From Truepera sp. (GTDB lineage Bacteria > Deinococcota > Deinococci > Deinococcales > Trueperaceae): a stretch of DNA of 64,000 bases. Below, one piece after another: positions 1 through 64,000 of this stretch. The stretch lies in the NCBI GenBank assembly GCA_965218435.1, contig CBDCKW010000009.1, positions 2,368,001 through 2,432,000 on the forward strand, written 5' to 3'. The notes beneath the pieces are model-generated. The model searched no databases. It was given only the letters and a program-made list of their open reading frames with translations, and was not told where the DNA came from. The translations under genes and the position numbers were made by a program. How positions within the stretch are numbered: position 1 is the first letter of the stretch; every line of letters begins with the position of its first letter.

Positions 1-1424
<1,424 letters not shown>

Positions 1425-1426
1425 TC

Positions 1427-2860
1427 ATGGCACCTCTATGCACGTTCGTGATCTTCGGTATTACCGGCGACCTCGCCGCCCGCAAACTCATGCCTGCGAT
1501 TTTCGAGCTGCATAAACGCGGGGCGCTTCATCCGGAAACGAAGCTGGTGGGGTACTCGAGGCGTGACTGGGACGACGCCAAGCTTCAAGACGAAATTGAA
1601 AAAGCGTTAAAAAAGTTTGCGCCCAAAGCGTTTGACAAAGAGAAGTGGGGCACGCTCGCCCCGCGCTTTTCGTTCGTCTCAGGCGGCTACGACGATGACG
1701 CCGGGTTTGATAAACTGTCTGCTCATCTGAACGAACTCGGCCTCCCTGACCGCATTTTTTACACTTCAACCCCGCCGAGCACCTACGGCGGCATCGTTGA
1801 ACATTTAGGGCGCGCGGGCCTTAACCGCAGTCAGGACCAGGGCGGCGGCTGGGTGCGCTTGGTGATTGAGAAACCGTTCGGTGACGACCTCGAGAGCGCC
1901 CAAGAGCTTAACAAAACCGTGTTGGAAAACTTCGATGAGTCACAGGTTTACCGGATTGACCACTACCTTGCCAAAGAGACGGCACAAAATATCGCAGCGT
2001 TGCGCTTTGCCAACTCGATCTTTGAACCTACCTGGAATTCGCAGTTTGTAGACCACGTACAGATCACGATGGCCGAACCGATGGGCATCGAAGGGCGCGG
2101 CTCGTTTTACGACGAAACCGGCGTGATCCGCGACGTGATACAAAACCACCTGTTGCAGCTCGTGGCGCTCACCGCCACCGAACCCCCGAGCCGTTACGAC
2201 GCGGTGAGCGTCCGCGACGAAAAGGTCAAGGTCTTTCAGGCGATGACGTGCGCCGACCCCGCGTCCGCCGTAATCGGGCAGTACCGGGGCTACAGGGACG
2301 AACCCGACGTCAGCAAGAGTTCACATCAAGGAACCTACGCGGCTTTAGAGCTGAGTATCTCGAACTGGCGTTGGGCCGGAGTGCCGTTTTTTATCCGCAG
2401 CGGCAAAGCCCTCAAGTCCAAATCGAGTGAGATCGTGGTGGTCTATAAACGCCCGCCGCACATTCCTTTTGAACTGCGCAGCCCGGTTAAACCCGACCGC
2501 ATCATCTTACGGCTGCAACCCAATGAAGGCATTAGCCTCCGTTTCGTCGCCAAACGGCCGGGGCAGGGTGTAAGTCTGAGCCGCGCGAGCATGGACTTTT
2601 ATTACGACGAAGAGTTCGACACCAACGGGCGCGACGCCTACGAGACGCTTTTAGAAGACGTGATGCTGGGCGACGCGACGCTCTTTATGCGCGCGGACGA
2701 GGTTGAAGCGCAGTGGCGCATCGTCGAACCCGTCATCAGTAACTGGGAGCACACCTTTGACGACCCCGCCATGTACGAGCGGGGCAGCTGGGGTCCCGAA
2801 GAGGCCGACGCACTGCTGGCCAAAAGTGGCCGTATCTGGAACATCCCCGAAACCGACTAG
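1427..2860 (+). CDS. zwf: Glucose-6-phosphate 1-dehydrogenase
   Basis: [40 protein letters not shown]. Confidence 0.97.
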
Positions 2861-2884
2861 GTTAGGGCACATTAGGAGAACCTG

Positions 2885-3106
2885 ATGGACAGACCCAAAC
2901 GCGATTACGACTCACCCGAACAACCCGACCACGAAAACCCCGGTGAGAGCACCGGCGAGTCGTTTGACCGCTCACAACCCGAGATGACCGAAGAAACCCT
3001 GCTAGTTGAAGAACTTAGCGAAACCACAGACCCCGAAGAGCGAGACGAACTCGAGGACGACCTAGAAGAGGTTTCAGACGACGTAGCGGACGAGAACAGC
3101 AAGTAG
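2885..3106 (+). CDS. Small, highly acidic hypothetical protein
   Basis: 73-aa ORF with AGGAG RBS; E/D-rich. Confidence 0.6.
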   Translation: MDRPKRDYDSPEQPDHENPGESTGESFDRSQPEMTEETLLVEELSETTDPEERDELEDDLEEVSDDVADENSK

Positions 3107-3312
3107 TGAAAACAGAGAGTAGTTAGGCACAGCGACTAGGAACGTGGGCGCAACTTCGGCCTACGTTCTGCGTTAGAGTCGTCTTCTCACATATAGCTTT
3201 AACTCACTAAACAGCTTTGTTGAGTGCGCCCGTGCCTTGATGTATATCTAATTGCATCTTTGCAAAAACTTCCAAATTCGCGTCCCTGACGTGCTTTGTG
3301 CTAGCTTAAGGC

Positions 3313-4197
3313 ATGGCAGATATCAGTGTGTTGGGAATTCCTCTTGACTTAGGCGCAGGACGACGCGGCGTTGACATGGGACCGAGCGCACTCCGGCTCG
3401 CTGGTTTAGCAACGAGCCTAAAAACCTTGGGACACACCGTTTTTGATCACGGCAACGTGCAGATGCCGGTCGCTGAGGCGCTGATGAGCAGCAACGGCCT
3501 GCACTACGCCGAGACGATTGCCGAAACGTGCCATCAGGCGTTTTTAGAGCTGACCCGTGTCCCAAAAGACAGTTTTCCTATCGCGTTGGGCGGCGACCAT
3601 TCGGTCTCACTGGGGAGCGTCGCAGGTGTCGCGCAAGCTGGGCACACCGGCGTGATCTGGATTGACGCGCACGCCGACCTCAATACGCCCCGGAGCAGTC
3701 CGAGCGGCAACATCCACGGAATGCCGCTCTCGCACCTGCTAGGACAGGGCGACTCGAGACTCCTTAATATCTGGGGCAGCGGCGCGGTGCTGCGTCCGCA
3801 AGACCTCGTGTTTATCGGCCTGCGGAGCCTCGACCCGTTCGAGCGGGCCTTCATCCGCGAGCACGAGATTCGCGCTTACACCATGAAAGAGATTGACAAA
3901 CGCGGGTTGGCTGTCGTCGCTGAAGAGGCCGTGGAATATCTCTCAGACGTGCCGAGACTGCACGTCTCGTTTGACGCCGACGCGCTCGACCCGACGATTG
4001 CGCCGGGCGTCGGCACCCCCGTACCGGGCGGCCTCAGCTACCGCGAAGCGCACCTCTTGATGGAACTTTTAGCCGATTCGGAAAAGGTGACGAGTTTGGA
4101 TTTGGTTGAGGTCAACCCTGTGCTAGACGTGAAAAATACGACGGGCCGAATTATGGTCGAGATGGCCGCGTCGCTGCTGGGGAAGGCGATTTTGTAA
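3313..4197 (+). CDS. rocF: Arginase
   Basis: GGDHS, DAHADLNT, SGNIHGMP, SFDADALDP, GTPVPGG, EVNP motifs. Confidence 0.95.
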   Translation: MADISVLGIPLDLGAGRRGVDMGPSALRLAGLATSLKTLGHTVFDHGNVQMPVAEALMSSNGLHYAETIAETCHQAFLELTRVPKDSFPIALGGDHSVSLGSVAGVAQAGHTGVIWIDAHADLNTPRSSPSGNIHGMPLSHLLGQGDSRLLNIWGSGAVLRPQDLVFIGLRSLDPFERAFIREHEIRAYTMKEIDKRGLAVVAEEAVEYLSDVPRLHVSFDADALDPTIAPGVGTPVPGGLSYREAHLLMELLADSEKVTSLDLVEVNPVLDVKNTTGRIMVEMAASLLGKAIL

Positions 4198-4245
4198 AGA
4201 GTCTTGTCTTGTACACACGTTTTTAGGGTGATAGAGTGGCCTCTA

Positions 4246-5106
4246 GTGTTTGAAGGTTTCAAGCTCGAGATGGTTGAGCTACCCGGCGCTACCTTACGGG
4301 TGCGGCATGGCGGTTCGGGCTCACCTGTTCTACTCCTCCATGGGCATCCGCGAACGCACACGACCTGGCACTGTGTCGCCCCCATCCTCGCACAAAACCA
4401 TACCGTCGTGTGCCCTGACCTGCGCGGTTTCGGCGGCTCGTCAAAGCCTGCCGATTCTCCCTATCATGAGGGTTCTTCAAAACGTGCCAAGGCAAACGAT
4501 GGGATCGCCCTGATGCGGCAGTTGGGTTATGAACGCTTTGCAGTTGTTGGTCATGACCGGGGTGCTTACACTGCGTTTCGCATGGCCTTAGACCACCCGA
4601 GACAGGTCAGCCAACTTGTCATCTTAGACGCTGTACCTATCCTCGAGGCGCTCGAGCGTTGTGACGCGAAGTTCGCTACTTTGTGGTGGCACTGGTTTTT
4701 CTTCGGTCAAGCCGAAAAACCTGAGCAGGCAATCCTTGCCGACCCCGACAGATGGTACGGCGCAGATGCAGCAAAAGCGTCTATGGCACAAGACGCCTTC
4801 GACGACTTTTACAAAGCCATCAACGACCCTGCGACCGTTCACACCATGATTGAGGACTACCGTGCCGGACTTAGCATTGACCGGTTTCACGATGAAGCAG
4901 ACCGCGCAGCAGGGCGACAGGTTACTTGTCCGACGCTCGTCGGCTGGTCACTCAAAGATGATCTCGAGGAACTGTACGGAGATGTGCTAGACGTATGGAA
5001 ACCCTGGGCAAGCAACTTACAAGGCTTTTCGATGAACTGCGGTCATCACATGGCTGAAGAAGCGCCGGAGGAACTGGCTGAACACCTCACGTCATTTCTT
5101 GACTAG
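4246..5106 (+). CDS. Alpha/beta hydrolase, fluoroacetate dehalogenase/epoxide hydrolase-like
   Basis: LLHGHP, DLRGFG, GHDRG nucleophile motif, WWHWFF, GHHMAEE; GTG at 4246 preferred over the 4204 ORF start. Confidence 0.85.
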   Translation: MFEGFKLEMVELPGATLRVRHGGSGSPVLLLHGHPRTHTTWHCVAPILAQNHTVVCPDLRGFGGSSKPADSPYHEGSSKRAKANDGIALMRQLGYERFAVVGHDRGAYTAFRMALDHPRQVSQLVILDAVPILEALERCDAKFATLWWHWFFFGQAEKPEQAILADPDRWYGADAAKASMAQDAFDDFYKAINDPATVHTMIEDYRAGLSIDRFHDEADRAAGRQVTCPTLVGWSLKDDLEELYGDVLDVWKPWASNLQGFSMNCGHHMAEEAPEELAEHLTSFLD

Positions 5107-5124
5107 CAACGTTTCATCTTGTCT

Positions 5125-5544
5125 TTACGCATCCCGAGCCAAAGGATGCTTAGGTGTAAACTCTAATAAATCCCAAAGGTTGCCGTAGAGGTCTTTGAAG
5201 ACTGCCACCGTACCGTACTCCGCCTGTTTGGGTTCACGGATAAACTCGATACCTTGCGAAACCATCTCATGATAGTCGCGCCAAAAGTCATCGGTGCGGA
5301 GAAATAAAAAGACTCGGCCGCCGGACTGGTTACCGACAAACGCCTCTTGTTCCGGAGTGGAGGCTCGAGCTAGCAGCAGATTCGTGCCAGCTGAACCGGG
5401 CGGCGACACGACAACCCAGCGTTTATCTTGCTCAGCTTGGTAGGTGTCTTCTAATAGCGTGAAGTGGAGCTTTCGGGTATAAAACTCGAGTGCCTCGTCG
5501 TAATCTCGGACGACCAGCGCGACGTGGACGATAGCCTGTTCCAT
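5125..5544 (-). CDS. VOC (glyoxalase/bleomycin resistance) family protein
   Basis: HVALVVRDYDEA...YGTVAVFKDLYGNLWDL. Confidence 0.9.
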   Translation of the reverse strand: MEQAIVHVALVVRDYDEALEFYTRKLHFTLLEDTYQAEQDKRWVVVSPPGSAGTNLLLARASTPEQEAFVGNQSGGRVFLFLRTDDFWRDYHEMVSQGIEFIREPKQAEYGTVAVFKDLYGNLWDLLEFTPKHPLARDA

Positions 5545-5548
5545 CCAG

Positions 5549-6445
5549 CTAGTCTGTACTCAGCCCGTAACTCGACAAGTCGTACGCGTTCAACACCTGT
5601 TTAAGCCGGGGGATGTAACGCTCTAAAGCTGCGTCTCCGGCGGTCATCGCCACTTCCGCGCCGCGAAAGTTAAACCAGCTGATGGGCGGCTGCGTGTGGA
5701 CGTAGAGCGCCTCATCGGATAAGATTTGCGGCGTCTGCCACGCAGTCATGGTGTGTGCGAGCGAGCGCCCGAGTTGCCGCATCGGATGTGCGCCGGGGTG
5801 GTCACGCAGAGTTTTGTGAACACGTTGCCCCATTCGGGTCGTGAGCCACCGCTGTGCAAAACGGATCGCGCCTGAGTCGGCCTCTTCTAACCCGGCCCCA
5901 ATCCCGAGCGCCACGTCGAGGTCAAACCCCTCGAGCGTCGCTAACGGTAGCGGTGACCCGAGGCCGCCATCCACCAAAAACTTACCGTCCAGCTCAACGG
6001 GTGAAAAAACGCCCGGCATCGAGGCGCTGGCACGGAGGGCGCGGGCTAGTGGCCCGGTGGTAAGGTCAACGCGTTCGCCCGTCGCTAGGTCGGTGGCTAC
6101 CACCACGAGCGTACGCTCGAGGTCGCTAAAGCTGCGCCCTTCGACGAGTTCGTCCAGGTAGGTCTCGAGCTTATCTCCCGAAAAAAGGGCCGCTTTGTGC
6201 AGCCCGAAGTCGAGCACTCTGGAAAGGTCGCGCCAACGCATACTGTTGGCTGTTTGCGCGATCTCTTGCGGCGTCAGACCCGACGCGTAAAGCGCACCGA
6301 CGATGGCCCCAAAACTCGTCCCGACGACTAGGCTAGGCGCGAAGCCGTGACGCTCTAAAGCCGAGAGCGCACCGATGTGGGCAAAGCCTCGAGCACTCCC
6401 GCCACCTAACGCCACGCCGATTTTTGGGGGAGCTGAGACCGTCAT
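5549..6445 (-). CDS. Patatin-like phospholipase
   Basis: GGGSARGFAHIG, GTSFG, DGG motifs. Confidence 0.92.
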   Translation of the reverse strand: MTVSAPPKIGVALGGGSARGFAHIGALSALERHGFAPSLVVGTSFGAIVGALYASGLTPQEIAQTANSMRWRDLSRVLDFGLHKAALFSGDKLETYLDELVEGRSFSDLERTLVVVATDLATGERVDLTTGPLARALRASASMPGVFSPVELDGKFLVDGGLGSPLPLATLEGFDLDVALGIGAGLEEADSGAIRFAQRWLTTRMGQRVHKTLRDHPGAHPMRQLGRSLAHTMTAWQTPQILSDEALYVHTQPPISWFNFRGAEVAMTAGDAALERYIPRLKQVLNAYDLSSYGLSTD

Positions 6446-6522
6446 GTTCAGCTAGTATAGCCCCCGTTCCTTATAATCGCCTGTGTAGTACTCGGCTTCT
6501 GCCGTAAAGTACCTAACCCTTT

Positions 6523-7389
6523 ATGACTGACGACACCCTGACCCTCCTCGTCATGCACTACCGTACCCCGGACGTGCTAAGGGCGTGCCTAGAAAAACTC
6601 GCTGCTTTTGCCCCTAACGCACGCGTGATCGTGCTCGACAGCAGTCCGCCGGACGAAACGCCCTGCACTGCGACCGAGCTCTTAAAAGTTCCCAATCACA
6701 GTTTCGCTTACATGGTCAACTACGGCCTCAAACTTGTAACGACACCCTACGCCGCACATCTGAACGCGGACGTATTTACCGAGCCGGAGACGTTGCCGCA
6801 ACTTTTAGCGGCGGTGCAGCAACCGGGCGTCGGGATGGTCGGGCCGACGGTTAGAACCCCGGACGGTAAGCTGCAAAACCAAGGATTTCCTTACCGCCGA
6901 CATTACCGGAGGCTAAACCGCAGCACCCAAGCTGTCTCGGTGCCGTGGCTTTCAGGCTGTTTGCAACTCGTGCGTATGGAGGCTGTTGCCGCTGTGGGCG
7001 GGATGGACGCCTCGCTGCGGTTCTACAACGAAGACATGGAGTGGTGTTTCCGGTTTCAGCGCACAGGCTGGGCGTGTCATTTGGTCAAGACCGAAGTCTT
7101 ACACCTTGGCGGCAGCTCTACGCCCAAAGACCTGCGGTTTACCCTCGAGGGCTACCGGGGCGGGTACAAACTCTCGCAGCGGTATCACGGCGCGGTTTAT
7201 CAGGGTTTACACCGGGGCGTGGTGAGGGCGCAGAGTGCTTGGGACAAGCGGTTTAGCCGTGACCCGGTGCAGCAGCAAGCAGCAGCGCAAATCAGTGAGA
7301 TGTTTCGGTCAGGTGAGTTCGATGAAAGTCCGTTCGGAGAAATACTGACGGATAGTAACCCTCGGTTTTTAACGAGCCCGATAAGATAA
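6523..7389 (+). CDS. Glycosyltransferase family 2
   Basis: LNAD, WLSGCLQL, FYNEDMEWC, HLGGSS pattern typical of GT2 (WbbL-like). Confidence 0.85.
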   Translation: MTDDTLTLLVMHYRTPDVLRACLEKLAAFAPNARVIVLDSSPPDETPCTATELLKVPNHSFAYMVNYGLKLVTTPYAAHLNADVFTEPETLPQLLAAVQQPGVGMVGPTVRTPDGKLQNQGFPYRRHYRRLNRSTQAVSVPWLSGCLQLVRMEAVAAVGGMDASLRFYNEDMEWCFRFQRTGWACHLVKTEVLHLGGSSTPKDLRFTLEGYRGGYKLSQRYHGAVYQGLHRGVVRAQSAWDKRFSRDPVQQQAAAQISEMFRSGEFDESPFGEILTDSNPRFLTSPIR

Positions 7390-7468
7390 ACAAAGTCTCT
7401 CCCACTACATAAACATAGAAGAGACACGGACAATTTAGCAATTTATAGACCTATAGGGAAGCTCAAGG

Positions 7469-7996
7469 TTATTGAAATGAAATGCTAACCGAATCACCCG
7501 AATCAGTATTGGGAGCTAATTCTCTTTCGGGCTCGTAGTATACAAAAGGGTAAAGGACTACATTATCAGCTTCATCCAGCGTAAAGGAAAAAGAATGCTC
7601 AAATGTTCGTTTTTCCCCACGTCTTAACACTATATCGGGGAACTTCTCAAAGTAGGTTGAGCCGTTCAGTAAGCGGTACTTAGCAGACAAGGCGTTATTG
7701 ATAGGCTTGCAAAAGCCTTCTGGGTTAATAAAACTTCTATCCGCACCCATACCCTCGGTGAAACACGCTCCGATGCTGACTGAGAGAGGTACCTCCGCAA
7801 ATGTGCTTCTTGCGTCTACCTCGAGCGTTGCTCCTAGGGTAACAACTACCTCGTCACCAATTTTGGCCTGTTTAGGTTGCGACGTTATAGTTACGGGATT
7901 AACATCAATTCGGTCGTTAATCGCAGCTAACTCGTTAGTACAGGCACTGAGCAGCGGCACAAACGCCAAGAGCAGTGGTAATAATTTCGCTTTCAT
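7469..7996 (-). CDS. Hypothetical lipoprotein, AT-richer than its neighbours
   Basis: Signal peptide with lipobox LLSAC; no family recognised. Confidence 0.7.
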   Translation of the reverse strand: MKAKLLPLLLAFVPLLSACTNELAAINDRIDVNPVTITSQPKQAKIGDEVVVTLGATLEVDARSTFAEVPLSVSIGACFTEGMGADRSFINPEGFCKPINNALSAKYRLLNGSTYFEKFPDIVLRRGEKRTFEHSFSFTLDEADNVVLYPFVYYEPERELAPNTDSGDSVSISFQ

Positions 7997-8070
7997 AGCA
8001 GTAGCCTTTCTAAAGCTAGATTTTATTAAGCTAGGTTGTCATAAAGCTCTACCGTCTGGCAAACGATTCC

Positions 8071-8991
8071 TTAACGCAGCGGCACACTAAAGCCAAACTC
8101 ATTGCCAGCCTCGAGCGGCCTGCCCCACGCTTCCCCGCCCCAACGGTTGGCTATCGAGCGGACGATGTAGAGCCCTAGCCCCGTCCCCTTGACCTTGACG
8201 CCGCGCCCCCTCGAGTGCGGTTCAAAAAGCCCTTCAATGGTCTTTTCCGGGAGCGGCTGCCCTTCATCCCGGACTGAGACGCGGACCCACGCGCCCTGCA
8301 TGTCAGCGCGTAAAAAGATCGTTTTGTCGTCGGGACCGTGAACGGCGGCGTTCTCGAGCAGGTTGATTAAAACTTGCAAAAGTTTGTCCGCGTCGGCTAA
8401 GACAGTAAAGGGCGGGACGTCGCACTCGAGCTTCACTTTATGCTCTAAAAAGGTGTCGTGCAAAAGTGCGAGTGCCCGTGAGACAACCTCACGGAGCGCC
8501 AACGAGCGGAGTTTGGGTGGCCGCACGTCTACCGTCAGGTCGTTTAAGAGCCGGACCAACCGCTCGGTTTCGGCTTCAGCGCGACCTAAAAAGCGTTCGC
8601 GCTGCGTTTCCTCGAGCGGATAACGCAGCGCCTCCAAGGTTGAGCGAATGGTCGTCGTGGGCGTTCTAAGCTCGTGCGACAACACCGCCAAAAGTTCGCG
8701 GGCACTCTCCTGGGCGCGGCGCGTCTCGCTCAGGTCATGAAGAATCAAGCACTCGGGTGTGGCCGAAGCGCGTAAGATGCGGCCTCGAGTCTCTATTTCG
8801 CTACTCTGACCGGTTAAAAAGACGGCCTCGAGCCGGTGGTCACGCAAGACGCTGATCAGCGGCGCACCCCTTACGCCTTCGGGTTCTACTTCTAAAAACC
8901 GCCCCGCTGCCGCGTTGAGCCGCACCACCCGGTCGCCCTGTACAATGAGGATACCTTCAGCTAACTCGTCAAAGTAAGGCGGGACGGACAC
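8071..8991 (-). CDS. phoR: PhoR-like sensor histidine kinase without an obvious transmembrane segment
   Basis: SHELRTP H-box, NLLENA N-box, GTGLGL G-box; follows an OmpR-type regulator, near phoU; GTG at 8991 preferred. Confidence 0.75.
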   Translation of the reverse strand: MSVPPYFDELAEGILIVQGDRVVRLNAAAGRFLEVEPEGVRGAPLISVLRDHRLEAVFLTGQSSEIETRGRILRASATPECLILHDLSETRRAQESARELLAVLSHELRTPTTTIRSTLEALRYPLEETQRERFLGRAEAETERLVRLLNDLTVDVRPPKLRSLALREVVSRALALLHDTFLEHKVKLECDVPPFTVLADADKLLQVLINLLENAAVHGPDDKTIFLRADMQGAWVRVSVRDEGQPLPEKTIEGLFEPHSRGRGVKVKGTGLGLYIVRSIANRWGGEAWGRPLEAGNEFGFSVPLR

Positions 8992-8992
8992 C

Positions 8993-9655
8993 TTACTCCG
9001 GCCCTTTGAGGCGGTAACCCCGGCCCCGTACGGTTTCAATCAGGTCGGCTGATAGCAGTGCCCGGAGCTGCGCGACGTGCTGGTCAACGGTGCGCTCAGT
9101 CCCCAAAAAGTCTTCACCCCATACCCGGTCTAAAAGTTCGGTACGCGAAAACACGCGCCCCGGCGACGCACATAAAAAAGCCAACAGCTCAAACTCGCGC
9201 CGCGTTAGGGTCAAAGGACGGCCCTTATAGCTGGCACTTCCCTGACGTTCGTCTAACGTAAGTGCTCCCACCTTATGCACGCGGGCGGGCTCGGTGCGCC
9301 GCAAAAGTGCCCGGAGCCGCGCCACGAGTTCGGCTACCGAAAACGGTTTGACGAGGTAATCGTCCGCACCTGAGTTGAGACCCTGCACCTTGTCGGTCTC
9401 ACTGGCGCGGGCAGTGAGCATCAACACGGGTTGGCCTTCACCCTTCGTGGTTTGCCGCAAACGTTGCAACCAGTCCACGCCGGAGCCGTCCGGGAGCATC
9501 CAGTCGAGCACCACGGCGTCGGCTTCAGAGACGTGCTTCCAAGCCTCCTCGAGCGTTTCGGCCTCAGTGACCCGAAAGCCTGCCTGCGTCAGGTGAAACG
9601 AGAGCAGTTCACGCACCGCCAGTTCGTCTTCAATGACTAGGATGTGTGCGCTCAC
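8993..9655 (-). CDS. phoB: PhoB-like OmpR-family response regulator
   Basis: LDWMLP, GADDYLVKPF, winged helix ERTVDQHV...ETVRGRGY; near phoU. Confidence 0.8.
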   Translation of the reverse strand: MSAHILVIEDELAVRELLSFHLTQAGFRVTEAETLEEAWKHVSEADAVVLDWMLPDGSGVDWLQRLRQTTKGEGQPVLMLTARASETDKVQGLNSGADDYLVKPFSVAELVARLRALLRRTEPARVHKVGALTLDERQGSASYKGRPLTLTRREFELLAFLCASPGRVFSRTELLDRVWGEDFLGTERTVDQHVAQLRALLSADLIETVRGRGYRLKGPE

Positions 9656-9724
9656 GACATCTGCACTTCGGTAAGACTCGCCACGATACGCCGGTACTTC
9701 ACAAGCTGATTCTAGCTACCTGTT

Positions 9725-9743
9725 TGTCAGAGTGCCGTCAGCT
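9725..9743 (-). promoter_or_regulatory. Putative Pho-box-like direct repeat upstream of phoB
   Basis: Minus strand AGCTGACG-gcact-CTGACA (11-bp period), followed 10 nt later by TAGAAT; same motif precedes phoU. Confidence 0.65.
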
Positions 9744-9760
9744 GGGTCTATACTCGGTGC

Positions 9761-10250
9761 ATGTCTTTGGGTCGCAATCTAAGTAGCGAGCCGCTTCCCG
9801 GTTACCTAGAGGTTATCGGCCTCGAGTTGTGGCGGTTAGCAGATGCTCGTGACCGCACCCTCAACGCTGTTGGGAATTGACGCAAGCTCAGCTCGAGACC
9901 TAAACACCCAGCGGCAACACCATCAGCACGCTGTACCATCTCGCCGCCACCGAAACCGATTGGTTCTGCGCCGAATTACAAGAGGATTTTTCGGAAGATA
10001 TTTCGGCGTATTTCCAGCCGATGTCCGGGATGAAGACACCTCAGCTGGGTTACGGGAGAGAGCCTCGAGACCCATTTGGCACGGCTCGAGTTCGTCCGAG
10101 CACAGTTGCCGGAACGCTTTACGGGCATAGACGAAACCGAATACCGGCGGCTCGGGCACCTGCGGATTACGACGTTTCACCGCAGTAGGTGGTGCATCAC
10201 CTCGCGCAGCACGAAGCCCTGCACCGGGGGCAGCTTTTAGCTGCCCTTAA
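9761..10250 (+). pseudogene. Decayed DinB-superfamily gene
   Basis: ATG 9761 preceded by TATACT; fragments in different frames (LWRLADARDRTL / SGNTISTLYHLAATETDW / ESLETHLARLEFVR) separated by stops and frameshifts; end approximate. Confidence 0.6.
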
Positions 10251-10257
10251 CGCTGAC

Positions 10258-10276
10258 AGCTGACGCTCTCCTGACA
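10258..10276 (+). promoter_or_regulatory. Putative Pho-box-like direct repeat upstream of phoU
   Basis: AGCTGACG-ctctc-CTGACA (11-bp period), then CATAGT 9 nt later and ATG 6 nt after that. Confidence 0.65.
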
Positions 10277-10297
10277 GCCTCCTCTCATAGTTGAGAA

Positions 10298-10966
10298 ATG
10301 TTACGCTCTGAGCCTATGACTGCGCTTGACCACAACTTGCAAGAGATCACCGCGTCGGTGGTGCGGATGCTTTCTCTCGTCCGCGAATCGGTCGGCCTCG
10401 CCAAACGCGCCCTGATCGACGCCGAACCGGGAGCCGCCGAGCTGTGCGCCGAAAATGACCTCAAGATAGACGCGCTCGAGGCTGACATTGACCAGACTAT
10501 CCTGACCGTGATCGCCCGCCGCCAACCTGCCGCGTCGGACTTACGCCAGTTAGGGGCGCTGCACCGCACCTTAGCCGAAATCGAACGCGCCGGGGACAAC
10601 GCCCGCCACGTCGCCCGCGTCGGCGCAGAACTCGCTGAAAAACCACCGATCAAAAAATATGTGGACACCGAACGCATCTTTGAAATCCTCAACGTGATGA
10701 TTGAAACGACTATTCGGGCGATTGCTGAGGGAGACGTTAAAGCGGCTCAGCTCGCCCTCAGCATGGACGACGAGATTGACGACTTGTACGAGCAGATTCA
10801 GCGCGAGTTACTCACCTATATGATGGAGAATCCCAAGATCATCTCGCAGGCGACCAAACTTCTCAGCATGGCGCGGTACTTAGAACGCGTCGGCGACCAC
10901 TTTGAAAACGTCAATGAACACGCGATTTACTGGCTGACCGGCGAGCGGGTTATCAAGGTGGGCTGA
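10298..10966 (+). CDS. phoU: Phosphate transport system regulator PhoU
   Basis: ARRQPAASDLR, IERAGDNA, DDEIDDLY, LERVGDH: two PhoU repeats. Confidence 0.95.
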   Translation: MLRSEPMTALDHNLQEITASVVRMLSLVRESVGLAKRALIDAEPGAAELCAENDLKIDALEADIDQTILTVIARRQPAASDLRQLGALHRTLAEIERAGDNARHVARVGAELAEKPPIKKYVDTERIFEILNVMIETTIRAIAEGDVKAAQLALSMDDEIDDLYEQIQRELLTYMMENPKIISQATKLLSMARYLERVGDHFENVNEHAIYWLTGERVIKVG

Positions 10967-11061
10967 GCCCCCATAAAATTCACCCGTAAGACTTTTACGG
11001 GGGCGTAAAACCCTTGTGCAGAACTCGGCCACCGTAAACATGAGCGTGCTAGGCTGTTCGG

Positions 11062-11865
11062 GTGAGAGTTGGGCGAAAGACCGAACGCTTTAGCGACTTC
11101 GGCGAACGGCCTTACTACTTGGAGGCGCTGCGCTTCGCGGCGCTACAGTTTTCTTTATTTTCGCTATGTCTAGTCCTGAGCTTCTCGAGCACCCTGCTGC
11201 TAGCTCAGATTGACGTTGCCGGACAAGCTCGAGCAGCCCTGAGAAACGGGAGTCGCCAAGTTTTGCTGCTGGCGCTTGGGCCGCCCCGCGTCGGCATTCA
11301 GATCGGGCATGACGGCGCTGCCGAGCAGCCCAGTGAACTCGCACATTTGCGCTTTAATACCGGTGGGTTTGCGGGCGGACTCAGTGAACTTGCGGTTAAC
11401 CGCAGCGTGGCTAAAGCGTTAAAGGGGGTGTTGGAGGCCGAGGGCGTTACCGTTGACCTGCTCCGGGCAACGCCGCCGGTAAGTTATCACGCCGACCTGC
11501 TCTTGGCCGTTCACGCCGACAGCGTGTCAGACCCTGCACGAACCGGCTACAAATCGGCCTATTTCGACCCACCCCGGAGCGGGCTCGAGCCTGAACTTAA
11601 AGCCCTGGTAGATGCCAACTATCTGCAGGCAACCGGCCTCCCGGATGACGCTGCAAACACCACTGACGCGATGCGCCACTACTACGCCTTTAATTTTCGG
11701 GGCTACCACCACACCGTTCACCCGGCGACGCCCGCACTGATTGTCGAACTCGGGTATCTGAGTAACCCGGTAGACGCCACCTTGTTACGTGAACCGGACG
11801 TTTTGGCGGACGCGCTTGCAGAGGGCGTTATAAACTTTTTGGAACAGCGGAATCGGTTGCCCTAA
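11062..11865 (+). CDS. N-acetylmuramoyl-L-alanine amidase (Amidase_3-like)
   Basis: IQIGH, E in LSELAVN, LAVHAD, PALIVELGYLSN; N-terminal hydrophobic segment. Confidence 0.85.
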   Translation: MRVGRKTERFSDFGERPYYLEALRFAALQFSLFSLCLVLSFSSTLLLAQIDVAGQARAALRNGSRQVLLLALGPPRVGIQIGHDGAAEQPSELAHLRFNTGGFAGGLSELAVNRSVAKALKGVLEAEGVTVDLLRATPPVSYHADLLLAVHADSVSDPARTGYKSAYFDPPRSGLEPELKALVDANYLQATGLPDDAANTTDAMRHYYAFNFRGYHHTVHPATPALIVELGYLSNPVDATLLREPDVLADALAEGVINFLEQRNRLP

Positions 11866-11887
11866 ACCGAGTTATCTAATTTTGCAG

Positions 11888-12613
11888 CTAGGTTCGCAGC
11901 AAGTCTCGAGCGGCGCGCACAAGGTCGGCGTTGTCAGCGGCAAGCCGTCCATCCGGCAGAACCGGCGTATCTTCTAAACCGGTTCGAATCCCGTGACCAC
12001 GAGATAGCGCCCGCTTACAAACTGCCTAACTAGCGATGAGGTCGCCGTGATGAACCTGCTCAAGCAAAATGTTAGCCCCGATAAGCACGTTTTCTATCGC
12101 GGCAGCGTGCGCGGTGGCCTCATCCGGGTCGGCCTCGAGCGGTTCGATGAGTACACGTACACACTGTTTAGAGAGACCCGAGCGCACGAACGCCTCTGCA
12201 TCTCCTACACTGAGCAACCCAGCTTCAATCCCGGCACCCCGCCGGAGGAGGAGATCGCACAGTTCCAGAATGCCTTCCTCTCCCTGATTAGCCGTTACCA
12301 AATCCGGTAGTTCTGTCCAAGCCTCTACGAGTGCAAAACGGCGCGACGGGTCAGGCTCGAGACCGGCCGAGGTTGTAAACGAGACAGGCACGCCAGGGCA
12401 AGCGTGACGCACGGCGCGCAGAGCAGCGGCACACGCTTCGGCTGCCAACGACTCCACATCTGAAGAATCGTAAGCGTGCAGGTGAATCACCCGCGCACCC
12501 ACAGCTACTGCTGCACGCGCCTCTTTAGCGAGTGCTTCCGGCATTCTTGGGACTCCTGGGTGTTCATCAACCGAACGCGAACCGTTAAGGGCGACTTGCA
12601 AAAGCAGTGACAT
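11888..12613 (-). pseudogene. 3-keto-5-aminohexanoate cleavage (BKACE/DUF849) family gene with one in-frame TAG
   Basis: ALNGSR, IHLHA; the frame continues past TAG at 12026-12028 as AVCKRALSRGHGIRTGLEDT...DNADLV to TAG at 11888. Confidence 0.8.
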
Positions 12614-12702
12614 ATCAAAAGTTTACAATGGTGTTCGAAAACAAGACTTTTTAGGTTAGACTGCGGGACATCTGTCAGAAACTTAGGGCGTAAAGTAAAA
12701 TC

Positions 12703-13104
12703 ATGCGCTACGTCATCCTTCTGCTTTTATGTTCGTCTCTAGCTGCCTGCCGCCCGCCGGAGCCTTCAAGTGAAAGTGCGGGGAGTGCTGCGGGCGAAGC
12801 GGGCGTTAAGGTCAGCCTCGAGCTCCCCAAAAAACCTGCGATTGGTCCGGCTCCGGTACGCGTTTACCTGTTAGGTGTAGATAATAAAGCTGTGACCGGC
12901 GCAACCGTTACGGTAACCGGCCTCATGACCCACGCCGGAATGGAACCTGTGATTGCCAAAGCGCCCCCAACTGAAAACGGCCTCTACCAGACCAAAACCT
13001 TTGACTTTGACATGGCGGGCGACTGGATTTTGCAAGCCGACGTGACGCTCCCAGACGGCAACGAAGTGCGTAAAGAGCTGAGCGTGACGGTTCCGGGGGG
13101 CTGA
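12703..13104 (+). CDS. FixH/YtkA-like Ig-fold lipoprotein with Met/His motif
   Basis: Lipobox LAAC; VTGATVTVTGLMTHAGM...GLY...FDMAGDW is the YtkA-like pattern. Confidence 0.8.
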   Translation: MRYVILLLLCSSLAACRPPEPSSESAGSAAGEAGVKVSLELPKKPAIGPAPVRVYLLGVDNKAVTGATVTVTGLMTHAGMEPVIAKAPPTENGLYQTKTFDFDMAGDWILQADVTLPDGNEVRKELSVTVPGG

Positions 13105-13106
13105 GC

Positions 13107-13418
13107 GTGAGTCGGTGGGCGAGGGCTTTAAGAGCGGGCGGTACGACGCTGCTGTTGGGCCTGCTCTGCACCGCCGCACTCGCTGCCCCTGCGCTTAGCA
13201 CGGTTCAAAATTTCGCGCATACGCATTCAGGTAGTACGCCGCACCATGTTCACCCGTTGTGCCTTTTACTCGGCGGGACCCCACCGGCTTCGCCCATTGT
13301 TGCAGCTGGGTCTATAAAACGTGACGACGCTCTCCCGTTTTACGTCATTTCTTTCGTCGCAGCCGAAGTCTTTACGGGTTCACGCAGCCGTGCGCCTCCT
13401 CCAAACGTCGAACCGTAG
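13107..13418 (+). CDS. Small exported His/Cys-rich protein with C-terminal RAPP motif (DUF2946/CruR/CutF-like putative arrest peptide)
   Basis: Signal-like N-terminus, HTHSGSTPHHVHPLC, C-terminal SRSRAPPPNVEP; starts 2 nt after the upstream stop. Confidence 0.7.
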   Translation: MSRWARALRAGGTTLLLGLLCTAALAAPALSTVQNFAHTHSGSTPHHVHPLCLLLGGTPPASPIVAAGSIKRDDALPFYVISFVAAEVFTGSRSRAPPPNVEP

Positions 13419-13439
13419 CCACTAGACGTTTTTTGCGCC

Positions 13440-15038
13440 TTGATTTACGGGGCAGAGTTGGAGGACATCATCACGACTAAGCAAGCTTATCCAGACACAG
13501 CGCCGGACAAAGTAGAGCTGCCGCTGCACCGCCCCAACCGCCCGGTTTGGCCCGCGCAACCTAAGGGTTTTGACCTCTTCCGGCTCCCCGGTCTGCGGCG
13601 GTTTTTTCGCTGGCGTTACGCCCGTTTCGTGTTTCAGTTACCGCTTTTGCTGCTGGCCGTGTTCGCCGTGGTAGACGGCCTCACCGGAGACCAATTAGCG
13701 CCGCGCAACATCGCCACGACGACGCTCTGGTTGCACTACCGGGGCCTGGTCGTGGTCGCACTCGCCGTTTTCGGTAACGCCTTTTGTTCCGCCTGTCCAC
13801 TCATGCTGACGCGGGGGTTGACGAGACAGTTGGAGCGCGTTTTGCCCCATAAGCTCAGCTGGCCCAGGGGCTTAAAAAATAAATATCTGGTTACGGCGCT
13901 GCTGCTCGCTTTCTTTTTATCGTATGAAGTGTTCGACTTTTGGGCCAGCCCGTTTTTAACCGCGTGGCTGGTGATCGGCTACTTTATGGGCGCGCTCGTC
14001 GTTGACACACTTTTTCCCGCCGGGACGTTTTGCCGTTACGTGTGCCCCCTCGGAAACTTCAACTTTACCTTTGCTACGGCCTCACCCACACAAATTGTAG
14101 CCGTCAACCCGGACGTGTGCAGCAGCTGTCACGATAAGCCGTGTTTGCACGGGCGTGAAAGCTACGCAGACGCGTCTCAAACCAAAGGACAAGCAGCGTT
14201 TATTCCGCTGTCACAGATTGAGCACGCGAACGGCTCCGGCTACTTTCCGGGCTGCGAAACCGACCTGATGGTGCCGACGATCACCTCGAACATGGACTGC
14301 ACCTTTTGTCTAAACTGTGTGCGGGCATGCCCGTATGACAACGTGGCGCTTACCACCCGGACGCCGGGGCTCGAGTGGACCCGTAACCCGTGGGCCAAAC
14401 GCGGCGGCTTCGCCGTTATCTTACTGAGCATTCTCCTAACCTTTTGGGGTCTCCTCAACGCCCTTGCGATGATCGGCCCGTTTTACAAGGGTGCAGAAAC
14501 CCTCTCAGCAGCTCTGGGAACGCGGAGTGAGGCGCTGCTACTCGCCGTCATCTTCGGCAGTGTCACCCTGCTCGGGTTCGGTCTGACTACGGCGATGAGT
14601 TTACTCGCTGACCGGTTAGGCGGCACAAAGAGCACGCTCCGACCGGCGCTCATGCGCTGGGGTTATGTCCTCTTGCCCCTCGGCTTCGGCTTTTGGGCGG
14701 CGCACTATCTGTTTCACTTCTCAACCGGGGCGCTCAGCATCGTGCCGGTATTTCAGCACTTTTTTGAGACCTGGGGCTTCGCCGTTGACCCGAATTGGCG
14801 ACTCTCGAGGCTCGTCCCAACCCACTGGCTCTTCCCTATCGAGGCAGGATTTGTCAGTGTCTACTCGCTTTTGGCGGTATGGACAGCGTTTCGGATTGCG
14901 CTCCGCGATTTCGGTCGGCGCGGCGTGCTCGCGCTCTGGCCGCCGCTCCTATTCGTTCTCCTGTTTGCGGCACTGTCACTATGGATACTCGCGCAGCCGA
15001 TGGAGATGCGCGGCACCATTTTCGGCCCGACGTTTTAG
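13440..15038 (+). CDS. Membrane polyferredoxin (4Fe-4S binding; CcoG/FixG/NapH-like); start codon uncertain
   Basis: CSACP, CRYVCP, CSSCHDKPC, CTFCLNCVRACP and many transmembrane segments. Confidence 0.85.
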   Translation: MIYGAELEDIITTKQAYPDTAPDKVELPLHRPNRPVWPAQPKGFDLFRLPGLRRFFRWRYARFVFQLPLLLLAVFAVVDGLTGDQLAPRNIATTTLWLHYRGLVVVALAVFGNAFCSACPLMLTRGLTRQLERVLPHKLSWPRGLKNKYLVTALLLAFFLSYEVFDFWASPFLTAWLVIGYFMGALVVDTLFPAGTFCRYVCPLGNFNFTFATASPTQIVAVNPDVCSSCHDKPCLHGRESYADASQTKGQAAFIPLSQIEHANGSGYFPGCETDLMVPTITSNMDCTFCLNCVRACPYDNVALTTRTPGLEWTRNPWAKRGGFAVILLSILLTFWGLLNALAMIGPFYKGAETLSAALGTRSEALLLAVIFGSVTLLGFGLTTAMSLLADRLGGTKSTLRPALMRWGYVLLPLGFGFWAAHYLFHFSTGALSIVPVFQHFFETWGFAVDPNWRLSRLVPTHWLFPIEAGFVSVYSLLAVWTAFRIALRDFGRRGVLALWPPLLFVLLFAALSLWILAQPMEMRGTIFGPTF

Positions 15039-15065
15039 CACTCTCGACTTGCAAAAGCTGTTACG

Positions 15066-15764
15066 ATGCCTGACATGTTGCGTTTAGGTCTGCTTGCTCT
15101 TCTACTCACTATGTCTCTGCAACTCGTACTGGCACAAACTGAACCGCTCCCCGAATGCGGCTACGAAGACCGTCCTGCTACGCTGACGAGCTACGACGAC
15201 TGGCCGTATACAGTGCTCGACACGCTCTACGCGCTGCCTGAAGATTACGCGCCGAGTGATTTGGAGCCCGTCACCTCGTTGGGCGTCGGCACCGACGCGC
15301 TGCAGCTACGCAGCTTGGTTATGCCCGATTTGAAGGCGCTGTTAGCAGCGGCTGAGGCTGATGGGATGGGGCTCGAGGTTCAGTCTGCGTACCGCTCATA
15401 TGGGTATCAGAAGCAGACGTTTGACTATTGGACAGCACAAGACGGCTACGCCGCCGCCCTAAAGAGCAGCGCCCGCCCCGGTCACTCGGAACATCAGCTC
15501 GGCACCGCGCTTGACTTCCGCAGTGCGGACGGCGACCCCGCATGGGATTTGGATGACTGGGCGACGACACCTGAAGGGGCTTGGCTTCAAGAACACGCCG
15601 CCGAGTTCGGTTTTGTGATGAGTTATCCGAAGGGTAAAGAGGCGCTGACCTGCTACATTTATGAGCCGTGGCATTACCGTTATGTCGGGCGTGAAGAGGC
15701 CGCTGCGGTGGCGGCGAGCGGTCTCACACTGCGCGAATGGTTGTGGGAGCACCAAACACCATGA
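15066..15764 (+). CDS. M15 family D-alanyl-D-alanine carboxypeptidase (VanY-like)
   Basis: SAYRSY, SARPGHSEHQLGTALD, YEPWHYRYVG; signal peptide. Confidence 0.93.
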   Translation: MPDMLRLGLLALLLTMSLQLVLAQTEPLPECGYEDRPATLTSYDDWPYTVLDTLYALPEDYAPSDLEPVTSLGVGTDALQLRSLVMPDLKALLAAAEADGMGLEVQSAYRSYGYQKQTFDYWTAQDGYAAALKSSARPGHSEHQLGTALDFRSADGDPAWDLDDWATTPEGAWLQEHAAEFGFVMSYPKGKEALTCYIYEPWHYRYVGREEAAAVAASGLTLREWLWEHQTP

Positions 15765-15885
15765 TAGTCGTCGTTAGAAGCAACTACAGCTCAGGGGCTT
15801 GGATGTTCCGATCCGCAAATTTTGGCATATCTGCTGACTTACCAGAGATTTAACGGAACGTCTCCGAACCCCTTGCAGCACTTGG

Positions 15886-16248
15886 TTATACCTCAGAGTT
15901 ACAGCCCACTTCGACAAGGATACCCCCAGGCGCATAGACGTAGAAAAGTGTACCTCCGCGCATATGTTTCACTTCAGAGATATCGCTGAGATAGTCTGCT
16001 CGGAGCCTGTTATTTACCTCCTGCACGGCCTCCTCTGAGGGAAGCAAGAACCCAATGTGAAAGGTTTTAGGATAGATAGGTTTTTGCCGCACTCGAGTAA
16101 GCACAAGCGTAAAGCTACCGTCACCCTTGAGAATGGCTAGGGTATCATCGCCTTTCGTCATCATGAGCGTAAAGTCAAAGAAAGTCTCGAAAAAAGACGC
16201 TGTTGCTACTACGTCAATTACGGAAAGGTTGAGATGGTTGAGTTGCAC
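15886..16248 (-). CDS. VOC family protein
   Basis: GAGGAG RBS then GTG 16248: QLNHLNLSVIDV...FHIGF...APGGILVEV. Confidence 0.85.
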   Translation of the reverse strand: MQLNHLNLSVIDVVATASFFETFFDFTLMMTKGDDTLAILKGDGSFTLVLTRVRQKPIYPKTFHIGFLLPSEEAVQEVNNRLRADYLSDISEVKHMRGGTLFYVYAPGGILVEVGCNSEV

Positions 16249-16553
16249 TGCATTCTCCTCAAATTTCTGGACTCGGTAGGATAATTGCAACGCAATAACA
16301 AAGCCCTGAACGAGCCCAAACGCCATAGGGCGCAGGATTCGTCGCGGGTTCTCATGTTGAACATGGAGCAGAGCTTCCGGCATTGGGAAGGGGTCGGGCT
16401 TACCAAAAACGACCCTGCCTTTTTCGACAGATTGGAGAATAGCATCCAACTTGAAAGATTGTCAATCTCCAAATTGGATGCCCATCGAAATGCAACTAGA
16501 ACGCGGAACCGAAGGAGACGCCAATGGCTCGATCTCGAGTTAACCTTTACGCT

Positions 16554-18536
16554 TTACGCCGTCTCGAGGTGCGTTAGCGGCACAACCTCGAGCGCCCTTC
16601 CCTCAACATGCACCTTGAGGTGCTGCATAAAGACCGCCGCTGCAATCCCCTTCTGCTCCGGCTCTTTCCGGCTTCTAAAAGACACCTCTCCGGCTTCCAT
16701 CTCTTTGTCGCCCACGATGACGGTATAAGGCACCTTGTAGAGTTCGGCGTCGCGGACTTTGGCGTTCATCCGCTCGCTGCGGAGGTCGGTCTCAGCGCGG
16801 AGGCCCGCGTCAAAAAGTTGCTCGCGGAGTTTTACGGCGTAGTCGTTATGACGGTCGGCGATGGGCACGATGCGCACTTGTTCAGGGGCAAGCCAGAGCG
16901 GAAAATCTCCGGCGAAGTGTTCAATCATCACGCCCATAAACCGTTCAGTCGAGCCGGTAACGGCACGGTGCAAAACAACCGGGGTTTTACGGGAACCGTC
17001 TTCAGCGACATACTCGCAACCCAAACGCTCAGGTTGAATAAAATCAACTTGAATCGTTGAAAGTTGCCATTCACGGCCTAGCACATCTTTCGCCATAAAA
17101 TCGGCTTTGGGGCCGTAAAAAGCAGCTTCGCCCACCGCTTCAAGATAGGGAACGTTTTCCGCCTCGAGCGCCCGCCGCAGCGCAGCTGTAGCTTTTTCCC
17201 ACTTCTCCTCGTCCTCGACATACTTGCCTTCGTGACCACGCAAACTCAGCTGCACCATATAGTCCCTAAAGTTGTACGTATCTAAAACTTCGCGGATAAG
17301 CTGAAGTGCGCGCGCAAACTCTTCTTGAATTTGCTCTTCGGTACAGAAGATGTGACAGTCGTCTTGAGTTAGTGAACGCACACGAGTGAGACCGTTAAGC
17401 TCGCCAGACTTTTCATAGCGGTAGAGCGTCGCAAACTCAGCGTAACGCAGGGGCAGTTCGCGGTAGGAGTGCTGACGAGCGTTAAAGAGCGTCATATGAC
17501 TTGGACAGTTCATCGGCTTAAGCCGCATCAAAATACCGTCATCATCCATCGGCGGAAACATGGACTCGGCGTAGTTGGCAAGGTGCCCGGACTTTGCGTA
17601 AAGACTCTCTTTAACGAGGTGCCCTGTCCAGACGTGCTGATAACCGTAACTGGTCTGCACTTCGCGGACAAAACGCTCCATCTCGTGACGGATAATCTCA
17701 CCTCGAGGTAAAAATAGCGGAATCCCCGAACCTATGTCTTCTGAAAAAGCAAACAGGTCGAGTTCACGGCCCAACTTACGGTGGTCGCGTTTTTTAGCCT
17801 CCTCGAGCTGCCAGAGGTGATGCTCGAGCTCATCTTTGGACTTAAACGCCGCGCCGTAAATCCGCTGGAGCATCGGGCGCGTTTCGTCGCCGCGCCAGTA
17901 CGCTCCGGCCACCGACATCAGCTTGAAGTGCGGCGGAATGTCGCCGGTATTCGGCACGTGCGGCCCCCGGCAGAGGTCGGTAAAGCCCTCACTACCGCCC
18001 TGTTCATAAAAGGTCAACGGCACGTCTTTGGGCAGATCGGCGATCAGCTCGAGCTTGTACGGGTCGCGCTCAGAGAAGCGGTCCAGGGCTTCGGCGCGGG
18101 GGAGTTCAAATTTGCGCAGGGGCAGTTTAGCGGCGACGATTTCACGCATCCGAGCTTCAATGACACCTAAATCTTCGGGGGTCAGGTTGCGCGGCAGATC
18201 GAAGTCGTAGTAAAAGCCGTTTTCAATCACCGGGCCGATGCCCATTTTTACGGCTTCACGAGGGAATCCTTCGGCAGCAAATACGTCGGTCACGGCTTGC
18301 GCCATGACGTGCGCTAGGGTGTGACGCATCAGGCGAATCATGGCGTCGTCTTTTTTAGTGAGAATCGAAATTTCCGCGCCGTCGGGAAGTTCGGTCAGGA
18401 GGTCGTTGAGTTGCCCGTTGACGGTTGCGCCCAGCGCAGCTTTGGCAAGACCGGGGCCGATGGCTTCGGCGGCATTTTTGGCGGTCGCGTGGTCGGGCAA
18501 ATCCAGGCGTTTTCCGTCGGGTAGAGTCACGTACAT
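16554..18536 (-). CDS. thrS: Threonyl-tRNA synthetase
   Basis: TGS domain, DLCRGPH, GAYWRG, RDHRKLG, KPMNCP, EAAFYGPK. Confidence 0.98.
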   Translation of the reverse strand: MYVTLPDGKRLDLPDHATAKNAAEAIGPGLAKAALGATVNGQLNDLLTELPDGAEISILTKKDDAMIRLMRHTLAHVMAQAVTDVFAAEGFPREAVKMGIGPVIENGFYYDFDLPRNLTPEDLGVIEARMREIVAAKLPLRKFELPRAEALDRFSERDPYKLELIADLPKDVPLTFYEQGGSEGFTDLCRGPHVPNTGDIPPHFKLMSVAGAYWRGDETRPMLQRIYGAAFKSKDELEHHLWQLEEAKKRDHRKLGRELDLFAFSEDIGSGIPLFLPRGEIIRHEMERFVREVQTSYGYQHVWTGHLVKESLYAKSGHLANYAESMFPPMDDDGILMRLKPMNCPSHMTLFNARQHSYRELPLRYAEFATLYRYEKSGELNGLTRVRSLTQDDCHIFCTEEQIQEEFARALQLIREVLDTYNFRDYMVQLSLRGHEGKYVEDEEKWEKATAALRRALEAENVPYLEAVGEAAFYGPKADFMAKDVLGREWQLSTIQVDFIQPERLGCEYVAEDGSRKTPVVLHRAVTGSTERFMGVMIEHFAGDFPLWLAPEQVRIVPIADRHNDYAVKLREQLFDAGLRAETDLRSERMNAKVRDAELYKVPYTVIVGDKEMEAGEVSFRSRKEPEQKGIAAAVFMQHLKVHVEGRALEVVPLTHLETA

Positions 18537-18816
18537 AGTCACCTCAGAGGTATGGAGGATTACGGCGCAGGTATCCGTCGCCGCAGAGTTTCAAAACTGT
18601 ATCAGGCTGGGTTCAGGTGTGCAGAGACGTTCGTTTTGAGCGGCCACAGACGTGTCTATACCTTAGGGCAGGACACGAAACGTAGAATGGTGCGGCGTAC
18701 ATAGGTTTAATCTAGCATAGACGCACAGGCTAGAGGCACGTTTAGACGTCTCGAGCGCACCCGGTCAAAAGTTTGGGGCTCGAGCAACCCATTTCTAGCT
18801 ACCTTTTGAAGGATAG

Positions 18817-19445
18817 ATGACCCGGAGCGCAGCTTTTCAAGCCCTTTCACCCTGCACACTCGCCGACGTCCTTACCCGCGAGCAAGTAATGGACATCGGT
18901 ATCCGACCTCTGTGGCAGGGGCCGCGCGTCGCCGGTCCTGCCTATACGGTGGAGTGTGCAGCCGGGGACAACCTCATGCTGCACGCGGCGATCTACCGCG
19001 CCGAACCCGGGGCCGTTATCGTCGTCAGGCAGGTGACGTAGACTATGCTGTCGCTGGTGGAAACGTCTGCGCCGTAGCACAGGCGCGTGGTATCGCCGCG
19101 TTCGTTATTGACGGCGTGATTCGTGATCTCGCCGAAATACGCGCACTTGGGTTTCCGGTCTTCGCCCGTGGGGTCATCCCGATTCCCGGCAAAAAGGAAA
19201 AACTCGGCGTTTTAGGCGGCGCGGTGCGTTGCGGCGGTGTCAACGTCGAGGCGGGCGACATCGTTGTAGGGGATGAAGAGGGTATCGTCGTCGTACCGGC
19301 TTTGCAGGCTGACACTGTGCTGGAGAAAGCTAAGGCTCGAGCTGCCGCTGAGGAAACCGATTTGAAAAAATGGGAGGCTGACCACAGAGCGCGTATTGAG
19401 GGCATCCTGCGGAATAGAGGTTTTTCCGGCGAGGCAGACGCCTGA
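18817..19445 (+). pseudogene. RraA/HMG-aldolase family gene with a frameshift near 19025
   Basis: 5' frame has RVAGPAYTVECAAGDNLMLHAAI; the other frame has AGGNV...DGVIRD...GDIVVGDEEG; one base appears missing in GTCGTCAGGCAGG. Confidence 0.8.
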
Positions 19446-20401
19446 TGACCCTTCAGTGTGCCGTGCTCGACGATTATCAGCAGGTCGCCCTAAAGATGGC
19501 GGACTGGTTATCACTCTCAAACGTTGAGGTCAAGTCGTTCGCCGAGCACTTCCAGACTGAAAGTGACCTTGTAGCCGCAATCAAAGATGCTGAAGTAGTG
19601 GTGATGATGCGCGAGCGCACACCCTTTCAGGCGTCACTCTTTGCAAAGCTCCCCCGCTTACAGCTCTTGGTTACAACCGGGATGCGTAACGCTGCGGTTG
19701 ATCTCACGGCAGCTGCCGCGCACGGCGTAACGGTTTGCGGTACCACGAGCAGCTCTAGGCCGCCAGCGGAGCTGACTTGGGCGCTGCTTTTGGGTCTCGC
19801 ACGAAATTTGGTCCGGGAGAATAACGCGTTGCGAAAAGGCGGCCCTTGGCAACGTTCAGTCGGCGTAGACTTGTACGGCAAACAGCTCGGACTCTTAGGA
19901 CTCGGCAAGATAGGGAGTCAAGTGGCGCGCGTGGGGCTCGCTTTTGGGATGGAGGTCGCCGCGTGGAGTCAAAACCTTACCGAGGCTCGAGCGGAAGCCG
20001 TAGGTGTGCGGTTAGCCGCTTCTAAAGAAGCTTTACTCGAGCGCAGCGACTTCGTCTCTCTTCATCTGGTGCTCAGCGAGCGGACGGCGGGAATCGTTGG
20101 AAGAGCAGAGCTTGCCCGGATGCGCACCTCGGCGTTTCTGATCAATACCTCGAGGGCGGGGCTCGTTGACCAACACGCACTCGCCGAGGCGCTGGAAAAA
20201 GGCCAAATTGCTGGCGCTGGCCTAGACGTTTTTGAGACTGAGCCACTCCCTGCTGACAACGTTTTTCGGACGCTCCCAAACGTCTTGGCTACGCCTCACT
20301 TGGGTTATGTGACAGAAACAAATTACGCGACTTACTACCGTGAAGCCGTAGAGGACATTCAGGCTTTTTTAGCCGGAGCACCTGTTCGGACGCTGGGGTA
20401 A
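19445..20401 (+). CDS. D-2-hydroxyacid dehydrogenase family protein
   Basis: MRERT, GLGKIG, INTSRAG, LDVFETEP, ATPHLGYV. Confidence 0.93.
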   Translation: MTLQCAVLDDYQQVALKMADWLSLSNVEVKSFAEHFQTESDLVAAIKDAEVVVMMRERTPFQASLFAKLPRLQLLVTTGMRNAAVDLTAAAAHGVTVCGTTSSSRPPAELTWALLLGLARNLVRENNALRKGGPWQRSVGVDLYGKQLGLLGLGKIGSQVARVGLAFGMEVAAWSQNLTEARAEAVGVRLAASKEALLERSDFVSLHLVLSERTAGIVGRAELARMRTSAFLINTSRAGLVDQHALAEALEKGQIAGAGLDVFETEPLPADNVFRTLPNVLATPHLGYVTETNYATYYREAVEDIQAFLAGAPVRTLG

Positions 20402-20479
20402 ACAGCTGAGGTCAGCTCAGACAGAATGAAAGCGTTTGCAACTAGACGCTAAAGACCAAACTTCTATACACTTGGGCCC

Positions 20480-21292
20480 ATGCGAATCGCTATTTTGGCT
20501 GACATCCACGGAAACTTAGGAGCACTCGAGGCCGTCTTAGCTCACATCGAAACCCAAAACGTTGACCAAATCATCGTCGCGGGCGATGTGGTCAACGTCA
20601 TGCCCCATTCAAAAGCCTGTTGGGACACCGTCACGGCGCTCGGTTGCCCCGTCCTCAAAGGAAACCACGAGCACTATCTGACGAGTTACGGCACCGCAGC
20701 AGCGCATCCTGACTGGTCAACGGAGCGGTTTCAAGGTTTGGCGTGGGCGCAAGGTCAGTTTAGCGCGGCAGACTTAGATGCAATGCGGGAGCTGCCGCTC
20801 ACCTATCAGCTACCGGGTCTGCTCGTCACCCACGCCGCGCCGCACGATGTTTTTGCCGGTGTTCACGCAGATACGCCAGTTGAAACCTTGCGTGAGCTTT
20901 TTCGCGGTACATCAGAAGCGATGATCGTTCGAGGACATAACCACCGCTGGCTCAAGCGCCGCTGGGATGACCGCACCCTACTGACGATTCAGTCTTGTGG
21001 TTTGCCGCTAGGCGGAAGTTTAGACGCACAGTACGTGATCTTGACCCGTCAAGCTGGGGGCTGGCGGTATGAAAAACAGTTCGTTCCTTACGACCGTGAA
21101 GCGACGTTAGCTGCGATGGATGAGAGGTATCTCGAGGTCATGGGACCCACAGGGCAGCTATTTAAGCGTGAACTGGCAACGGGCAAAAACCACATCATGC
21201 CCTTTTTAAGGGAGTATCTCGCCGTGGTAGACGGGCAGTTGCCGCTCAGCGAAGCTGTTACGACATTCTTGGCCCGTGAAGCTGGCGACTGA
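20480..21292 (+). CDS. Metallophosphoesterase (calcineurin-like)
   Basis: DIHGN, GDVV, GNHE, GHNH motifs. Confidence 0.9.
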   Translation: MRIAILADIHGNLGALEAVLAHIETQNVDQIIVAGDVVNVMPHSKACWDTVTALGCPVLKGNHEHYLTSYGTAAAHPDWSTERFQGLAWAQGQFSAADLDAMRELPLTYQLPGLLVTHAAPHDVFAGVHADTPVETLRELFRGTSEAMIVRGHNHRWLKRRWDDRTLLTIQSCGLPLGGSLDAQYVILTRQAGGWRYEKQFVPYDREATLAAMDERYLEVMGPTGQLFKRELATGKNHIMPFLREYLAVVDGQLPLSEAVTTFLAREAGD

Positions 21293-21348
21293 ACCCCAAA
21301 CCAAATGTGACCTTTCAGCCTTTGCAGGCAGAAGGTATACTGCGCTGC

Positions 21349-22131
21349 GTGCAACTCGTGGCCCTTATCACCCCCGACCAAGCCCTCCGGCAAGCCTTAG
21401 CGCAGTTTCGCAAACCGGCGCTCGGCGTGCTTTTACACCCTGTAACGCCGACTGAGTTCAGCGCCGTAGCCGGAAGTTTGGCCCCGCTCGAGTTTCGCGG
21501 CGCACTCGTCTTGGACGAGCACTTTCACGAAGCCGCCTTCCGCGTCGCGCAGCGGTCGTCTTTGATGGCGCAAGAGACCGGCACCGCCGACGCGCTGACC
21601 GTTTCGTATGGTGGCCTCATCGCCGAATACACGCTCGGGCGGGCGGTCGTCATGGCCTTGCAACAAAAAGGGTGGGACGCGCGCGCGGCGCGGGCGGTCG
21701 TCGTCGGCTCGGGGCCACTCGCACGGGCGGTGTGCCGCGAGGTTTCATCTTTGGGTGCGGCGCATATCACGCTGTTAGCGAGTGACAGCCCCACGGCCGA
21801 ACGCACCCTCGGGTCACTCGCGGCAAGTACCGAATGTACGGCCCGCTCGTACCGCGACCCGCTGATCCCCAGCTATCTCCTCCGCGCCGACCTCTTGGTA
21901 CGGATTGACCCGGTGTTTGAGGTTAACGCGGCCCAAGTCGGTCCTCACCTAAGCGTGGTAGACCTCGCTGCCGAACCCTTAAGTCAGCTCAGGCAGCAAG
22001 CAGTCAGCGTCGGCGCAACCGCCGTCGGGCGGCGCGACGTGCAAGCGTATCAGCTGGCGCTCGGGTTAGAAAATATCCTCGGGGCGCGGGTTCAAGCGAG
22101 CGATTTTCTCGGGGTGTTACATTCGCTCTAA
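21349..22131 (+). CDS. Divergent shikimate dehydrogenase-like protein
   Basis: Two-domain AroE-like layout with VVVGSGPLARAV; GTG 21349 follows TATACT. Confidence 0.55.
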   Translation: MQLVALITPDQALRQALAQFRKPALGVLLHPVTPTEFSAVAGSLAPLEFRGALVLDEHFHEAAFRVAQRSSLMAQETGTADALTVSYGGLIAEYTLGRAVVMALQQKGWDARAARAVVVGSGPLARAVCREVSSLGAAHITLLASDSPTAERTLGSLAASTECTARSYRDPLIPSYLLRADLLVRIDPVFEVNAAQVGPHLSVVDLAAEPLSQLRQQAVSVGATAVGRRDVQAYQLALGLENILGARVQASDFLGVLHSL

Positions 22132-22165
22132 TTCTAACTCAAACAGGTATGAGAGCAAAAACGCG

Positions 22166-23830
22166 TTGTTATATGCGTTTATGAGCTGCTTAGCTCTGTT
22201 GGCTGCCTCTTCGTTTGCGGCGTCTCCCCTCGCAGAATCTAATGTTGTTGGCTCGAGTCCCTATTACGCACTACCGGAAGCCGTCGTTGTCCCGAGCAGC
22301 GAACCGACCTTTAGTTACGGCGGCCAGCGTTACAGCTACGCGGCTGGGTTGGGCTGGCTGGACCTCGAATCCAGTTTAAGTGCGCCTCGGCTCGAGGCGG
22401 GGCAGGTTTACCTGCAAGGTGACGTGCTAGACGCGCTCGGCGTGACGCTGCCCCGGTTGACGGGGGTGCGCTCGAGCGGTGGCGGAACGGTGCGCGTGGT
22501 GTTCGATGTTGCCAATCTAGGCGCAGCTGAGTTGGATTCCCTCAGACAAACCGGGACGACGCGCGGCCCGCTGAACTTGCGGTTTCCGCCGCTGCTCTTG
22601 CCCGCTGATCTACCGGGAAGGCTCGAGAACCTCACCCTTAGCATCGGCGCACCTGGGGCTGAAGGCACGGTACTAAGCCTCACCGGGCCGGAGGCTGTCG
22701 GGCCGCTGCGTTTTGACGTCTTTCCGCTGGCGAACCCGACCCGCCTGGTCGTTGACCTGAACGTCGAGCCGATACCTGAACCGCCTATAGAAGCCACAAA
22801 CGAAGCAGACGATGCTGCGCTCGATTTGCGGGAGCGGTTGCTGGACAGACTTTTAGGGACTAGAACCGGTAAGCGTGACCTCGGCGGCGGCGCGACGCTG
22901 CGCTCGTTCAGCACGGTAACGCTTGCAGGGCGCAGTCAGGTTGACCTCGTAGAAATTGTGCCCAACCGGGGCCGGTTTGCGGTGCAAGGGGGTTCGGCGG
23001 TGCTGCGCACGACTTCTGAACTAACCGGGCGGGCGCTCGTCGGACTTAACGCTTCGTATTTTGACCCGGCGAGCGGGCGGAGCATCGGACTGTTAAAAGA
23101 GCGCGGGGTGCTCGAGTCCCTGCCCAGCCGCAACCGGGCGGTGGTGGGCTTTGGCTTCGGGCAACCGGTCGTCGGGCGGCCCCAAAGCGAGCTGCTCGTC
23201 ACGGTGGCCGGGACGCTGCGCACCATGATAAGCCTCGAGGATGAACGTGTAACGCTCTCTACCGCTTTAGGCGTCGGCGCAGGGGGGCAGGTCGGGAGTC
23301 CGCGCCGGGGGGCAATTGTCGTCTCGGCGACCGGACGGGTGTTAGAAAACAAAGTCGGGCCGCGCCGTGTCCCGACAGGCGGCTTTGTGCTCTCGTATTT
23401 GCCCGAGGTGCGTGCGCTGGCGCTGGTCAACGCCGGGGAGACCTTGAGTTATCGGCTCGAGACCCGTCCCAGCATCTGGCGCTTTGTGCCCGAAGCGGTC
23501 GAGGCGGGGCCGCTCCTCGTTGACGGCGGCCGGAGCGCCTTTAGCCCGGCTCTGGAAGCGTTTGATACCGAGGACCCGGAGAGTAACATCAACCGCCGCA
23601 CGACCCGCGCCGCGCTGGGCGTCCGGGCCGACGGCACGGTTTTGCTGCTCGTCGCCACCAACATGACTGCCGGAGAACTCGCGCCGCTCCTTTTAGACCT
23701 CCGCGCCGAGAGTGCCCTGCAACTCGATTCAGGCGGGAGCAGCACGCTCGTAGTAAACGGTGAAGTGCTCAACCGTCCGGCGGGTTTACAGCGTAAAGTT
23801 GCCACCGTCATTACCTATACGCCGTACTAA
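22166..23830 (+). CDS. Secreted phosphodiester glycosidase (NAGPA/DUF2233) family protein with AMIN-like segments
   Basis: NASYF, AGPLLV, RTTRAALG, LQLDSGGSSTL; NPTRLVVDL; start uncertain. Confidence 0.85.
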   Translation: MLYAFMSCLALLAASSFAASPLAESNVVGSSPYYALPEAVVVPSSEPTFSYGGQRYSYAAGLGWLDLESSLSAPRLEAGQVYLQGDVLDALGVTLPRLTGVRSSGGGTVRVVFDVANLGAAELDSLRQTGTTRGPLNLRFPPLLLPADLPGRLENLTLSIGAPGAEGTVLSLTGPEAVGPLRFDVFPLANPTRLVVDLNVEPIPEPPIEATNEADDAALDLRERLLDRLLGTRTGKRDLGGGATLRSFSTVTLAGRSQVDLVEIVPNRGRFAVQGGSAVLRTTSELTGRALVGLNASYFDPASGRSIGLLKERGVLESLPSRNRAVVGFGFGQPVVGRPQSELLVTVAGTLRTMISLEDERVTLSTALGVGAGGQVGSPRRGAIVVSATGRVLENKVGPRRVPTGGFVLSYLPEVRALALVNAGETLSYRLETRPSIWRFVPEAVEAGPLLVDGGRSAFSPALEAFDTEDPESNINRRTTRAALGVRADGTVLLLVATNMTAGELAPLLLDLRAESALQLDSGGSSTLVVNGEVLNRPAGLQRKVATVITYTPY

Positions 23831-24257
23831 ACCAAGCTGACAGAGCTTACGCCGGTGATAAGGTTTCACCGGCGAAGGTAACGTGCTGCTTTCGGTGGCC
23901 TTGCCAACCTCGGCGCAGCTTTTGCATGTTCAGCGTCGGAGACGTTCACAACAAAACCCATAAGGTGGTTGATCTCCGATAAGGCGGTGACTGAGGCGTA
24001 AGAACTTCGCGGTAATCCATAGGCGTAAGCCCTGATTAACTGACGCCTTTACTACAATGTCCAGACCGGTGCGTTACACTTAAAAAGGTGGAGACAGCAA
24101 AAGGTGAAAATAACCAAGTGCGGGGTCGTTAGACACTCTTTAGGCTGCTCGGCTATCGGTAGTCGGATAAGCAGAGTAGGGCACGGTGAGGGGTGGGAGC
24201 CCAAGTGCAGCACTGCGCGGCGCACACATGTTACCGAACCCAGGGCTGCTAGTAAGC

Positions 24258-24306
24258 GTGCCGTAATCAAGGGTGCCGTAAACCAACGGGCCGTAATCAA
24301 GGGTGC
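24258..24306 (+). repeat. Imperfect 15-bp tandem repeat (GTGCCGTAATCAAGG-like, about 3 units)
   Basis: gtgccgtaatcaagg gtgccgtaaaccaac gggccgtaatcaagg gtgc. Confidence 0.7.
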
Positions 24307-24312
24307 GGCGCG

Positions 24313-24900
24313 GTGACCCTGTTTACAGCGGTTACGCAGAAGTTAAGGGAAGCTGAGCTGTTCCAGAGCCTGCTCGTCGTGTTCATCGTTCTCGTACTGG
24401 CGCTGGTATTTTCTTGGCCGGAGACCGGCGTCGCCAACCATTCATGGATGAACGTCGCTCAGGTGCGGAGTGTGTTGTTTATGCTCTTTGCGGTCGGGTT
24501 TGGCGCAGCAGCAGCCAGGGCGCGGGTGGGACAGCTCGAGACCCTTTTGGCGTGGTGGCTGCTCGCCGCTCTCAGCTTGCCGATTGAAGCGTTTGCCTAC
24601 GCCGCTTCGTATCCGGACGCGCCAGTATGGTGGTTTGCCGCGCAACCCCTGTTAGACGTCGGGGCGTATTTTGGCATCGGCCTACTGTTCGGGCAACTCA
24701 TCCGGCGGTTGCCGGTGCTTTTGCCGCTGCTCCCCTTTGTCGTCTTGGCGGCTCTGATCGGCCTCAGTTCGGCGCTCGAGGCTCCGGCTCTCAATCCACT
24801 GGCCGCCGCGCAGCTCTCGTGGCCACACCTATTTATCACGGCGCTCCTCACTCTGGCGACGCTGATTTTTTGTATTCGCAGCCAGATAGCAGTAGAGTAG
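24313..24900 (+). CDS. Hypothetical multi-pass membrane protein
   Basis: 195-aa ORF with about six hydrophobic segments. Confidence 0.75.
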   Translation: MTLFTAVTQKLREAELFQSLLVVFIVLVLALVFSWPETGVANHSWMNVAQVRSVLFMLFAVGFGAAAARARVGQLETLLAWWLLAALSLPIEAFAYAASYPDAPVWWFAAQPLLDVGAYFGIGLLFGQLIRRLPVLLPLLPFVVLAALIGLSSALEAPALNPLAAAQLSWPHLFITALLTLATLIFCIRSQIAVE

Positions 24901-24903
24901 GGA

Positions 24904-26571
24904 ATGCAAATTAGAGCGTCTCGGCGGCAGACTTCGGCGCAGACGGGGCGACGCCCGCACAAGGTTTTGGCGCGGCACTGGGCGTTGCAGCGGCGGCTCG
25001 TGACAGGCGGCGTGCTGGCGCTAGCCGTATCGGTGTTAGCGTGGCTTTTCGGCGCACCTTTACCCATGCATCTTGGACTTACCCTAGTAGGGTTTGGCGC
25101 GGGCTTTTTTTGGCGGTTTACCGCGGTGGGTCGCCGCGCGGAACGTTGGGCCTTCTCCTGGATCGAGGATCGCGCGGGCCTGTCGTATCTGACCGCCTAT
25201 GAACTCCCCCAAGCCGACGCCGAAGTCAACTCCGAAACCGACCCTGCGACTGGGTTTGGCGAGGCAGTGCGGGCGCGGGCGGCGCAAGTCGGGCGGCTCG
25301 AGACTCCTTCGTTGCAACCGTGGGCGCTGCCACTGATCGTGTTGGCCTTGGCGCTCGCCGCCCTGCCCCACCTCGTTTTACCGACCTGGCGGGCTCCGCT
25401 TGCCCCCCTGACCGAACGGCTGCCTTTTCCCACGCCGCAAACCGACCTACCGGCACCCGAAGATGCGCTGGCAGCGGCCCCTAAACCTAGAACGGGGACA
25501 ACACCCAGTGCGCCCGAAACCGGGACGGAAACCGGTCAAGAGAGTACCGACACCCCCGGCGACTCCGGTACCGACAGCTCGGACACCGGCGCGAGTTTCA
25601 ACGACGCTGCGGCTCCCTCTGAAGGTGGCGCTGCTACAGGCGAGCGGGCGGCGCTCGAGAATTTTCTCGAGCAGAGCGGTGCCGCGCAAACCGGCGCGTC
25701 TCAGGCGAACCAAGAAGGTGTACCGCAGCGCGGTTTGCCGCAGGCCAACCCACCGCAAACTGCCGCGTCCCCAATAGAGACGGCCCAGACAGATGCTTCA
25801 CAAACAGACACTTCGCAAGCAGGTACTTCACAGTCTGCGCCGCCAGGTGGCGGAGGAGATCAGGCTCAGAGCGGGCAGCGTCCGGCTGAAACCGGCTCAG
25901 CCCAGCCGAGCGCGAGCAACACCTCAGGCGATACACCAAACAACCGGGGCGGCGCAACCGCCCCCGGTGAGGGAAGTTCGGTCGGACGCGAGGCAAAAGC
26001 AAAGTCTGACGTGGGACAGAACCCAGAACAGAACTCGGGTCAAAACGCCGGTCAAGAGGGGGCAGCGCAAGCTGAAACGCCGGGCAGCGCCGACGAAAGT
26101 GCGCAAGAGAGCTCGAGCCAGAGCGCCCAACCGCCTCAGGCGCAAGCTGACAGCCCTCAATCAGGCTTACAGCAGGCGTCTCAAGCCGGGGTGGACGCCG
26201 CTCAGAACAGCTCGGCGTCAAGTCAAGGTTCAAACGCTCAGCGCAGCGCCGCACCCGACGCAGGCAACCAGGCGTCCGGGGACGCTACCGACGGGGCCAG
26301 CAGCAACCGCGCCGGTACTCGTGCGGGGGGCGACATCGCCAGCAGCCGCGAACGGCTCGGCAACACGTCTCCCCAAACACCCGAGCGGGTCACCGGTTCG
26401 CGTCAAGACGGGCCGCTGAGCTTTGCCGGTGAGACGCTCCGGCAGGGCGACGCGCCGGACGCGTTGCCGCAAAACGGCAGCGCCGCCTACCGCAGGGCCG
26501 CTGAAGAGGTCATCCGTGAGGGCCGGATTCCGCTCGAGTATCAAGAGATTGTCCGCGACTACTTCCGCTGA
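24904..26571 (+). CDS. Membrane-anchored protein with a long Q/S/A/G-rich low-complexity region
   Basis: Three hydrophobic segments, long disordered tract, C-terminal IPLEYQEIVRDYF. Confidence 0.75.
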   Translation: MQIRASRRQTSAQTGRRPHKVLARHWALQRRLVTGGVLALAVSVLAWLFGAPLPMHLGLTLVGFGAGFFWRFTAVGRRAERWAFSWIEDRAGLSYLTAYELPQADAEVNSETDPATGFGEAVRARAAQVGRLETPSLQPWALPLIVLALALAALPHLVLPTWRAPLAPLTERLPFPTPQTDLPAPEDALAAAPKPRTGTTPSAPETGTETGQESTDTPGDSGTDSSDTGASFNDAAAPSEGGAATGERAALENFLEQSGAAQTGASQANQEGVPQRGLPQANPPQTAASPIETAQTDASQTDTSQAGTSQSAPPGGGGDQAQSGQRPAETGSAQPSASNTSGDTPNNRGGATAPGEGSSVGREAKAKSDVGQNPEQNSGQNAGQEGAAQAETPGSADESAQESSSQSAQPPQAQADSPQSGLQQASQAGVDAAQNSSASSQGSNAQRSAAPDAGNQASGDATDGASSNRAGTRAGGDIASSRERLGNTSPQTPERVTGSRQDGPLSFAGETLRQGDAPDALPQNGSAAYRRAAEEVIREGRIPLEYQEIVRDYFR

Positions 26572-26973
26572 TCGGCCGGGGCTCAGTTAGGGCGTTCGTA
26601 GCAAGCCGTATCAAAGAAGTGAGCATAGAGAAGTCAGTATCCAGTGGTTACCGGTTTAGTCAAGACGATGACCGAGACACCAGCGTCTTTCACGTACTCA
26701 AATCACCGTAAAAGGACAGATTGGTACGGTCAAAGTTGAGCTCGAGCTTAGTCATGATTTTTCAGTGAAGTGACGCAGCAATCTTCAGACATCTAAGTCG
26801 TAAACGTCTAAATCGCAAGGTGACGTGCCCCAACCGACCGCATCAATGAGCAGCTTGGGCAAGTAAGTCGGGGCCGGCAGAATTTACGGCGATTTACGGC
26901 GATTGCCAATTGTACGGTGCGCCGTTTCACAGCTTCTAAAATGTCCGTTACGCTGTGCTGGGAGGCAACATAG

Positions 26974-27546
26974 ATGAAACGCATATTTTTACTTACGGCG
27001 CTCAGTTTAACCGGCTTAACCCTTGCGCAGTCCAACACCCAGTCGGGTGGCGCTGGGGCCGACGCGGTTCCGGCGCAGCTCGGCGCGTCCGCCGTGCTTA
27101 AAAACGTTCAGGGCAAGGTTGTCGGCAACGTGAACTTTACCAGCCCAACGAACAGCGACAGCTACGTCACCGTGCAGGTCGGTATCCGGCCGGACGCTAA
27201 CCTCCAACCCGGCGAGTACGGCTTTCATATCCATCAAGTCGGCAAGTGTACGCCGACGTTTGATGCGGCGGGCGACCACCTCAACCCTGAAGGCAAAGAG
27301 CACGGCCTGCTTAACCCCAAAGGTCCGCACGCGGGCGACCTGCCCAACGTCGTGATCCGCCAAGACGGAACGACGACCTACGCGGTCAATACAAAGCTTT
27401 TTACCCTCGAGCCCGGTGGCGCGGTTTTTGATCAGGACGGCAGCGCGGTAATCCTTCACGCCCAAGCCGACGACTACGTGACCGACCCGTCGGGCAACAG
27501 CGGCAGCCGGATTGCGTGCGGCGTTATCGAGCAAGAAAACCCGTAG
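26974..27546 (+). CDS. sodC: Cu/Zn superoxide dismutase, exported
   Basis: GFHIH, HLNP...HG...HAGDLPN, ILHAQADD, GNSGSRIACGVI; signal peptide; GGAGG RBS. Confidence 0.93.
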   Translation: MKRIFLLTALSLTGLTLAQSNTQSGGAGADAVPAQLGASAVLKNVQGKVVGNVNFTSPTNSDSYVTVQVGIRPDANLQPGEYGFHIHQVGKCTPTFDAAGDHLNPEGKEHGLLNPKGPHAGDLPNVVIRQDGTTTYAVNTKLFTLEPGGAVFDQDGSAVILHAQADDYVTDPSGNSGSRIACGVIEQENP

Positions 27547-27568
27547 TTTCAGCTGAAAGAACTCTCGG

Positions 27569-29698
27569 TCAGCTCGAGAGTCCCTCTAAGACCTCGAGCC
27601 GCCCCAGTTCTCTTAAAGACCCGCTTACCTCATCTAACAGCGCCAGCCGGTTACGGCGCAGCGCGTTGTCGTCAACCATCACCAGCACATTGTCTAAAAA
27701 GGCGTCGAGCGGCGCTTTGAGCGCCAGAATCTCGGGCAGCCCGGGCAGGTTTTTAAGCTCGTGTGTCGGCCCACCCCCGAGGTCCCACGGCGTCAGCTCT
27801 TGTTGCACCGCCCCGAGCAGTTCCTCTAAGGCCCCCTTCGCTTCTGGAATGGCGTCGTAAAGTGGCTGCTCATAGGGGCTCGAGAACTTTTTAGGGTTGA
27901 TTTCGGTTTCCGCGCCCAACTGTTTGGCGAGGTTGGCGGCGCGTTTGTAAAGTTGCAGCAGCGGTTCAAACTCTGCCTCTCGGCTGAGCGCCTTGAGGAG
28001 ATGCGCACGTCTGCTCGCGGTAATAACCGGCGGCGCGTCGGCGGTGACCGCCCGGACGAGGGTTGCTGGGACGTGCTCGAGCTCGAGCAACCCTGCTGCC
28101 CTATCCCAGACAAAGGCAACGACACTATTGAGCGTTTCAGCGGTCACCGCAGGCGTGCCTCCTTCATAAGCCTCCGCCGCAGCGCGTACCAACTCAGCCA
28201 AGCTGACGCGCCAGCCCTGCGCGTTCAAAATGCGGGCGACGGCCACTGCGTCACGCCGTAAACCAAAGGGGTCGGCTGAACCCGAAGGCCGCTGACCGAG
28301 CGCAAAAAAGCCCAGCAGTTTATCTAACCGGTCGGCGAGCGAGAGCACTGCGCCCACTTTAGAAGCTGGCAAAGGGCCGCCGGAAGTAACGGGCCGGACA
28401 CCGGACTCGAGCGCCTCGGCGACCTCCGCGCTCTGCCCCTCAGCGAGGGCGTAGGCGCGGCCGATCACGCCCTCTAACTCAGGGAGTTCGTCAACCATCT
28501 GCGTCGCCAAATCCGCTTTATAGATGGGCAAGGCCCCGCTGAGCGTTTCTTTTTCGGTAGGGCTCAGGTGGATCAGCTCAGCGAGCGCGAGGGCGGCGGT
28601 GTGCGTCCGCGCCACCTTGTCGGCCATCGTCCCGAGGCCCTTGTGAAAGCCGACGCCCGAGAGCGCCCACGCGTGTTGCGACAACGAGCGGCTGCGGTCG
28701 GCGTCCCAAAAAAACTGCGCGTCGTAGAGGCGCGGATTGAGCGCCCCTTCATAGCCGCGCCGGACGAGCGCCGGGTCGGGCACGTTATTATTTGAGACTC
28801 CGACGAAAAAAGGGGCTAGAGTTCCGTTCGTGCGGCGAGTCGGAAAAAACCGCTGATGGTGAATCATCGTCGTCGCCAAGACCTCTTCGGGCAGTGACAG
28901 GTAGCGTTCATCAAAGTGTCCCAAAATGGCGTAGGGAGCCTCGAGCAAATCTGCTACCTCCTCCAGCAAGCCCGGTGCTTGACACAGCGTTAGATCTTTT
29001 TGTGCAGCAGCGTCTTGGGCAGCATTTAGGGTCGCGGCGCGGCGCTCGTCTTGGTCAGCGATTACGGCAGCTCGGCCCAACACCGTGTCGTAGTCTGCGG
29101 CGTGGGCAAGCTCGAGCACTCCTTCACCCAAAAAACGGTGGCCGCGCGTCGTCCGCCCGGACGTCACCCCGGCACTAGAAAGGGGGAGCACCACGTCATC
29201 TAAAAGTGCTACGAGCCACGCCACCGGCCGCAAAAAAGGCGTGTCAACCTCGCCCCAACGCATCTTGCGCGGCGCGGGCAGGTCGCGTACCAGGTCGCTG
29301 AGGAGCGGCGGGAGCAACTCGGATACAGGTTCGCCGCCCAGCATTCTACGGACGAAGACGTAGGCTCCTTTCTCGGTTTGTTGGACAAAAAGTTCAGACG
29401 GCTCGACGCCGTTCGCTTTGGCGAAGCCTGCCGCCGCTTTGGTCGGGGTGCCGTCTTCAGCGAACGCCGCGCTGACCGCCGGACCCCGTTTAAGTTCTTC
29501 ACGCAGTGCGCTCTGCTCAGCTAAACCTTCAACCAGCACCGCCAAGCGGCGCGGCGTTCCGAAGCTGCGAACGCGTTCAAACGTTACGCCCGCTGCGGTG
29601 AGGCGTTCACCCGCGAGCCGCGCCAAGCCTACGCGCCCCTGCGACACATACCAGCTCGGCAGCTCTTCGGTCCCGATTTCAAACAGTAAGGTCGCCAC
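27569..29698 (-). CDS. glyS: Glycyl-tRNA synthetase beta subunit
   Basis: LLFEIGTEELP, TPRRL, MRWG, GSADPFGLRR, NRLALL. Confidence 0.97.
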   Translation of the reverse strand: MATLLFEIGTEELPSWYVSQGRVGLARLAGERLTAAGVTFERVRSFGTPRRLAVLVEGLAEQSALREELKRGPAVSAAFAEDGTPTKAAAGFAKANGVEPSELFVQQTEKGAYVFVRRMLGGEPVSELLPPLLSDLVRDLPAPRKMRWGEVDTPFLRPVAWLVALLDDVVLPLSSAGVTSGRTTRGHRFLGEGVLELAHAADYDTVLGRAAVIADQDERRAATLNAAQDAAAQKDLTLCQAPGLLEEVADLLEAPYAILGHFDERYLSLPEEVLATTMIHHQRFFPTRRTNGTLAPFFVGVSNNNVPDPALVRRGYEGALNPRLYDAQFFWDADRSRSLSQHAWALSGVGFHKGLGTMADKVARTHTAALALAELIHLSPTEKETLSGALPIYKADLATQMVDELPELEGVIGRAYALAEGQSAEVAEALESGVRPVTSGGPLPASKVGAVLSLADRLDKLLGFFALGQRPSGSADPFGLRRDAVAVARILNAQGWRVSLAELVRAAAEAYEGGTPAVTAETLNSVVAFVWDRAAGLLELEHVPATLVRAVTADAPPVITASRRAHLLKALSREAEFEPLLQLYKRAANLAKQLGAETEINPKKFSSPYEQPLYDAIPEAKGALEELLGAVQQELTPWDLGGGPTHELKNLPGLPEILALKAPLDAFLDNVLVMVDDNALRRNRLALLDEVSGSLRELGRLEVLEGLSS

Positions 29699-30570
29699 TA
29701 CGCGGCCTCCGCTTCGGCGCTACCAGAGAGAAAACTGAGATAGCGTTGGGCCGTCCCTTCCGAAAGTCGCCGGAGCCGCTGCACGTAGTTTTGGCGCTCC
29801 ATATGTGAGAGCACGCCGCGCGCGTCGAGTAAGTTAAAGGCGTGCGAGGCTTTCATGACAAACTCGTAACCAGGATAGATGAGGTCAAGCTCTAAAAGCC
29901 GCTGCGCCTCCCCTTCAAACGACCCGAACAGCTCACGCTGCAACCCCGCGTTCACCTGCGTAAAGTTGTAGGTGCTGCTCTGGATTTCAAAGTCGCGGCG
30001 CAGATCACCGATGGTGACACCGGGCGCGTACTCGACGTCAAAGCCGTGCGCGGCCCCCTGCAGGTACATGGCGAGGCGCTCTAAACCATACGTCAGCTCA
30101 ACTGAGACAGGTTTAAGGTCAACCCCGCCGACCTGCTGAAAATAGGTAAACTGCGTCACTTCCATCCCGTCCATCTGCACTTCCCAGCCGAGGCCCCACG
30201 CACCTAAACTGGGTTGTTCCCAATTGTCTTCGACAAAGCGGATGTCGTGCTCGTGCGGGTCAATGCCGAGCGTGTAGAGGGAATCTAAATACTGCTGCTG
30301 CACATCAGCTGGTGAAGGCTTTAGCAGAACTTGATACTGAAAGAAATACTGAAAGCGGTAGGGGTTTTCGCCGTAACGCCCGTCGGCGGGGCGACGTGAG
30401 GGTGCGACGTAAGCGGCTCGCCACGGTTCCGGCCCGAGTGCCTTAAGAAACGTTGACGGGTAAAACGTCCCCGCGCCGACCTCGGTATCGTAGGGCTGAA
30501 CGATCACACAGCCGCGCTCAGCCCAGTAGTTTGTAAGCTTTAAGATCATCTCTTGAAAAACCATCGTCAC
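29698..30570 (-). CDS. glyQ: Glycyl-tRNA synthetase alpha subunit
   Basis: [33 protein letters not shown]. Confidence 0.98.
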
Positions 30571-30612
30571 CTTTCAAACCGGCGTCCAGCCGGACCGTAC
30601 CTACGTACGCCC

Positions 30613-30648
30613 TACACCTGTATGTTCTGCACCTGTATGTTCTATACC
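30613..30648 (+). repeat. 15-bp tandem duplication in the glyQ leader region
   Basis: tacacctgtatgttc tgcacctgtatgttc tatacc. Confidence 0.7.
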
Positions 30649-30930
30649 TAAGTTTGACCGGGTATGAACCTCTCATGAAGGTCTGCTTAACCCAGTTCCG
30701 GCAGTTTGTAAGAAACATGCAAGAGCTGCGAGGTTAAGATGACAGAGAGGGTCGCCGTACATAAGGGTTATTCTATCCCTGAAGGTTCTAGCCAACTAGA
30801 ACGTAATGGACGACCTTCCCGGTTCCCTGTTGACCGCGTAGTATACCATCATGGATAACACGTTCTCGCTGCGTTTTCGGAGCATAGGTAGGACGCAGAA
30901 GCCCACGCAGACGTTGGAAAGGGGCGACCT

Positions 30931-33135
30931 TTGAACCGCTATGATGACCGCGCCCGCCTGGTGTTCCACTTTGCCAGAGAAGAAGGTTCGAAACTCGGCC
31001 ACGCGATGATTGGTCCTGAACATCTGCTCTTAGGACTGATGCGCGAAGGTGGCAACGCCAGCCGCGTTTTAGCCGATTTCGGCGCGACCCTAGAGGGCCT
31101 GCGCCGCCAAGTTGAAGAGATGGTCGGCCGGGGTGACGGCTTGCCCCGTAATGAAACGGCCGCCATCACGCCGCGTGCGCGGCGCGTGATGGAGTTGGCC
31201 GGGAGTGAAGCCCGTAGTCTGGGCTCAAATGTGATCGCCACCGAACACATCTTGCTCGGTATTATCCGCGAGGGTGACGGGGTGGCGTACCGCATCTTGC
31301 AGCAACTGACCCGCGACGTAGACACGGTACGTTGGCGCATCTTGGCTGCCGCCGACCCCAAAGCGCAAAACGAAGTTGTCAACACCCCGTTTTTAGACGA
31401 GTACGCCCGCGACCTCACCAAAGAGGCGCGTGAAGGCAAACTCGACCCGGTCATCGGCCGCACCGAAGAGATTCGCCGCGTGATTCAAATCTTGTCACGC
31501 CGGAACAAAAACAACCCGGTTTTAATCGGGGAGCCGGGGGTCGGTAAAACCGCTATCGTCGAGGGGCTCGCGCAGTCCATCACCGAGGGGCGCGTCCCAC
31601 CGAACCTACGCAATATCCGCGTCTTATCTATAGATTTATCGAATATCGTTGCCGGAACCAAATACCGGGGCGAGTTTGAGGAGCGCCTCCGGCAGGTCAT
31701 CGAAGAGTTACGCAGTGCCCGCGTGGTCGCCTTTATCGACGAGCTGCACACGCTCGTCGGGGCAGGTGGCGCAGAAGGTACGCTCGACGCGGCCAATATC
31801 TTAAAACCGCCGCTTTCACGCGGTGAGGTTCAGGTCATTGGCGCAACGACGACCGGTGAATACCACCGCTACATCGAAAAAGATGCTGCGTTAGAACGCC
31901 GGTTTCAACCGGTGATCGTGCTCGAGCCCTCCCCTGAAGAAACTTTGGAGATCATGCACGGCCTCCGCGAACGTTACGAAACCCACCACGGCGTCCTCAT
32001 CCCCAATCAGATTCTAGAGATCGCCGTGCGTTACGGCGAACGCAGCTTGCCGGGGCGCAACTTTCCTGACAAGGCGATTGACCTGATTGATGAGGCCGCT
32101 GCCCGCACCCGGCTCAACAAGTCGCTCGGTTTTCCGATTTTAGAAGAAGAGGACGGGACCCCGGTCGTCTCGCGCGAGGACATCGAAGCGGTGGTGAACT
32201 CTTGGGGCGGGATTTATGTGGATGACCAAGACGACGAAAAGTTGGCGAGTATCGAAACCGAACTCCGCAAGCTCGTCGTTGGACAAGACGGGGCCATCCG
32301 CTCACTCGGCTCAGCCCTGCGCCGCGCCCGCGTCGGCCTCGGCGGACGGACCCGCGTCTCAGCGTCGTTTTTATTCGTCGGCCCTTCAGGTGTCGGTAAA
32401 ACCTTCCTGGCCAAACAGCTTGCGGTTGAGTTATTCGGTTCTGAACGCTCCCTCGTCCGTTTGGACATGTCCGAATACCAAGAACCGCACTCGATTTCTA
32501 AACTGATCGGCGCACCTCCGGGGTACGTCGGTCACGAACAGGGCGGTAGGCTCACCGAAGCGGTGCGGCGTCAACCCTTCTCAGTGGTCTTGTTAGACGA
32601 AATCGAAAAGGCGCACCCGGACATCTACAACGCCTTTTTGCAAGTTATGGATGACGGTCGGATGACCGACGGTTTAGGCCGCACGGTTGACTTTCGCCGC
32701 GTGATCCTCATTATGACCTCGAATACCGGCTTTAATAAAGCCGCTCAGGTCGGCTTTCAAGACGTCTCAAGAGACGTACAGGGGCCGCTTAAAAACATCT
32801 TTACGCCTGAGTTTTTAGACCGCTTAGACGAAGTGATCGCCTTTGAGACCTTTGACGAGCACGGGATTTTGCACATCACCAATCAGATGTTAGACGACAT
32901 CCGCGAAGACCTCGCGCAGCGCGACATTCAGGTGTCGTTTAGCCCTGAAGTTGCGACCTTCTTGGTCTCAAAGATGCCTAAAGGCGACTCGGCGCGGCCG
33001 ATGCGTTCAGTGATGCGCGAGCACATCGAAGACCCGCTGTCATTAGAGATTTTGCAGCAGGGCTCGAGCGAACCGATTATGATCGCCGTTGAAGACGAGA
33101 AGGTCGTATTCGCGCGACCGGTAGCCATAGCTTAG
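30931..33135 (+). CDS. clpC: ATP-dependent Clp protease ATPase subunit ClpC
   Basis: Clp N repeats, [28 protein letters not shown] start with AAGGGG RBS. Confidence 0.93.
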
Positions 33136-33152
33136 TAGCGCCGATAAAATGC

Positions 33153-33184
33153 AAGAAAAGCCGAGGAGAACCTCGGCTTTTCTT
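33153..33184 (+). terminator. Intrinsic (probably bidirectional) terminator after clpC
   Basis: AAGAAAAGCCGAGG-agaa-CCTCGGCTTTTCTT. Confidence 0.85.
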
Positions 33185-33241
33185 CTGTTACGCGCTAAGG
33201 TACAGATGAGTTCAAGCTTACCCAAGCTCGAGGAGTAACTG

Positions 33242-33676
33242 TTGACCTACGTCGCAGGTTTTATGTTTTCAGAAAATGGCGCGGACGTTTTACTGATTGA
33301 AAAACAAAGTCCCGCGTGGCAACGGGGATTCTTAAATGCTGTCGGCGGCAAAGTCGAACCCGGTGAGGAGCCTTTGGAGGCGATGACTCGAGAGTTTAGG
33401 GAAGAGACAGGTGTCAACACAGAAAGCTCGGCTTGGTGCCATTTCGTGACAATTCAAACCGGTACAGCACGAGTTGACTTCTTCTTTACTCACAGCAGCC
33501 TCCTGTACGAGGCTCGAACCGTAGAGACAGAAAAGGTTATCTGCTGCCGGGTCGCCAAACTACCGGCCAACATACTGCCCAACTTAAGGTGGCTGATTCC
33601 TCTGGCGCTAGACAAAACCTTGTCTTTTAAGCGCCCAGTTTTGTTGACTGAAACAGCTCACCTTAAAAGAGGCTGA
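33242..33676 (+). CDS. NUDIX hydrolase
   Basis: Nudix box GGKVEPGEEPLEAMTREFREETG. Confidence 0.9.
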   Translation: MTYVAGFMFSENGADVLLIEKQSPAWQRGFLNAVGGKVEPGEEPLEAMTREFREETGVNTESSAWCHFVTIQTGTARVDFFFTHSSLLYEARTVETEKVICCRVAKLPANILPNLRWLIPLALDKTLSFKRPVLLTETAHLKRG

Positions 33677-33729
33677 CAGCATCTCGCTGTCAGCCTCGAG
33701 TAAACCCTACCGGATAAACCGGTACCCTA

Positions 33730-35637
33730 TTACGGGTAGTCTACGATGTAAACCGGAACCCCGATCCTGGTCGTGTCCGCCGGACCTCCGACACCGTTGA
33801 CCACGTGGTTGATCGTTCCGGCGCTCAGGTTAACCGTCAGGATGTGATGCAGCCGAACCCCCGACGTCTCAGGCACCTCAAAGCCGTTTTCAGTGACGAT
33901 AGACGGGTTGTTCTGGTTAAAGACGTAAACACCGCCCCCATAAAGGTTGTGCCGCCGCACCTGATCGCCGACTTTATAGCCGGCGTAACCCAAGGTATCG
34001 CCGTTCATCCAATCGGCCTGCGTAGGCGGGTCATACGGCAATTCGTTTTGGTAGAGAATGACCGTGCCGTTTTCGCCGTTCCAGATGGTGTTGTACTCCT
34101 GGAAGTGCTCGACAAATAAGCCCGTCGCCGTGACGTTGTCGCCGTTAATCACCGCTCCGTTAAGGCCGATGTTGGTATTCCAGCGGTCGGTATCGCCGTT
34201 GACGCCTTTGGTAAAGCCTTCAAGCCCGTGGTCGGCGCGCCACACCCAAGTATGGTCAATGAGCACGTTGTCGCGGTTGACCTCGAGCGCTACATTAGCT
34301 TTACCGATGTGCGGCCCCCCGACCCGGAAGTACACGTCTGAAAGCGTCGTCGGGTCTGACGGATCGTTCTTTTTGGGGCTGCTGTTGCCGTTCTTTTTAC
34401 CGACTTGGAGGAGCACCGGCGACAAAGTAGTGCCCGCGTCAAGGGTAACCCCGGCGACGATGACGCCGGGAACATCAGCAACCGTCATAGGAACGGCCCC
34501 ACCGACTGCGGTCAGCGTCGCGTGCCCGATGCCGAGGACGACCGTATCGGCACGTTTAACTTTGATACTCTGACCGATGTTGTAGACGCCGGGGGTAAGC
34601 AGCAGGTTCTGGCCGCGGGCGAGTGCGTTGTTGATGACCTGCACCGAGTCCGACGGCTTTGCGACAAAAAACTCGCTGAGCGGAACCGTACGGCCTGCGG
34701 TGGCGTCTTCACTCCACGAAGTGCCGCGCGTGTTTGTTCGGGCTGACGGCACACGGACGTTGTACGCGCCCCGCGCGTCAATCAACAGGTAAGGCTTTTC
34801 ACGGCTGACCGGCGTTGTCTGAAGTGTCGTATACGGCGGGTTCGGAAATCCAGCCTCGGACGGGGCACCTTCAACCCCGGAGAAGACCTGGTTCCAGACA
34901 CCGTTCGACCAACCGCCGAGTTCGCTGTTACGCGTAAGCCACTGCTGCTGCGAACCGTTGATCACGAACTCAGTTTTCGAGTCGGCGATAAAGCCACCAC
35001 TCGCGTACTGTGGCCCTGCGGTGCAGTAGTCTTGAAGCGATAAGTTGCCCCCGGTGATATTAAAGCGGCGTAGCGACACAGCCTGCGATACGGCCCAAAA
35101 GTTGGCAGAAGCGCGGCAGCCATCTTGACCTCTACCGTTGACCTGAACTGTGAGGTTAGAAAGTGTACGCCAAAAGTTATTCAGCGCGATACAGTTTTGC
35201 GTACCGTCGGCATTTTGGGAACACTGATTGTAAACCTCGACTTTACCGTTGATGGTAACGTCAGTCGGCGACGCGCCCAAACCGGAGATTTCAGTGTAGT
35301 AGCCGACTTTAATTTGGAGTGGCTGCTCGTTAGTCCCGTACGTGCCCGGTTTGAAGAGATAAGCATAACGTTCACGGCCGAACTGGTTGTCAACCTGCTT
35401 GGCGTACGTGGCGTCAAGTGTTGCTTGAATCTCACTGACCGGCATACTCGAGTCGAAAACCGTGACGTTCTGACCGAGATCACTCTGGCCCCTGGGCTTA
35501 GCGGCTGTTTCCAACGCCGGGTCAGCCGTAAGCGTGCTGCACGCACTGAGAAGAAGTGCGGTACCTAAAAGGAGGGAGAGAGCTCGAGCCCCCCCACGGC
35601 TACTAGGTACCTGATCGGCGGCTTGCGGTTTCTGCAT
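33730..35637 (-). CDS. Lipoprotein, bacterial GH55 beta-1,3-glucanase-like beta-helix protein
   Basis: Lipobox LLSAC; LFKPGTYG, NNFWR, WAVSQA, ASGGFIADS, SQQQW, WRADHG, GLFVEHFQ, QNELPYDPP; ATG 35637 preferred. Confidence 0.8.
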   Translation of the reverse strand: MQKPQAADQVPSSRGGARALSLLLGTALLLSACSTLTADPALETAAKPRGQSDLGQNVTVFDSSMPVSEIQATLDATYAKQVDNQFGRERYAYLFKPGTYGTNEQPLQIKVGYYTEISGLGASPTDVTINGKVEVYNQCSQNADGTQNCIALNNFWRTLSNLTVQVNGRGQDGCRASANFWAVSQAVSLRRFNITGGNLSLQDYCTAGPQYASGGFIADSKTEFVINGSQQQWLTRNSELGGWSNGVWNQVFSGVEGAPSEAGFPNPPYTTLQTTPVSREKPYLLIDARGAYNVRVPSARTNTRGTSWSEDATAGRTVPLSEFFVAKPSDSVQVINNALARGQNLLLTPGVYNIGQSIKVKRADTVVLGIGHATLTAVGGAVPMTVADVPGVIVAGVTLDAGTTLSPVLLQVGKKNGNSSPKKNDPSDPTTLSDVYFRVGGPHIGKANVALEVNRDNVLIDHTWVWRADHGLEGFTKGVNGDTDRWNTNIGLNGAVINGDNVTATGLFVEHFQEYNTIWNGENGTVILYQNELPYDPPTQADWMNGDTLGYAGYKVGDQVRRHNLYGGGVYVFNQNNPSIVTENGFEVPETSGVRLHHILTVNLSAGTINHVVNGVGGPADTTRIGVPVYIVDYP

Positions 35638-36160
35638 AGCTATCCTTTCTGGATCGTCATCTAAGGTGTTGTGTAACCTGAGTAAACCACATTCGGTACA
35701 GCTGTCTCTCCCCCATTCCAACACCGCCTCAAAACTGTTTCCCAAAACATGCCCGCGCCCGGTCACAGCAAGAGCCGATTACCTCTTAACCTATGAGCGC
35801 CGCACGGCTTCTAGTGGCGGCTAAAATTCAGGTAAGAGGTATGTTTATGAGTATGAAATTACCTTAACAAGTTCGCTTCATCTTGTCAAATGAAGCCAAC
35901 ACCGAGGCGTCTAAAGAATGACGGCTAACCTAAACTCAAGTTAGCTGTGAGCTTGAGGTAAAGGCGCGACTTAGCACAAAGGACCCGCCCGAAGCCGGAG
36001 TAATCAGGGTACAAAGCCCGCCGCGAAAGTAGGCTAAAACGCGCTGCAAAATAGCTTTTTAGCCCAACTTTACTCAGACTCTCGCCGGGTAACGCTTAAC
36101 TGAGGTGACTTCTACGGTTTCAGCTCGACCTGTACTAAAGGATGTTTGGGAAATAGAGTA

Positions 36161-37081
36161 GACCTCCGGCGAAAGTAGCTCGAAGATGACAACATGTAAA
36201 GATGCGCGAACAAACAGCACGGAGTCTAAAGTTGTCACCTGAGAAGTTCAAACGCAAACTTGGGGTCAAGCCCACCACTTTCAGAACGATGCTGGAGTTA
36301 CTTAAAGCGAGAGAGGGGCGGAAGAAGAAACGCGGACGAACTCCCGCGCTGTGTCTTGAAGACCAACTTGTACTGACCCTATCGTTTTTACGAGAATACC
36401 GAACCCACTTTCACTTGTCAGAAGATTGGGGCGTAGACGAGAGCACCGTGCGGCGCACCATAGAACGCGTCGAAGACGCCCTCATCAGCTCGGGTAAGTT
36501 CACACTGCCGGGACGCAAAGCGTTGCGTGACGACCAGACGCTAGAAGTTGTGGTAGTGGATATTGCCGAGTCGCCGGTTGAACGTCCCAAAAAAACAAAG
36601 TGCCCCAAGCGCAGCGGCAGGGTAGCGGCGTTACTACTCGGGTAAGAAGAAACGACACACGCAAAAGAGCCAAGTATTTGTTGCACAAAACAGTCAGCGC
36701 ATCCTATGTACGGCTTATGGCAAAGGCCGAGCACACGACTTCAAGTTATTGACACAAAGCCGCTGCGCTACGGTGCTCGCGCCAAACACCGAACTTCTTT
36801 CTGATAGCGGCTTTCAGGGCGTGGCTAAGCTTCATCCCAAAAGCCGTACCCCGCATAAACGTTGGAAGGGTAACGTACTTACCCCAGAGCAACAGCTACA
36901 TAACCGCATCCTAGCTAAAGAACGCATCCTCGCTGAACACGTCATTCGTAAGCTTAAGGTCTGGCGTATCCTCAAAGAAACCTATCGTCATCGGCGCAGG
37001 CGCTTTGGACTTCGGCTTAATCTCATTGCTGCTCTCTACAACCATGATCTACAAGCCATTGTGTGACTTTCGCCGGAGGTC
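36161..37081 (+). mobile_element. IS5-family element (ISL2/IS702-like), two-ORF frameshifting transposase, apparently disrupted
   Basis: Perfect 16-bp terminal IRs GACCTCCGGCGAAAGT / ACTTTCGCCGGAGGTC, each flanked by TA; orfA 36202-36645 (HTH, ERPKK on an A7 run); orfB with YYSGKKKRH, DSGFQG, RILAEHVIRKLK. Confidence 0.92.
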
Positions 37082-37284
37082 TAGTCAAGCCTTGCAATCA
37101 AGCCCAAGCCGTAAACCTTCTGAGAAGCACCCATACCAGTGAATTCGAACGTGTTTCTGAGAACTCAATCGTCAAACTCAGTACATTAGAGACGAAGAAG
37201 GAAATTCCAAAATACCCTCTACGGAGACGCAGCGGACGACACTACCGTAAACGCCCCCCAGAACGCTGCGCCTCCGTCAACCAC

Positions 37285-37449
37285 GCCAATGTGGTACAAC
37301 CCGGCGACTCACTCTCAAAAATTTCTAAAGCGTTTTACGGTACCGGGGCGCACTGGCCCGAACTCCTCGCCGCCAAGCCAAGCTTAAAGAACCCCGATCA
37401 GCTCTTCTCAGGAACGGTGCTCGTCGTTCCGTGCGTTTGCCTTAGCTGA
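37285..37449 (+). pseudogene. LysM-domain fragment
   Basis: VVQPGDSLSKISKAFYG...NPDQLFSGTVLVVP; no convincing start or N-terminal domain. Confidence 0.6.
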
Positions 37450-37465
37450 TTCAAGGAGAGGCCGG

Positions 37466-38437
37466 TCAAAAAGGTAGCTCGGCTTCACGCTTTGGACCTG
37501 CCGCGCCGTCCCAACAGAGCGGCTTGAAATCGCAGTACGCGCACACCTTTAGCTCGGTCGTCGGAGGGATGGTGTAAGGGTTACGGTCGTCTTTTGCCCG
37601 ACCCGCCAGCAGCGTTTGCATCGCCGTTGCCGATACCTGAAGGTGCGCCTCGAGCCCACTTACCTCTCTTGCTGTAAGCGAATAATCTCTAAGTTCATCG
37701 GTTAAAAGTTGCACCTCGAGCAGCGCCACGTCTTCAGCCCTGAGCCCGCCCAAGCCAGGCATTCCCCCCTGAGCACCGGAACGGAAGAGCGCGAACGCGT
37801 ATCCCGCGAGCTGTTCCCGGTAGTTTGCAGCGGCACGCGCGTGAACTTTCCAGTCTACGATCAGCGGCGGCGCGTTCCGAAAAAAAGCGATCAGGTCGAG
37901 AACAGCGCGCACCGTGACCGGCTCACCGTCAGGGAGCGTAAGCCGGTAGCTGAGCGCCCGTTGCGGAAAAAGTCTGGCGTTTAAGAGCCGCCCCAAGAGC
38001 GGCCTCAGCTCGAGCAGATGGGTCAAGGCCACTTCGATATCGGCCCACGCTTGCCCCAACTTTTCTTCCGCGGGCGTTCTCCCCTGTTCAACCTCGCGGA
38101 GCAGCAAAAAGTCTTTGTGCTGACTCGGTTTGAGGCCGGGTTCATGGAGACGGTGCGACAACGCAAAAGCAAGCTGAGCGTCATAACGTTTTCTAGCGAC
38201 ACTTAAAAGCGTCGCCAGCGTCGGCACCTGCCCCCAGCTAAGGGGCGGTACGACGTGCTGCGTGATCACGTCGTCAACGAGCCGACCGCGCCACGACCAG
38301 AGGCTGTCGAGTTTGCCGAGCAGGTACGCTTCGCGCCGCACCGGGTCTTTGGCTGCGTGATGGGCGACGACCTGCCGGTAAAACCACCGACGCGGGCAGC
38401 CCGCAAACGACCGGCCCGCACTAAACGACCAGTTCAC
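37466..38437 (-). CDS. PD-(D/E)XK nuclease, Cas4/AddB-like with predicted Fe-S staple
   Basis: WSFS...CPRRWFY, LDLI, IVDWK, QLAGYA, C-terminal CAYCDFKPLC. Confidence 0.85.
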   Translation of the reverse strand: MNWSFSAGRSFAGCPRRWFYRQVVAHHAAKDPVRREAYLLGKLDSLWSWRGRLVDDVITQHVVPPLSWGQVPTLATLLSVARKRYDAQLAFALSHRLHEPGLKPSQHKDFLLLREVEQGRTPAEEKLGQAWADIEVALTHLLELRPLLGRLLNARLFPQRALSYRLTLPDGEPVTVRAVLDLIAFFRNAPPLIVDWKVHARAAANYREQLAGYAFALFRSGAQGGMPGLGGLRAEDVALLEVQLLTDELRDYSLTAREVSGLEAHLQVSATAMQTLLAGRAKDDRNPYTIPPTTELKVCAYCDFKPLCWDGAAGPKREAELPF

Positions 38438-38547
38438 GCCGCCCGCTGACGTTGGCTAAAGTGCATCCGAGCATTGAGGTCTGCTAAAGGCACTCTGAGT
38501 AAAGCCGTATCCGTCCAATCAAAGCACGTCCCGGTAGCTTGAATCAT
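38434..38547 (-). CDS. Possible 37-aa ORF translationally coupled to the nuclease
   Basis: MIQATGTCFDWTDTALLRVPLADLNARMHFSQRQRAA; its TGA overlaps the nuclease GTG (GTGA). Confidence 0.35.
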   Translation of the reverse strand: MIQATGTCFDWTDTALLRVPLADLNARMHFSQRQRAA

Positions 38548-38743
38548 CCCTTACTATGCCATGTGAGCCGCCCGGTTTAGTGGGTTAAGCGGTTGGGGCT
38601 CGAGGCGGCTCGAGCCCCTCCAGAGGTCAGCTTACACAGCGGTTCTTAGCCAAACCATGGTATTTGCAGTCAACGGCTTATGAAAAGCAGAGCGTTACAT
38701 TGAAAATACTACGAACACTTTTCCCTTAGCAATATAGTGATAA

Positions 38744-39469
38744 ATGAAAATTGTCGTCTCAACAGATATACACGCTAATCTACCTGCTTTGAAAGCAGCT
38801 CTGAAACAGATAAAGAGAGAAGGGTATGACCTACTCTTTCATCTCGGCGATGTGATTGATATCGGTCCTTTTCCGGGCGAATGTTTAGACCTCATGCTCA
38901 ACCAAAAGAACAGCCGCTTCGTTATGGGCAATCACGACCGGTGGTTTGTAGAAGGCTTACCTTCAGTTAAGCCTAAGTGGATGAGCGAGGGTGAACTCGA
39001 GCATATAGCTTGGACGCTGGCACAGCTAGACCCTCAGCTACAACCTATAGTCGCCAGTTGGCCTTACCAAATTACAGAAGAGTTTGAAGGTGTAAAGACA
39101 TCTTTTATCCACTATGGTTTAGACGCCGCTGAACAAAACTGGCTGCCTATTATTCACAACCCTCAACCTAAAGATTTGGATGGGCTTTTCTCTTCTCCCA
39201 CATCGTCAGAACTTATTTTTTACGGGCATCATCACCCTTTTTCTGATTTATCGGGAAGAGCACGTTACATAAATCCAGGTGCACTCGGTTGTCATTCTTC
39301 AGCTTTGGCAAGGTTCACGGTAGTTGAGTACAGCGGCTTGAACTATTCCGCTACGCAACGCTCGGTGCCCTATGACGATGCGCCGCTAGTTCAAGCTTTT
39401 AAGCGACGCAACGTGCCCGACAAAACTCTTATCGATCAGGCTTTTTTTGGCGGACGACTCTCTTTGTAG
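38744..39469 (+). CDS. Metallophosphoesterase (YfcE-like)
   Basis: DIHAN, GDVID, GNHD, GHHH, NPGALG. Confidence 0.9.
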   Translation: MKIVVSTDIHANLPALKAALKQIKREGYDLLFHLGDVIDIGPFPGECLDLMLNQKNSRFVMGNHDRWFVEGLPSVKPKWMSEGELEHIAWTLAQLDPQLQPIVASWPYQITEEFEGVKTSFIHYGLDAAEQNWLPIIHNPQPKDLDGLFSSPTSSELIFYGHHHPFSDLSGRARYINPGALGCHSSALARFTVVEYSGLNYSATQRSVPYDDAPLVQAFKRRNVPDKTLIDQAFFGGRLSL

Positions 39470-39559
39470 TCAGTGTGCTTAGCTAGACGTTGCTGAAGAT
39501 TTTAAGCAAGAGTCATGACTGTGGTTCAGTAGTTTAACCAGCCAAATCACCTACCGTTT

Positions 39560-40591
39560 CTAGCCCAAGTAGTTTCTCAACCTCGCTATTTCTAGTTGCC
39601 AAATGGTTTCAGACCTGTACACCTTGAACCCAAGCTTGTGGTTGATGGCCAGCATCGGCGCGTTCGAGTCGGCGTTTCCCGTGCGGATACGTTTGACAGA
39701 AGGGCGCTCCGCCAGAACTTTCTGAATCATCGCGGCTTTAAGCCATTTGCCAAGCCCGTTGCCCCGATACTCAGGTAAGACGCCTGTATCATCTTGCTCG
39801 AGGTTCTCCGGGTCCTCCGGGTACCAGTACGTTTCTGTAAAACCGGCCAAGCGACCAGACGGTTTGTGACGAACGTAGAGCACCCGGCGTTCGACCCCTC
39901 GAGCCAGGTCATAAGCTTCTCCTTCGCGTAACTCTTCAGGGGTCGTCTGCTCGTCCTCCTGCTCGAGTTCGTCTCTAGGTGCTGTGTTCATCACGTTAAA
40001 AAGCTCAGCGATGGCGTGAAGGTCAGCGTCAGGGTAACGGCTCCCCCAAAAGCCCAATTCAAAATCTCGAGCTTTAGTGTTGGCAAGGTCTAGCCAGTCA
40101 CGTAAGCGTTCTTTGCTGAGTTCTTCCAAAGCGAGCTGGTTCGTACTTGCTTCTAAGCCTTTGGTTGCCCCAAGCCGCTCGGCAAAGCCTTGACCGTCAG
40201 GTACAAACGAGCTTGTTCTACCTGTCAAAAGCGTCCGTTTATACTTCTCTGCAAAGGCCATCACCTTTTCGAGCAAGGGTTTTGTGTAACCCTTTCTCCG
40301 GTAGGGCTTTAGGATTTGAAGCTCTGCTGAAAACAAATGCGGGTTATCTTTGCCGGAGTTTGCTGTTAAGAAGAGTTCAGCAACGATTTTCTCGTCTTCC
40401 CATAAATGCCACACTTCAAGTTTGGCTCCTTCAATCAGTTTCCAGCCTCGAGCGTTGTTGATACTGAACTCTAGCGGCATATTCGGGTCATCGGGCATTT
40501 CCTCTTGTAGCCTTAAGCCAAGGTATTCGTGGCGGCTCCTAAAGTAGCTTTCGCTGGCAGTATCGGGGTCGAAACGTTCTAGCGTAGGCAT
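39560..40591 (-). CDS. Tandem GNAT acetyltransferase
   Basis: YRRKGY and TGVLPEYRGNGLGKWLK acetyl-CoA motifs; NAPMLAINHKLGF. Confidence 0.9.
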   Translation of the reverse strand: MPTLERFDPDTASESYFRSRHEYLGLRLQEEMPDDPNMPLEFSINNARGWKLIEGAKLEVWHLWEDEKIVAELFLTANSGKDNPHLFSAELQILKPYRRKGYTKPLLEKVMAFAEKYKRTLLTGRTSSFVPDGQGFAERLGATKGLEASTNQLALEELSKERLRDWLDLANTKARDFELGFWGSRYPDADLHAIAELFNVMNTAPRDELEQEDEQTTPEELREGEAYDLARGVERRVLYVRHKPSGRLAGFTETYWYPEDPENLEQDDTGVLPEYRGNGLGKWLKAAMIQKVLAERPSVKRIRTGNADSNAPMLAINHKLGFKVYRSETIWQLEIARLRNYLG

Positions 40592-40911
40592 AAATGGCCT
40601 CCTTAAAGGTATAAACCGTTTTATCTAGTTGAGAAGAAAGTAGAGTTGCGCGCTCGAGCACCTTGAGGCACCGAGGCAAGCCGTTCCCCAAGCCCCCATA
40701 GATACAAGAGCGTCAAGCATCGGCTAAGTGACTCGGCTCTAAACCAAGCTGGGTGTTTTAGACAAGAACTTTCAAAGTAGGTCTATCGTGGCATAAAACG
40801 AGCGAGATGTCTAACATCGTCTAATTCCACTGCCCGCTCAGTAGAGCGACCTAAAGTTCTGCTGGTACGGTGCAACTTTTTTGTAAGCGTTTAGGACTTA
40901 TGATGGTCTAA

Positions 40912-42249
40912 GTGGCGAAGATCAGTACAACTTATGTTTGTAACGAATGCGGCACGCAGTCGCCGGTCAAGATGGGTAAGTGTCCGCGCTGCGGCGCGTG
41001 GGGCAGTATGGAGGCGCAGGTCTCCGCGCCGAGTGGCGTAAGTGGAGGGAAGGCTGCGGCTAGGGGCTTTGCACCGCCGGTTGTGGTCGAGACGCTCTCG
41101 AGCCTCACCCTTACCGAGGCGCAGCGCATTCCTTCGGGCATTGATGAAGTGGACCGGGTTTTGGGCGGCGGTTGGGTCGCCGGGGCCGTGACGCTCTTAG
41201 CCGGTGAACCCGGCATCGGCAAGTCCACCTTGCTGCTACAACTCGCGCACGAGATGCTGGAGCAGGGCCACACCACACTCTACGTCGCGGGTGAAGAGTC
41301 GTTATCTCAGGTCAAGATGCGGGCAGAACGGCTCGGCGTGGCGGATAAGCTCGAGCTGACCCGCGAGACCGACGCCCGCACCTTAGCCGAACACTTCCGC
41401 GCGTTTCGGCCTCCCTTTATCATCGTGGATTCGGTGCAGACGCTGATCGCTGAAGACGGTGCGACCCCCGGCACCGTCACGCAAGTCCGCGACGGGACGG
41501 CGCTGCTGACGCAAGCTGCGAAAGAGGCGGGGAGCGCCCTCGTGTTGATCGGACACGTGACTAAGCAAGGGCAGGTGGCAGGGCCGAAAGTCGTCGAGCA
41601 TATGGTAGACGCGACCCTCGCGTTAGAAAGCGCGTCGGGCTTTCGGGTCTTGCGAACGATGAAAAACCGGTTCGGCCCCGCTGGGGAGATGGGCGTCTTT
41701 GAGATGACGACCGGCGGGATGCGGCCCGTTGCGAACCCTTCCAAGGCATTTTTGGCCGAGCGGCCTCGAGGTGTGGCAGGGTCGGCAATCGTGGCAGCCT
41801 TAGAGGGTCAACGGCCCCTCCTCTTAGAGGTGCAGGCGCTCGCCGCCAAATCTCCCTACGCCTCACCCCGGCGCACCGTGCAGGGGCTCGACCCGCGCCG
41901 CGTTGACGTGGTGCTCGCGGTGTTAGAGAGAAGGCTCGAGCTCCCCCTTGCCGGGTTGGACGTATACGTCAACGTCGCGGGTGGCCTCCGACTGACCGAC
42001 CCCGGTACCGACCTCGCAGTAGCGTTAGCCGTGTACTCGGCGGTCACGAACCGACCCCTGCCCGAAGGAACGGCGGTCGTCGGTGAGGTGGGGTTGGCCG
42101 GTGAACTCAGAAGCGTGGCGCAGCTCGAGCGCCGGATTCAAGAGGCGGGCCGCACCGAGTTTCCGCGCCTGGTTGGGCCGCCCTTAGCAGGAAGCAAACA
42201 CGTCACGGTGCGCACGCTCGCCGAGGCTATCGGAACCGTGTGGGGCTGA
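40912..42249 (+). CDS. radA: DNA repair protein RadA/Sms
   Basis: C4 zinc finger, [24 protein letters not shown]. Confidence 0.97.
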
Positions 42250-42253
42250 CGCG

Positions 42254-43318
42254 GTGAAGGAACCGGCAGAAAGAGTGGTGAGCACAGCGGGAACGCTCGA
42301 GGTCGTCGTTCGGGGCGCAGCGTGCGTGCTGGGCGGCCTCGTCGGACTTTTTATCGGCCGCTGGCTCGTCGGGCCGGTTCTTACTGAAAGTATTAACCTG
42401 GTTTATCTAACGCTGTTAGGGCTGCTTTTGGGCTACCTCCTGAGTGCGCGACTGGTTGGCCCCGCCGAACGCACCGTGCGCTGGTTTCAGCGTCTATCGC
42501 CCGACGCTGTGTTAGCTGCCGGTGTAGGCGCGACCGCCGCGCTCGTGATGACCGTGCTCTTAAACAGCGTGTTAGAGCAGGTCCCGGGCTTTTCGTGGCA
42601 GGTGTCGGTGCTGATGACGACGCTGCTCGTCGCCGCGTCGTCGTGGTTTTTTGTGCAGAACCGAGCCCTGCTTTTACGGGTAAGGCAGTCTGACAGGACT
42701 GAACGTGCGCCTCGGCAAGCAGCACCTTTATTTACGGTCCTCGACACCTCCGCGCTGATTGACGGCCGCGTCAGTGCGGTGGTAGACACACATTTTTTAG
42801 ACGGCCTGGTCTTGCTGCCGCAGGTCGTGCTGTTCGAGCTGCAACGCATCGCCGATTCAGACGACCCCACCAGACGCCGCCGGGGACGACGGGGCCTCGA
42901 GGTCTTGGCGCAGCTCGAGAAAACCCTGGGGGACGACCTCGAGCTCGTCCCTGATACCTTTGGTGCTGAAGCCGTAGACACCAAACTCGTCAAGCTATGT
43001 TTAGGGCGGCGTGCCCGTCTGCTCACCACCGACTACAACTTGGCCCGCGTCGCGGCTGTGGGCGGCGTCACGGTCCTCAATCCCAACGCGCTGGCGAACG
43101 CCCTCAGACCGGGCTTTACCACCGGCGAAACGCTCCACGTGCAGATCACCAAACCCGGCCGCGAACCGGGGCAGGGGCTGGCGTATTTAGACGACGGGAC
43201 GATGGTCGTGGTTGAAGGGGCCGGGGACAAAGTAGGGCAAAAGGTGAGCGCAGCCGTAACGAGTCACCTGCAGACGCAAGTCGGGCAGATGGTGTTTGCC
43301 CAGCTCGAGGCTCCCTAA
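42254..43318 (+). CDS. PIN/TRAM domain membrane protein (YacL-like)
   Basis: TM helices, LDTSALIDGR, RGRRGLEVL, YLDDGTMVVVE; follows radA. Confidence 0.92.
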   Translation: MKEPAERVVSTAGTLEVVVRGAACVLGGLVGLFIGRWLVGPVLTESINLVYLTLLGLLLGYLLSARLVGPAERTVRWFQRLSPDAVLAAGVGATAALVMTVLLNSVLEQVPGFSWQVSVLMTTLLVAASSWFFVQNRALLLRVRQSDRTERAPRQAAPLFTVLDTSALIDGRVSAVVDTHFLDGLVLLPQVVLFELQRIADSDDPTRRRRGRRGLEVLAQLEKTLGDDLELVPDTFGAEAVDTKLVKLCLGRRARLLTTDYNLARVAAVGGVTVLNPNALANALRPGFTTGETLHVQITKPGREPGQGLAYLDDGTMVVVEGAGDKVGQKVSAAVTSHLQTQVGQMVFAQLEAP

Positions 43319-43450
43319 AAACTGGGAGTTCATTAGCTTTCAAGAGTTTGAACAGTCCTAACAAAAGTGATTAAAACAGCGATGAACGCCGCTGAGTTGC
43401 TTCGCGCAGAGGGGCCGGAGGCGGTCATGCAGCGGTATAACGGGGTGGCT

Positions 43451-43645
43451 TTACGCGAGGGATAGCTCGAGAAACGTCACGGCCTGCTCACGACTTACGC
43501 CGGGAAAACCGTCTAAAAACTCGTCTAAGGTGTCGCCACTCGCAAGATAATCGAGTAGCGTCTGTACAGGAACACGCGTACCCACGAAAACGGGCGTGCC
43601 TCCCAGAATGTCAGGGTCGGAATGGTAGACCTCTTCGCGTTTCAT
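43451..43645 (-). CDS. DUF433 family antitoxin-like protein
   Basis: DPDILGGTPVFVGTRVPVQTLLDYL...FLDGFP. Confidence 0.9.
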   Translation of the reverse strand: MKREEVYHSDPDILGGTPVFVGTRVPVQTLLDYLASGDTLDEFLDGFPGVSREQAVTFLELSLA

Positions 43646-43711
43646 CTGAATGAGATTTTAGCATATCGGGTTTGGAAGTTAGCTCGAGCCCCAACCACAC
43701 AAACCGATGCA

Positions 43712-43939
43712 TTAGCTGAGTTTTTCAAAGTCTCGAGTGGCTGTCAAAAGTCGTTCAGTGTTGGCGGGACTACGCAGCAAGTACATCGTTTCTTGCCAAG
43801 CGTTCCAGTCGTCCAAGCTTATCATGACCACGGCCTTGTCACTGCCTCTGGTGATGATGACGGGGGTATGGTCGTCTACAACATCATTTATCGCGCTTGC
43901 CAAGTTTTTGCGTGCTGTGGTGTAGTTGAGCGTTTTCAC
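43712..43939 (-). CDS. Phd/YefM family antitoxin
   Basis: YTTARKNLAS...PVIITR...VMISLDDWNAWQETMYLLRSPAN; GTG 43939 preferred. Confidence 0.9.
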   Translation of the reverse strand: MKTLNYTTARKNLASAINDVVDDHTPVIITRGSDKAVVMISLDDWNAWQETMYLLRSPANTERLLTATRDFEKLS

Positions 43940-44020
43940 ATGTACATCATAGCGTGCAACTATAGTAGAGCTCGCCTCACGACTCAAACGGACAGTTTAG
44001 CGTCCTCCACGACGCTTAAC

Positions 44021-44644
44021 TCAAGTCTGACTCGTGATAAACCTTGCAATAAGCGATAGCGAATTGATGTGGAACTCATATTTTGTAGGCGTAGAACTTG
44101 TGTGAAAAGCTCGTAAATATCCTAAAGGTTTCTTCTCTCTTGGATTGAATCGCTGTGTTCCAATTACTTGCTTAGTGAATTTCTCCAAACTGTAACTGCT
44201 TTGATGTGCAAGAACATTTCTAACGCTCTGAGATTGCTGGAGTATGCCTCTGTAACTATCGTTTAATGAAGTAAAAGGTCTCCCGCCCGTAAAGAAAAGT
44301 TTTGAACGTTTTTCTGTATGATTGAAGGGAAGCCAATTAACATAGTTGCCATTGCCTTCAGCAAAAATAAGTTCTCGGGCAATAGCGTGAGTTTTCGCTA
44401 GCACTCGAGCATTGACGTTGGCTTGAGAATAACCTTTTCCATTAACAAGCAACCCTATGAACAGGTCTTCTAAAAACCCCTCGAATGACGTGAAGGCACT
44501 TAGATAAAGCGCGGCGTATGTATGTTCGACAAGACTCAGTGTAACCAAATCTTCTGCATAAAGAGCATCTATTTCTTTGCGTGTTCTTTCTAAAGAGTTG
44601 ATTTGCCTGATGAACTGTTGTGCAAGTGAACTACTGGGTTTCAC
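44021..44644 (-). CDS. HEPN-domain protein (RiboL-PSP/MAE_28990-like)
   Basis: FEGFLEDLF helix and RxxxxH motif RNVLAH; AT-rich; abuts the DUF262 gene. Confidence 0.7.
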   Translation of the reverse strand: MKPSSSLAQQFIRQINSLERTRKEIDALYAEDLVTLSLVEHTYAALYLSAFTSFEGFLEDLFIGLLVNGKGYSQANVNARVLAKTHAIARELIFAEGNGNYVNWLPFNHTEKRSKLFFTGGRPFTSLNDSYRGILQQSQSVRNVLAHQSSYSLEKFTKQVIGTQRFNPREKKPLGYLRAFHTSSTPTKYEFHINSLSLIARFITSQT

Positions 44645-45730
44645 CTATTCAAGAAATTCTTTTACATAGTTTATAAGCTGACGCCGACTGTCTGCATCTG
44701 TCGTTGCTCCGCGTAAAGCGTTGCTAAGCTTCTGAGGCAGACTATCATTTTGAAGGGAGGAAGATGCGTTCTTCAAAGCCTGGTGCATGTTTTTAGGCAA
44801 AACCTTAAGTTTCGTATTGTCACCCAAAGGAAGACCTATTCCGAATAGCATGTCGTAGTAAACACCAAATAAAACATAAAAAAGTGCTTTTCGAGAGAAA
44901 ATTAAAGTCCTCAACTCGTTACCTATAGTGTCTTCAATACTATCCATAACAGTGCGAAAACGCGATTCCAATTCAGCCCTTTTCGCGAAATCCTTATCAT
45001 TTTCTTTATACCAATTATCAATCTCACTTTGATTTTTCTTTTGAACTCCTGACAGTATCATCACTGCAAGCTCGCTAGTAGTCTCAACCTCTTCCATACG
45101 CGCAATATTATTTTCTGTAAAGATTCCCCAGTTGCGCCAACGTGTAAGCTGCTCGTAAGCAAGATCATACATTAGGGTTTTGAATTCCCCAAAATACTTG
45201 GCATTACGGAGTTCTTGACTGTTAGCTTTTAAGCCAGTTGAATTGAGCCTCGCAAAGATTTCCAGAACCAAACGATCATCTGTACCTAAAGGTAATATGT
45301 GAATTGCAAATTCATAGTTCAAAATTTGCTGTTTTTGAACGCTCGCAAGTGATGAGAAATGCTTGCCAGCAAGTTCATCATTATGTGACTTTCGGACAGT
45401 AAATTGATCTTTGTCCTTATCAAAATTGTTCAGTAAAACGGGATCAATAAAGCTAAAGATTGTTCTAAGACGTTGTTGTCCGTCAACCACTTCACGTATA
45501 GGTTCTATACCACTCGAAGCAAATTCCTCTCGAATGATTATTGGTGGCACAGGTAAACCACGAGTAACAGTATCTATTAGAAATGATTTAGCACTTTTAG
45601 ACCAAACGGGTCGGCGCTGAAACTTTGGACTAAGCTCTAATGATTTTGAACGTTGCCAAGATACAAAGTCGCTAACCTTGTACATGGTCGTTTTCACTTG
45701 CAGAGCATCCGTAACAAGTACGCTGGACAT
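44645..45730 (-). CDS. DUF262 (GmrSD N-terminal/ParB-like) protein
   Basis: FQRRPVW, VVDGQQRL, IFARLNSTG motifs; AT-rich. Confidence 0.9.
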   Translation of the reverse strand: MSSVLVTDALQVKTTMYKVSDFVSWQRSKSLELSPKFQRRPVWSKSAKSFLIDTVTRGLPVPPIIIREEFASSGIEPIREVVDGQQRLRTIFSFIDPVLLNNFDKDKDQFTVRKSHNDELAGKHFSSLASVQKQQILNYEFAIHILPLGTDDRLVLEIFARLNSTGLKANSQELRNAKYFGEFKTLMYDLAYEQLTRWRNWGIFTENNIARMEEVETTSELAVMILSGVQKKNQSEIDNWYKENDKDFAKRAELESRFRTVMDSIEDTIGNELRTLIFSRKALFYVLFGVYYDMLFGIGLPLGDNTKLKVLPKNMHQALKNASSSLQNDSLPQKLSNALRGATTDADSRRQLINYVKEFLE

Positions 45731-45824
45731 GAGTCATTGTACTCCACAAGCCTACTTAGTTCAAAAACCAAGTAGCATAGCGGCACTCAGGTTTAATACA
45801 GTAAAAGTTTCTTGGTCTTTCATT

Positions 45825-47717
45825 TCATCCCAAGACATCCAGCGCCTCATCATCCGTTACCGTCTCATCCATCTCTTTACGCCGCGTCGCCCACGCCGGA
45901 AACGGAAAGTTCAGCATCATCGGTTGCGGCACGTCGGGCTGATGGACGATCATCGTACCGGGAGCCAGGATCGTCGCACGACCCAAAAAGCTGCGCGGCA
46001 TAAAACGGTATTCGGCGCGTTCACTTTCAGCGGCGTCGAGTCGCCCGACAATCCGCACCGCCGCGTTGCTCACGACCCGGCGCTCAACTTCGCTGGCGGT
46101 CTGCTGCGCCCCGATGAGGATAATCCCCAAACTCCGCCCGCGTTCGGCAATGTCTAAGAGCACGTCTTTGATGGGGCTGTCACCTTCAGCGGGCGCGTAT
46201 TTGTTCAGCTCGTCTAGGACGACGAAGATTTGGCCGCGACTGTTTCGGCCTTCTTGGGCTTCAAAGACGCCGCGCAGCAACACGCCGACGACAAACATTT
46301 GGGCTAGGGGTGCGAGGGTGTGAATGTCCACGACGTGAACTTGTTCGGGACTGTCCAAAAGCTCGAGCCGTGACCGCTTGACCTCCCCCGCCGAGAGATC
46401 GCCACGCACGAGCGCCCGCAGGTGTTTGGATGCGCCGCGCAACCGCCGAATCAGCGCCTCACGCGTGGCTTTCGCTTGATTGGCCGTCCAGCGCGGGTCC
46501 CCGCCTTTGTTGCTGCCGCCGGTGCCGTCATCTTCGCCCGCGTTCTTTTTGAGGAGTTTGTACTCGAGGTACTCCACCAAGTCGTCAAACTTAGTCAGCC
46601 GCACGCCCAAACCGCTACCCAACCGGTCAATCGAGACACCCTCGTCCGCGCCCATCCGAACCCGGCCCCGCGTGTCTACGTCACGCTCTAAAGCAAAGTC
46701 CGAATCGCCGTCTTCGGTCTCGAGGTGTGGCCCGCGCTGTTTTTCAGCGAGCTTAAAAAGCCGCTCTTCCAGATGCGACACCAAAAAGCCTAAGTTCGTC
46801 ATCGCATCTTTGTCAGCTAAAACGAAAGGCAGCATCCGCTCGCGGGCAAAATCGCGGAGTGTCCATAAATACGGCGACACACCGCCCCGCCCCTGCGCGG
46901 AGGCCATCACCCCGCTGCCCTCGAGCGCGGGCGCGTGTAGTCCGACGCTTTCAAACGGTTTGGCAGGCAACTCCAAAATCTCGTACCGGGTACGGTCGCT
47001 GCGGCGCTTTTCTTGCCACTTGCCTTCTTGCTCGGCAAAGTCTTTGTTGGCTTGGTCTAAAAAGAGCAGGTCTTCACCTTTGACGTTAAAGATCACCGCT
47101 TTGCTCGCGTTCGGGTTACTTAAGAGACTCGTCCCTTTCTCACGTTTACGGTGTTGCGCGTTAAAGATGCTGTATAGCAAAAAGAGCGCATACGAGGTTT
47201 TGGTCGCAATCCCGGAAATCCCCGAGATGTTGATGTGCGCGCCCTTTTGCCCGCTGATAAAGTCGAAGTTGATAAACCCCGGTTCACCGTTGCGCAGCAC
47301 ACCTGCGGGGAGCGGCGCGTCCATGCTGTCGAGGTAGAGGGCTTTTGCTAACGCGTCACCCGTTGCCAGCCGTACCGAGTCGCCGGGGGTCGGGGGAATG
47401 TAGTCTTCAGGTTCGACGCGGGTCACGAGGACGTGCGCGGCGTAAGCGATGTTCGCAGGCATCAGGCCGCTTGAAACGAGTTCGGTGTCCCCGTCAAACT
47501 GGACGCCTTCAAAGCGGCGACGCACCTCGTCTACGACGCCGTAAAAGATGACCTTTTCCCTGCTGCTGCTCGGGTCTTCAACTTCAACGACGATCAAATC
47601 ATCGAGTTGAACTTTGCACCCGTCTAGCACGCCGAACCAAAACTGTAAGGGCGTCGCATCTTCGGTACCCAACACCATCCCGATAGGTAGATCGCTGAAC
47701 TGGATGATCTCGGCCAT
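45825..47717 (-). CDS. herA: HerA-type ATPase/helicase
   Basis: N-terminal HAS-like barrel, HINISGISGIATKT Walker A variant, VVLDE, ERGRSLG, AQQ; coupled to nurA. Confidence 0.88.
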   Translation of the reverse strand: MAEIIQFSDLPIGMVLGTEDATPLQFWFGVLDGCKVQLDDLIVVEVEDPSSSREKVIFYGVVDEVRRRFEGVQFDGDTELVSSGLMPANIAYAAHVLVTRVEPEDYIPPTPGDSVRLATGDALAKALYLDSMDAPLPAGVLRNGEPGFINFDFISGQKGAHINISGISGIATKTSYALFLLYSIFNAQHRKREKGTSLLSNPNASKAVIFNVKGEDLLFLDQANKDFAEQEGKWQEKRRSDRTRYEILELPAKPFESVGLHAPALEGSGVMASAQGRGGVSPYLWTLRDFARERMLPFVLADKDAMTNLGFLVSHLEERLFKLAEKQRGPHLETEDGDSDFALERDVDTRGRVRMGADEGVSIDRLGSGLGVRLTKFDDLVEYLEYKLLKKNAGEDDGTGGSNKGGDPRWTANQAKATREALIRRLRGASKHLRALVRGDLSAGEVKRSRLELLDSPEQVHVVDIHTLAPLAQMFVVGVLLRGVFEAQEGRNSRGQIFVVLDELNKYAPAEGDSPIKDVLLDIAERGRSLGIILIGAQQTASEVERRVVSNAAVRIVGRLDAAESERAEYRFMPRSFLGRATILAPGTMIVHQPDVPQPMMLNFPFPAWATRRKEMDETVTDDEALDVLG

Positions 47718-48727
47718 TAGGCAGCATCCTCGAGACTAGCTAGATGCTGCATCACCCGGCGGCGGATAATCTGCGCGTTCCCCATCCGCCGAGCGAGTTC
47801 GCCCTCGAGCGCCCGGATCGGCAAAAGTTGCTGCGGCGCACGCGGGTCTTGGTGTTGACGGCTGGCAAACTCAGGCAGGTTGAGGCAGCTCCAGTCGGCG
47901 AGGTTGGCTGTCCATGAGAGCCGTTCGCTCCAGTTCGGCCCTGCATAGGCTTGCAGCCGCACCATCCCGGCGAGGCTGTAGAGCCACGGGCGCGGGTCAC
48001 GGAGGCGTAAAGACCACTCGAAGTAGCTGTTTTCGGCGTCTCGAGTTCGGACGAGGTAGAGGGGCGAGCGTTCACCCTGCTCGAGAGCGCGCACCACGTT
48101 CAGCTCAGTTTCAGAGATTTTAGGCTCGTGAATCGTCTTGAGGTAGCCGATAACGTTTTTTTCACCGCTCAAAAAAGGACGTGGCCCGTCACAGATGATG
48201 AGCGCGGCCGAGTTTTGGCTGACGAGTCTCGAGGCCAACCGCTTCTCCGCGTCTAACATCTCGGTTTGGAGCCGCCGCACCACCGCGTCAGGGTCGCGTT
48301 CAACCGTCCCGACCACTTCGTAGTGAAGCTTGCCTAGGCGTGAACGCGTCTCGACCAGCGCAAAGTCCGCGGTGCTGTGACCGCTGCTGAGCGCACAGAT
48401 GCGGCGAACGAAGAGCGTTTCTTCCCCCTGCAAAAAGCTCGCCTGACGACTTTTTTTCGCGCAGCACGACACCACTCCAACACCATAAGTACCGAGTGCG
48501 CCGAACGCAACTTGCGCAGCGTCTTGCTCGAGCAACACTCGCGCTTCAATCCGGCGGCTCCCGTCCAAAAAGTAGAGGTCGTCCCAGAATGTTTCAGCAT
48601 GTTCGGGTTTGTGAGGATGCCACGGCCCTTCGACGCTCGTGTCTACGTCTTCGCGGCCGTCACCGGCGGTTTCTGCGTGGTAAGCGGTGTTGTATTCAAC
48701 CGCCCAGGGATCGAGTCTTAAGCGCAC
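47717..48727 (-). CDS. nurA: NurA nuclease
   Basis: MRLRLDPW, FLDGSRR, ICDGP, GYLKT, DPRAPQQLLPIRALE; GTG 48727 follows TATGCT. Confidence 0.85.
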   Translation of the reverse strand: MRLRLDPWAVEYNTAYHAETAGDGREDVDTSVEGPWHPHKPEHAETFWDDLYFLDGSRRIEARVLLEQDAAQVAFGALGTYGVGVVSCCAKKSRQASFLQGEETLFVRRICALSSGHSTADFALVETRSRLGKLHYEVVGTVERDPDAVVRRLQTEMLDAEKRLASRLVSQNSAALIICDGPRPFLSGEKNVIGYLKTIHEPKISETELNVVRALEQGERSPLYLVRTRDAENSYFEWSLRLRDPRPWLYSLAGMVRLQAYAGPNWSERLSWTANLADWSCLNLPEFASRQHQDPRAPQQLLPIRALEGELARRMGNAQIIRRRVMQHLASLEDAA

Positions 48728-48791
48728 GTTAAAAGCATACCCCGCAGGGTACGCCTCGCCCAAATGCAGGCGGGACTAAAAAGTTACGCTT

Positions 48792-49136
48792 ATGATTATG
48801 ACCATGCCCCCGATTGAGATTTTGAAATCCGTAGACGACCTAGACGCTGTGGCTGAAGCCTCAAAAGACGGCCCGGTGCTGCTGTTCAAACACAGCATGA
48901 CCTGCCCGTTCAGTGCGTGCGCCCAAGAACAGTTTGTCGAAATTGAGGGCATCCCCCGCTACGCCCTGACGGTGCAGTATGCCAAAGATATCTCGGCAGC
49001 GGTCGCTGAACGTTTTAAGACCGAACACGCCTCGCCGCAGCTGCTGATTATCAAAGATGGTGAGGTCATTCAGAGCTTGTACCGTTCAGAGATTCAAACG
49101 GAAGCGGTCGAGGCGTTTGTAGCGTTAGCCAGATGA
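48792..49136 (+). CDS. ytxJ: Monothiol thioredoxin-like protein (YtxJ/BrxC, DUF2847)
   Basis: LFKHSMTCPFS, HASPQLLIIKDG. Confidence 0.8.
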   Translation: MIMTMPPIEILKSVDDLDAVAEASKDGPVLLFKHSMTCPFSACAQEQFVEIEGIPRYALTVQYAKDISAAVAERFKTEHASPQLLIIKDGEVIQSLYRSEIQTEAVEAFVALAR

Positions 49137-49258
49137 GGCTGAGACGCCGCTCGAGCGCACCTAAGCTGGAACCTCAAACTTTTTTTGGGGCGCTGGGCGG
49201 CCAACGTACTTAGAGACAAATAGTATCTGTCTCCGAACCAGAGATCGCCTGGAAAAAC

Positions 49259-49597
49259 TTAGGCAGCGTGATAGTTATAGACTGACATTTGCAGCGGCGC
49301 GAACACCTTGACCTGCGCCTCTTCCAGCTTGACCCTCATAAACACTTGAGGTTTATCGGTAGGCTTTTCTGCTAAAGCAAGGTTGTGTTCGAGTAGCTCG
49401 AGATCGCTTGTAGGCAGCGCGACAAGGCGAGCACCATCGGGAATTTGCTCCCGAATATCAGGCTGTGTTACGACTAGCTCAGCTATAAATACAGCCCACC
49501 ATATCGCCCTCTGGGTGAGCGTACCTTGGGGCTCGTCCTGCGTTTCAAAGAGCCTATCCATCCGTTTCCTTTCTAAAGGCCAACCTTGACCCGACAC
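49259..49597 (-). CDS. Small protein, DUF5647-like putative antitoxin
   Basis: PDIREQIPDGARLVALPTSDLELLEHNLALA; family name recalled, not searched. Confidence 0.6.
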   Translation of the reverse strand: MSGQGWPLERKRMDRLFETQDEPQGTLTQRAIWWAVFIAELVVTQPDIREQIPDGARLVALPTSDLELLEHNLALAEKPTDKPQVFMRVKLEEAQVKVFAPLQMSVYNYHAA

Positions 49598-49618
49598 AGC
49601 TAGTATAAGCTCAAATAG

Positions 49619-49957
49619 CTAGAGATGGGTGAAAAACTCACTGAGATACCATTCCCAGCGTTGACTAAGGTCCCGGCGAGCAGCTGTAACTGCAGCGTGT
49701 AGCTCGAGCCCCAGCGATACGGATTCTCGGTGAGTTAAATAGTCGCCGTTAGGTAAAAGCCTATCTCTATGAACCTGCCCGCCGGTGTTATCATAGCGAA
49801 CGACCGCTTTCCAACGACCTTCTACCTGACACTCTAAGGTAACGGCGAAGTGCTCAATAGAGCCGTTAGAAAAGCTGACAATGTGGGTTCTGAGCTGAAG
49901 GCTTTCGCTTAGTAGGGTGGTGTAAGTATTGACCTTCGTATCAGGCGCAGCCGGCAT
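49619..49957 (-). CDS. Small RYDN..H protein (DUF7718/TumE-like putative toxin)
   Basis: WKAVVRYDNTGGQVHRDRL; TAAAAT 6 nt before ATG; family name recalled, not searched. Confidence 0.6.
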   Translation of the reverse strand: MPAAPDTKVNTYTTLLSESLQLRTHIVSFSNGSIEHFAVTLECQVEGRWKAVVRYDNTGGQVHRDRLLPNGDYLTHRESVSLGLELHAAVTAARRDLSQRWEWYLSEFFTHL

Positions 49958-50018
49958 AGCCCTATTTTAACTTTGCAAAGCAAAAACGAGGGGCGGCACT
50001 TTTTTCCGTATCCGCGCC

Positions 50019-52427
50019 TCAGCGCCCTGGCACTAGCCTAAGTGTTTCTAAAACGTCTCCTAGTTGGTTCCTGGCTGTCACCATCGGCAGATACTCAACT
50101 TCAACCCAACGCTCTAAAAAATCGCGGTAGTGCGCAGATAAAACGTTACCGGACTGACCTGTAGGTTGGATAAACTGAGAACGTTCTAAATCACTGAGAT
50201 CGTAAAGTGCCCTGAGTCCCGGCCCACTGGTCTGCGCGGCACCTTCCTCATCAAGAGCGTACCGCGCTGCATTAACCGTAAACGCGTCGCCCCCATTCGG
50301 TACACGCAGGTTAAACAAGCGGCCCAGCGGCGTCTGCGCAAAAACCAGATGGTCGTGGTCGGCGTAGTGAGGGTCACCCCAACGCCAGCGGTTTATATCG
50401 TCGCCGTAATGTTCTTGCAGCTCTTGCGCGGCCTGCCGAAGTGCTGTGGCTCCTAAGAGTTTGCAAGTCTCGAGTTCAGGCGTCGCTACGTTGTCACACC
50501 ACGCTGTTTGCTTACGGATAACGTTACGAAAAAAGAGCGGACGGAAACCCCAGGTATCGTCAAATAAGGTATCAGGGCCGCCTTTTGACAGGTCATCTTC
50601 TAAAACGAGCCGGGTAAACGCCCGATACCAGGTACTAAAAATCAGCGGCTCGGGTGCGTTCGCCGTCATCACGCCGTCCCAAGCGGCAAGCCGCGCCTGT
50701 AACGCCTGCGCTTCGGTACCTTCAGCTTGCACGCTCAGCAAAAACGGCAGAAAGTCGCCCACCATGCCCGAAAGCTGGTCAGCTTGAACGTCTCTAAACG
50801 AACCGAGTGAATGTTTAGCTTGAGCCGCTAACAGTGCCGTGATGCGCTCCACTCGGTACGGTTCGGCCCACTCCGAAGTTAAAAAGTACGGATAGTCGTC
50901 CGGGACGAGTTTGTTGTTCGCCGTAACAATCTGGCCTGAAGGTGGGTTGTAAACATGCGGCAACTTCTCGAAGGGAATAAAGCCTGTCCAGTCGTAGTCA
51001 CCTGTCCAACCCGGAACCGGTACTAAACCGTTCCCGTTTTTGCGAATCGGCACCCTGGCAGGCGCAACCATCCCGATGTTTCCGTCTACATCGGCGTACA
51101 CGATATTTTGCTGCGGCGCGTGAAAGTTGCGCAGGGCTTCGGTAAAGTCGTTCCAGTTTTGCGCTTGGTTAAGGTCTAAACCTGCTTGCAGCGACAAGTC
51201 ATCGTTACGCAGCGACGTCCAAGCAAAGGCAAGCGCGTATTCGGAACCGGCAACCTCGGCAGCGTCCGCACTCACATCCGAGACGAGCGGGCCGTGCCGG
51301 GTTTCACGCACCTTTAAGGTCACGTCAGCCTGGCCTTTCACCCGGATGGTCTCCTGACGCGTTGTTAGCTCAGCCCACCCCGTCGGTGTTTTGTAGCGGT
51401 TAGGATTTTTGGGATCAAACTGTTCAACAAATAAATCCTGCGTGTCTGGCCCGGTATTCGTAAAACCCCAGGCAATACGGTCAGTACGTCCTAGGACGAC
51501 GAGCGGCAATCCTGGGAGGGTTGCGCCGATGGTCTCGAGCCCCGGTGCCGAGAGCTGTGCCAAATACCAGAGCGCCGGAGTTTGCAAGGCCAAATGTGGA
51601 TCATTGGCTAAGAGCGGTGCACCGGTGACGCTATGCTCGCCGCTCACAACCCAATTATTCGACCCCGCTCCCGGTGGCAATGGTTTAGGCGAAGTCGCCC
51701 AGAGTTTGTCCAAAGGCAATTTTTGATAGAGCGCAGAAAAATCCGGCAAAATCACCGGCGCGTCGCCCGGATAAGGCGGCCAGAGTTGGGCAACACGCTC
51801 CGGCGGCAAAACCTTGAGGAGCCGTGCCCGTAAGAGTTCGTCATCCCAATTCCCGCCCAAATCCCACGCCATCATCTTGAGCCAGACGAGCGAATCGGCA
51901 GGCTGCCAGGGTTCGGGTTCATAACCTAAAATCAAGAACTCAGGGGGCAACGCGCCCTTGCGCTGCCCTAGAAACGCATTGACTCCGGCGCTGTACGCTG
52001 CTAAGGCACCCTGCGCCTCGGCGCTGAGGTTCGGGAGTGTCTGCTCAGCTGAGCGGTAAACGCCCAGCGTCCGTAAGAATTTGTCGGTTTCTAAAGTAGC
52101 GTCTCCTAAAACTTCCGAAAGCCGCCCCGCGCCGACACGCCGCTGAAAATCCATTTGAAAAAGTCGGTCTTGCGCGTGAACGAAACCAAGGGCAAACAGC
52201 GCATCTTCTGAACTTTTCGCGTAGATGTGCGGCACGGCGTTCTCGTCACGGATGACCTCGACGGGTGCGCCCAAACCGGGCAGCGTAAGGGTACCGCTCA
52301 CCTTGGGCAACGAGGTGCGGAGGTAAAGAAATACGACGAGGAGCACGAGCGAAAGAATGACAAGCAGCCCGAGGGGAACGAACCACCAGCGAAACCGTCT
52401 GCGCCTAGTTTGTTTAGAAATCGTCAC
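50019..52427 (-). CDS. Penicillin acylase / AHL acylase family (Ntn hydrolase)
   Basis: HAQDRLFQMD, GSNNW, LANDPHL, QNIVYAD, GQSGN; N-terminal membrane anchor. Confidence 0.95.
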   Translation of the reverse strand: MTISKQTRRRRFRWWFVPLGLLVILSLVLLVVFLYLRTSLPKVSGTLTLPGLGAPVEVIRDENAVPHIYAKSSEDALFALGFVHAQDRLFQMDFQRRVGAGRLSEVLGDATLETDKFLRTLGVYRSAEQTLPNLSAEAQGALAAYSAGVNAFLGQRKGALPPEFLILGYEPEPWQPADSLVWLKMMAWDLGGNWDDELLRARLLKVLPPERVAQLWPPYPGDAPVILPDFSALYQKLPLDKLWATSPKPLPPGAGSNNWVVSGEHSVTGAPLLANDPHLALQTPALWYLAQLSAPGLETIGATLPGLPLVVLGRTDRIAWGFTNTGPDTQDLFVEQFDPKNPNRYKTPTGWAELTTRQETIRVKGQADVTLKVRETRHGPLVSDVSADAAEVAGSEYALAFAWTSLRNDDLSLQAGLDLNQAQNWNDFTEALRNFHAPQQNIVYADVDGNIGMVAPARVPIRKNGNGLVPVPGWTGDYDWTGFIPFEKLPHVYNPPSGQIVTANNKLVPDDYPYFLTSEWAEPYRVERITALLAAQAKHSLGSFRDVQADQLSGMVGDFLPFLLSVQAEGTEAQALQARLAAWDGVMTANAPEPLIFSTWYRAFTRLVLEDDLSKGGPDTLFDDTWGFRPLFFRNVIRKQTAWCDNVATPELETCKLLGATALRQAAQELQEHYGDDINRWRWGDPHYADHDHLVFAQTPLGRLFNLRVPNGGDAFTVNAARYALDEEGAAQTSGPGLRALYDLSDLERSQFIQPTGQSGNVLSAHYRDFLERWVEVEYLPMVTARNQLGDVLETLRLVPGR

Positions 52428-52543
52428 TGTAGGGGTTAGTGTAGCGTATTGAGGGTGGGGCTCGAGGCCAACTCGAGCAGCCTATGTCATCCGTTTTCAA
52501 GCCTTGCTGAGCTTCCAGGATTTCGCAGTACAATAGCGTTATC

Positions 52544-52760
52544 ATGACTATAATTACTGAAAAAGGCTTTTTCCGAGGCTTCAAAACTTTCAGAGAGAGA
52601 CCAGGACGCTGTAGCCGAAGTTATTCTGGCCGAGCTCGCATCTGAAAAACGTTGGAATGACCTATTTGCCAACTCTCAAGACGCACTTGCCGAACTCGCT
52701 CAAGAAGCACTCTCCGAACATCATGCTGGCGAAACCCAAGCTGTTGACTGTAACAAGTAG
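52544..52760 (+). pseudogene. Antitoxin-like gene frameshifted at codon 3
   Basis: ATG ACT ATA A|TTA CTG AAA...; the shifted frame reads LLKKAFSEASKLSERDQDAVAEVILAELASEKRWNDLFANSQDALAELAQEALSEH...; its TAG overlaps the toxin GTG. Confidence 0.75.
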
Positions 52761-53029
52761 TGGTTTCTACCACAACCGAGAAATTTTGGAAAGCTTACGA
52801 CAACCTTGGTGAGACGGTTCAAAAGCAGGCTCGAGCCTCGTACCGCCTCTTTCGTGCAAATCCGCGTCATCCCAGCCTTCACTTTAAGAAAGTACATAAC
52901 ACCTTGCCGATCTACTCAGCGCGAATAAACCTTGACCACCGCGCAGTCGGTATCCTTGAAGGAAACACCATCGTCCGGTTTTGGATTGGATCTCACGGCG
53001 CATACGAGAGGCTTATCTCGAGCTTTTAA
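52760..53029 (+). CDS. RelE/ParE-superfamily toxin-like protein
   Basis: FWKAY...[12 protein letters not shown]...YSARI...RAVG...WIGSH. Confidence 0.8.
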
Positions 53030-53088
53030 CAAAAACTCGACTGGCTGCTCAAGCCCCGCACCTCAAACTATACCCGCCCCGGCAAATA

Positions 53089-53200
53089 TGCTACACTGCC
53101 CTTTGGCTTCGCGGCTGACCTCCCCACCTATCACCTGGGTCAGCTGGCGACATAAGTGCGAACGTTTAACCGATAAACGCTTGACTAAAGAGGATGTGAA
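53089..53200 (+). promoter_or_regulatory. Extended -10 promoter and structured leader of rplM-rpsI
   Basis: TGCTACACT at 53089-53097; stem CGGCTGACC/GGTCAGCTG at 53112-53146. Confidence 0.45.
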
Positions 53201-53201
53201 C

Positions 53202-53621
53202 GTGAAAACCTACTTTCCCAAAGAACCCACGAACGGTTGGGTTGTAGTTGACGCCGAAGGGCAGACCGTCGGCCGACTAGCTACGCAGATTGCCACCGTC
53301 TTGCGTGGCAAACACAAACCCGACTTTACGCCGAATCAGCTCAGTGGTGATTTCGTAGTTGTCATCAACGCTGAAAAAGTCGTTTTTACCGGCAAAAAGA
53401 TGGACCAAAAGGTCTATACCCGGTATAGCGGCTATCAGGGTGGCCTCAAAAAGACGAACGCCCGCACGATGCTCGAAAAGCGCCCCGAGCGCGTGTTAGA
53501 GCACGCCGTTTGGGGAATGCTCCCGAAAACCCGTTTGGGCCGCCGGATGATCCGCCGCCTCAAGGTCTACCCCGGTCGTGCGCACCCGCACGCTGCTCAG
53601 CAACCCCAGGAGATGCGCTAA
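53202..53621 (+). CDS. rplM: 50S ribosomal protein L13
   Basis: [41 protein letters not shown] 53202. Confidence 0.98.
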
Positions 53622-54007
53622 TGGAACAATTTTATGGTACAGGCCGCCGCAAAGCTGCCGTCGCCCGCGTGTTTTTACGCCCCGGCGGAGGCCGCATCAC
53701 GGTCAACGGCAAAGATTTTCAGGACTATTTTCGCGGTATTTTGGTCGGTGTGCAGGCGCTCGAGCCCCTTAAAGTTACCGGTTCAGCCGGTCGCTACGAC
53801 GCCGTGATTACCGTCAAAGGCGGCGGCCCGAGTGGTCAGGCCGACGCGATTAAGTTGGGCGTTGCCCGCGCCCTCGTCGCGGTCAACCCCGAGTTTCGTG
53901 CCCGCCTCAAACCGGGGGGTTACTTAACCCGTGACGCGAGAGAGGTCGAGCGCAAAAAATACGGCTTGCGCAAAGCCCGCCGCGCCCCGCAGTACAGCAA
54001 ACGCTAA
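53621..54007 (+). CDS. rpsI: 30S ribosomal protein S9
   Basis: GTGRRKAAVARV, GGGPSGQA, ERKKYGLRKARRAPQYSKR. Confidence 0.98.
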   Translation: MEQFYGTGRRKAAVARVFLRPGGGRITVNGKDFQDYFRGILVGVQALEPLKVTGSAGRYDAVITVKGGGPSGQADAIKLGVARALVAVNPEFRARLKPGGYLTRDAREVERKKYGLRKARRAPQYSKR

Positions 54008-54024
54008 GCCAAACTGGTTTAGGG

Positions 54025-54057
54025 AAAAGAGGACTGAGTTTTCAGCCCTCTTTTTTT
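54025..54057 (+). terminator. Intrinsic terminator after rpsI
   Basis: AAAAGAGGaCTGAg-tt-tTCAGcCCTC followed by T7. Confidence 0.75.
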
Positions 54058-54342
54058 GAACTGCCTATAGCTTGCCGGACACGCTCGTAACTCGAGCTTT
54101 TTCAATGCCAGCGCCCCGTTTTGTATAGAAGGTGTCCCAAATTCGTGCGTACACAACGTGGACACTGCGTCCCTAACGGGCTTATTTTTTTCTTACACAG
54201 TTCGTGGTACACCGCCTTTATATAAGTACCCCTTGCCGGTACCTCGCATCATGCTATTGTCATCTCGCTCGCGTAGAGTCAGGTTGCGCAGCCGATATAG
54301 CAGCGCGGAGCAGCGCAACACTTCACCTTTTTAGGACACGCT

Positions 54343-55167
54343 ATGACAACCTTTCAGGCGGTTATTTTAGGCATCATTCAGGGTCTGGCTGAGTTTTTAC
54401 CGATCTCGAGTACCGCGCACCTCCGCATCTTTCCCGCGCTCTTTGGCTGGAGCGACCCCGGTACGGCCTTTAGCGCCGTGATTCAGCTCGGCACAATCGC
54501 CGCAGTGATCATCTTTTTTATCCGCGACCTGTGGCGCATTTTAATTACTTGGCTGCGTTCACTTTTTACCCCCAGGCTCCGCGCCAACCCGGACGCCCGT
54601 ATCGGCTGGTACATCCTCTTAGGTACGCTGCCTATTGCCGTGCTGGGGCTACTTTTTCAAACCCAAATTACGACCGTGGCTCGAGACTTGCGCGTCATTG
54701 CCACAACGCTGATCGTCCTCGGCGTAGTGCTGTGGCTAGCTGACCGTAGCGGCGGCCGCCGTAAAGAAGTAGACCAGCTTACGCTCGCTGACGGGCTCGT
54801 ATATGGGTTCTCTCAAGCCTTTGCGCTTATCCCCGGCGTTTCACGTTCCGGCGCGACAATTAGCGCCGGACTCTTTTTAGGTTATACCCGCGAAGCCGCC
54901 GCCCGCTACTCGTTTTTACTCTCGGTTCCGGCGATTTTAGCCTCGGGACTTTTTGAACTTAAAGACGTCTCGCTGAGTGACGGCCCTGGCCTCGCCCCGA
55001 CGCTGATTGCTACCGCCGTGTCCTTTATCGTCGGCTACGCCTCGATTGCCTGGTTGCTGCGCTATGTGAGCCGTAACAGCTACCTACCGTTTGTCGTGTA
55101 CCGCATTGCTTTAGGCGTCGTCGTTGTTATCTTGCTCGCGCTAGGCGTACTGCAACCGTTTCAGTAA
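54343..55167 (+). CDS. uppP: Undecaprenyl-diphosphate phosphatase
   Basis: QGLAEFLPISSTAH, PGVSRSGATI. Confidence 0.96.
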   Translation: MTTFQAVILGIIQGLAEFLPISSTAHLRIFPALFGWSDPGTAFSAVIQLGTIAAVIIFFIRDLWRILITWLRSLFTPRLRANPDARIGWYILLGTLPIAVLGLLFQTQITTVARDLRVIATTLIVLGVVLWLADRSGGRRKEVDQLTLADGLVYGFSQAFALIPGVSRSGATISAGLFLGYTREAAARYSFLLSVPAILASGLFELKDVSLSDGPGLAPTLIATAVSFIVGYASIAWLLRYVSRNSYLPFVVYRIALGVVVVILLALGVLQPFQ

Positions 55168-55400
55168 CCGTTTCAGTAGCTTGACGGTGGTTAACAGCAT
55201 CTTCAAGAAAGATTGCACCAAACATCATCATAAAACGTACGTGCTGGTCAGCAGAACTTAGACGCAGAGCATTTCTCACCAGATAACTTGCCTGCGCCCC
55301 TCAAGGGTGTACCCCCCAGGGTATACCTGCTGTAAAAGGCGTGCGTAACAGCCTCTTCGGACAGGTCACGTTAAACTAACATCACTTGGGAGGACCCTCC

Positions 55401-56906
55401 ATGACGGTTACACGTATTGCCCCCTCACCCACCGGTGACCCTCACGTCGGCACGGCCTATATGAGCTTGTTCGACTATGTATTTGCCAAGCAGCAAAACG
55501 GCACCTTTATCTTACGCGTTGAAGACACCGACCAAAAACGTTATCAACCAGGAGCCGAGCAGAGAGTTTTAGACGCGCTCAGTTGGTTAGGTTTAGAGCC
55601 GGGCGAAGACCCCGTGAAGGGTGGGCCGAACGCCCCCTATCGGCAGACCGAGCGCAAAGCGATTTATTTGGAGTACGTCCAAAAACTTCTGGACGAGGGC
55701 AAAGCGTACCGGGCGTTTGAAACCGCTGAAGAACTCGCCGAAATCCGCGCCGAACTTCAGGCTAAAGGTCTTGGTTACGGCTACGACGGGCGTGGACGCA
55801 ACGTGTCCAAAGAAGAGTCCGAGCGCCGCGCCGCCGCCGGTGAACCGTTTTCTGTCCGGTTTATCACGCCGGATAAGGGCGAAACCGTTGTGAATGACCT
55901 CTTACGCGGTGAAATTCGTATCCCTAACCGTGAGGTGCCCGAGGCAGTTTTGTTAAAAAGCGACGGCTTACCGACCTATCACTTAGCGGTCGTCGTGGAT
56001 GATCATCTGATGGGCGTGACGCACGTGATTCGCGGCGAAGAGTGGATTCCGACCTCACCGATTCATGTGCTGCTTTATGGGGCGTTCGGTTGGGACGAGC
56101 CCGTGTGGATTCACATGCCGATCTTGAAAAACGCCTCGGGCAAAAAGCTCAGTAAACGCAAAGACGACACCAACCTGGACTCGTACCGTCAGCAAGGATT
56201 TTTACCCGAGGCGCTGCTAAATTATCTCGGCACGATGGGCTACAGTATGCCGGGGGGCCGCGAGTTTTTTACGCTGAGTGAAATGATTCAGGACTTTTCG
56301 TTCAGGCGGATTTCACTGGGCGGGTCGATTTTCGACCTCAAGCGGCTCCGGCACTACAACGCCAAGTACTTGCGCGAACTGCCGCTCGAGGAACTCGCCA
56401 AAAGGGTCAAGCCGTTTTTAACTGAAGCAGGTATCACCTGGGACGACGAAGACTACCTGCTCGACGTGCTTGACGTGCTTCGTCCCCGCGCTGAAACACT
56501 CCGCGACTTCGCTGATCACGGCTACTTTTTTACCGAAGACTTTGCTTATACAGACGACGCGAAGAAGAAACTTCAGGGGGGGCAGAAGTATTTGGAGGGA
56601 CTCGAGCGCGAGTTTGCACGGCTCGACTCGTTCGATGAAGATTCGGTAGACGACGCGCTGCACGACTATGTGCAGTCGCAGAGCGGCGTCAAGATGGGCG
56701 CGATTTTGCAACCCCTCCGCGCCGCGCTAACCGGTACGACGCACTCACCGGGAATGACCGAAGTGGTGAGCATTTTAGGCAGAAAACGCGTGACTGAGCG
56801 CCTCGGACGGGCTTTGACCGCCATTACCCAGGGACTCCCCGACGACAAACCGGACAAACCGCCTAAAGATAGAGCCGAACAAAGCAGCAACAGTGAGGCT
56901 GCCTGA
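55401..56906 (+). CDS. gltX: Glutamyl-tRNA synthetase
   Basis: RIAPSPTGDPHVG, RVEDTD, PTYHLAVVVDD, RGEEW, KLSKR; GGAGG RBS before ATG 55401. Confidence 0.97.
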   Translation: MTVTRIAPSPTGDPHVGTAYMSLFDYVFAKQQNGTFILRVEDTDQKRYQPGAEQRVLDALSWLGLEPGEDPVKGGPNAPYRQTERKAIYLEYVQKLLDEGKAYRAFETAEELAEIRAELQAKGLGYGYDGRGRNVSKEESERRAAAGEPFSVRFITPDKGETVVNDLLRGEIRIPNREVPEAVLLKSDGLPTYHLAVVVDDHLMGVTHVIRGEEWIPTSPIHVLLYGAFGWDEPVWIHMPILKNASGKKLSKRKDDTNLDSYRQQGFLPEALLNYLGTMGYSMPGGREFFTLSEMIQDFSFRRISLGGSIFDLKRLRHYNAKYLRELPLEELAKRVKPFLTEAGITWDDEDYLLDVLDVLRPRAETLRDFADHGYFFTEDFAYTDDAKKKLQGGQKYLEGLEREFARLDSFDEDSVDDALHDYVQSQSGVKMGAILQPLRAALTGTTHSPGMTEVVSILGRKRVTERLGRALTAITQGLPDDKPDKPPKDRAEQSSNSEAA

Positions 56907-57850
56907 TGGCCTGGTTCGATAGACTCCGGCAAGGGCTGGGCAAAACCCGTGACATGCTTACCACCGACGTGCGCGATCTGGGCCGCTTGTGGGAGATGGA
57001 GTGGGACGACCTCGAGTTCGCCCTGATCGGGGCCGATACGGGCGCGAAGATTGCCGCCGAGGTTGTGGCTGAAGCCAAGGCTGAACGCGAACGTGGGACG
57101 AGTTTCCGGGAGTCTTTGGAGAAGGCGTTGCTGGACCAGCTCGAGCCCGACCGGATGCGCCAGAAACTCCGCCGTGTGGGTTTTAACCTCGACGTGTCGC
57201 GGAATCTCGTTGAACCCAAAGGCAAAGTCGTGATGGTCGTCGGCGTCAACGGCGTCGGCAAAACGACGACGATCGCCAAGTTGGGGCAGTACTACACCGG
57301 GCACGGTGACAAGGTGATGTTTGCCGCTGGGGATACGTTCCGGGCCGCAGCGACGGCGCAACTAGAAGTTTGGGGCGGTCGCCTCGGGATTCCGACGATT
57401 GCCGGGCCGGACGGCTCGGACCCCGGCGCAGTCGCCTTTGACGCGGCGCAGGCGAGGCGGGCCAGGGGCTTCGACCTGCTCTTTGTAGACACCGCCGGAC
57501 GCCTTCACACCAAGCACAACCTGATGGAAGAGCTTAAAAAGGTCAAACGCGTCATCGCCAAAGCCGACCCGGACGAACCCAAAGAGGTCTGGCTCGTGCT
57601 CGACGCGGTGACCGGGCAAAATGGTCTCGCTCAGGCCAAAAAGTTTCACGAGGCCGTCGGGCTTACCGGGGTGGTCGTGACCAAGCTCGACGGCACGGCC
57701 AAAGGTGGCATCTTGCTGCCGATCGTCCGTGAGTTAAAGCTGCCCATCAAGTTTATCGGCGTGGGCGAAAAGGCCGAAGACCTGCAACCTTACGACGCCG
57801 CCGCCTATGTACGGGCGCTGCTTGATATGCCGGAGACAGCAGCAGCATAG
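56906..57850 (+). CDS. ftsY: SRP receptor FtsY
   Basis: GVNGVGKTTT, DTFRAAA, DTAGR, TKLDGTAKGG. Confidence 0.98.
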   Translation: MAWFDRLRQGLGKTRDMLTTDVRDLGRLWEMEWDDLEFALIGADTGAKIAAEVVAEAKAERERGTSFRESLEKALLDQLEPDRMRQKLRRVGFNLDVSRNLVEPKGKVVMVVGVNGVGKTTTIAKLGQYYTGHGDKVMFAAGDTFRAAATAQLEVWGGRLGIPTIAGPDGSDPGAVAFDAAQARRARGFDLLFVDTAGRLHTKHNLMEELKKVKRVIAKADPDEPKEVWLVLDAVTGQNGLAQAKKFHEAVGLTGVVVTKLDGTAKGGILLPIVRELKLPIKFIGVGEKAEDLQPYDAAAYVRALLDMPETAAA

Positions 57851-57941
57851 GTCAATCAGGAAGGATTTTGACCGGTTTCAGGCTTACTATCGTTTTGAGT
57901 GAGCTTTACGTGGCTCACTTGAAAGAAACGAGGGTGAGAAC

Positions 57942-58535
57942 ATGAACGAACAGGTAGTGGCCCCCAACCGCGTCTTGCTTTGGCAACGGCTAGAAAGCCC
58001 TAGCCTCGAGATGTTTGCGCTGGAGCCGGACGCTACGCCGACGTTGGGCGGCACGGTGGTGCTCGAGCTAGAGGGTCAACCTGCCACAGTGAACTACCGC
58101 ATCGTCGTAACTGCAAACTGGAAAACGAGGCAGGTCACGGTAACGCTGAACTGGGGGAATGACATGAGAACTCTCGAGCTGCGTGTGGACGACGAGCAGC
58201 GTTGGTGGCATGGTGAGCAGGAGCTGGCCTACCTCCGGGGTCTCTACGACGTTGACCTGAGCGTGACGCCCGCAACTAACACCTTGCCCTTGCGGAGGCT
58301 CGAGCTGAGCGTCGGCGAAAGTCATGAAGTTACAGCAGCTTGGGTCAAGTTTCCGGAGCTCGACCTCGAGCCCTTGCCGCAACGTTACACCCGCACAGGC
58401 GAGACGCGCTACCGCTACGAGAGTGGAACTGCGTTCGCAGACTTTTCCGCAGAACTCGAGGTTGACGACGCAGCGTTGATTACCAAGTATATGAGTGGAA
58501 GACGAGGTTGGACGCGAGTAATACGCGCCAAGTGA
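57942..58535 (+). CDS. Putative glycolipid-binding domain protein
   Basis: DVDLSVTPATNTLPLRRL, QRYTR, YRYES, LEVDDAAL. Confidence 0.85.
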   Translation: MNEQVVAPNRVLLWQRLESPSLEMFALEPDATPTLGGTVVLELEGQPATVNYRIVVTANWKTRQVTVTLNWGNDMRTLELRVDDEQRWWHGEQELAYLRGLYDVDLSVTPATNTLPLRRLELSVGESHEVTAAWVKFPELDLEPLPQRYTRTGETRYRYESGTAFADFSAELEVDDAALITKYMSGRRGWTRVIRAK

Positions 58536-59200
58536 CGGAATACGACCGGGCATTCAGCTTCTGGCGGTTGTTAGCGGAAATCTACACGCCGCTGGGCAAC
58601 AGCAAAGCCCTCGTCAACACCACTGCGCCGATCGTCCTCAGCAACGCACTCTGGTATCCGGAACCGGAAAGTATCGCTGAAGTACGAGACTTTTACAGTG
58701 AACAAGGCGTTTCGGCGTCGTGCTTTTTGTCGGCAGAACTAGACGAAGGACTCTTACAAACGCTGGCCCTAAGCAACGCGGGCTTTTCACGTGCCGCCCA
58801 ATACAGTTTTACACAGTACGGTTTCACGCCGGTTGACGCCGTAAAAACTAGCTCTTTAACGGTCGAACAGGTCAGTTGGGTACAGACCCGTACCCTCGGT
58901 GAAGTCATCGCCGCAAACTATGCGCTGAGCCCGTACGCCGTTACAGTCGGACAAGCTTTAGCGTTAGCACTGCAGCTCGAGCCCACCCTAACCGCGTTCG
59001 TGGCTTACAACAGCAAGCCCGTCGGCGCGATGATAACGCAAGCGTTACCCGACAAGCTGATTGCATTTATGCTCGAGTCCCTCACTTCAGAGGCCGATTC
59101 TGCACTCCGGGCACGGTTGCGTTTTGAAGCTGAGACGCAAGGCAAAAAAGCATTCGTCTTTGAGCAGGTTGAGACAGGAGTATTTGAGCTGTGGCAGTAA
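58532..59200 (+). CDS. Hypothetical protein (possibly degenerate GNAT fold)
   Basis: GTGA overlap with the upstream gene and overlap with mqnB; weak GNAT-like C-terminal half. Confidence 0.65.
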   Translation: MTEYDRAFSFWRLLAEIYTPLGNSKALVNTTAPIVLSNALWYPEPESIAEVRDFYSEQGVSASCFLSAELDEGLLQTLALSNAGFSRAAQYSFTQYGFTPVDAVKTSSLTVEQVSWVQTRTLGEVIAANYALSPYAVTVGQALALALQLEPTLTAFVAYNSKPVGAMITQALPDKLIAFMLESLTSEADSALRARLRFEAETQGKKAFVFEQVETGVFELWQ

Positions 59201-59874
59201 CTTTGCTTGTCACGGCGACGGGACTCGAGGCCGCACCTCTCAAAGATGCACTCCTCTGGCAACCTCTCCCCTTTGCACTTGGTGAACTCTTTAAGCTGCC
59301 TGAGCAAAACATTTACCTGGCGCATCTAGGCGTCGCCAAGGTCAATACGGCGGCGGGTTTGACGCTGGCGCTGCACATTTTGAAACCGGATAAGGTTATT
59401 CAGTTCGGTATCGGTGGGGCGTTTGCTGAAGCGGGGCTCGAGCTGGGGCAAGTCGCCGTAGCAACGCAAGAAACACACATGGACACGGGCGTTCAGTTAG
59501 ACAACAATTGGCAAGACATGAAAACTTTAGGTTTTCCGCTATTGGGAGAGCATTACAATATTTTCCCAACTGACCCGGAGCTAACTCGGACGTTGGCTGC
59601 GCTTACCGGGGCGACGCCCTACGCGTTTGGCACTTCTGAAACAGTGACGGGGAGTTGGGCAAGAGCTAAGAGTATTTACGAACGTTTTGGGGTTGCCGTA
59701 GAGTCAATGGAAGGAGCCGCTGCCGCACAAGTTTGCACCGCGTTGGGCGTTCCTTTTGCCGAGCTGCGGGGTATCAGCAACGTCGTCGGAGAACGGGACA
59801 AGACGCGTTGGGATATTGGTAGGGCTGTAAAAGCGGTCAATCAGGCTGTACTGAGTTGCTTGCAAACTGTGTAG
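59191..59874 (+). CDS. mqnB: Futalosine hydrolase (PNP/MTAN fold)
   Basis: GVAKVN, FGIGGAF, TVTGS, ESMEGAA, ELRGISNVVGERD..RW. Confidence 0.85.
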   Translation: MAVTLLVTATGLEAAPLKDALLWQPLPFALGELFKLPEQNIYLAHLGVAKVNTAAGLTLALHILKPDKVIQFGIGGAFAEAGLELGQVAVATQETHMDTGVQLDNNWQDMKTLGFPLLGEHYNIFPTDPELTRTLAALTGATPYAFGTSETVTGSWARAKSIYERFGVAVESMEGAAAAQVCTALGVPFAELRGISNVVGERDKTRWDIGRAVKAVNQAVLSCLQTV

Positions 59875-59876
59875 CG

Positions 59877-60237
59877 CTCGAGGCTGGCCAGGGACGCGTT
59901 TGGCCTGCTGCACTTTCCCATGATGTACGGGGCCGTTGCCTACGCGTTTGTCATTGAAGAAGCTGTGGCGCGTCCAGATGAGCCGCTCGCATTTACACGA
60001 CGGCTGGCGTTAGGGCTCGGGTTGGCGCTATTTGTTGGGGTAACCGCGCTCACCATTAGACGAGCAACCGGCCGTTTGCTGCGGCCCCGCATCTTGCTGC
60101 TTACCGGCACAGTCGTTGCTGTTATGGTTTGGGTCGTTGCGCCCTGGGTAAGTCTCACGGTAGCTTTTGTCGGGGTGGTACTGATCGCGCTATTAGAGCA
60201 AGTAGAGAGCAACTCTAAATCAGCTAAAGCCTTATGA
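59877..60237 (+). pseudogene. 3' fragment of a low-temperature-requirement A (LtrA)-like membrane protein gene
   Basis: RLARDAFGLLHFPMMYGAVAYAFVIEEAVA...; begins abruptly at CTCGAG right after the mqnB stop. Confidence 0.55.
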
Positions 60238-60339
60238 GATTTAGGGTTGATAGTCTGCTACAAGGCACTTTAAGAACGACGTAGGCCCACTTTCCCCACA
60301 AGACATCATGCGAGGTCAAAACGCTGTACACCCTAGTAG

Positions 60340-60948
60340 ATGCCCCCCGCCTATAGTTCTCTGACTGTCATCATCGTGGCAGACGACCCTCTCGTACGAG
60401 TAGGACTCACAAACTTGATCGAGGTTGAAGGTCTATTGGTAACAGCAGCTGTCTCCGGGAGTGAGCTAGCTACGGAGCAGGGTGACGCCGAAGTTTTGCT
60501 CTGGGACGCCGACCCGATGCTAGACGCCGAGGCCGCCGCTCAGCAGGAGGTGCCGGTCCTTGCGCTTGTGAGCGAAGATGACGACCCAAACTCACTCCTA
60601 GCAGCTGGGGTCGCGGGGGTTCTCTACCGCACTGCGACAGCCGCGCACCTTGCGGCAGGGTTGCGCGCCGTCGCCGCAGGGCTGACGGTGCTCGAGCCCA
60701 ACCTGTTACCGCCGCTATTACCTGTCATGCCCGAACGAGATACGCCCTTTGACGACCTCACCCCACGCGAGCTCGACGTTTTAGAACTCGTCAGCGAAGG
60801 TCTGCCAAACAAGCGAATCGCTAAAGAGCTCGGCATCAGTGTCAACACTGTAAAGTTTCACGTCAACGCGCTGCTCTCCAAGTTCGGTGTAAAAAGCAGA
60901 ACTGAACTGGCTGTCCGTGCGGTTCAGCAGGGACAGACGAACCTCTAG
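60340..60948 (+). CDS. NarL/LuxR-family response regulator with atypical receiver
   Basis: LTPRELDVL...GLPNKRIAKELGISVNTVKFHV HTH; receiver has LLWD but VLYR at the conserved Lys position. Confidence 0.9.
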   Translation: MPPAYSSLTVIIVADDPLVRVGLTNLIEVEGLLVTAAVSGSELATEQGDAEVLLWDADPMLDAEAAAQQEVPVLALVSEDDDPNSLLAAGVAGVLYRTATAAHLAAGLRAVAAGLTVLEPNLLPPLLPVMPERDTPFDDLTPRELDVLELVSEGLPNKRIAKELGISVNTVKFHVNALLSKFGVKSRTELAVRAVQQGQTNL

Positions 60949-61023
60949 CCCTATCCCTACGGGTAGGTGCGTCCTATCCAAGATGGGGGAGTCACGTCTC
61001 GCCTGAAACGCTATTTTAGGTCT

Positions 61024-61905
61024 ATGGATCATTTATCAGCTACCCTCGTTCAAACGGTTGAAACTTTAAGTCAGAGTCTCGTCAGCGTTCAGGCACGCCG
61101 CGGCTACCCGTTAAGCGGCGTGGTCTGGTCAGATGGCGTTATCGTCACGACTAACCGTGCGGTTGAACGCGAAGACAACCTCTATGTGGGTTTGCCTAAC
61201 GGTGAAACGCTCGAGGCCGAACTCATTGGGCGCGCCCCTAACGTAGACCTCGCTGCGCTCAGGCTCACCAGCGACGTGTTAAAAACGCCAACGTGGATTG
61301 GCACCGACGACTTGAAAGTGGGCCAACTTGTGCTGCGCCTTGGGCGGCCTAGAGGCAGTGTGCGGGTGACGATGGGTGTGCTGAGCGGTCTCGAGCCCTG
61401 GCGTAGTCGCTCGGGCGTGCAGCTTGATACCACTATACTGACCGACGCTGATACCTTCCGGGGCTTTTCGGGCGGTGTCTTCGCTACCCTTACCGGTGAG
61501 CTCGTAGGTGTCAATACTGCCGCCCTCAGCCGGAGCGGGGACAGTGTAATCCCGACCAGCAACCTCGAGAAGACCATTCGTGAGTTGCTCGAGCATGGAC
61601 GGGTACGCCAGGGTTACCTGGGGGTCAGTGGTCAGCCCGTTAAACTACCAGAAGCGTTACAAACTGAGCTAGGGCAGCGTGCCGGACTCTTAGTGATGTC
61701 GGTAGAGCCGGGTAGTCCGGCTGAGCGGGCAGGCTTAAGCCAAGGTGACGTGATCTTAAGTCTGAGCGGCGTCAAGGTCGCGCGTTCAGGCGGACTTGTG
61801 GCGGAGCTTTCAGGCGAGCACATCGGAAAAACGCTGCCACTGACGGCGGCGCGGGGCGGGCAGGTACAGACGTTTGAACTTACCGTGGCTGAGCGTACTA
61901 GCTAA
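61024..61905 (+). CDS. Trypsin-like (S1C) domain plus PDZ protein
   Basis: DLAALR, GFSGG, VGVNT, GYLGV, PGSPAERAGL..GDVIL. Confidence 0.88.
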   Translation: MDHLSATLVQTVETLSQSLVSVQARRGYPLSGVVWSDGVIVTTNRAVEREDNLYVGLPNGETLEAELIGRAPNVDLAALRLTSDVLKTPTWIGTDDLKVGQLVLRLGRPRGSVRVTMGVLSGLEPWRSRSGVQLDTTILTDADTFRGFSGGVFATLTGELVGVNTAALSRSGDSVIPTSNLEKTIRELLEHGRVRQGYLGVSGQPVKLPEALQTELGQRAGLLVMSVEPGSPAERAGLSQGDVILSLSGVKVARSGGLVAELSGEHIGKTLPLTAARGGQVQTFELTVAERTS

Positions 61906-62022
61906 ACCCAGCAGCCTAAAACTTAGAGCAGCCTGCTCCTTTTTAAGGGGGCGGCTTAAACGCTCAGTGTCGTCTAACACCGCATTTGGGTCTCGTCCAG
62001 AGGCCGTTATGAACTTTTAAGG

Positions 62023-62050
62023 CGAGTCTTGCCCGGTCGGGCAAGACTCG
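62023..62050. repeat. Perfect 13-bp inverted repeat
   Basis: CGAGTCTTGCCCG-gt-CGGGCAAGACTCG. Confidence 0.85.
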
Positions 62051-62139
62051 TAATGTGATCTTAATGGGCTTTTCTTACGCCTCACTTTCTTTTACAAGGC
62101 TTACAGAGTTTGTCATTGACTCCAGGTTTTGTAGATACA

Positions 62140-62540
62140 AGATGCTGTGTTAGGAGTCAAGAGGTGTCAGCAGAACCGAACGAGCACTGATGAACCAGCA
62201 CAGCATAAACAGTTCTGAGGAGCTTGCCCATACAGGCAATGAGCGCCGTTTGTTTTCACCGTTTTTGACTAGACGTGTCAAAAAGCTCTTCAGGACGGGA
62301 TTGTAACGATGCGAGAGCTGGCAGATACAAAAGCCGACGCACGTGGGCTGAGCCCAGACGCGAGATTCGACTTCTGCGCCTGACACTTGAACCCGACTCG
62401 AAGCGCGGTGGCGTCAGACCCGCCAACGCCACCAGTTTCCGAGCCGACGCAAAACGCTTCACGTCTCCCAGTTCCGCTAAGAGCAGGCAAGCCGTTCTTA
62501 CCCCTATGCCTGAGATACTCTGGAGCAACGTCAAGTCATT
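62140..62540 (-). mobile_element. IS110-family transposase remnant (C-terminal domain, frameshifted) with probable right end
   Basis: LLQSISGIG, RFASARKL.ALAGLTP..ESGSS, G.AHVRRLLY; followed by TTGACTCCTAACACAGCATCT. Confidence 0.85.
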
Positions 62541-62544
62541 AAGT

Positions 62545-63291
62545 TTAAGCGCCTGTCGGCTTTTGAGCTACCATCATGATTTCAATGTCTGTCGGCTCCA
62601 GCGGCTTGCGGCTGAACTGGCCCGCGACGCAGCCGTATCCCGCACGCACCTCGAGTCCTGCCCCCCCCAACAACCACTTAAGTTCACGGTGGGTAAAAGC
62701 GGTGCAGTGCATCTCAAACTCTCGAGTCTCACCCTGCGGATTTTGAAGTGTTTGACTCCATGAAGACGTTGCGGTGTAAGGGTCAAAGGTAGACGCCGCG
62801 TCCTCATTGTGCGCCGCCGAAAATGCGTTGACGGCCGTCAGCACGAAGGTCGCACCGGGTCTTAAAGCACGGCTCACTCCAGCTACAATTTGCTGGTGCC
62901 CAGCGTCATCCCCGGCTACACCGAACGCCCCTTCACAGAGGCAGATAGCAGCGTCGAAGCTATCTTCAAACTCTAGCTTCCGGGCATCTTCAAGCCGAAA
63001 CTCCGCTGGAAGCTGTTCTGCTGCCGCTACTTTTCGGGCGTATTCAATGAGACCAGCAGAAATGTCTATTCCCACAGTATGAAACCCGCGCCGCGCCAGC
63101 TCGAGGCTGTGCCGCCCTGCGCCGCACCCCACATCGAGAATGCGTGCTCCGGCGGGAAGTTGCAATAATGCCTCCAGAAAATCCACCTCTTGCGTTGTAC
63201 CTTGGGTATAACCTTCTTTTAGATAGGCTTCACGCTGAAAGTTGCCGATGTCTTTATAGAAACTGCCGTCGTAATTGGATGGTTGCGTCAT
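62545..63291 (-). CDS. Class I SAM-dependent methyltransferase
   Basis: ILDVGCGAGRH, GIDIS, FDAAICL, LRPG; AGGAG RBS. Confidence 0.92.
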   Translation of the reverse strand: MTQPSNYDGSFYKDIGNFQREAYLKEGYTQGTTQEVDFLEALLQLPAGARILDVGCGAGRHSLELARRGFHTVGIDISAGLIEYARKVAAAEQLPAEFRLEDARKLEFEDSFDAAICLCEGAFGVAGDDAGHQQIVAGVSRALRPGATFVLTAVNAFSAAHNEDAASTFDPYTATSSWSQTLQNPQGETREFEMHCTAFTHRELKWLLGGAGLEVRAGYGCVAGQFSRKPLEPTDIEIMMVAQKPTGA

Positions 63292-63509
63292 GTTGTTCTC
63301 CTAGTAGAAATGAGAGGCCATAGGTCGAATAGCGACTTCTGGAAAAAACTCTTTTCAGATGTGGCCTGGAGAACTAACGCAACGTCAGCTGTGCGAGAAG
63401 AGATGAGACTTCGCGTCAGTTCCTGTGTGATGCTTGGCTGTAGGCACGTATCTCACCTCCTCTTCTGGATAACGCTCAGTGTAGCATTTAAGACGGGCTC
63501 GAGATGTGG

Positions 63510-63971
63510 TTATCCGCGCCGTGCTTGAACGTCGTAGCTAACATAAGCCTGTTCAGTTTGCTCTTGCTCAGTCGTTTGGAGCTAAAAGCGGTAACTCGGA
63601 GCTAAAATCGGTTGCACTTCACGGACTTCAACCACGATCACTGCTCTAACCTTGAACGCGTCGCCAGCTTTCTTTCTTAGCGGCGCAGCTCGTTGTTCAA
63701 ACCTCGAGTCACTGTCCAAAATTACCGTCGCCTGACCCTTGAGCTTATAGCCCTTTTACACAAAAACGTCTATAAAACTGACGCAGACATTCGGATTGCT
63801 GCGGATATTCTGCACGCTGCTGCTCGAGGCGATATGTGCAATTGACACGTGCGTATCGTCCTCGGCACCAAATATCTCTTTGGGTGACACGTTAGGCAGA
63901 CTGTCTTTAGACGTTGCCAGCCAACAGAGTGCGCTCTGCTCGATGCTCTTTTTGACCTTAGCTGTGAGCAT
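63510..63971 (-). pseudogene. Pyridoxamine 5'-phosphate oxidase-like FMN-binding gene with two in-frame stops
   Basis: LCWLATS..PNVSPK..NIRSNPNVCVSF; the frame continues past TAA 63756-63758 (KGYKLKGQA...PILAPSYRF) and a TAG near 63582 to TAA 63510. Confidence 0.8.
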
Positions 63972-64000
63972 AACGCTGCTTTCTCAGTATCCAAAACGCC

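What the first reader, a model, noticed from the sequence alone, without database searches (positions are those of the whole stretch)
12703..15038. Candidate metal (copper)-sensing arrest-peptide operon: YtkA-like lipoprotein, RAPP peptide, CcoG-like polyferredoxin
Seen: a 103-aa ORF (13107-13418) with a signal-like N-terminus, a His/Cys cluster (HTHSGSTPHHVHPLC) and C-terminal RSRAPPP. It lies between a lipoprotein with an MTHAGM motif and a membrane protein with two CxxxCP-type motifs and ferredoxin motifs. Known: RAPP/RAGP is the ribosome-stalling motif of ApdA/ApdP/SecM-type arrest peptides. Proteobacterial DUF2946 peptides (CruR, CutF) combine a signal peptide, CxxC and RAPP-like tail to control downstream copper genes, and CcoG is a cupric reductase. 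Inferred: a Deinococcota version that uses mainly His rather than CxxC as ligand, sits in the middle of the operon, and controls a metal reductase. I do not know of this arrangement having been characterised.
Basis: partly seen in the sequence, partly recalled or inferred. Interest (0 to 1): 0.85.

Follow-up and report, generated by a model that had tools for sequence, protein, structure and literature searches.

The report
Histidine-swapped copper-sensing stall peptide
A small conserved gene with four fixed histidines and a ribosome-stalling-type ending (Arg-Ala-Pro-Pro) sits in front of copper-handling genes in one bacterial family, and it likely works as a copper-sensing on/off switch for the next gene, a histidine version of a switch already known with cysteines.

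Summary
Observation confirmed. The 103-aa ORF is under purifying selection and belongs to a family found in 57 of 127 Trueperaceae genomes and 0 of 236 other Deinococcota. Members share a membrane helix, four fixed His (HxH-x6-HxH), a variable linker of nearly fixed length, and R-x-P-P. The last His lies 46 residues before the Arg, where the first Cys of CxxC lies in Deinococcota DUF2946 peptides. 47 of 61 loci have CopC, CopD, NosL or MbnP/H genes downstream. Here the Pro codons can pair with the next gene's Shine-Dalgarno; family-wide support for that helix is moderate.

Corrections: Cys52 is not conserved. The ferredoxin is not CcoG but an unnamed NapH-superfamily protein, CtaG-fused elsewhere. 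It is the first downstream gene in only 7 of 61 loci. The mid-operon position looks like an insertion into a ytkA-ferredoxin pair.

Best reading: a CruR/CutF-like arrest leader that likely opens downstream translation when copper is scarce. Stalling, metal and polarity are untested. This scan noted the family before on other DNA, and a published dataset lists other His-rich RAPP leaders. New variant of a known kind.

The parts
12691..12696 (+). Candidate -10 box (TAAAGT) ending 6 nt before the ytkA ATG; may give a leaderless transcript
   Evidence: Read from the sequence; the leaderless pattern is recalled. One search scored a neighbouring sigma-70-like site at 12672-12701 (2 sites found, 0.8 expected).
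12703..13104 (+). YtkA/CtaK-like lipoprotein (lipobox LAAC, MTHAGM at 12925-12942); upstream of the switch
   Evidence: PF13115 E 6.8e-14, 52.7 bits against cut-off 25.9
13107..13418 (+). His-type RAPP leader peptide, 103 aa, starting 2 nt after the ytkA stop
   Evidence: dN/dS 0.24 against L149
13113..13199 (+). N-terminal signal or anchor helix (residues 3-31); cleavage not determined
   Evidence: AlphaFold helix 3-31, block pLDDT 92-96; hydropathy peak 2.0
13218..13253 (+). Four-His motif H38-x-H40-x6-H47-x-H49, candidate metal site
   Evidence: H38, H40, H47 in 65 of 65 and H49 in 64 of 65 aligned members
13254..13388 (+). Linker of 45 residues: sequence free, length nearly fixed
   Evidence: Last His to Arg 45-48 residues in 63 of 64; CruR has 45 intervening residues (PMC9426467)
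13389..13400 (+). RAPP arrest-type motif, followed by a third Pro
   Evidence: R-x-P-P in 64 of 64 untruncated loci
13398..13404 (+). Anti-Shine-Dalgarno arm CCUCCAA (Pro codons), predicted to pair with 13458-13464
13460..13464 (+). Shine-Dalgarno GGAGG of the ferredoxin gene
   Evidence: Invariant in 6 of 6 aligned loci
13470..15038 (+). Membrane iron-sulfur protein of the NapH/NosR/CcoG superfamily, unnamed family; likely ATC start; CX2CP, CX3CP, CxxCxxCxxxCP plus a second atypical Cys set; all-helical C-terminal half with invariant W-x-x-H-x3-H
   Evidence: Caa3_CtaG fused in 24 of 24 long homologues tested
15066..15764 (+). VanY-type D,D-carboxypeptidase, a frequent downstream neighbour; role in the module unknown
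   Evidence: PF02557 E 1.9e-38; synteny

Best explanation
The 103-aa ORF is a conserved leader peptide with a membrane helix, four fixed histidines, a fixed-length linker and RAPP, and it likely acts as a copper-sensing ribosome-arrest switch of the CruR/CutF kind. Inferred steps: (1) The ribosome would stall with RAP in the P site while the helix engages the translocon and the His motif has just left the exit tunnel. (2) The stalled ribosome would cover the Pro codons and free the Shine-Dalgarno they are predicted to pair with, so the ferredoxin gene is translated when copper is scarce. (3) Copper bound by the four His would fold the motif, pull the chain, release the stall and let the helix close. 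ytkA lies upstream and would escape this control. The controlled protein likely helps supply copper, possibly by reducing it, for heme-copper oxidase assembly. Shown here: the ORF, its conservation, the spacing, the gene context and the possible base pairing. Not shown: stall, metal, compartment, polarity, reductase activity.
For: Family with invariant His and R-x-P-P, also found by a profile without RAPP. 117 of 119 library representatives keep the His motif and 1 has CxxC. H49 is 46 residues before R95, the same distance as the first Cys in 25 of 30 Deinococcota DUF2946 peptides; the 45 intervening residues equal CruR's, where spacing matters experimentally (PMC9426467). Near-complementary distribution: His type 57 of 127 Trueperaceae and 0 of 236 others; CxxC type 4 of 127 and 39 of 236. 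47 of 61 loci have CopC, CopD, MbnP, MbnH or NosL within 4.5 kb downstream; the genome's second copy heads copC-copD-mbnP-mbnH. RAPP supports arrest in several peptide contexts (PMC12992588). SD unpaired probability 0.00 free and 0.37 under a ribosome footprint. Cognate SD complementarity peaks only at Arg codon +0 to +18 (z -2.9 to -1.8, other 22 offsets within 1.4; 40 dereplicated loci, GC-binned). Polarity: CopC-CopD-YtkA (YcnJ) acts under copper starvation (PMC13344008) and NosL matters under copper limitation (PMC7558416). The genome has 3 COX1 and 3 Caa3_CtaG genes.
Against: No experiment. The window fold is no more stable than shuffles (z -0.27), and an alternative helix still partly covers the SD under the footprint. 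The SD pairs with the RAPP region in only 18 of 59 loci. The six-locus pair count is not significant (47 of 500 shuffles), and Pro-Pro codons complement GGAGG by default. 13 of 64 loci have RDPP or RSPP, whose arrest strength I did not find tested. Profile comparison with CxxC peptides aligns only the RAPP tail (probability 28.6%), so common descent is not shown. Four His could bind Zn, Ni or Co. CutF has the opposite polarity and a PPP like this peptide. The probable ATC start would be weak.
Confidence: 0.55

Rival explanations
1. Same arrest leader, opposite polarity (CutF-like): copper binding stabilises the stall, opens the SD and switches the downstream genes on when copper is present.
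For: CutF stalls at PPP with copper and melts an SD hairpin (10.1101/2025.02.05.636593). This peptide has RAPPP and a predicted SD helix. A reductase or NosL/MbnH set could be made on substrate arrival.
Against: Most downstream genes match uptake and chaperone functions active under limitation. RAPP arrest is intrinsic and EF-P-refractory (PMC12992588 abstract). The third Pro is not conserved.
Confidence: 0.2
2. An arrest leader that senses another metal (Zn, Ni, Co) or several metals, since four-His sites are not copper-specific.
For: The nearest named Atlas cluster is DUF2607 (score 0.94). DUF2607 is ZrgD, first gene of a Zur-regulated zinc-uptake operon (PMC9817125), and is listed as a RAPP uORF. 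One member precedes an ABC binding protein (L133).
Against: 47 of 61 loci have copper-specific families downstream. No ZnuA- or NikA-type family was among the 45 neighbour proteins scanned.
Confidence: 0.12
3. A secretion or insertion monitor (SecM/ApdA-like) released by translocon pulling alone; the His residues serve structure or a separate role of the finished peptide.
For: Signal helix plus RAPP is the ApdA/ApdP architecture. Most downstream products are exported or membrane proteins.
Against: No sec or yidC family among the recurring neighbours. Four invariant His at a fixed distance need an explanation.
Confidence: 0.07
4. A small membrane-anchored metal chaperone with no regulatory role; RAPP is a vestige or slows synthesis only.
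For: It is translationally coupled to ytkA in 26 of 65 loci, and the His loop is modelled with pLDDT about 90.
Against: RAPP is selected against in proteomes yet kept in every untruncated member at a fixed distance, with a disordered linker of free sequence.
Confidence: 0.06

Closest known systems
CruR (Bp2923), Bordetella pertussis, DUF2946/PF11162 (PMC9426467; part 1 of 7 and search passages read)
   Same: Export-type N-terminus, metal-ligand motif 45 residues before a C-terminal RAPP, copper uptake and chaperone genes downstream (CopC, MbnPH, PepSY_TM).
   Different: Four His instead of CxxC. Below the Pfam cut-off. Second rather than first gene here and in 26 of 65 loci. Short 51-nt gap and a predicted SD helix instead of Rho-dependent termination in a 162-nt gap.
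CutF, Rhodobacter capsulatus (10.1101/2025.02.05.636593; abstract and Discussion read)
   Same: Nascent exported peptide, Pro-rich stall, SD-hiding stem-loop opened by the stalled ribosome.
   Different: CutF uses Cys ligands and an EF-P-sensitive PPP, is switched on by copper and controls a detoxifying oxidase.
RAPP arrest peptides ApdA/ApdP and Streptomyces SLIV_16130 and SLIV_18480 (PMC10951233 passages; PMC12992588 sections 8 and 13 and passages)
   Same: Small ORF with localisation signal and RAPP near the end; the two SLIV peptides have conserved His/Cys and metal-related downstream genes, and their arrest is shown.
   Different: Other sequence families. Apd peptides control sec/yidC genes. 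No metal response was reported for the SLIV peptides in the passages read.
His-rich RAPP uORFs in the PMC12992588 source data: DUF2607/ZrgD, and 'HSHP' peptides before TonB receptors (supplement 8, cut when stored)
   Same: Membrane helix, HxH...HxH cluster, linker, RAPP, upstream of uptake genes.
   Different: In two rows counted by eye the last His is 56 residues before Arg, not 45-48. They precede TonB receptors or ZrgA. I saw no discussion of them in the sections read. Homology was not tested.
CcoG cupric reductase and YccM (review PMC7558416, passages); NapH/NosR superfamily
   Same: Membrane protein with Cys-Pro motifs and 4Fe-4S motifs, tied to copper and oxidase assembly genes.
   Different: Fails the CcoG model, has no Ig-like domain but an extra helical membrane half, a CX2CP first motif, and is linked to YtkA and Caa3_CtaG rather than ccoNOQP-GHIS.

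Membership tests
DUF2946 / CruR | CxxC ligand motif | tested here: not met
   Window has H49-x-x-C52; Cys near the cluster in 2 of 65; CxxC in 1 of 119 representatives
DUF2946 / CruR | Score above the PF11162 cut-off | tested here: not met
   20.5 bits against 23.7; 1 of 53 members hits at E 0.1
DUF2946 / CruR | C-terminal RAPP | tested here: met
   R-x-P-P in 64 of 64 untruncated loci
DUF2946 / CruR | Fixed spacing of about 45 residues between ligand motif and RAPP | tested here: met
   45 intervening residues here; last His to Arg 45-48 in 63 of 64
DUF2946 / CruR | Export-type N-terminus | tested here: met
   Basic start plus hydrophobic helix 3-31; cleavage not tested
DUF2946 / CruR | First gene of a copper operon | tested here: inconclusive
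   Copper context met (47 of 61); first position not met here or in 26 of 65 loci
DUF2946 / CruR | Common descent (profile homology outside RAPP) | tested here: inconclusive
   hhalign probability 28.6%, only 26 tail columns
DUF2946 / CruR | Copper-dependent control of downstream expression | not testable with these tools
   Needs reporters
RAPP arrest peptides | Small ORF with localisation signal and RAPP close to the C-terminus | tested here: met
   103 aa; 5 residues follow RAPP; median tail 5
RAPP arrest peptides | Ribosome stall at RAP/P | not testable with these tools
   Needs toeprinting
Apd/SecM secretion monitors | sec or yidC gene downstream | tested here: not met
   None among recurring neighbours
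CcoG | TIGR02745 above cut-off | tested here: not met
   No hit for the window protein; 2 of 60 homologues at E about 6e-4
CcoG | Two CxxxCP motifs (definition recalled) and two 4Fe-4S clusters | tested here: inconclusive
   CX2CP and CX3CP; one canonical CxxCxxCxxxCP and a second invariant but atypical Cys set
CcoG | C-terminal periplasmic Ig-like domain | tested here: not met
   Model residues 313-508 are helices; YccM also lacks it
CcoG | Cu(II) reductase activity | not testable with these tools
   Needs an assay
NapH/MauN | TIGR02163 above cut-off | tested here: not met
   60 of 60 hit weakly; window 42.5 bits against 213: superfamily only
YtkA / CtaK | PF13115 domain, lipobox, conserved His/Met | tested here: met
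   CtaK features from PMC9145763

The most novel reading that the evidence does not exclude
The four-His leader reads a different copper form than the CxxC leaders, plausibly Cu(II) rather than Cu(I). In three relatives of the same genus one operon carries both in series: ytkA, His leader, ferredoxin, CxxC leader, YtkA-like, copC, copD (L148-L150). Such an operon would be a two-step ribosomal copper-redox sensor in which a Cu(II)-reading stall gates a new CtaG-linked family of membrane cupric reductases and a Cu(I)-reading stall gates uptake.
Probability: 0.15. Interest if true: 0.8.

Novelty: new variant of a known kind. Interest (0 to 1): 0.5.

Why it matters
How metal binding to a nascent chain releases or holds a RAPP stall is open: CruR and CutF give opposite polarities and compartments. 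A family that keeps the same ruler length but swaps CxxC for four His is a natural ligand-swap experiment. It allows tests of metal selectivity, oxidation state and the pulling-force model, and the swap can be built into existing CruR reporters. It also points to an uncharacterised membrane iron-sulfur family, paired with YtkA or fused to Caa3_CtaG across four phyla, as a candidate missing copper-supply factor for caa3-type oxidases.

Tried and rejected
CcoG membership: rejected. Conserved Cys ligand: rejected; among 14 closer relatives only 2 keep HPLC. Presence in Chloroflexota: not found in 301 genomes searched, nor in 5 single genomes holding the ferredoxin; these searches had no positive control inside them. 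Structure searches for the ferredoxin gave nothing clear: Foldseek no match at E 0.001, VIA best Z 7.3 on generic helices, PDB sequence search only a weak 4Fe-4S hit; this does not show a new fold. No RNA holder listed, so expression is unchecked. The taxonomy and names of the 119 representatives could not be looked up. The DUF2607 model rang nowhere, controls included, so it is uninformative. The unbinned permutation (z -4.5) was inflated by GC matching; I use the GC-binned result. 21 weak hits of the N-terminal profile (E above 0.005, most lacking the His part) were not fetched. One spurious CxxC match (L209, 51 residues) was dropped. L133 was scored RTPP at 36 residues by the script but has RAPP 9 residues later. 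No paper on this family turned up in searches for RAPP + arrest peptide + copper, DUF2946 (60), DUF2607 (77), arrest peptide/histidine/Truepera (86) or RAPP/uORF/TonB/metal (97). Six family motifs found no member in the held part of the PMC12992588 uORF list; that file is cut, file 10 was not searched and four supplements were unreadable, so members may be listed there. Complex prediction was not used: no protein-protein binding is claimed.
Full report
1. Observation. 12703-13104 is a YtkA-like lipoprotein (PF13115 E 6.8e-14). 13107-13418 starts 2 nt after its stop and encodes a basic start, a helix (model residues 3-31), His at 38, 40, 46, 47 and 49, Cys52, and RAPP at 13389-13400. It hits DUF2946 only below cut-off (20.5 against 23.7 bits). 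The next ORF hits NapH-type models weakly and CcoG not at all.

2. The peptide is a real, conserved gene. A six-sequence profile matched 58 of 364 Deinococcota genomes: the window's own, 57 of 127 others in its family, and 0 of 236 in other families. The family is Trueperaceae by record titles and one source name. Over 1.84 billion representatives it found 119 proteins, 117 with HxH...HxH and 1 with CxxC. To avoid circularity I rebuilt the profile without linker and RAPP. Its 66 hits at E 0.003 or better were all places already found; 21 weaker hits were not fetched. In the 66 fetched loci all have the His pattern, and all 64 not cut by a contig end have R-x-P-P (script count 44 RAPP, 8 RDPP, 6 RGPP, 5 RSPP, 1 RTPP, the last being a RAPP 9 residues later), against 4% in random stretches. 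H38, H40 and H47 are present in 65 of 65 and H49 in 64 of 65; H46 and C52 are not conserved. dN/dS was 0.09-0.45 in the 19 of 20 hand-picked pairs that could be computed, 0.24 for the window; the pairs are related and some are near saturation.

3. The linker is a ruler. Its sequence is free but the last His lies 45-48 residues before the Arg in 63 of 64. CruR has 45 residues between CxxC and RAPP, and adding five spoils regulation (PMC9426467, passages); the window has 45 between H49 and R95. In 30 fetched Deinococcota DUF2946 loci the gap after CxxC is 42 in 25, 41 in 4 and 43 in 1, which puts the first Cys at the position of H49 and the second at that of C52. The CxxC type occurs in 4 of 127 Trueperaceae, all in the window's genus, and in 39 of 236 others. 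So the His type fills the same slot in this family. Descent from DUF2946 is not shown: the profiles align only over the RAPP tail (probability 28.6%).

4. The context is copper. Of 61 loci with at least 1.5 kb downstream, the first gene is a His-rich exported protein in 12, a weakly YtkA-like protein in 9, CopC in 8, CopD in 7, NosL in 7, the ferredoxin in 7 and other in 11; 47 have CopC, CopD, MbnP, MbnH or NosL within 4.5 kb and 21 have the ferredoxin (labels). The genome's second copy (G000:C9:3058760-3059089) heads copC-copD-mbnP-mbnH. ytkA lies just upstream in 26 of 65 loci. Of the 80 ferredoxin loci kept out of 91, 38 have ytkA directly adjacent with no peptide, including 20 of the 28 closest and loci from Chloroflexota and Acidobacteriota, and only 4 have the peptide. 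The simplest reading, inferred without a tree, is that a peptide-headed copper cassette entered an older ytkA-ferredoxin pair and that the cassette genes later moved away in this lineage. Three genus relatives carry a second, CxxC-type leader after the ferredoxin, ahead of copC-copD; the window's genome lacks it.

5. The controlled gene. Invariant Cys form CX2CP, CX3CP, one canonical CxxCxxCxxxCP and a second atypical set; the C-terminal half is helical with invariant W409, H412 and H416. All 60 aligned homologues hit NapH weakly and 2 hit CcoG weakly. All 24 long forms that I tested, mostly Planctomycetota and Acidobacteriota, are fused to Caa3_CtaG; a few other long forms were not tested. 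CtaK (YtkA) and Caa3_CtaG are caa3 oxidase assembly factors, and the CopC-CopD-YtkA fusion YcnJ acts under copper starvation (PMC9145763 and PMC13344008, passages). The genome has 3 COX1 and 3 Caa3_CtaG genes. A role in copper supply to oxidases is therefore likely; reductase activity is an analogy with CcoG (PMC7558416, passages), not a test result.

6. Output of the switch. In the window CCUCCAA (13398-13404) is predicted to pair with UUGGAGG (13458-13464). The SD's unpaired probability is 0.00 free and 0.37 when a stalled-ribosome footprint is blocked. In six aligned loci the SD is invariant and the base 5' of it matches the Pro wobble base as U-A, G-C and A-U in three, but this is not significant (47 of 500 shuffles). 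Across 40 dereplicated loci, with permutation inside GC bins, a locus's own SD region pairs better than foreign ones only at offsets 0 to +18 from the Arg codon (z -2.9, -1.8, -2.0, -2.2; the other 22 offsets within 1.4; best p 0.002 uncorrected), and perfect helices of 9 bp or more occur in 6 of 40 against 1 of 40 in two control windows. Against this, the window's fold is no better than shuffles (z -0.27) and only 18 of 59 loci show the pairing at probability above 0.5 (start sites chosen by a heuristic and by hand, five corrected). SD masking is thus plausible here and in part of the family; other members may use another output. The start aligned with relatives' ATG or GTG is ATC at 13470; a contig in run X1 shows no other letter there, though that run may be the window's own source.

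7. Mechanism. Most likely (0.55): default RAPP stall, SD open, ferredoxin made when copper is scarce; copper binds the four His, the chain is pulled, the stall ends and the SD closes. Rivals: CutF polarity (0.2), another metal (0.12), pure secretion monitor (0.07), non-regulatory chaperone (0.06). That it is some metal-responsive arrest leader thus sums to about 0.87. Whether sensing is cytoplasmic, as proposed for CruR, or periplasmic, as for CutF, is open.

8. Novelty. It works like CruR and CutF but fails DUF2946 membership on CxxC and on score. Copper-linked RAPP leaders are described as widespread, and two Streptomyces ones with conserved His/Cys are shown to arrest (PMC12992588, abstract, sections 8 and 13, passages). 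That paper's source data also list His-rich RAPP uORFs of other families. I found no paper on this family, but several supplements were cut or unreadable. Earlier notes of this scan describe the same family and the SD helix; I saw them after my own tests and they are not independent support. Verdict: new variant of a known kind, interest 0.5.

Noticed in passing
window 13470-13472: The ferredoxin start aligns to ATC where five relatives have ATG or GTG behind the same SD; possibly a real AUC start that dampens expression.
   Followed up: partly
L081:5761-9809 (G000:C9:3058760-3062811): Second His-type leader ahead of copC-copD-mbnP-mbnH, with a 231-nt gap whose two ends are predicted to form a long helix over the SD region.
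   Followed up: yes
L148, L149, L150: Two arrest-type leaders in one operon: His type before the ferredoxin, CxxC type before YtkA-like, copC, copD.
   Followed up: partly
L148, L150, L151, just behind the SD after the leader: The ATG behind the SD opens a very short ORF (6-14 codons) whose stop touches the ferredoxin ATG; a coupling mini-ORF or frameshifts.
   Followed up: no
L037-L076 (24 loci tested): Caa3_CtaG fused to the N-terminus of the same membrane ferredoxin in Planctomycetota and Acidobacteriota.
   Followed up: partly
L131, L132, L134, L135, L137, L142, L146: His-type leaders, mostly with RDPP, head nosL-nosL-nosD-like clusters.
   Followed up: partly
L160:2970-4013; L154:3081-4442: A transposase (L160) and a PLP decarboxylase (L154) lie between the leader and its copper genes, which would uncouple the switch.
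   Followed up: no
L113, L117, L119, L155, L158, L159, L161, L164, L165, L167, L168, L171: A His-rich exported protein family with no clear Pfam match, sometimes fused to CopC or MbnP, is the commonest first gene after the leader.
   Followed up: partly
window 15066-15764: A VanY-type carboxypeptidase follows the ferredoxin in most close loci; no link to copper is apparent.
   Followed up: no
window 12691-12705: TAAAGT ends 6 nt before the ytkA ATG and no SD is evident: candidate leaderless transcript.
   Followed up: no
PMC12992588 supplement 8: 211 occurrences of HSHP and 40 of DUF2607 in the RAPP uORF list; many rows seen are His-rich leaders before TonB receptors or ZrgA, so His-type metal-sensing leaders may be widespread.
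   Followed up: partly

Follow-up and report, generated by a model that had tools for sequence, protein, structure and literature searches.

A probable arrest leader in Truepera whose proline codons are predicted to pair with the Shine-Dalgarno sequence of the following ferredoxin gene

A small gene of Truepera sp. appears to encode a metal-sensing arrest leader, the final proline codons of which are predicted to mask the downstream ferredoxin gene's Shine-Dalgarno (SD) sequence, so that a ribosome stalled at the motif RAPP would free the SD and turn translation on. I give this reading a probability of about 0.62. The arrangement is likely a stall-gated SD switch, a histidine-only variant of the CruR and CutF systems. 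The locus was examined within a window of 64,000 nucleotides, by which is meant the whole stretch of DNA analyzed (contig CBDCKW010000009.1 of assembly GCA_965218435.1). Coordinates refer to its forward strand, on which all features lie unless otherwise stated.

The leader gene (13107-13418) begins 2 nt past the stop codon of the preceding gene, ytkA, and encodes 103 amino acids: an N-terminal hydrophobic helix, a four-histidine motif, a linker, and RAPP followed by a further proline, with a tail of five residues past RAPP. The predicted metal site, HxH-x6-HxH (His38, His40, His47 and His49; 13218-13253), is invariant in all 23 aligned leaders, and so are Arg95, Pro97 and Pro98. Within the RAPP codons (13389-13400), conservation and the toeprints of other RAPP peptides (PMC10987492 and PMC12992588, in the portions available) predict a P site at 13395-13397 and an A site at 13398-13400. 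No cysteine is conserved among the 23, and neither CXXC nor CxxxC was found. Since the match to Pfam DUF2946 (PF11162) scores 20.5 bits, under the cut-off of 23.7, and CXXC is missing, I consider the protein DUF2946-like and not a member of that family, which only 1 of the 23 matches at all. AlphaFold predicts a helix at residues 2-31 and gives low confidence to the remainder (pTM 0.40), with no usable geometry for the histidine site. At 103 residues the protein is shorter than 150, and its hydrophobic helix at residues 2-31 may be an export signal or a transmembrane segment.

Homologues of the leader are found in 58 of 128 Trueperaceae genomes, and the named relatives all belong to that family; the leader profile found no match in the 198 genomes of other Deinococcota families that were searched. 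Sixty-three of the 67 places listed were examined. R-x-PP is present in 62 of the 63 loci, and 62 were kept, one having been dropped for want of the full histidine motif. The distance from the last histidine to R-x-PP is 44-47 residues in every one of the 62 leaders (45 in the window's), as determined by a script that permitted 39-51. The tree of leaders is a quick version, mostly unresolved. A scan of metagenomes yielded 6 loci, the leader lying directly upstream in 2. Several observations may be recorded beside these. The P-site proline codon is CCA in 26 of the 62 leaders, as against 12.0 expected, the leaders being kin and not independent. In L126-L129 the leader extends 45-52 codons beyond RAPP, and its stop codon overlaps the next start codon. 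A second leader of the family (L106, G000:C9:3058781-3059083) lies in the same genome, upstream of a CopC gene.

The first gene of the operon, ytkA (12703-13104), encodes a YtkA-like protein of 133 amino acids with a lipoprotein-type N-terminus (Pfam YtkA, E 6.8e-14, above the cut-off), and it directly precedes the leader in 24 of the 62 loci. A putative -10 box, TAnnnT (12691-12696), lies 6 nt before the ytkA ATG, and the motif occurs at equal distance in 5 of 8 loci. The ytkA transcript is likely leaderless, to judge from this motif, which would place the sensor second in the operon; leaderless mRNAs are described as common in Deinococcus deserti in the part of the report available (PMC4007540). 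Elsewhere around the locus, an open reading frame on the reverse strand (12026-12613) matches only positions 3-111 of the 274 in a BKACE-like profile and is possibly truncated, a form skipping 109 bases across the start of a VanY-type gene (15043-15153) is seen in contigs from each of the two runs, and strain variation is seen along the locus in contigs.

Copper is the best guess for the metal because of what lies downstream of the leader in relatives and because of fusions found in homologues of the ferredoxin. Among 35 downstream proteins scanned, 6 were CopC, 4 CopD, 3 NosL and 3 of other families, and 19 had no match, so that 13 of the 35 belong to families of metal homeostasis. Distant homologues of the window's ferredoxin were fused to Caa3_CtaG in all four cases tested (L037, L057, L062 and L070, from records of Planctomycetota and Acidobacteriota). 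It is only through these fusions that the window's own target, a probably copper-related gene, is linked to the metal.

The preliminary description of this DNA claimed that the octamers at 13397-13404 and 13458-13465 are exact reverse complements, and so they are. It placed the anti-SD strand (13397-13404) in the RAPP proline codons, which is right for the second RAPP proline and the proline after it (13398-13403), the first contributing its last base only; the register of the helix is thus that of the predicted A-site codon and the codon that follows. The minimum free energy fold of 13370-13490 keeps seven of the eight pairs (13398-13404 with 13458-13464), absence of the pairing from low-energy folds having been named beforehand as one result that would count against it, and the mean pair probability of the helix is 0.84-0.87 over three fold windows. 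Of the SD-like sites ahead of the ferredoxin gene, the SD region (13458-13465, with GGAGG core at 13460-13464, a core shared by orthologues) is the strongest, at -9.3 kcal/mol, the next best reaching -5.0; the preliminary description had called it the only strong one. Anti-SD and SD are brought together by an inner helix (13413-13418 with 13445-13450, within 13413-13450) that includes the leader's stop codon, and a variant at 13448 found in contigs retains its inner-helix pair as G-U. The energy of the region 13370-13490 as a whole is ordinary (z of -0.42, with 67 of 200 shuffles equally good); this score is uninformative, and it is the helix itself that is specific.

Since CCT followed by any CCN codon complements GGAGG, a core of five base pairs comes cheaply, and the choice of codons was therefore tested. 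Opening GGAGG costs 8.45 kcal/mol in the native sequence, as compared to 4.2 +/- 1.05 in synonymous recodings of 13383-13415 weighted by codon usage, and GGAGG is hidden as strongly in only 4 of 400 weighted recodings and 1 of 400 uniform ones. The native proline triplet ranks 2nd of 64 for hiding GGAGG. In a crude gene set of the genome, CCT encodes the first proline in 7.7% of 2727 Pro-Pro pairs, and the native triplet of codons occurs in none of 204 Pro-Pro-Pro runs. The complementarity is real and probably functional.

With the first RAPP proline in the P site, the modelled footprint of the ribosome spans the whole anti-SD, as had been supposed. Opening 13458-13472 costs 9.5 kcal/mol in the free RNA and 4.7-5.7 with the footprint in place, so the modelled stall lowers the cost by 4-5 kcal/mol, or roughly half; a residual hairpin in the stalled state leaves 3-4 kcal/mol to be paid. 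For GGAGG the gain is 5.2 kcal/mol, as against no more than 2.1 in 28 neighboring gene pairs of this genome that served as controls. A ribosome placed at the stop codon gives a computed gain similar to that of a ribosome stalled at RAPP, and therefore only dwell time can tell the two states apart. For this reason the claim that the pairing independently supports arrest was not borne out: a terminating ribosome frees the SD equally well. I infer arrest from the conservation of RAPP and from the CruR-like spacing.

The downstream starts in relatives were set by hand with the sequences in view for 58 of the 62 loci; four were dropped. (In L113, the open reading frame after the leader resembles an inserted transposase, an impression from its appearance, and this locus was excluded from the counts.) The notion that the proline codons serve the whole family as anti-SD fails, for the first proline is CCT in 12 of 62 leaders, with 13.4 expected. 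It was rejected in favor of a trait of a sub-clade, CCTCC occurring at the Pro-Pro junction in 13 of the 62. A permutation based on duplexfold, a looser measure, gave a weak result (genus-level p=0.09); it was swamped by GC-rich pairing, and contiguous helices were therefore used instead. In a pre-chosen window around RAPP, 16 of 58 loci fall in the top 10% when contiguous helices to the SD are compared with those to GC-matched SDs of other genera (genus-level p=0.04). Windows not touching RAPP place 1-6 of the 58 in the top 10%, so only the footprint carries the signal. The best windows reach p=0.0008-0.0014, or about 0.01-0.02 after correction, the one beginning at the first proline giving genus-level p=0.0014; these were picked afterwards from the 12 tried. 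The synonymous null is exceeded at p<=0.05 by 11 of 58 loci, where about 3 are expected, in 5 of 22 genera, and L081-L084, L086 and L087 are included. Pairing between footprint and SD is thus enriched in a position-specific manner over the 58 relatives; the effect is modest, and most loci show nothing. The relatives are kin, not independent, and their tree is poorly resolved.

The form of the pairing differs from clade to clade. Eight loci combine CCTCC at Pro-Pro with a GGAGG SD, and the wobble base that follows CCTCC is paired in six of these and mismatched in two, the window's own locus being scored in its better register. Five of the six wobble pairs are Watson-Crick, with all four types represented (T:A, G:C, C:G, and A:T twice), and one is G-U. 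Six further loci carry CCTCC with less than the full GGAGG. Other clades pair codons that follow RAPP. Among them, the sister loci L118 and L120 (285 and 336 nt from the start) preserve a 13-bp helix in which a synonymous site carries a compensatory change. The helix measures 13 bp in L121, 11 bp in L105, 10 and 9 bp in L106 and L107 (252 nt separating the arginine from the start in L106), and 9 bp in L110 and L111, one pair being held as G-U. When 11 related loci were folded with the footprint, six gained at least 3.0 kcal/mol, two about 1.2 and three at most 0.5. The closest orthologues, L082 (-0.1) and L178 (-2.0), show no predicted opening of the SD under the footprint, contrary to what the proposal would lead one to expect. 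L178 uses CCC CCA; in its fold the stretch immediately 5' of the SD is paired to the proline codons, and GGAGG to codons upstream of RAPP, so that in the model pairing between leader end and ribosome binding site persists and opening is not predicted. Covariation, proposed in the preliminary description as a check, is seen as compensatory or wobble pairs in several relatives; the closest two, one of which has CCC CCA, show no gain. The RNA element shifts within a single family, and the geometry of the peptide stays fixed.

The best of the rival explanations, which I nonetheless consider unlikely, is that the arrest peptide is real and acts mainly on transcription, through access of Rho as in CruR or through a T-tailed hairpin, SD pairing being secondary. 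The genome encodes Rho, the 3' part of the leader is rich in C (C 0.36, G 0.21 over 13329-13406), and spacers are long, at least 160 nt separating RAPP from the start in 25 of 58 relatives. The preliminary description had pointed to a second stem followed by a T run, and it does exist: 13403-13409 with 13425-13431, an alternative stem of 7 bp (13403-13434) that closes a loop of 15 nt and comes with a T6 run. Its probability is 0.72-0.95 when the transcript stops at 13436 and 0.26-0.27 in the full transcript, in which the SD has been made. In L082 and L178, too, a hairpin precedes a T run; the T run is absent from L083 and L179. Against a role in termination, the loop is large and the stem takes up three of the six Ts, leaving three free; its energy is -5.9 kcal/mol with the three paired Ts and -2.4 kcal/mol without them, which makes for a poor intrinsic terminator by the usual standard of a stable GC-rich hairpin, a short loop and a free U tract; nor did a terminator scan list it, though that scan permits only loops of 3-8. 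The stem is likely a folding intermediate or a pause and is weak as a terminator. Furthermore, a transcriptional reading leaves the choice of codons and the covariation unexplained.

I find still less probable the possibility that the pairing is a by-product of Pro-Pro codons that happen to complement GGAGG, imposing a fixed low level of expression or ordinary translational coupling and no regulation by stalling. The unremarkable z-score of the region (-0.42), the lack of CCT enrichment in the family, the equal effect of a terminating ribosome and the lack of gain in the closest orthologues are all in keeping with such an origin. It is opposed by the rarity of equally effective synonymous recodings (4 of 400), by the four types of pair at one wobble site and the 13-bp helices with their compensatory change, and by the restriction of the signal to the footprint.

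The ferredoxin gene (13470-15038) encodes a multi-pass membrane protein resembling NapH, MauN and NosR in profile matches below the cut-offs. The preliminary description missed that the SD at 13458-13465 is followed by none of the start codons ATG, GTG and TTG. Initiation is probably at 13470, a near-cognate ATC, and the gene would then depend on its SD all the more. Five bases past GGAGG stand ATC in the window, ATT in L178, GTG in L082 and ATG in L083. Assembly error as the source of the ATC is unsupported: the one contig covering 13409-13639, possibly from the same sample, has no other letter there. An ATC start has been confirmed by proteomics in Deinococcus deserti, according to the available part of the report (PMC4007540). 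That the start is instead TTG 13458, served by the weak purine run 13449-13452 (SD energy -5.0) and itself masked by the helix in place of the SD, is very improbable, for although the window and L178 both have the TTG in frame and encode similar residues, L082 has a TAG stop at the equivalent triplet and a GTG 5 nt past GGAGG, and under the footprint the ribosome binding site of the TTG costs 8.5 kcal/mol to open, as compared to 4.2 for that of the ATC. In L083, L084, L085, L124 and L125 the SD-like site behind the leader opens a mini-ORF of 6-14 codons, the stop codon of which touches or overlaps the actual gene's start, and L179 resembles these loci. The mini-ORF suggests a second, coupling step.

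In the stall-gated mechanism that I favor, a leaderless transcript would yield YtkA, and ribosomes would run on into the leader, stalling with Pro97 in the P site, as the toeprints of other RAPP peptides indicate in the available parts of PMC10987492 and PMC12992588. At that point the histidine motif would be just out of the exit tunnel, where it may bind copper. The stalled ribosome would hold the anti-SD, leaving GGAGG free and ferredoxin translation on. Binding of the metal would likely alter the dwell time, and dwell time is what the switch would read. As to direction, I lean slightly toward scarce copper causing the stall (ON) and bound copper causing release (OFF), as in CruR, over copper-induced stalling like that of CutF, since the leaders of relatives stand ahead of CopC, CopD and NosL genes and the spacing equals that of CruR. 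A broader proposal may be made, though tentatively and with the odds somewhat against it: a cysteine-free, four-histidine family specific to Trueperaceae would sense copper in mid-operon, with an anti-SD in whatever synonymous positions lie under the stalled ribosome (in this clade the proline codons of the A site, in others the codons beyond RAPP or the stop codon), acting over distances up to about 330 nt and gating a near-cognate AUC or AUU start or a coupling mini-ORF.

The general mechanism has already been published for CutF, CruR and the RGPP leader of secDF2. Among titles and the openings of abstracts I found no paper on copper leader peptides of Truepera, nor one on DUF2946 that names such a peptide, and the supplements searched, among which the list of CutF-like proteins is not evidently included, contained no Truepera. 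The present case would extend copper-sensing RAPP leaders to a histidine-only family in Deinococcota. It also offers a compact test case, since functions of peptide and RNA share the same codons and are separable by synonymous changes.

The comparisons that follow draw on the portions of the cited reports that were available. CruR of Bordetella pertussis (Bp2923; DUF2946/PF11162) has 45 residues between its metal motif and RAPP (PMC9426467), and CruR-type RAPP arrest places the first proline in the P site (PMC12992588). The window's leader is like CruR in its metal motif, 45 intervening residues, C-terminal RAPP and position upstream of copper-related genes, and where CruR has an export signal the leader has its N-terminal hydrophobic helix (PMC9426467). 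It differs in that CruR has CXXC, Rho-dependent termination and a spacer of 162 bp, as opposed to four histidines, predicted release of the SD and 81 nt separating Arg95 from the start. The CutF-cutO system of Rhodobacter capsulatus is similar in having an exported DUF2946-type leader with a C-terminal proline run, where the stall melts a stem-loop that hides the SD (PMC9973294), but there the stem-loop lies in a 40-bp intergenic region, and here the anti-SD is inside the proline codons (PMC9973294, PMC8456105, bioRxiv 10.1101/2025.02.05.636593). CutF carries a CxxxC motif, and copper causes stalling for its detoxification operon (bioRxiv 10.1101/2025.02.05.636593). Published clusters of CutF-like proteins with histidine only precede HupE/UreJ genes, unlike the ferredoxin of the window.

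The preliminary description had invoked the logic of secM-secA and mifM-yidC2. The likeness to secM-secA holds, in that by computation the stem that sequesters the SD lies within reach of the stalled ribosome; the downstream gene is that of a membrane ferredoxin and not of a Sec or YidC component, and a closer match is found in CutF and in the leader of secDF2 with its RGPP. In the latter, uDF_RQH of Alteromonas naphthalenivorans, a RAPP-like arrest frees an SD-masking stem, as was shown with stem mutants (PMC10987492, PMC7897499). According to the available portion of PMC7897499, no hairpin that masks an SD was predicted for ApcA, ApdA and ApdP, which are peptides of the RAPP type. Finally, uDF_RQH, SecM-secA, MifM-yidC2 and VemP are monitors of protein export that lack a metal motif, in contrast to the leader of the window with its histidine motif.
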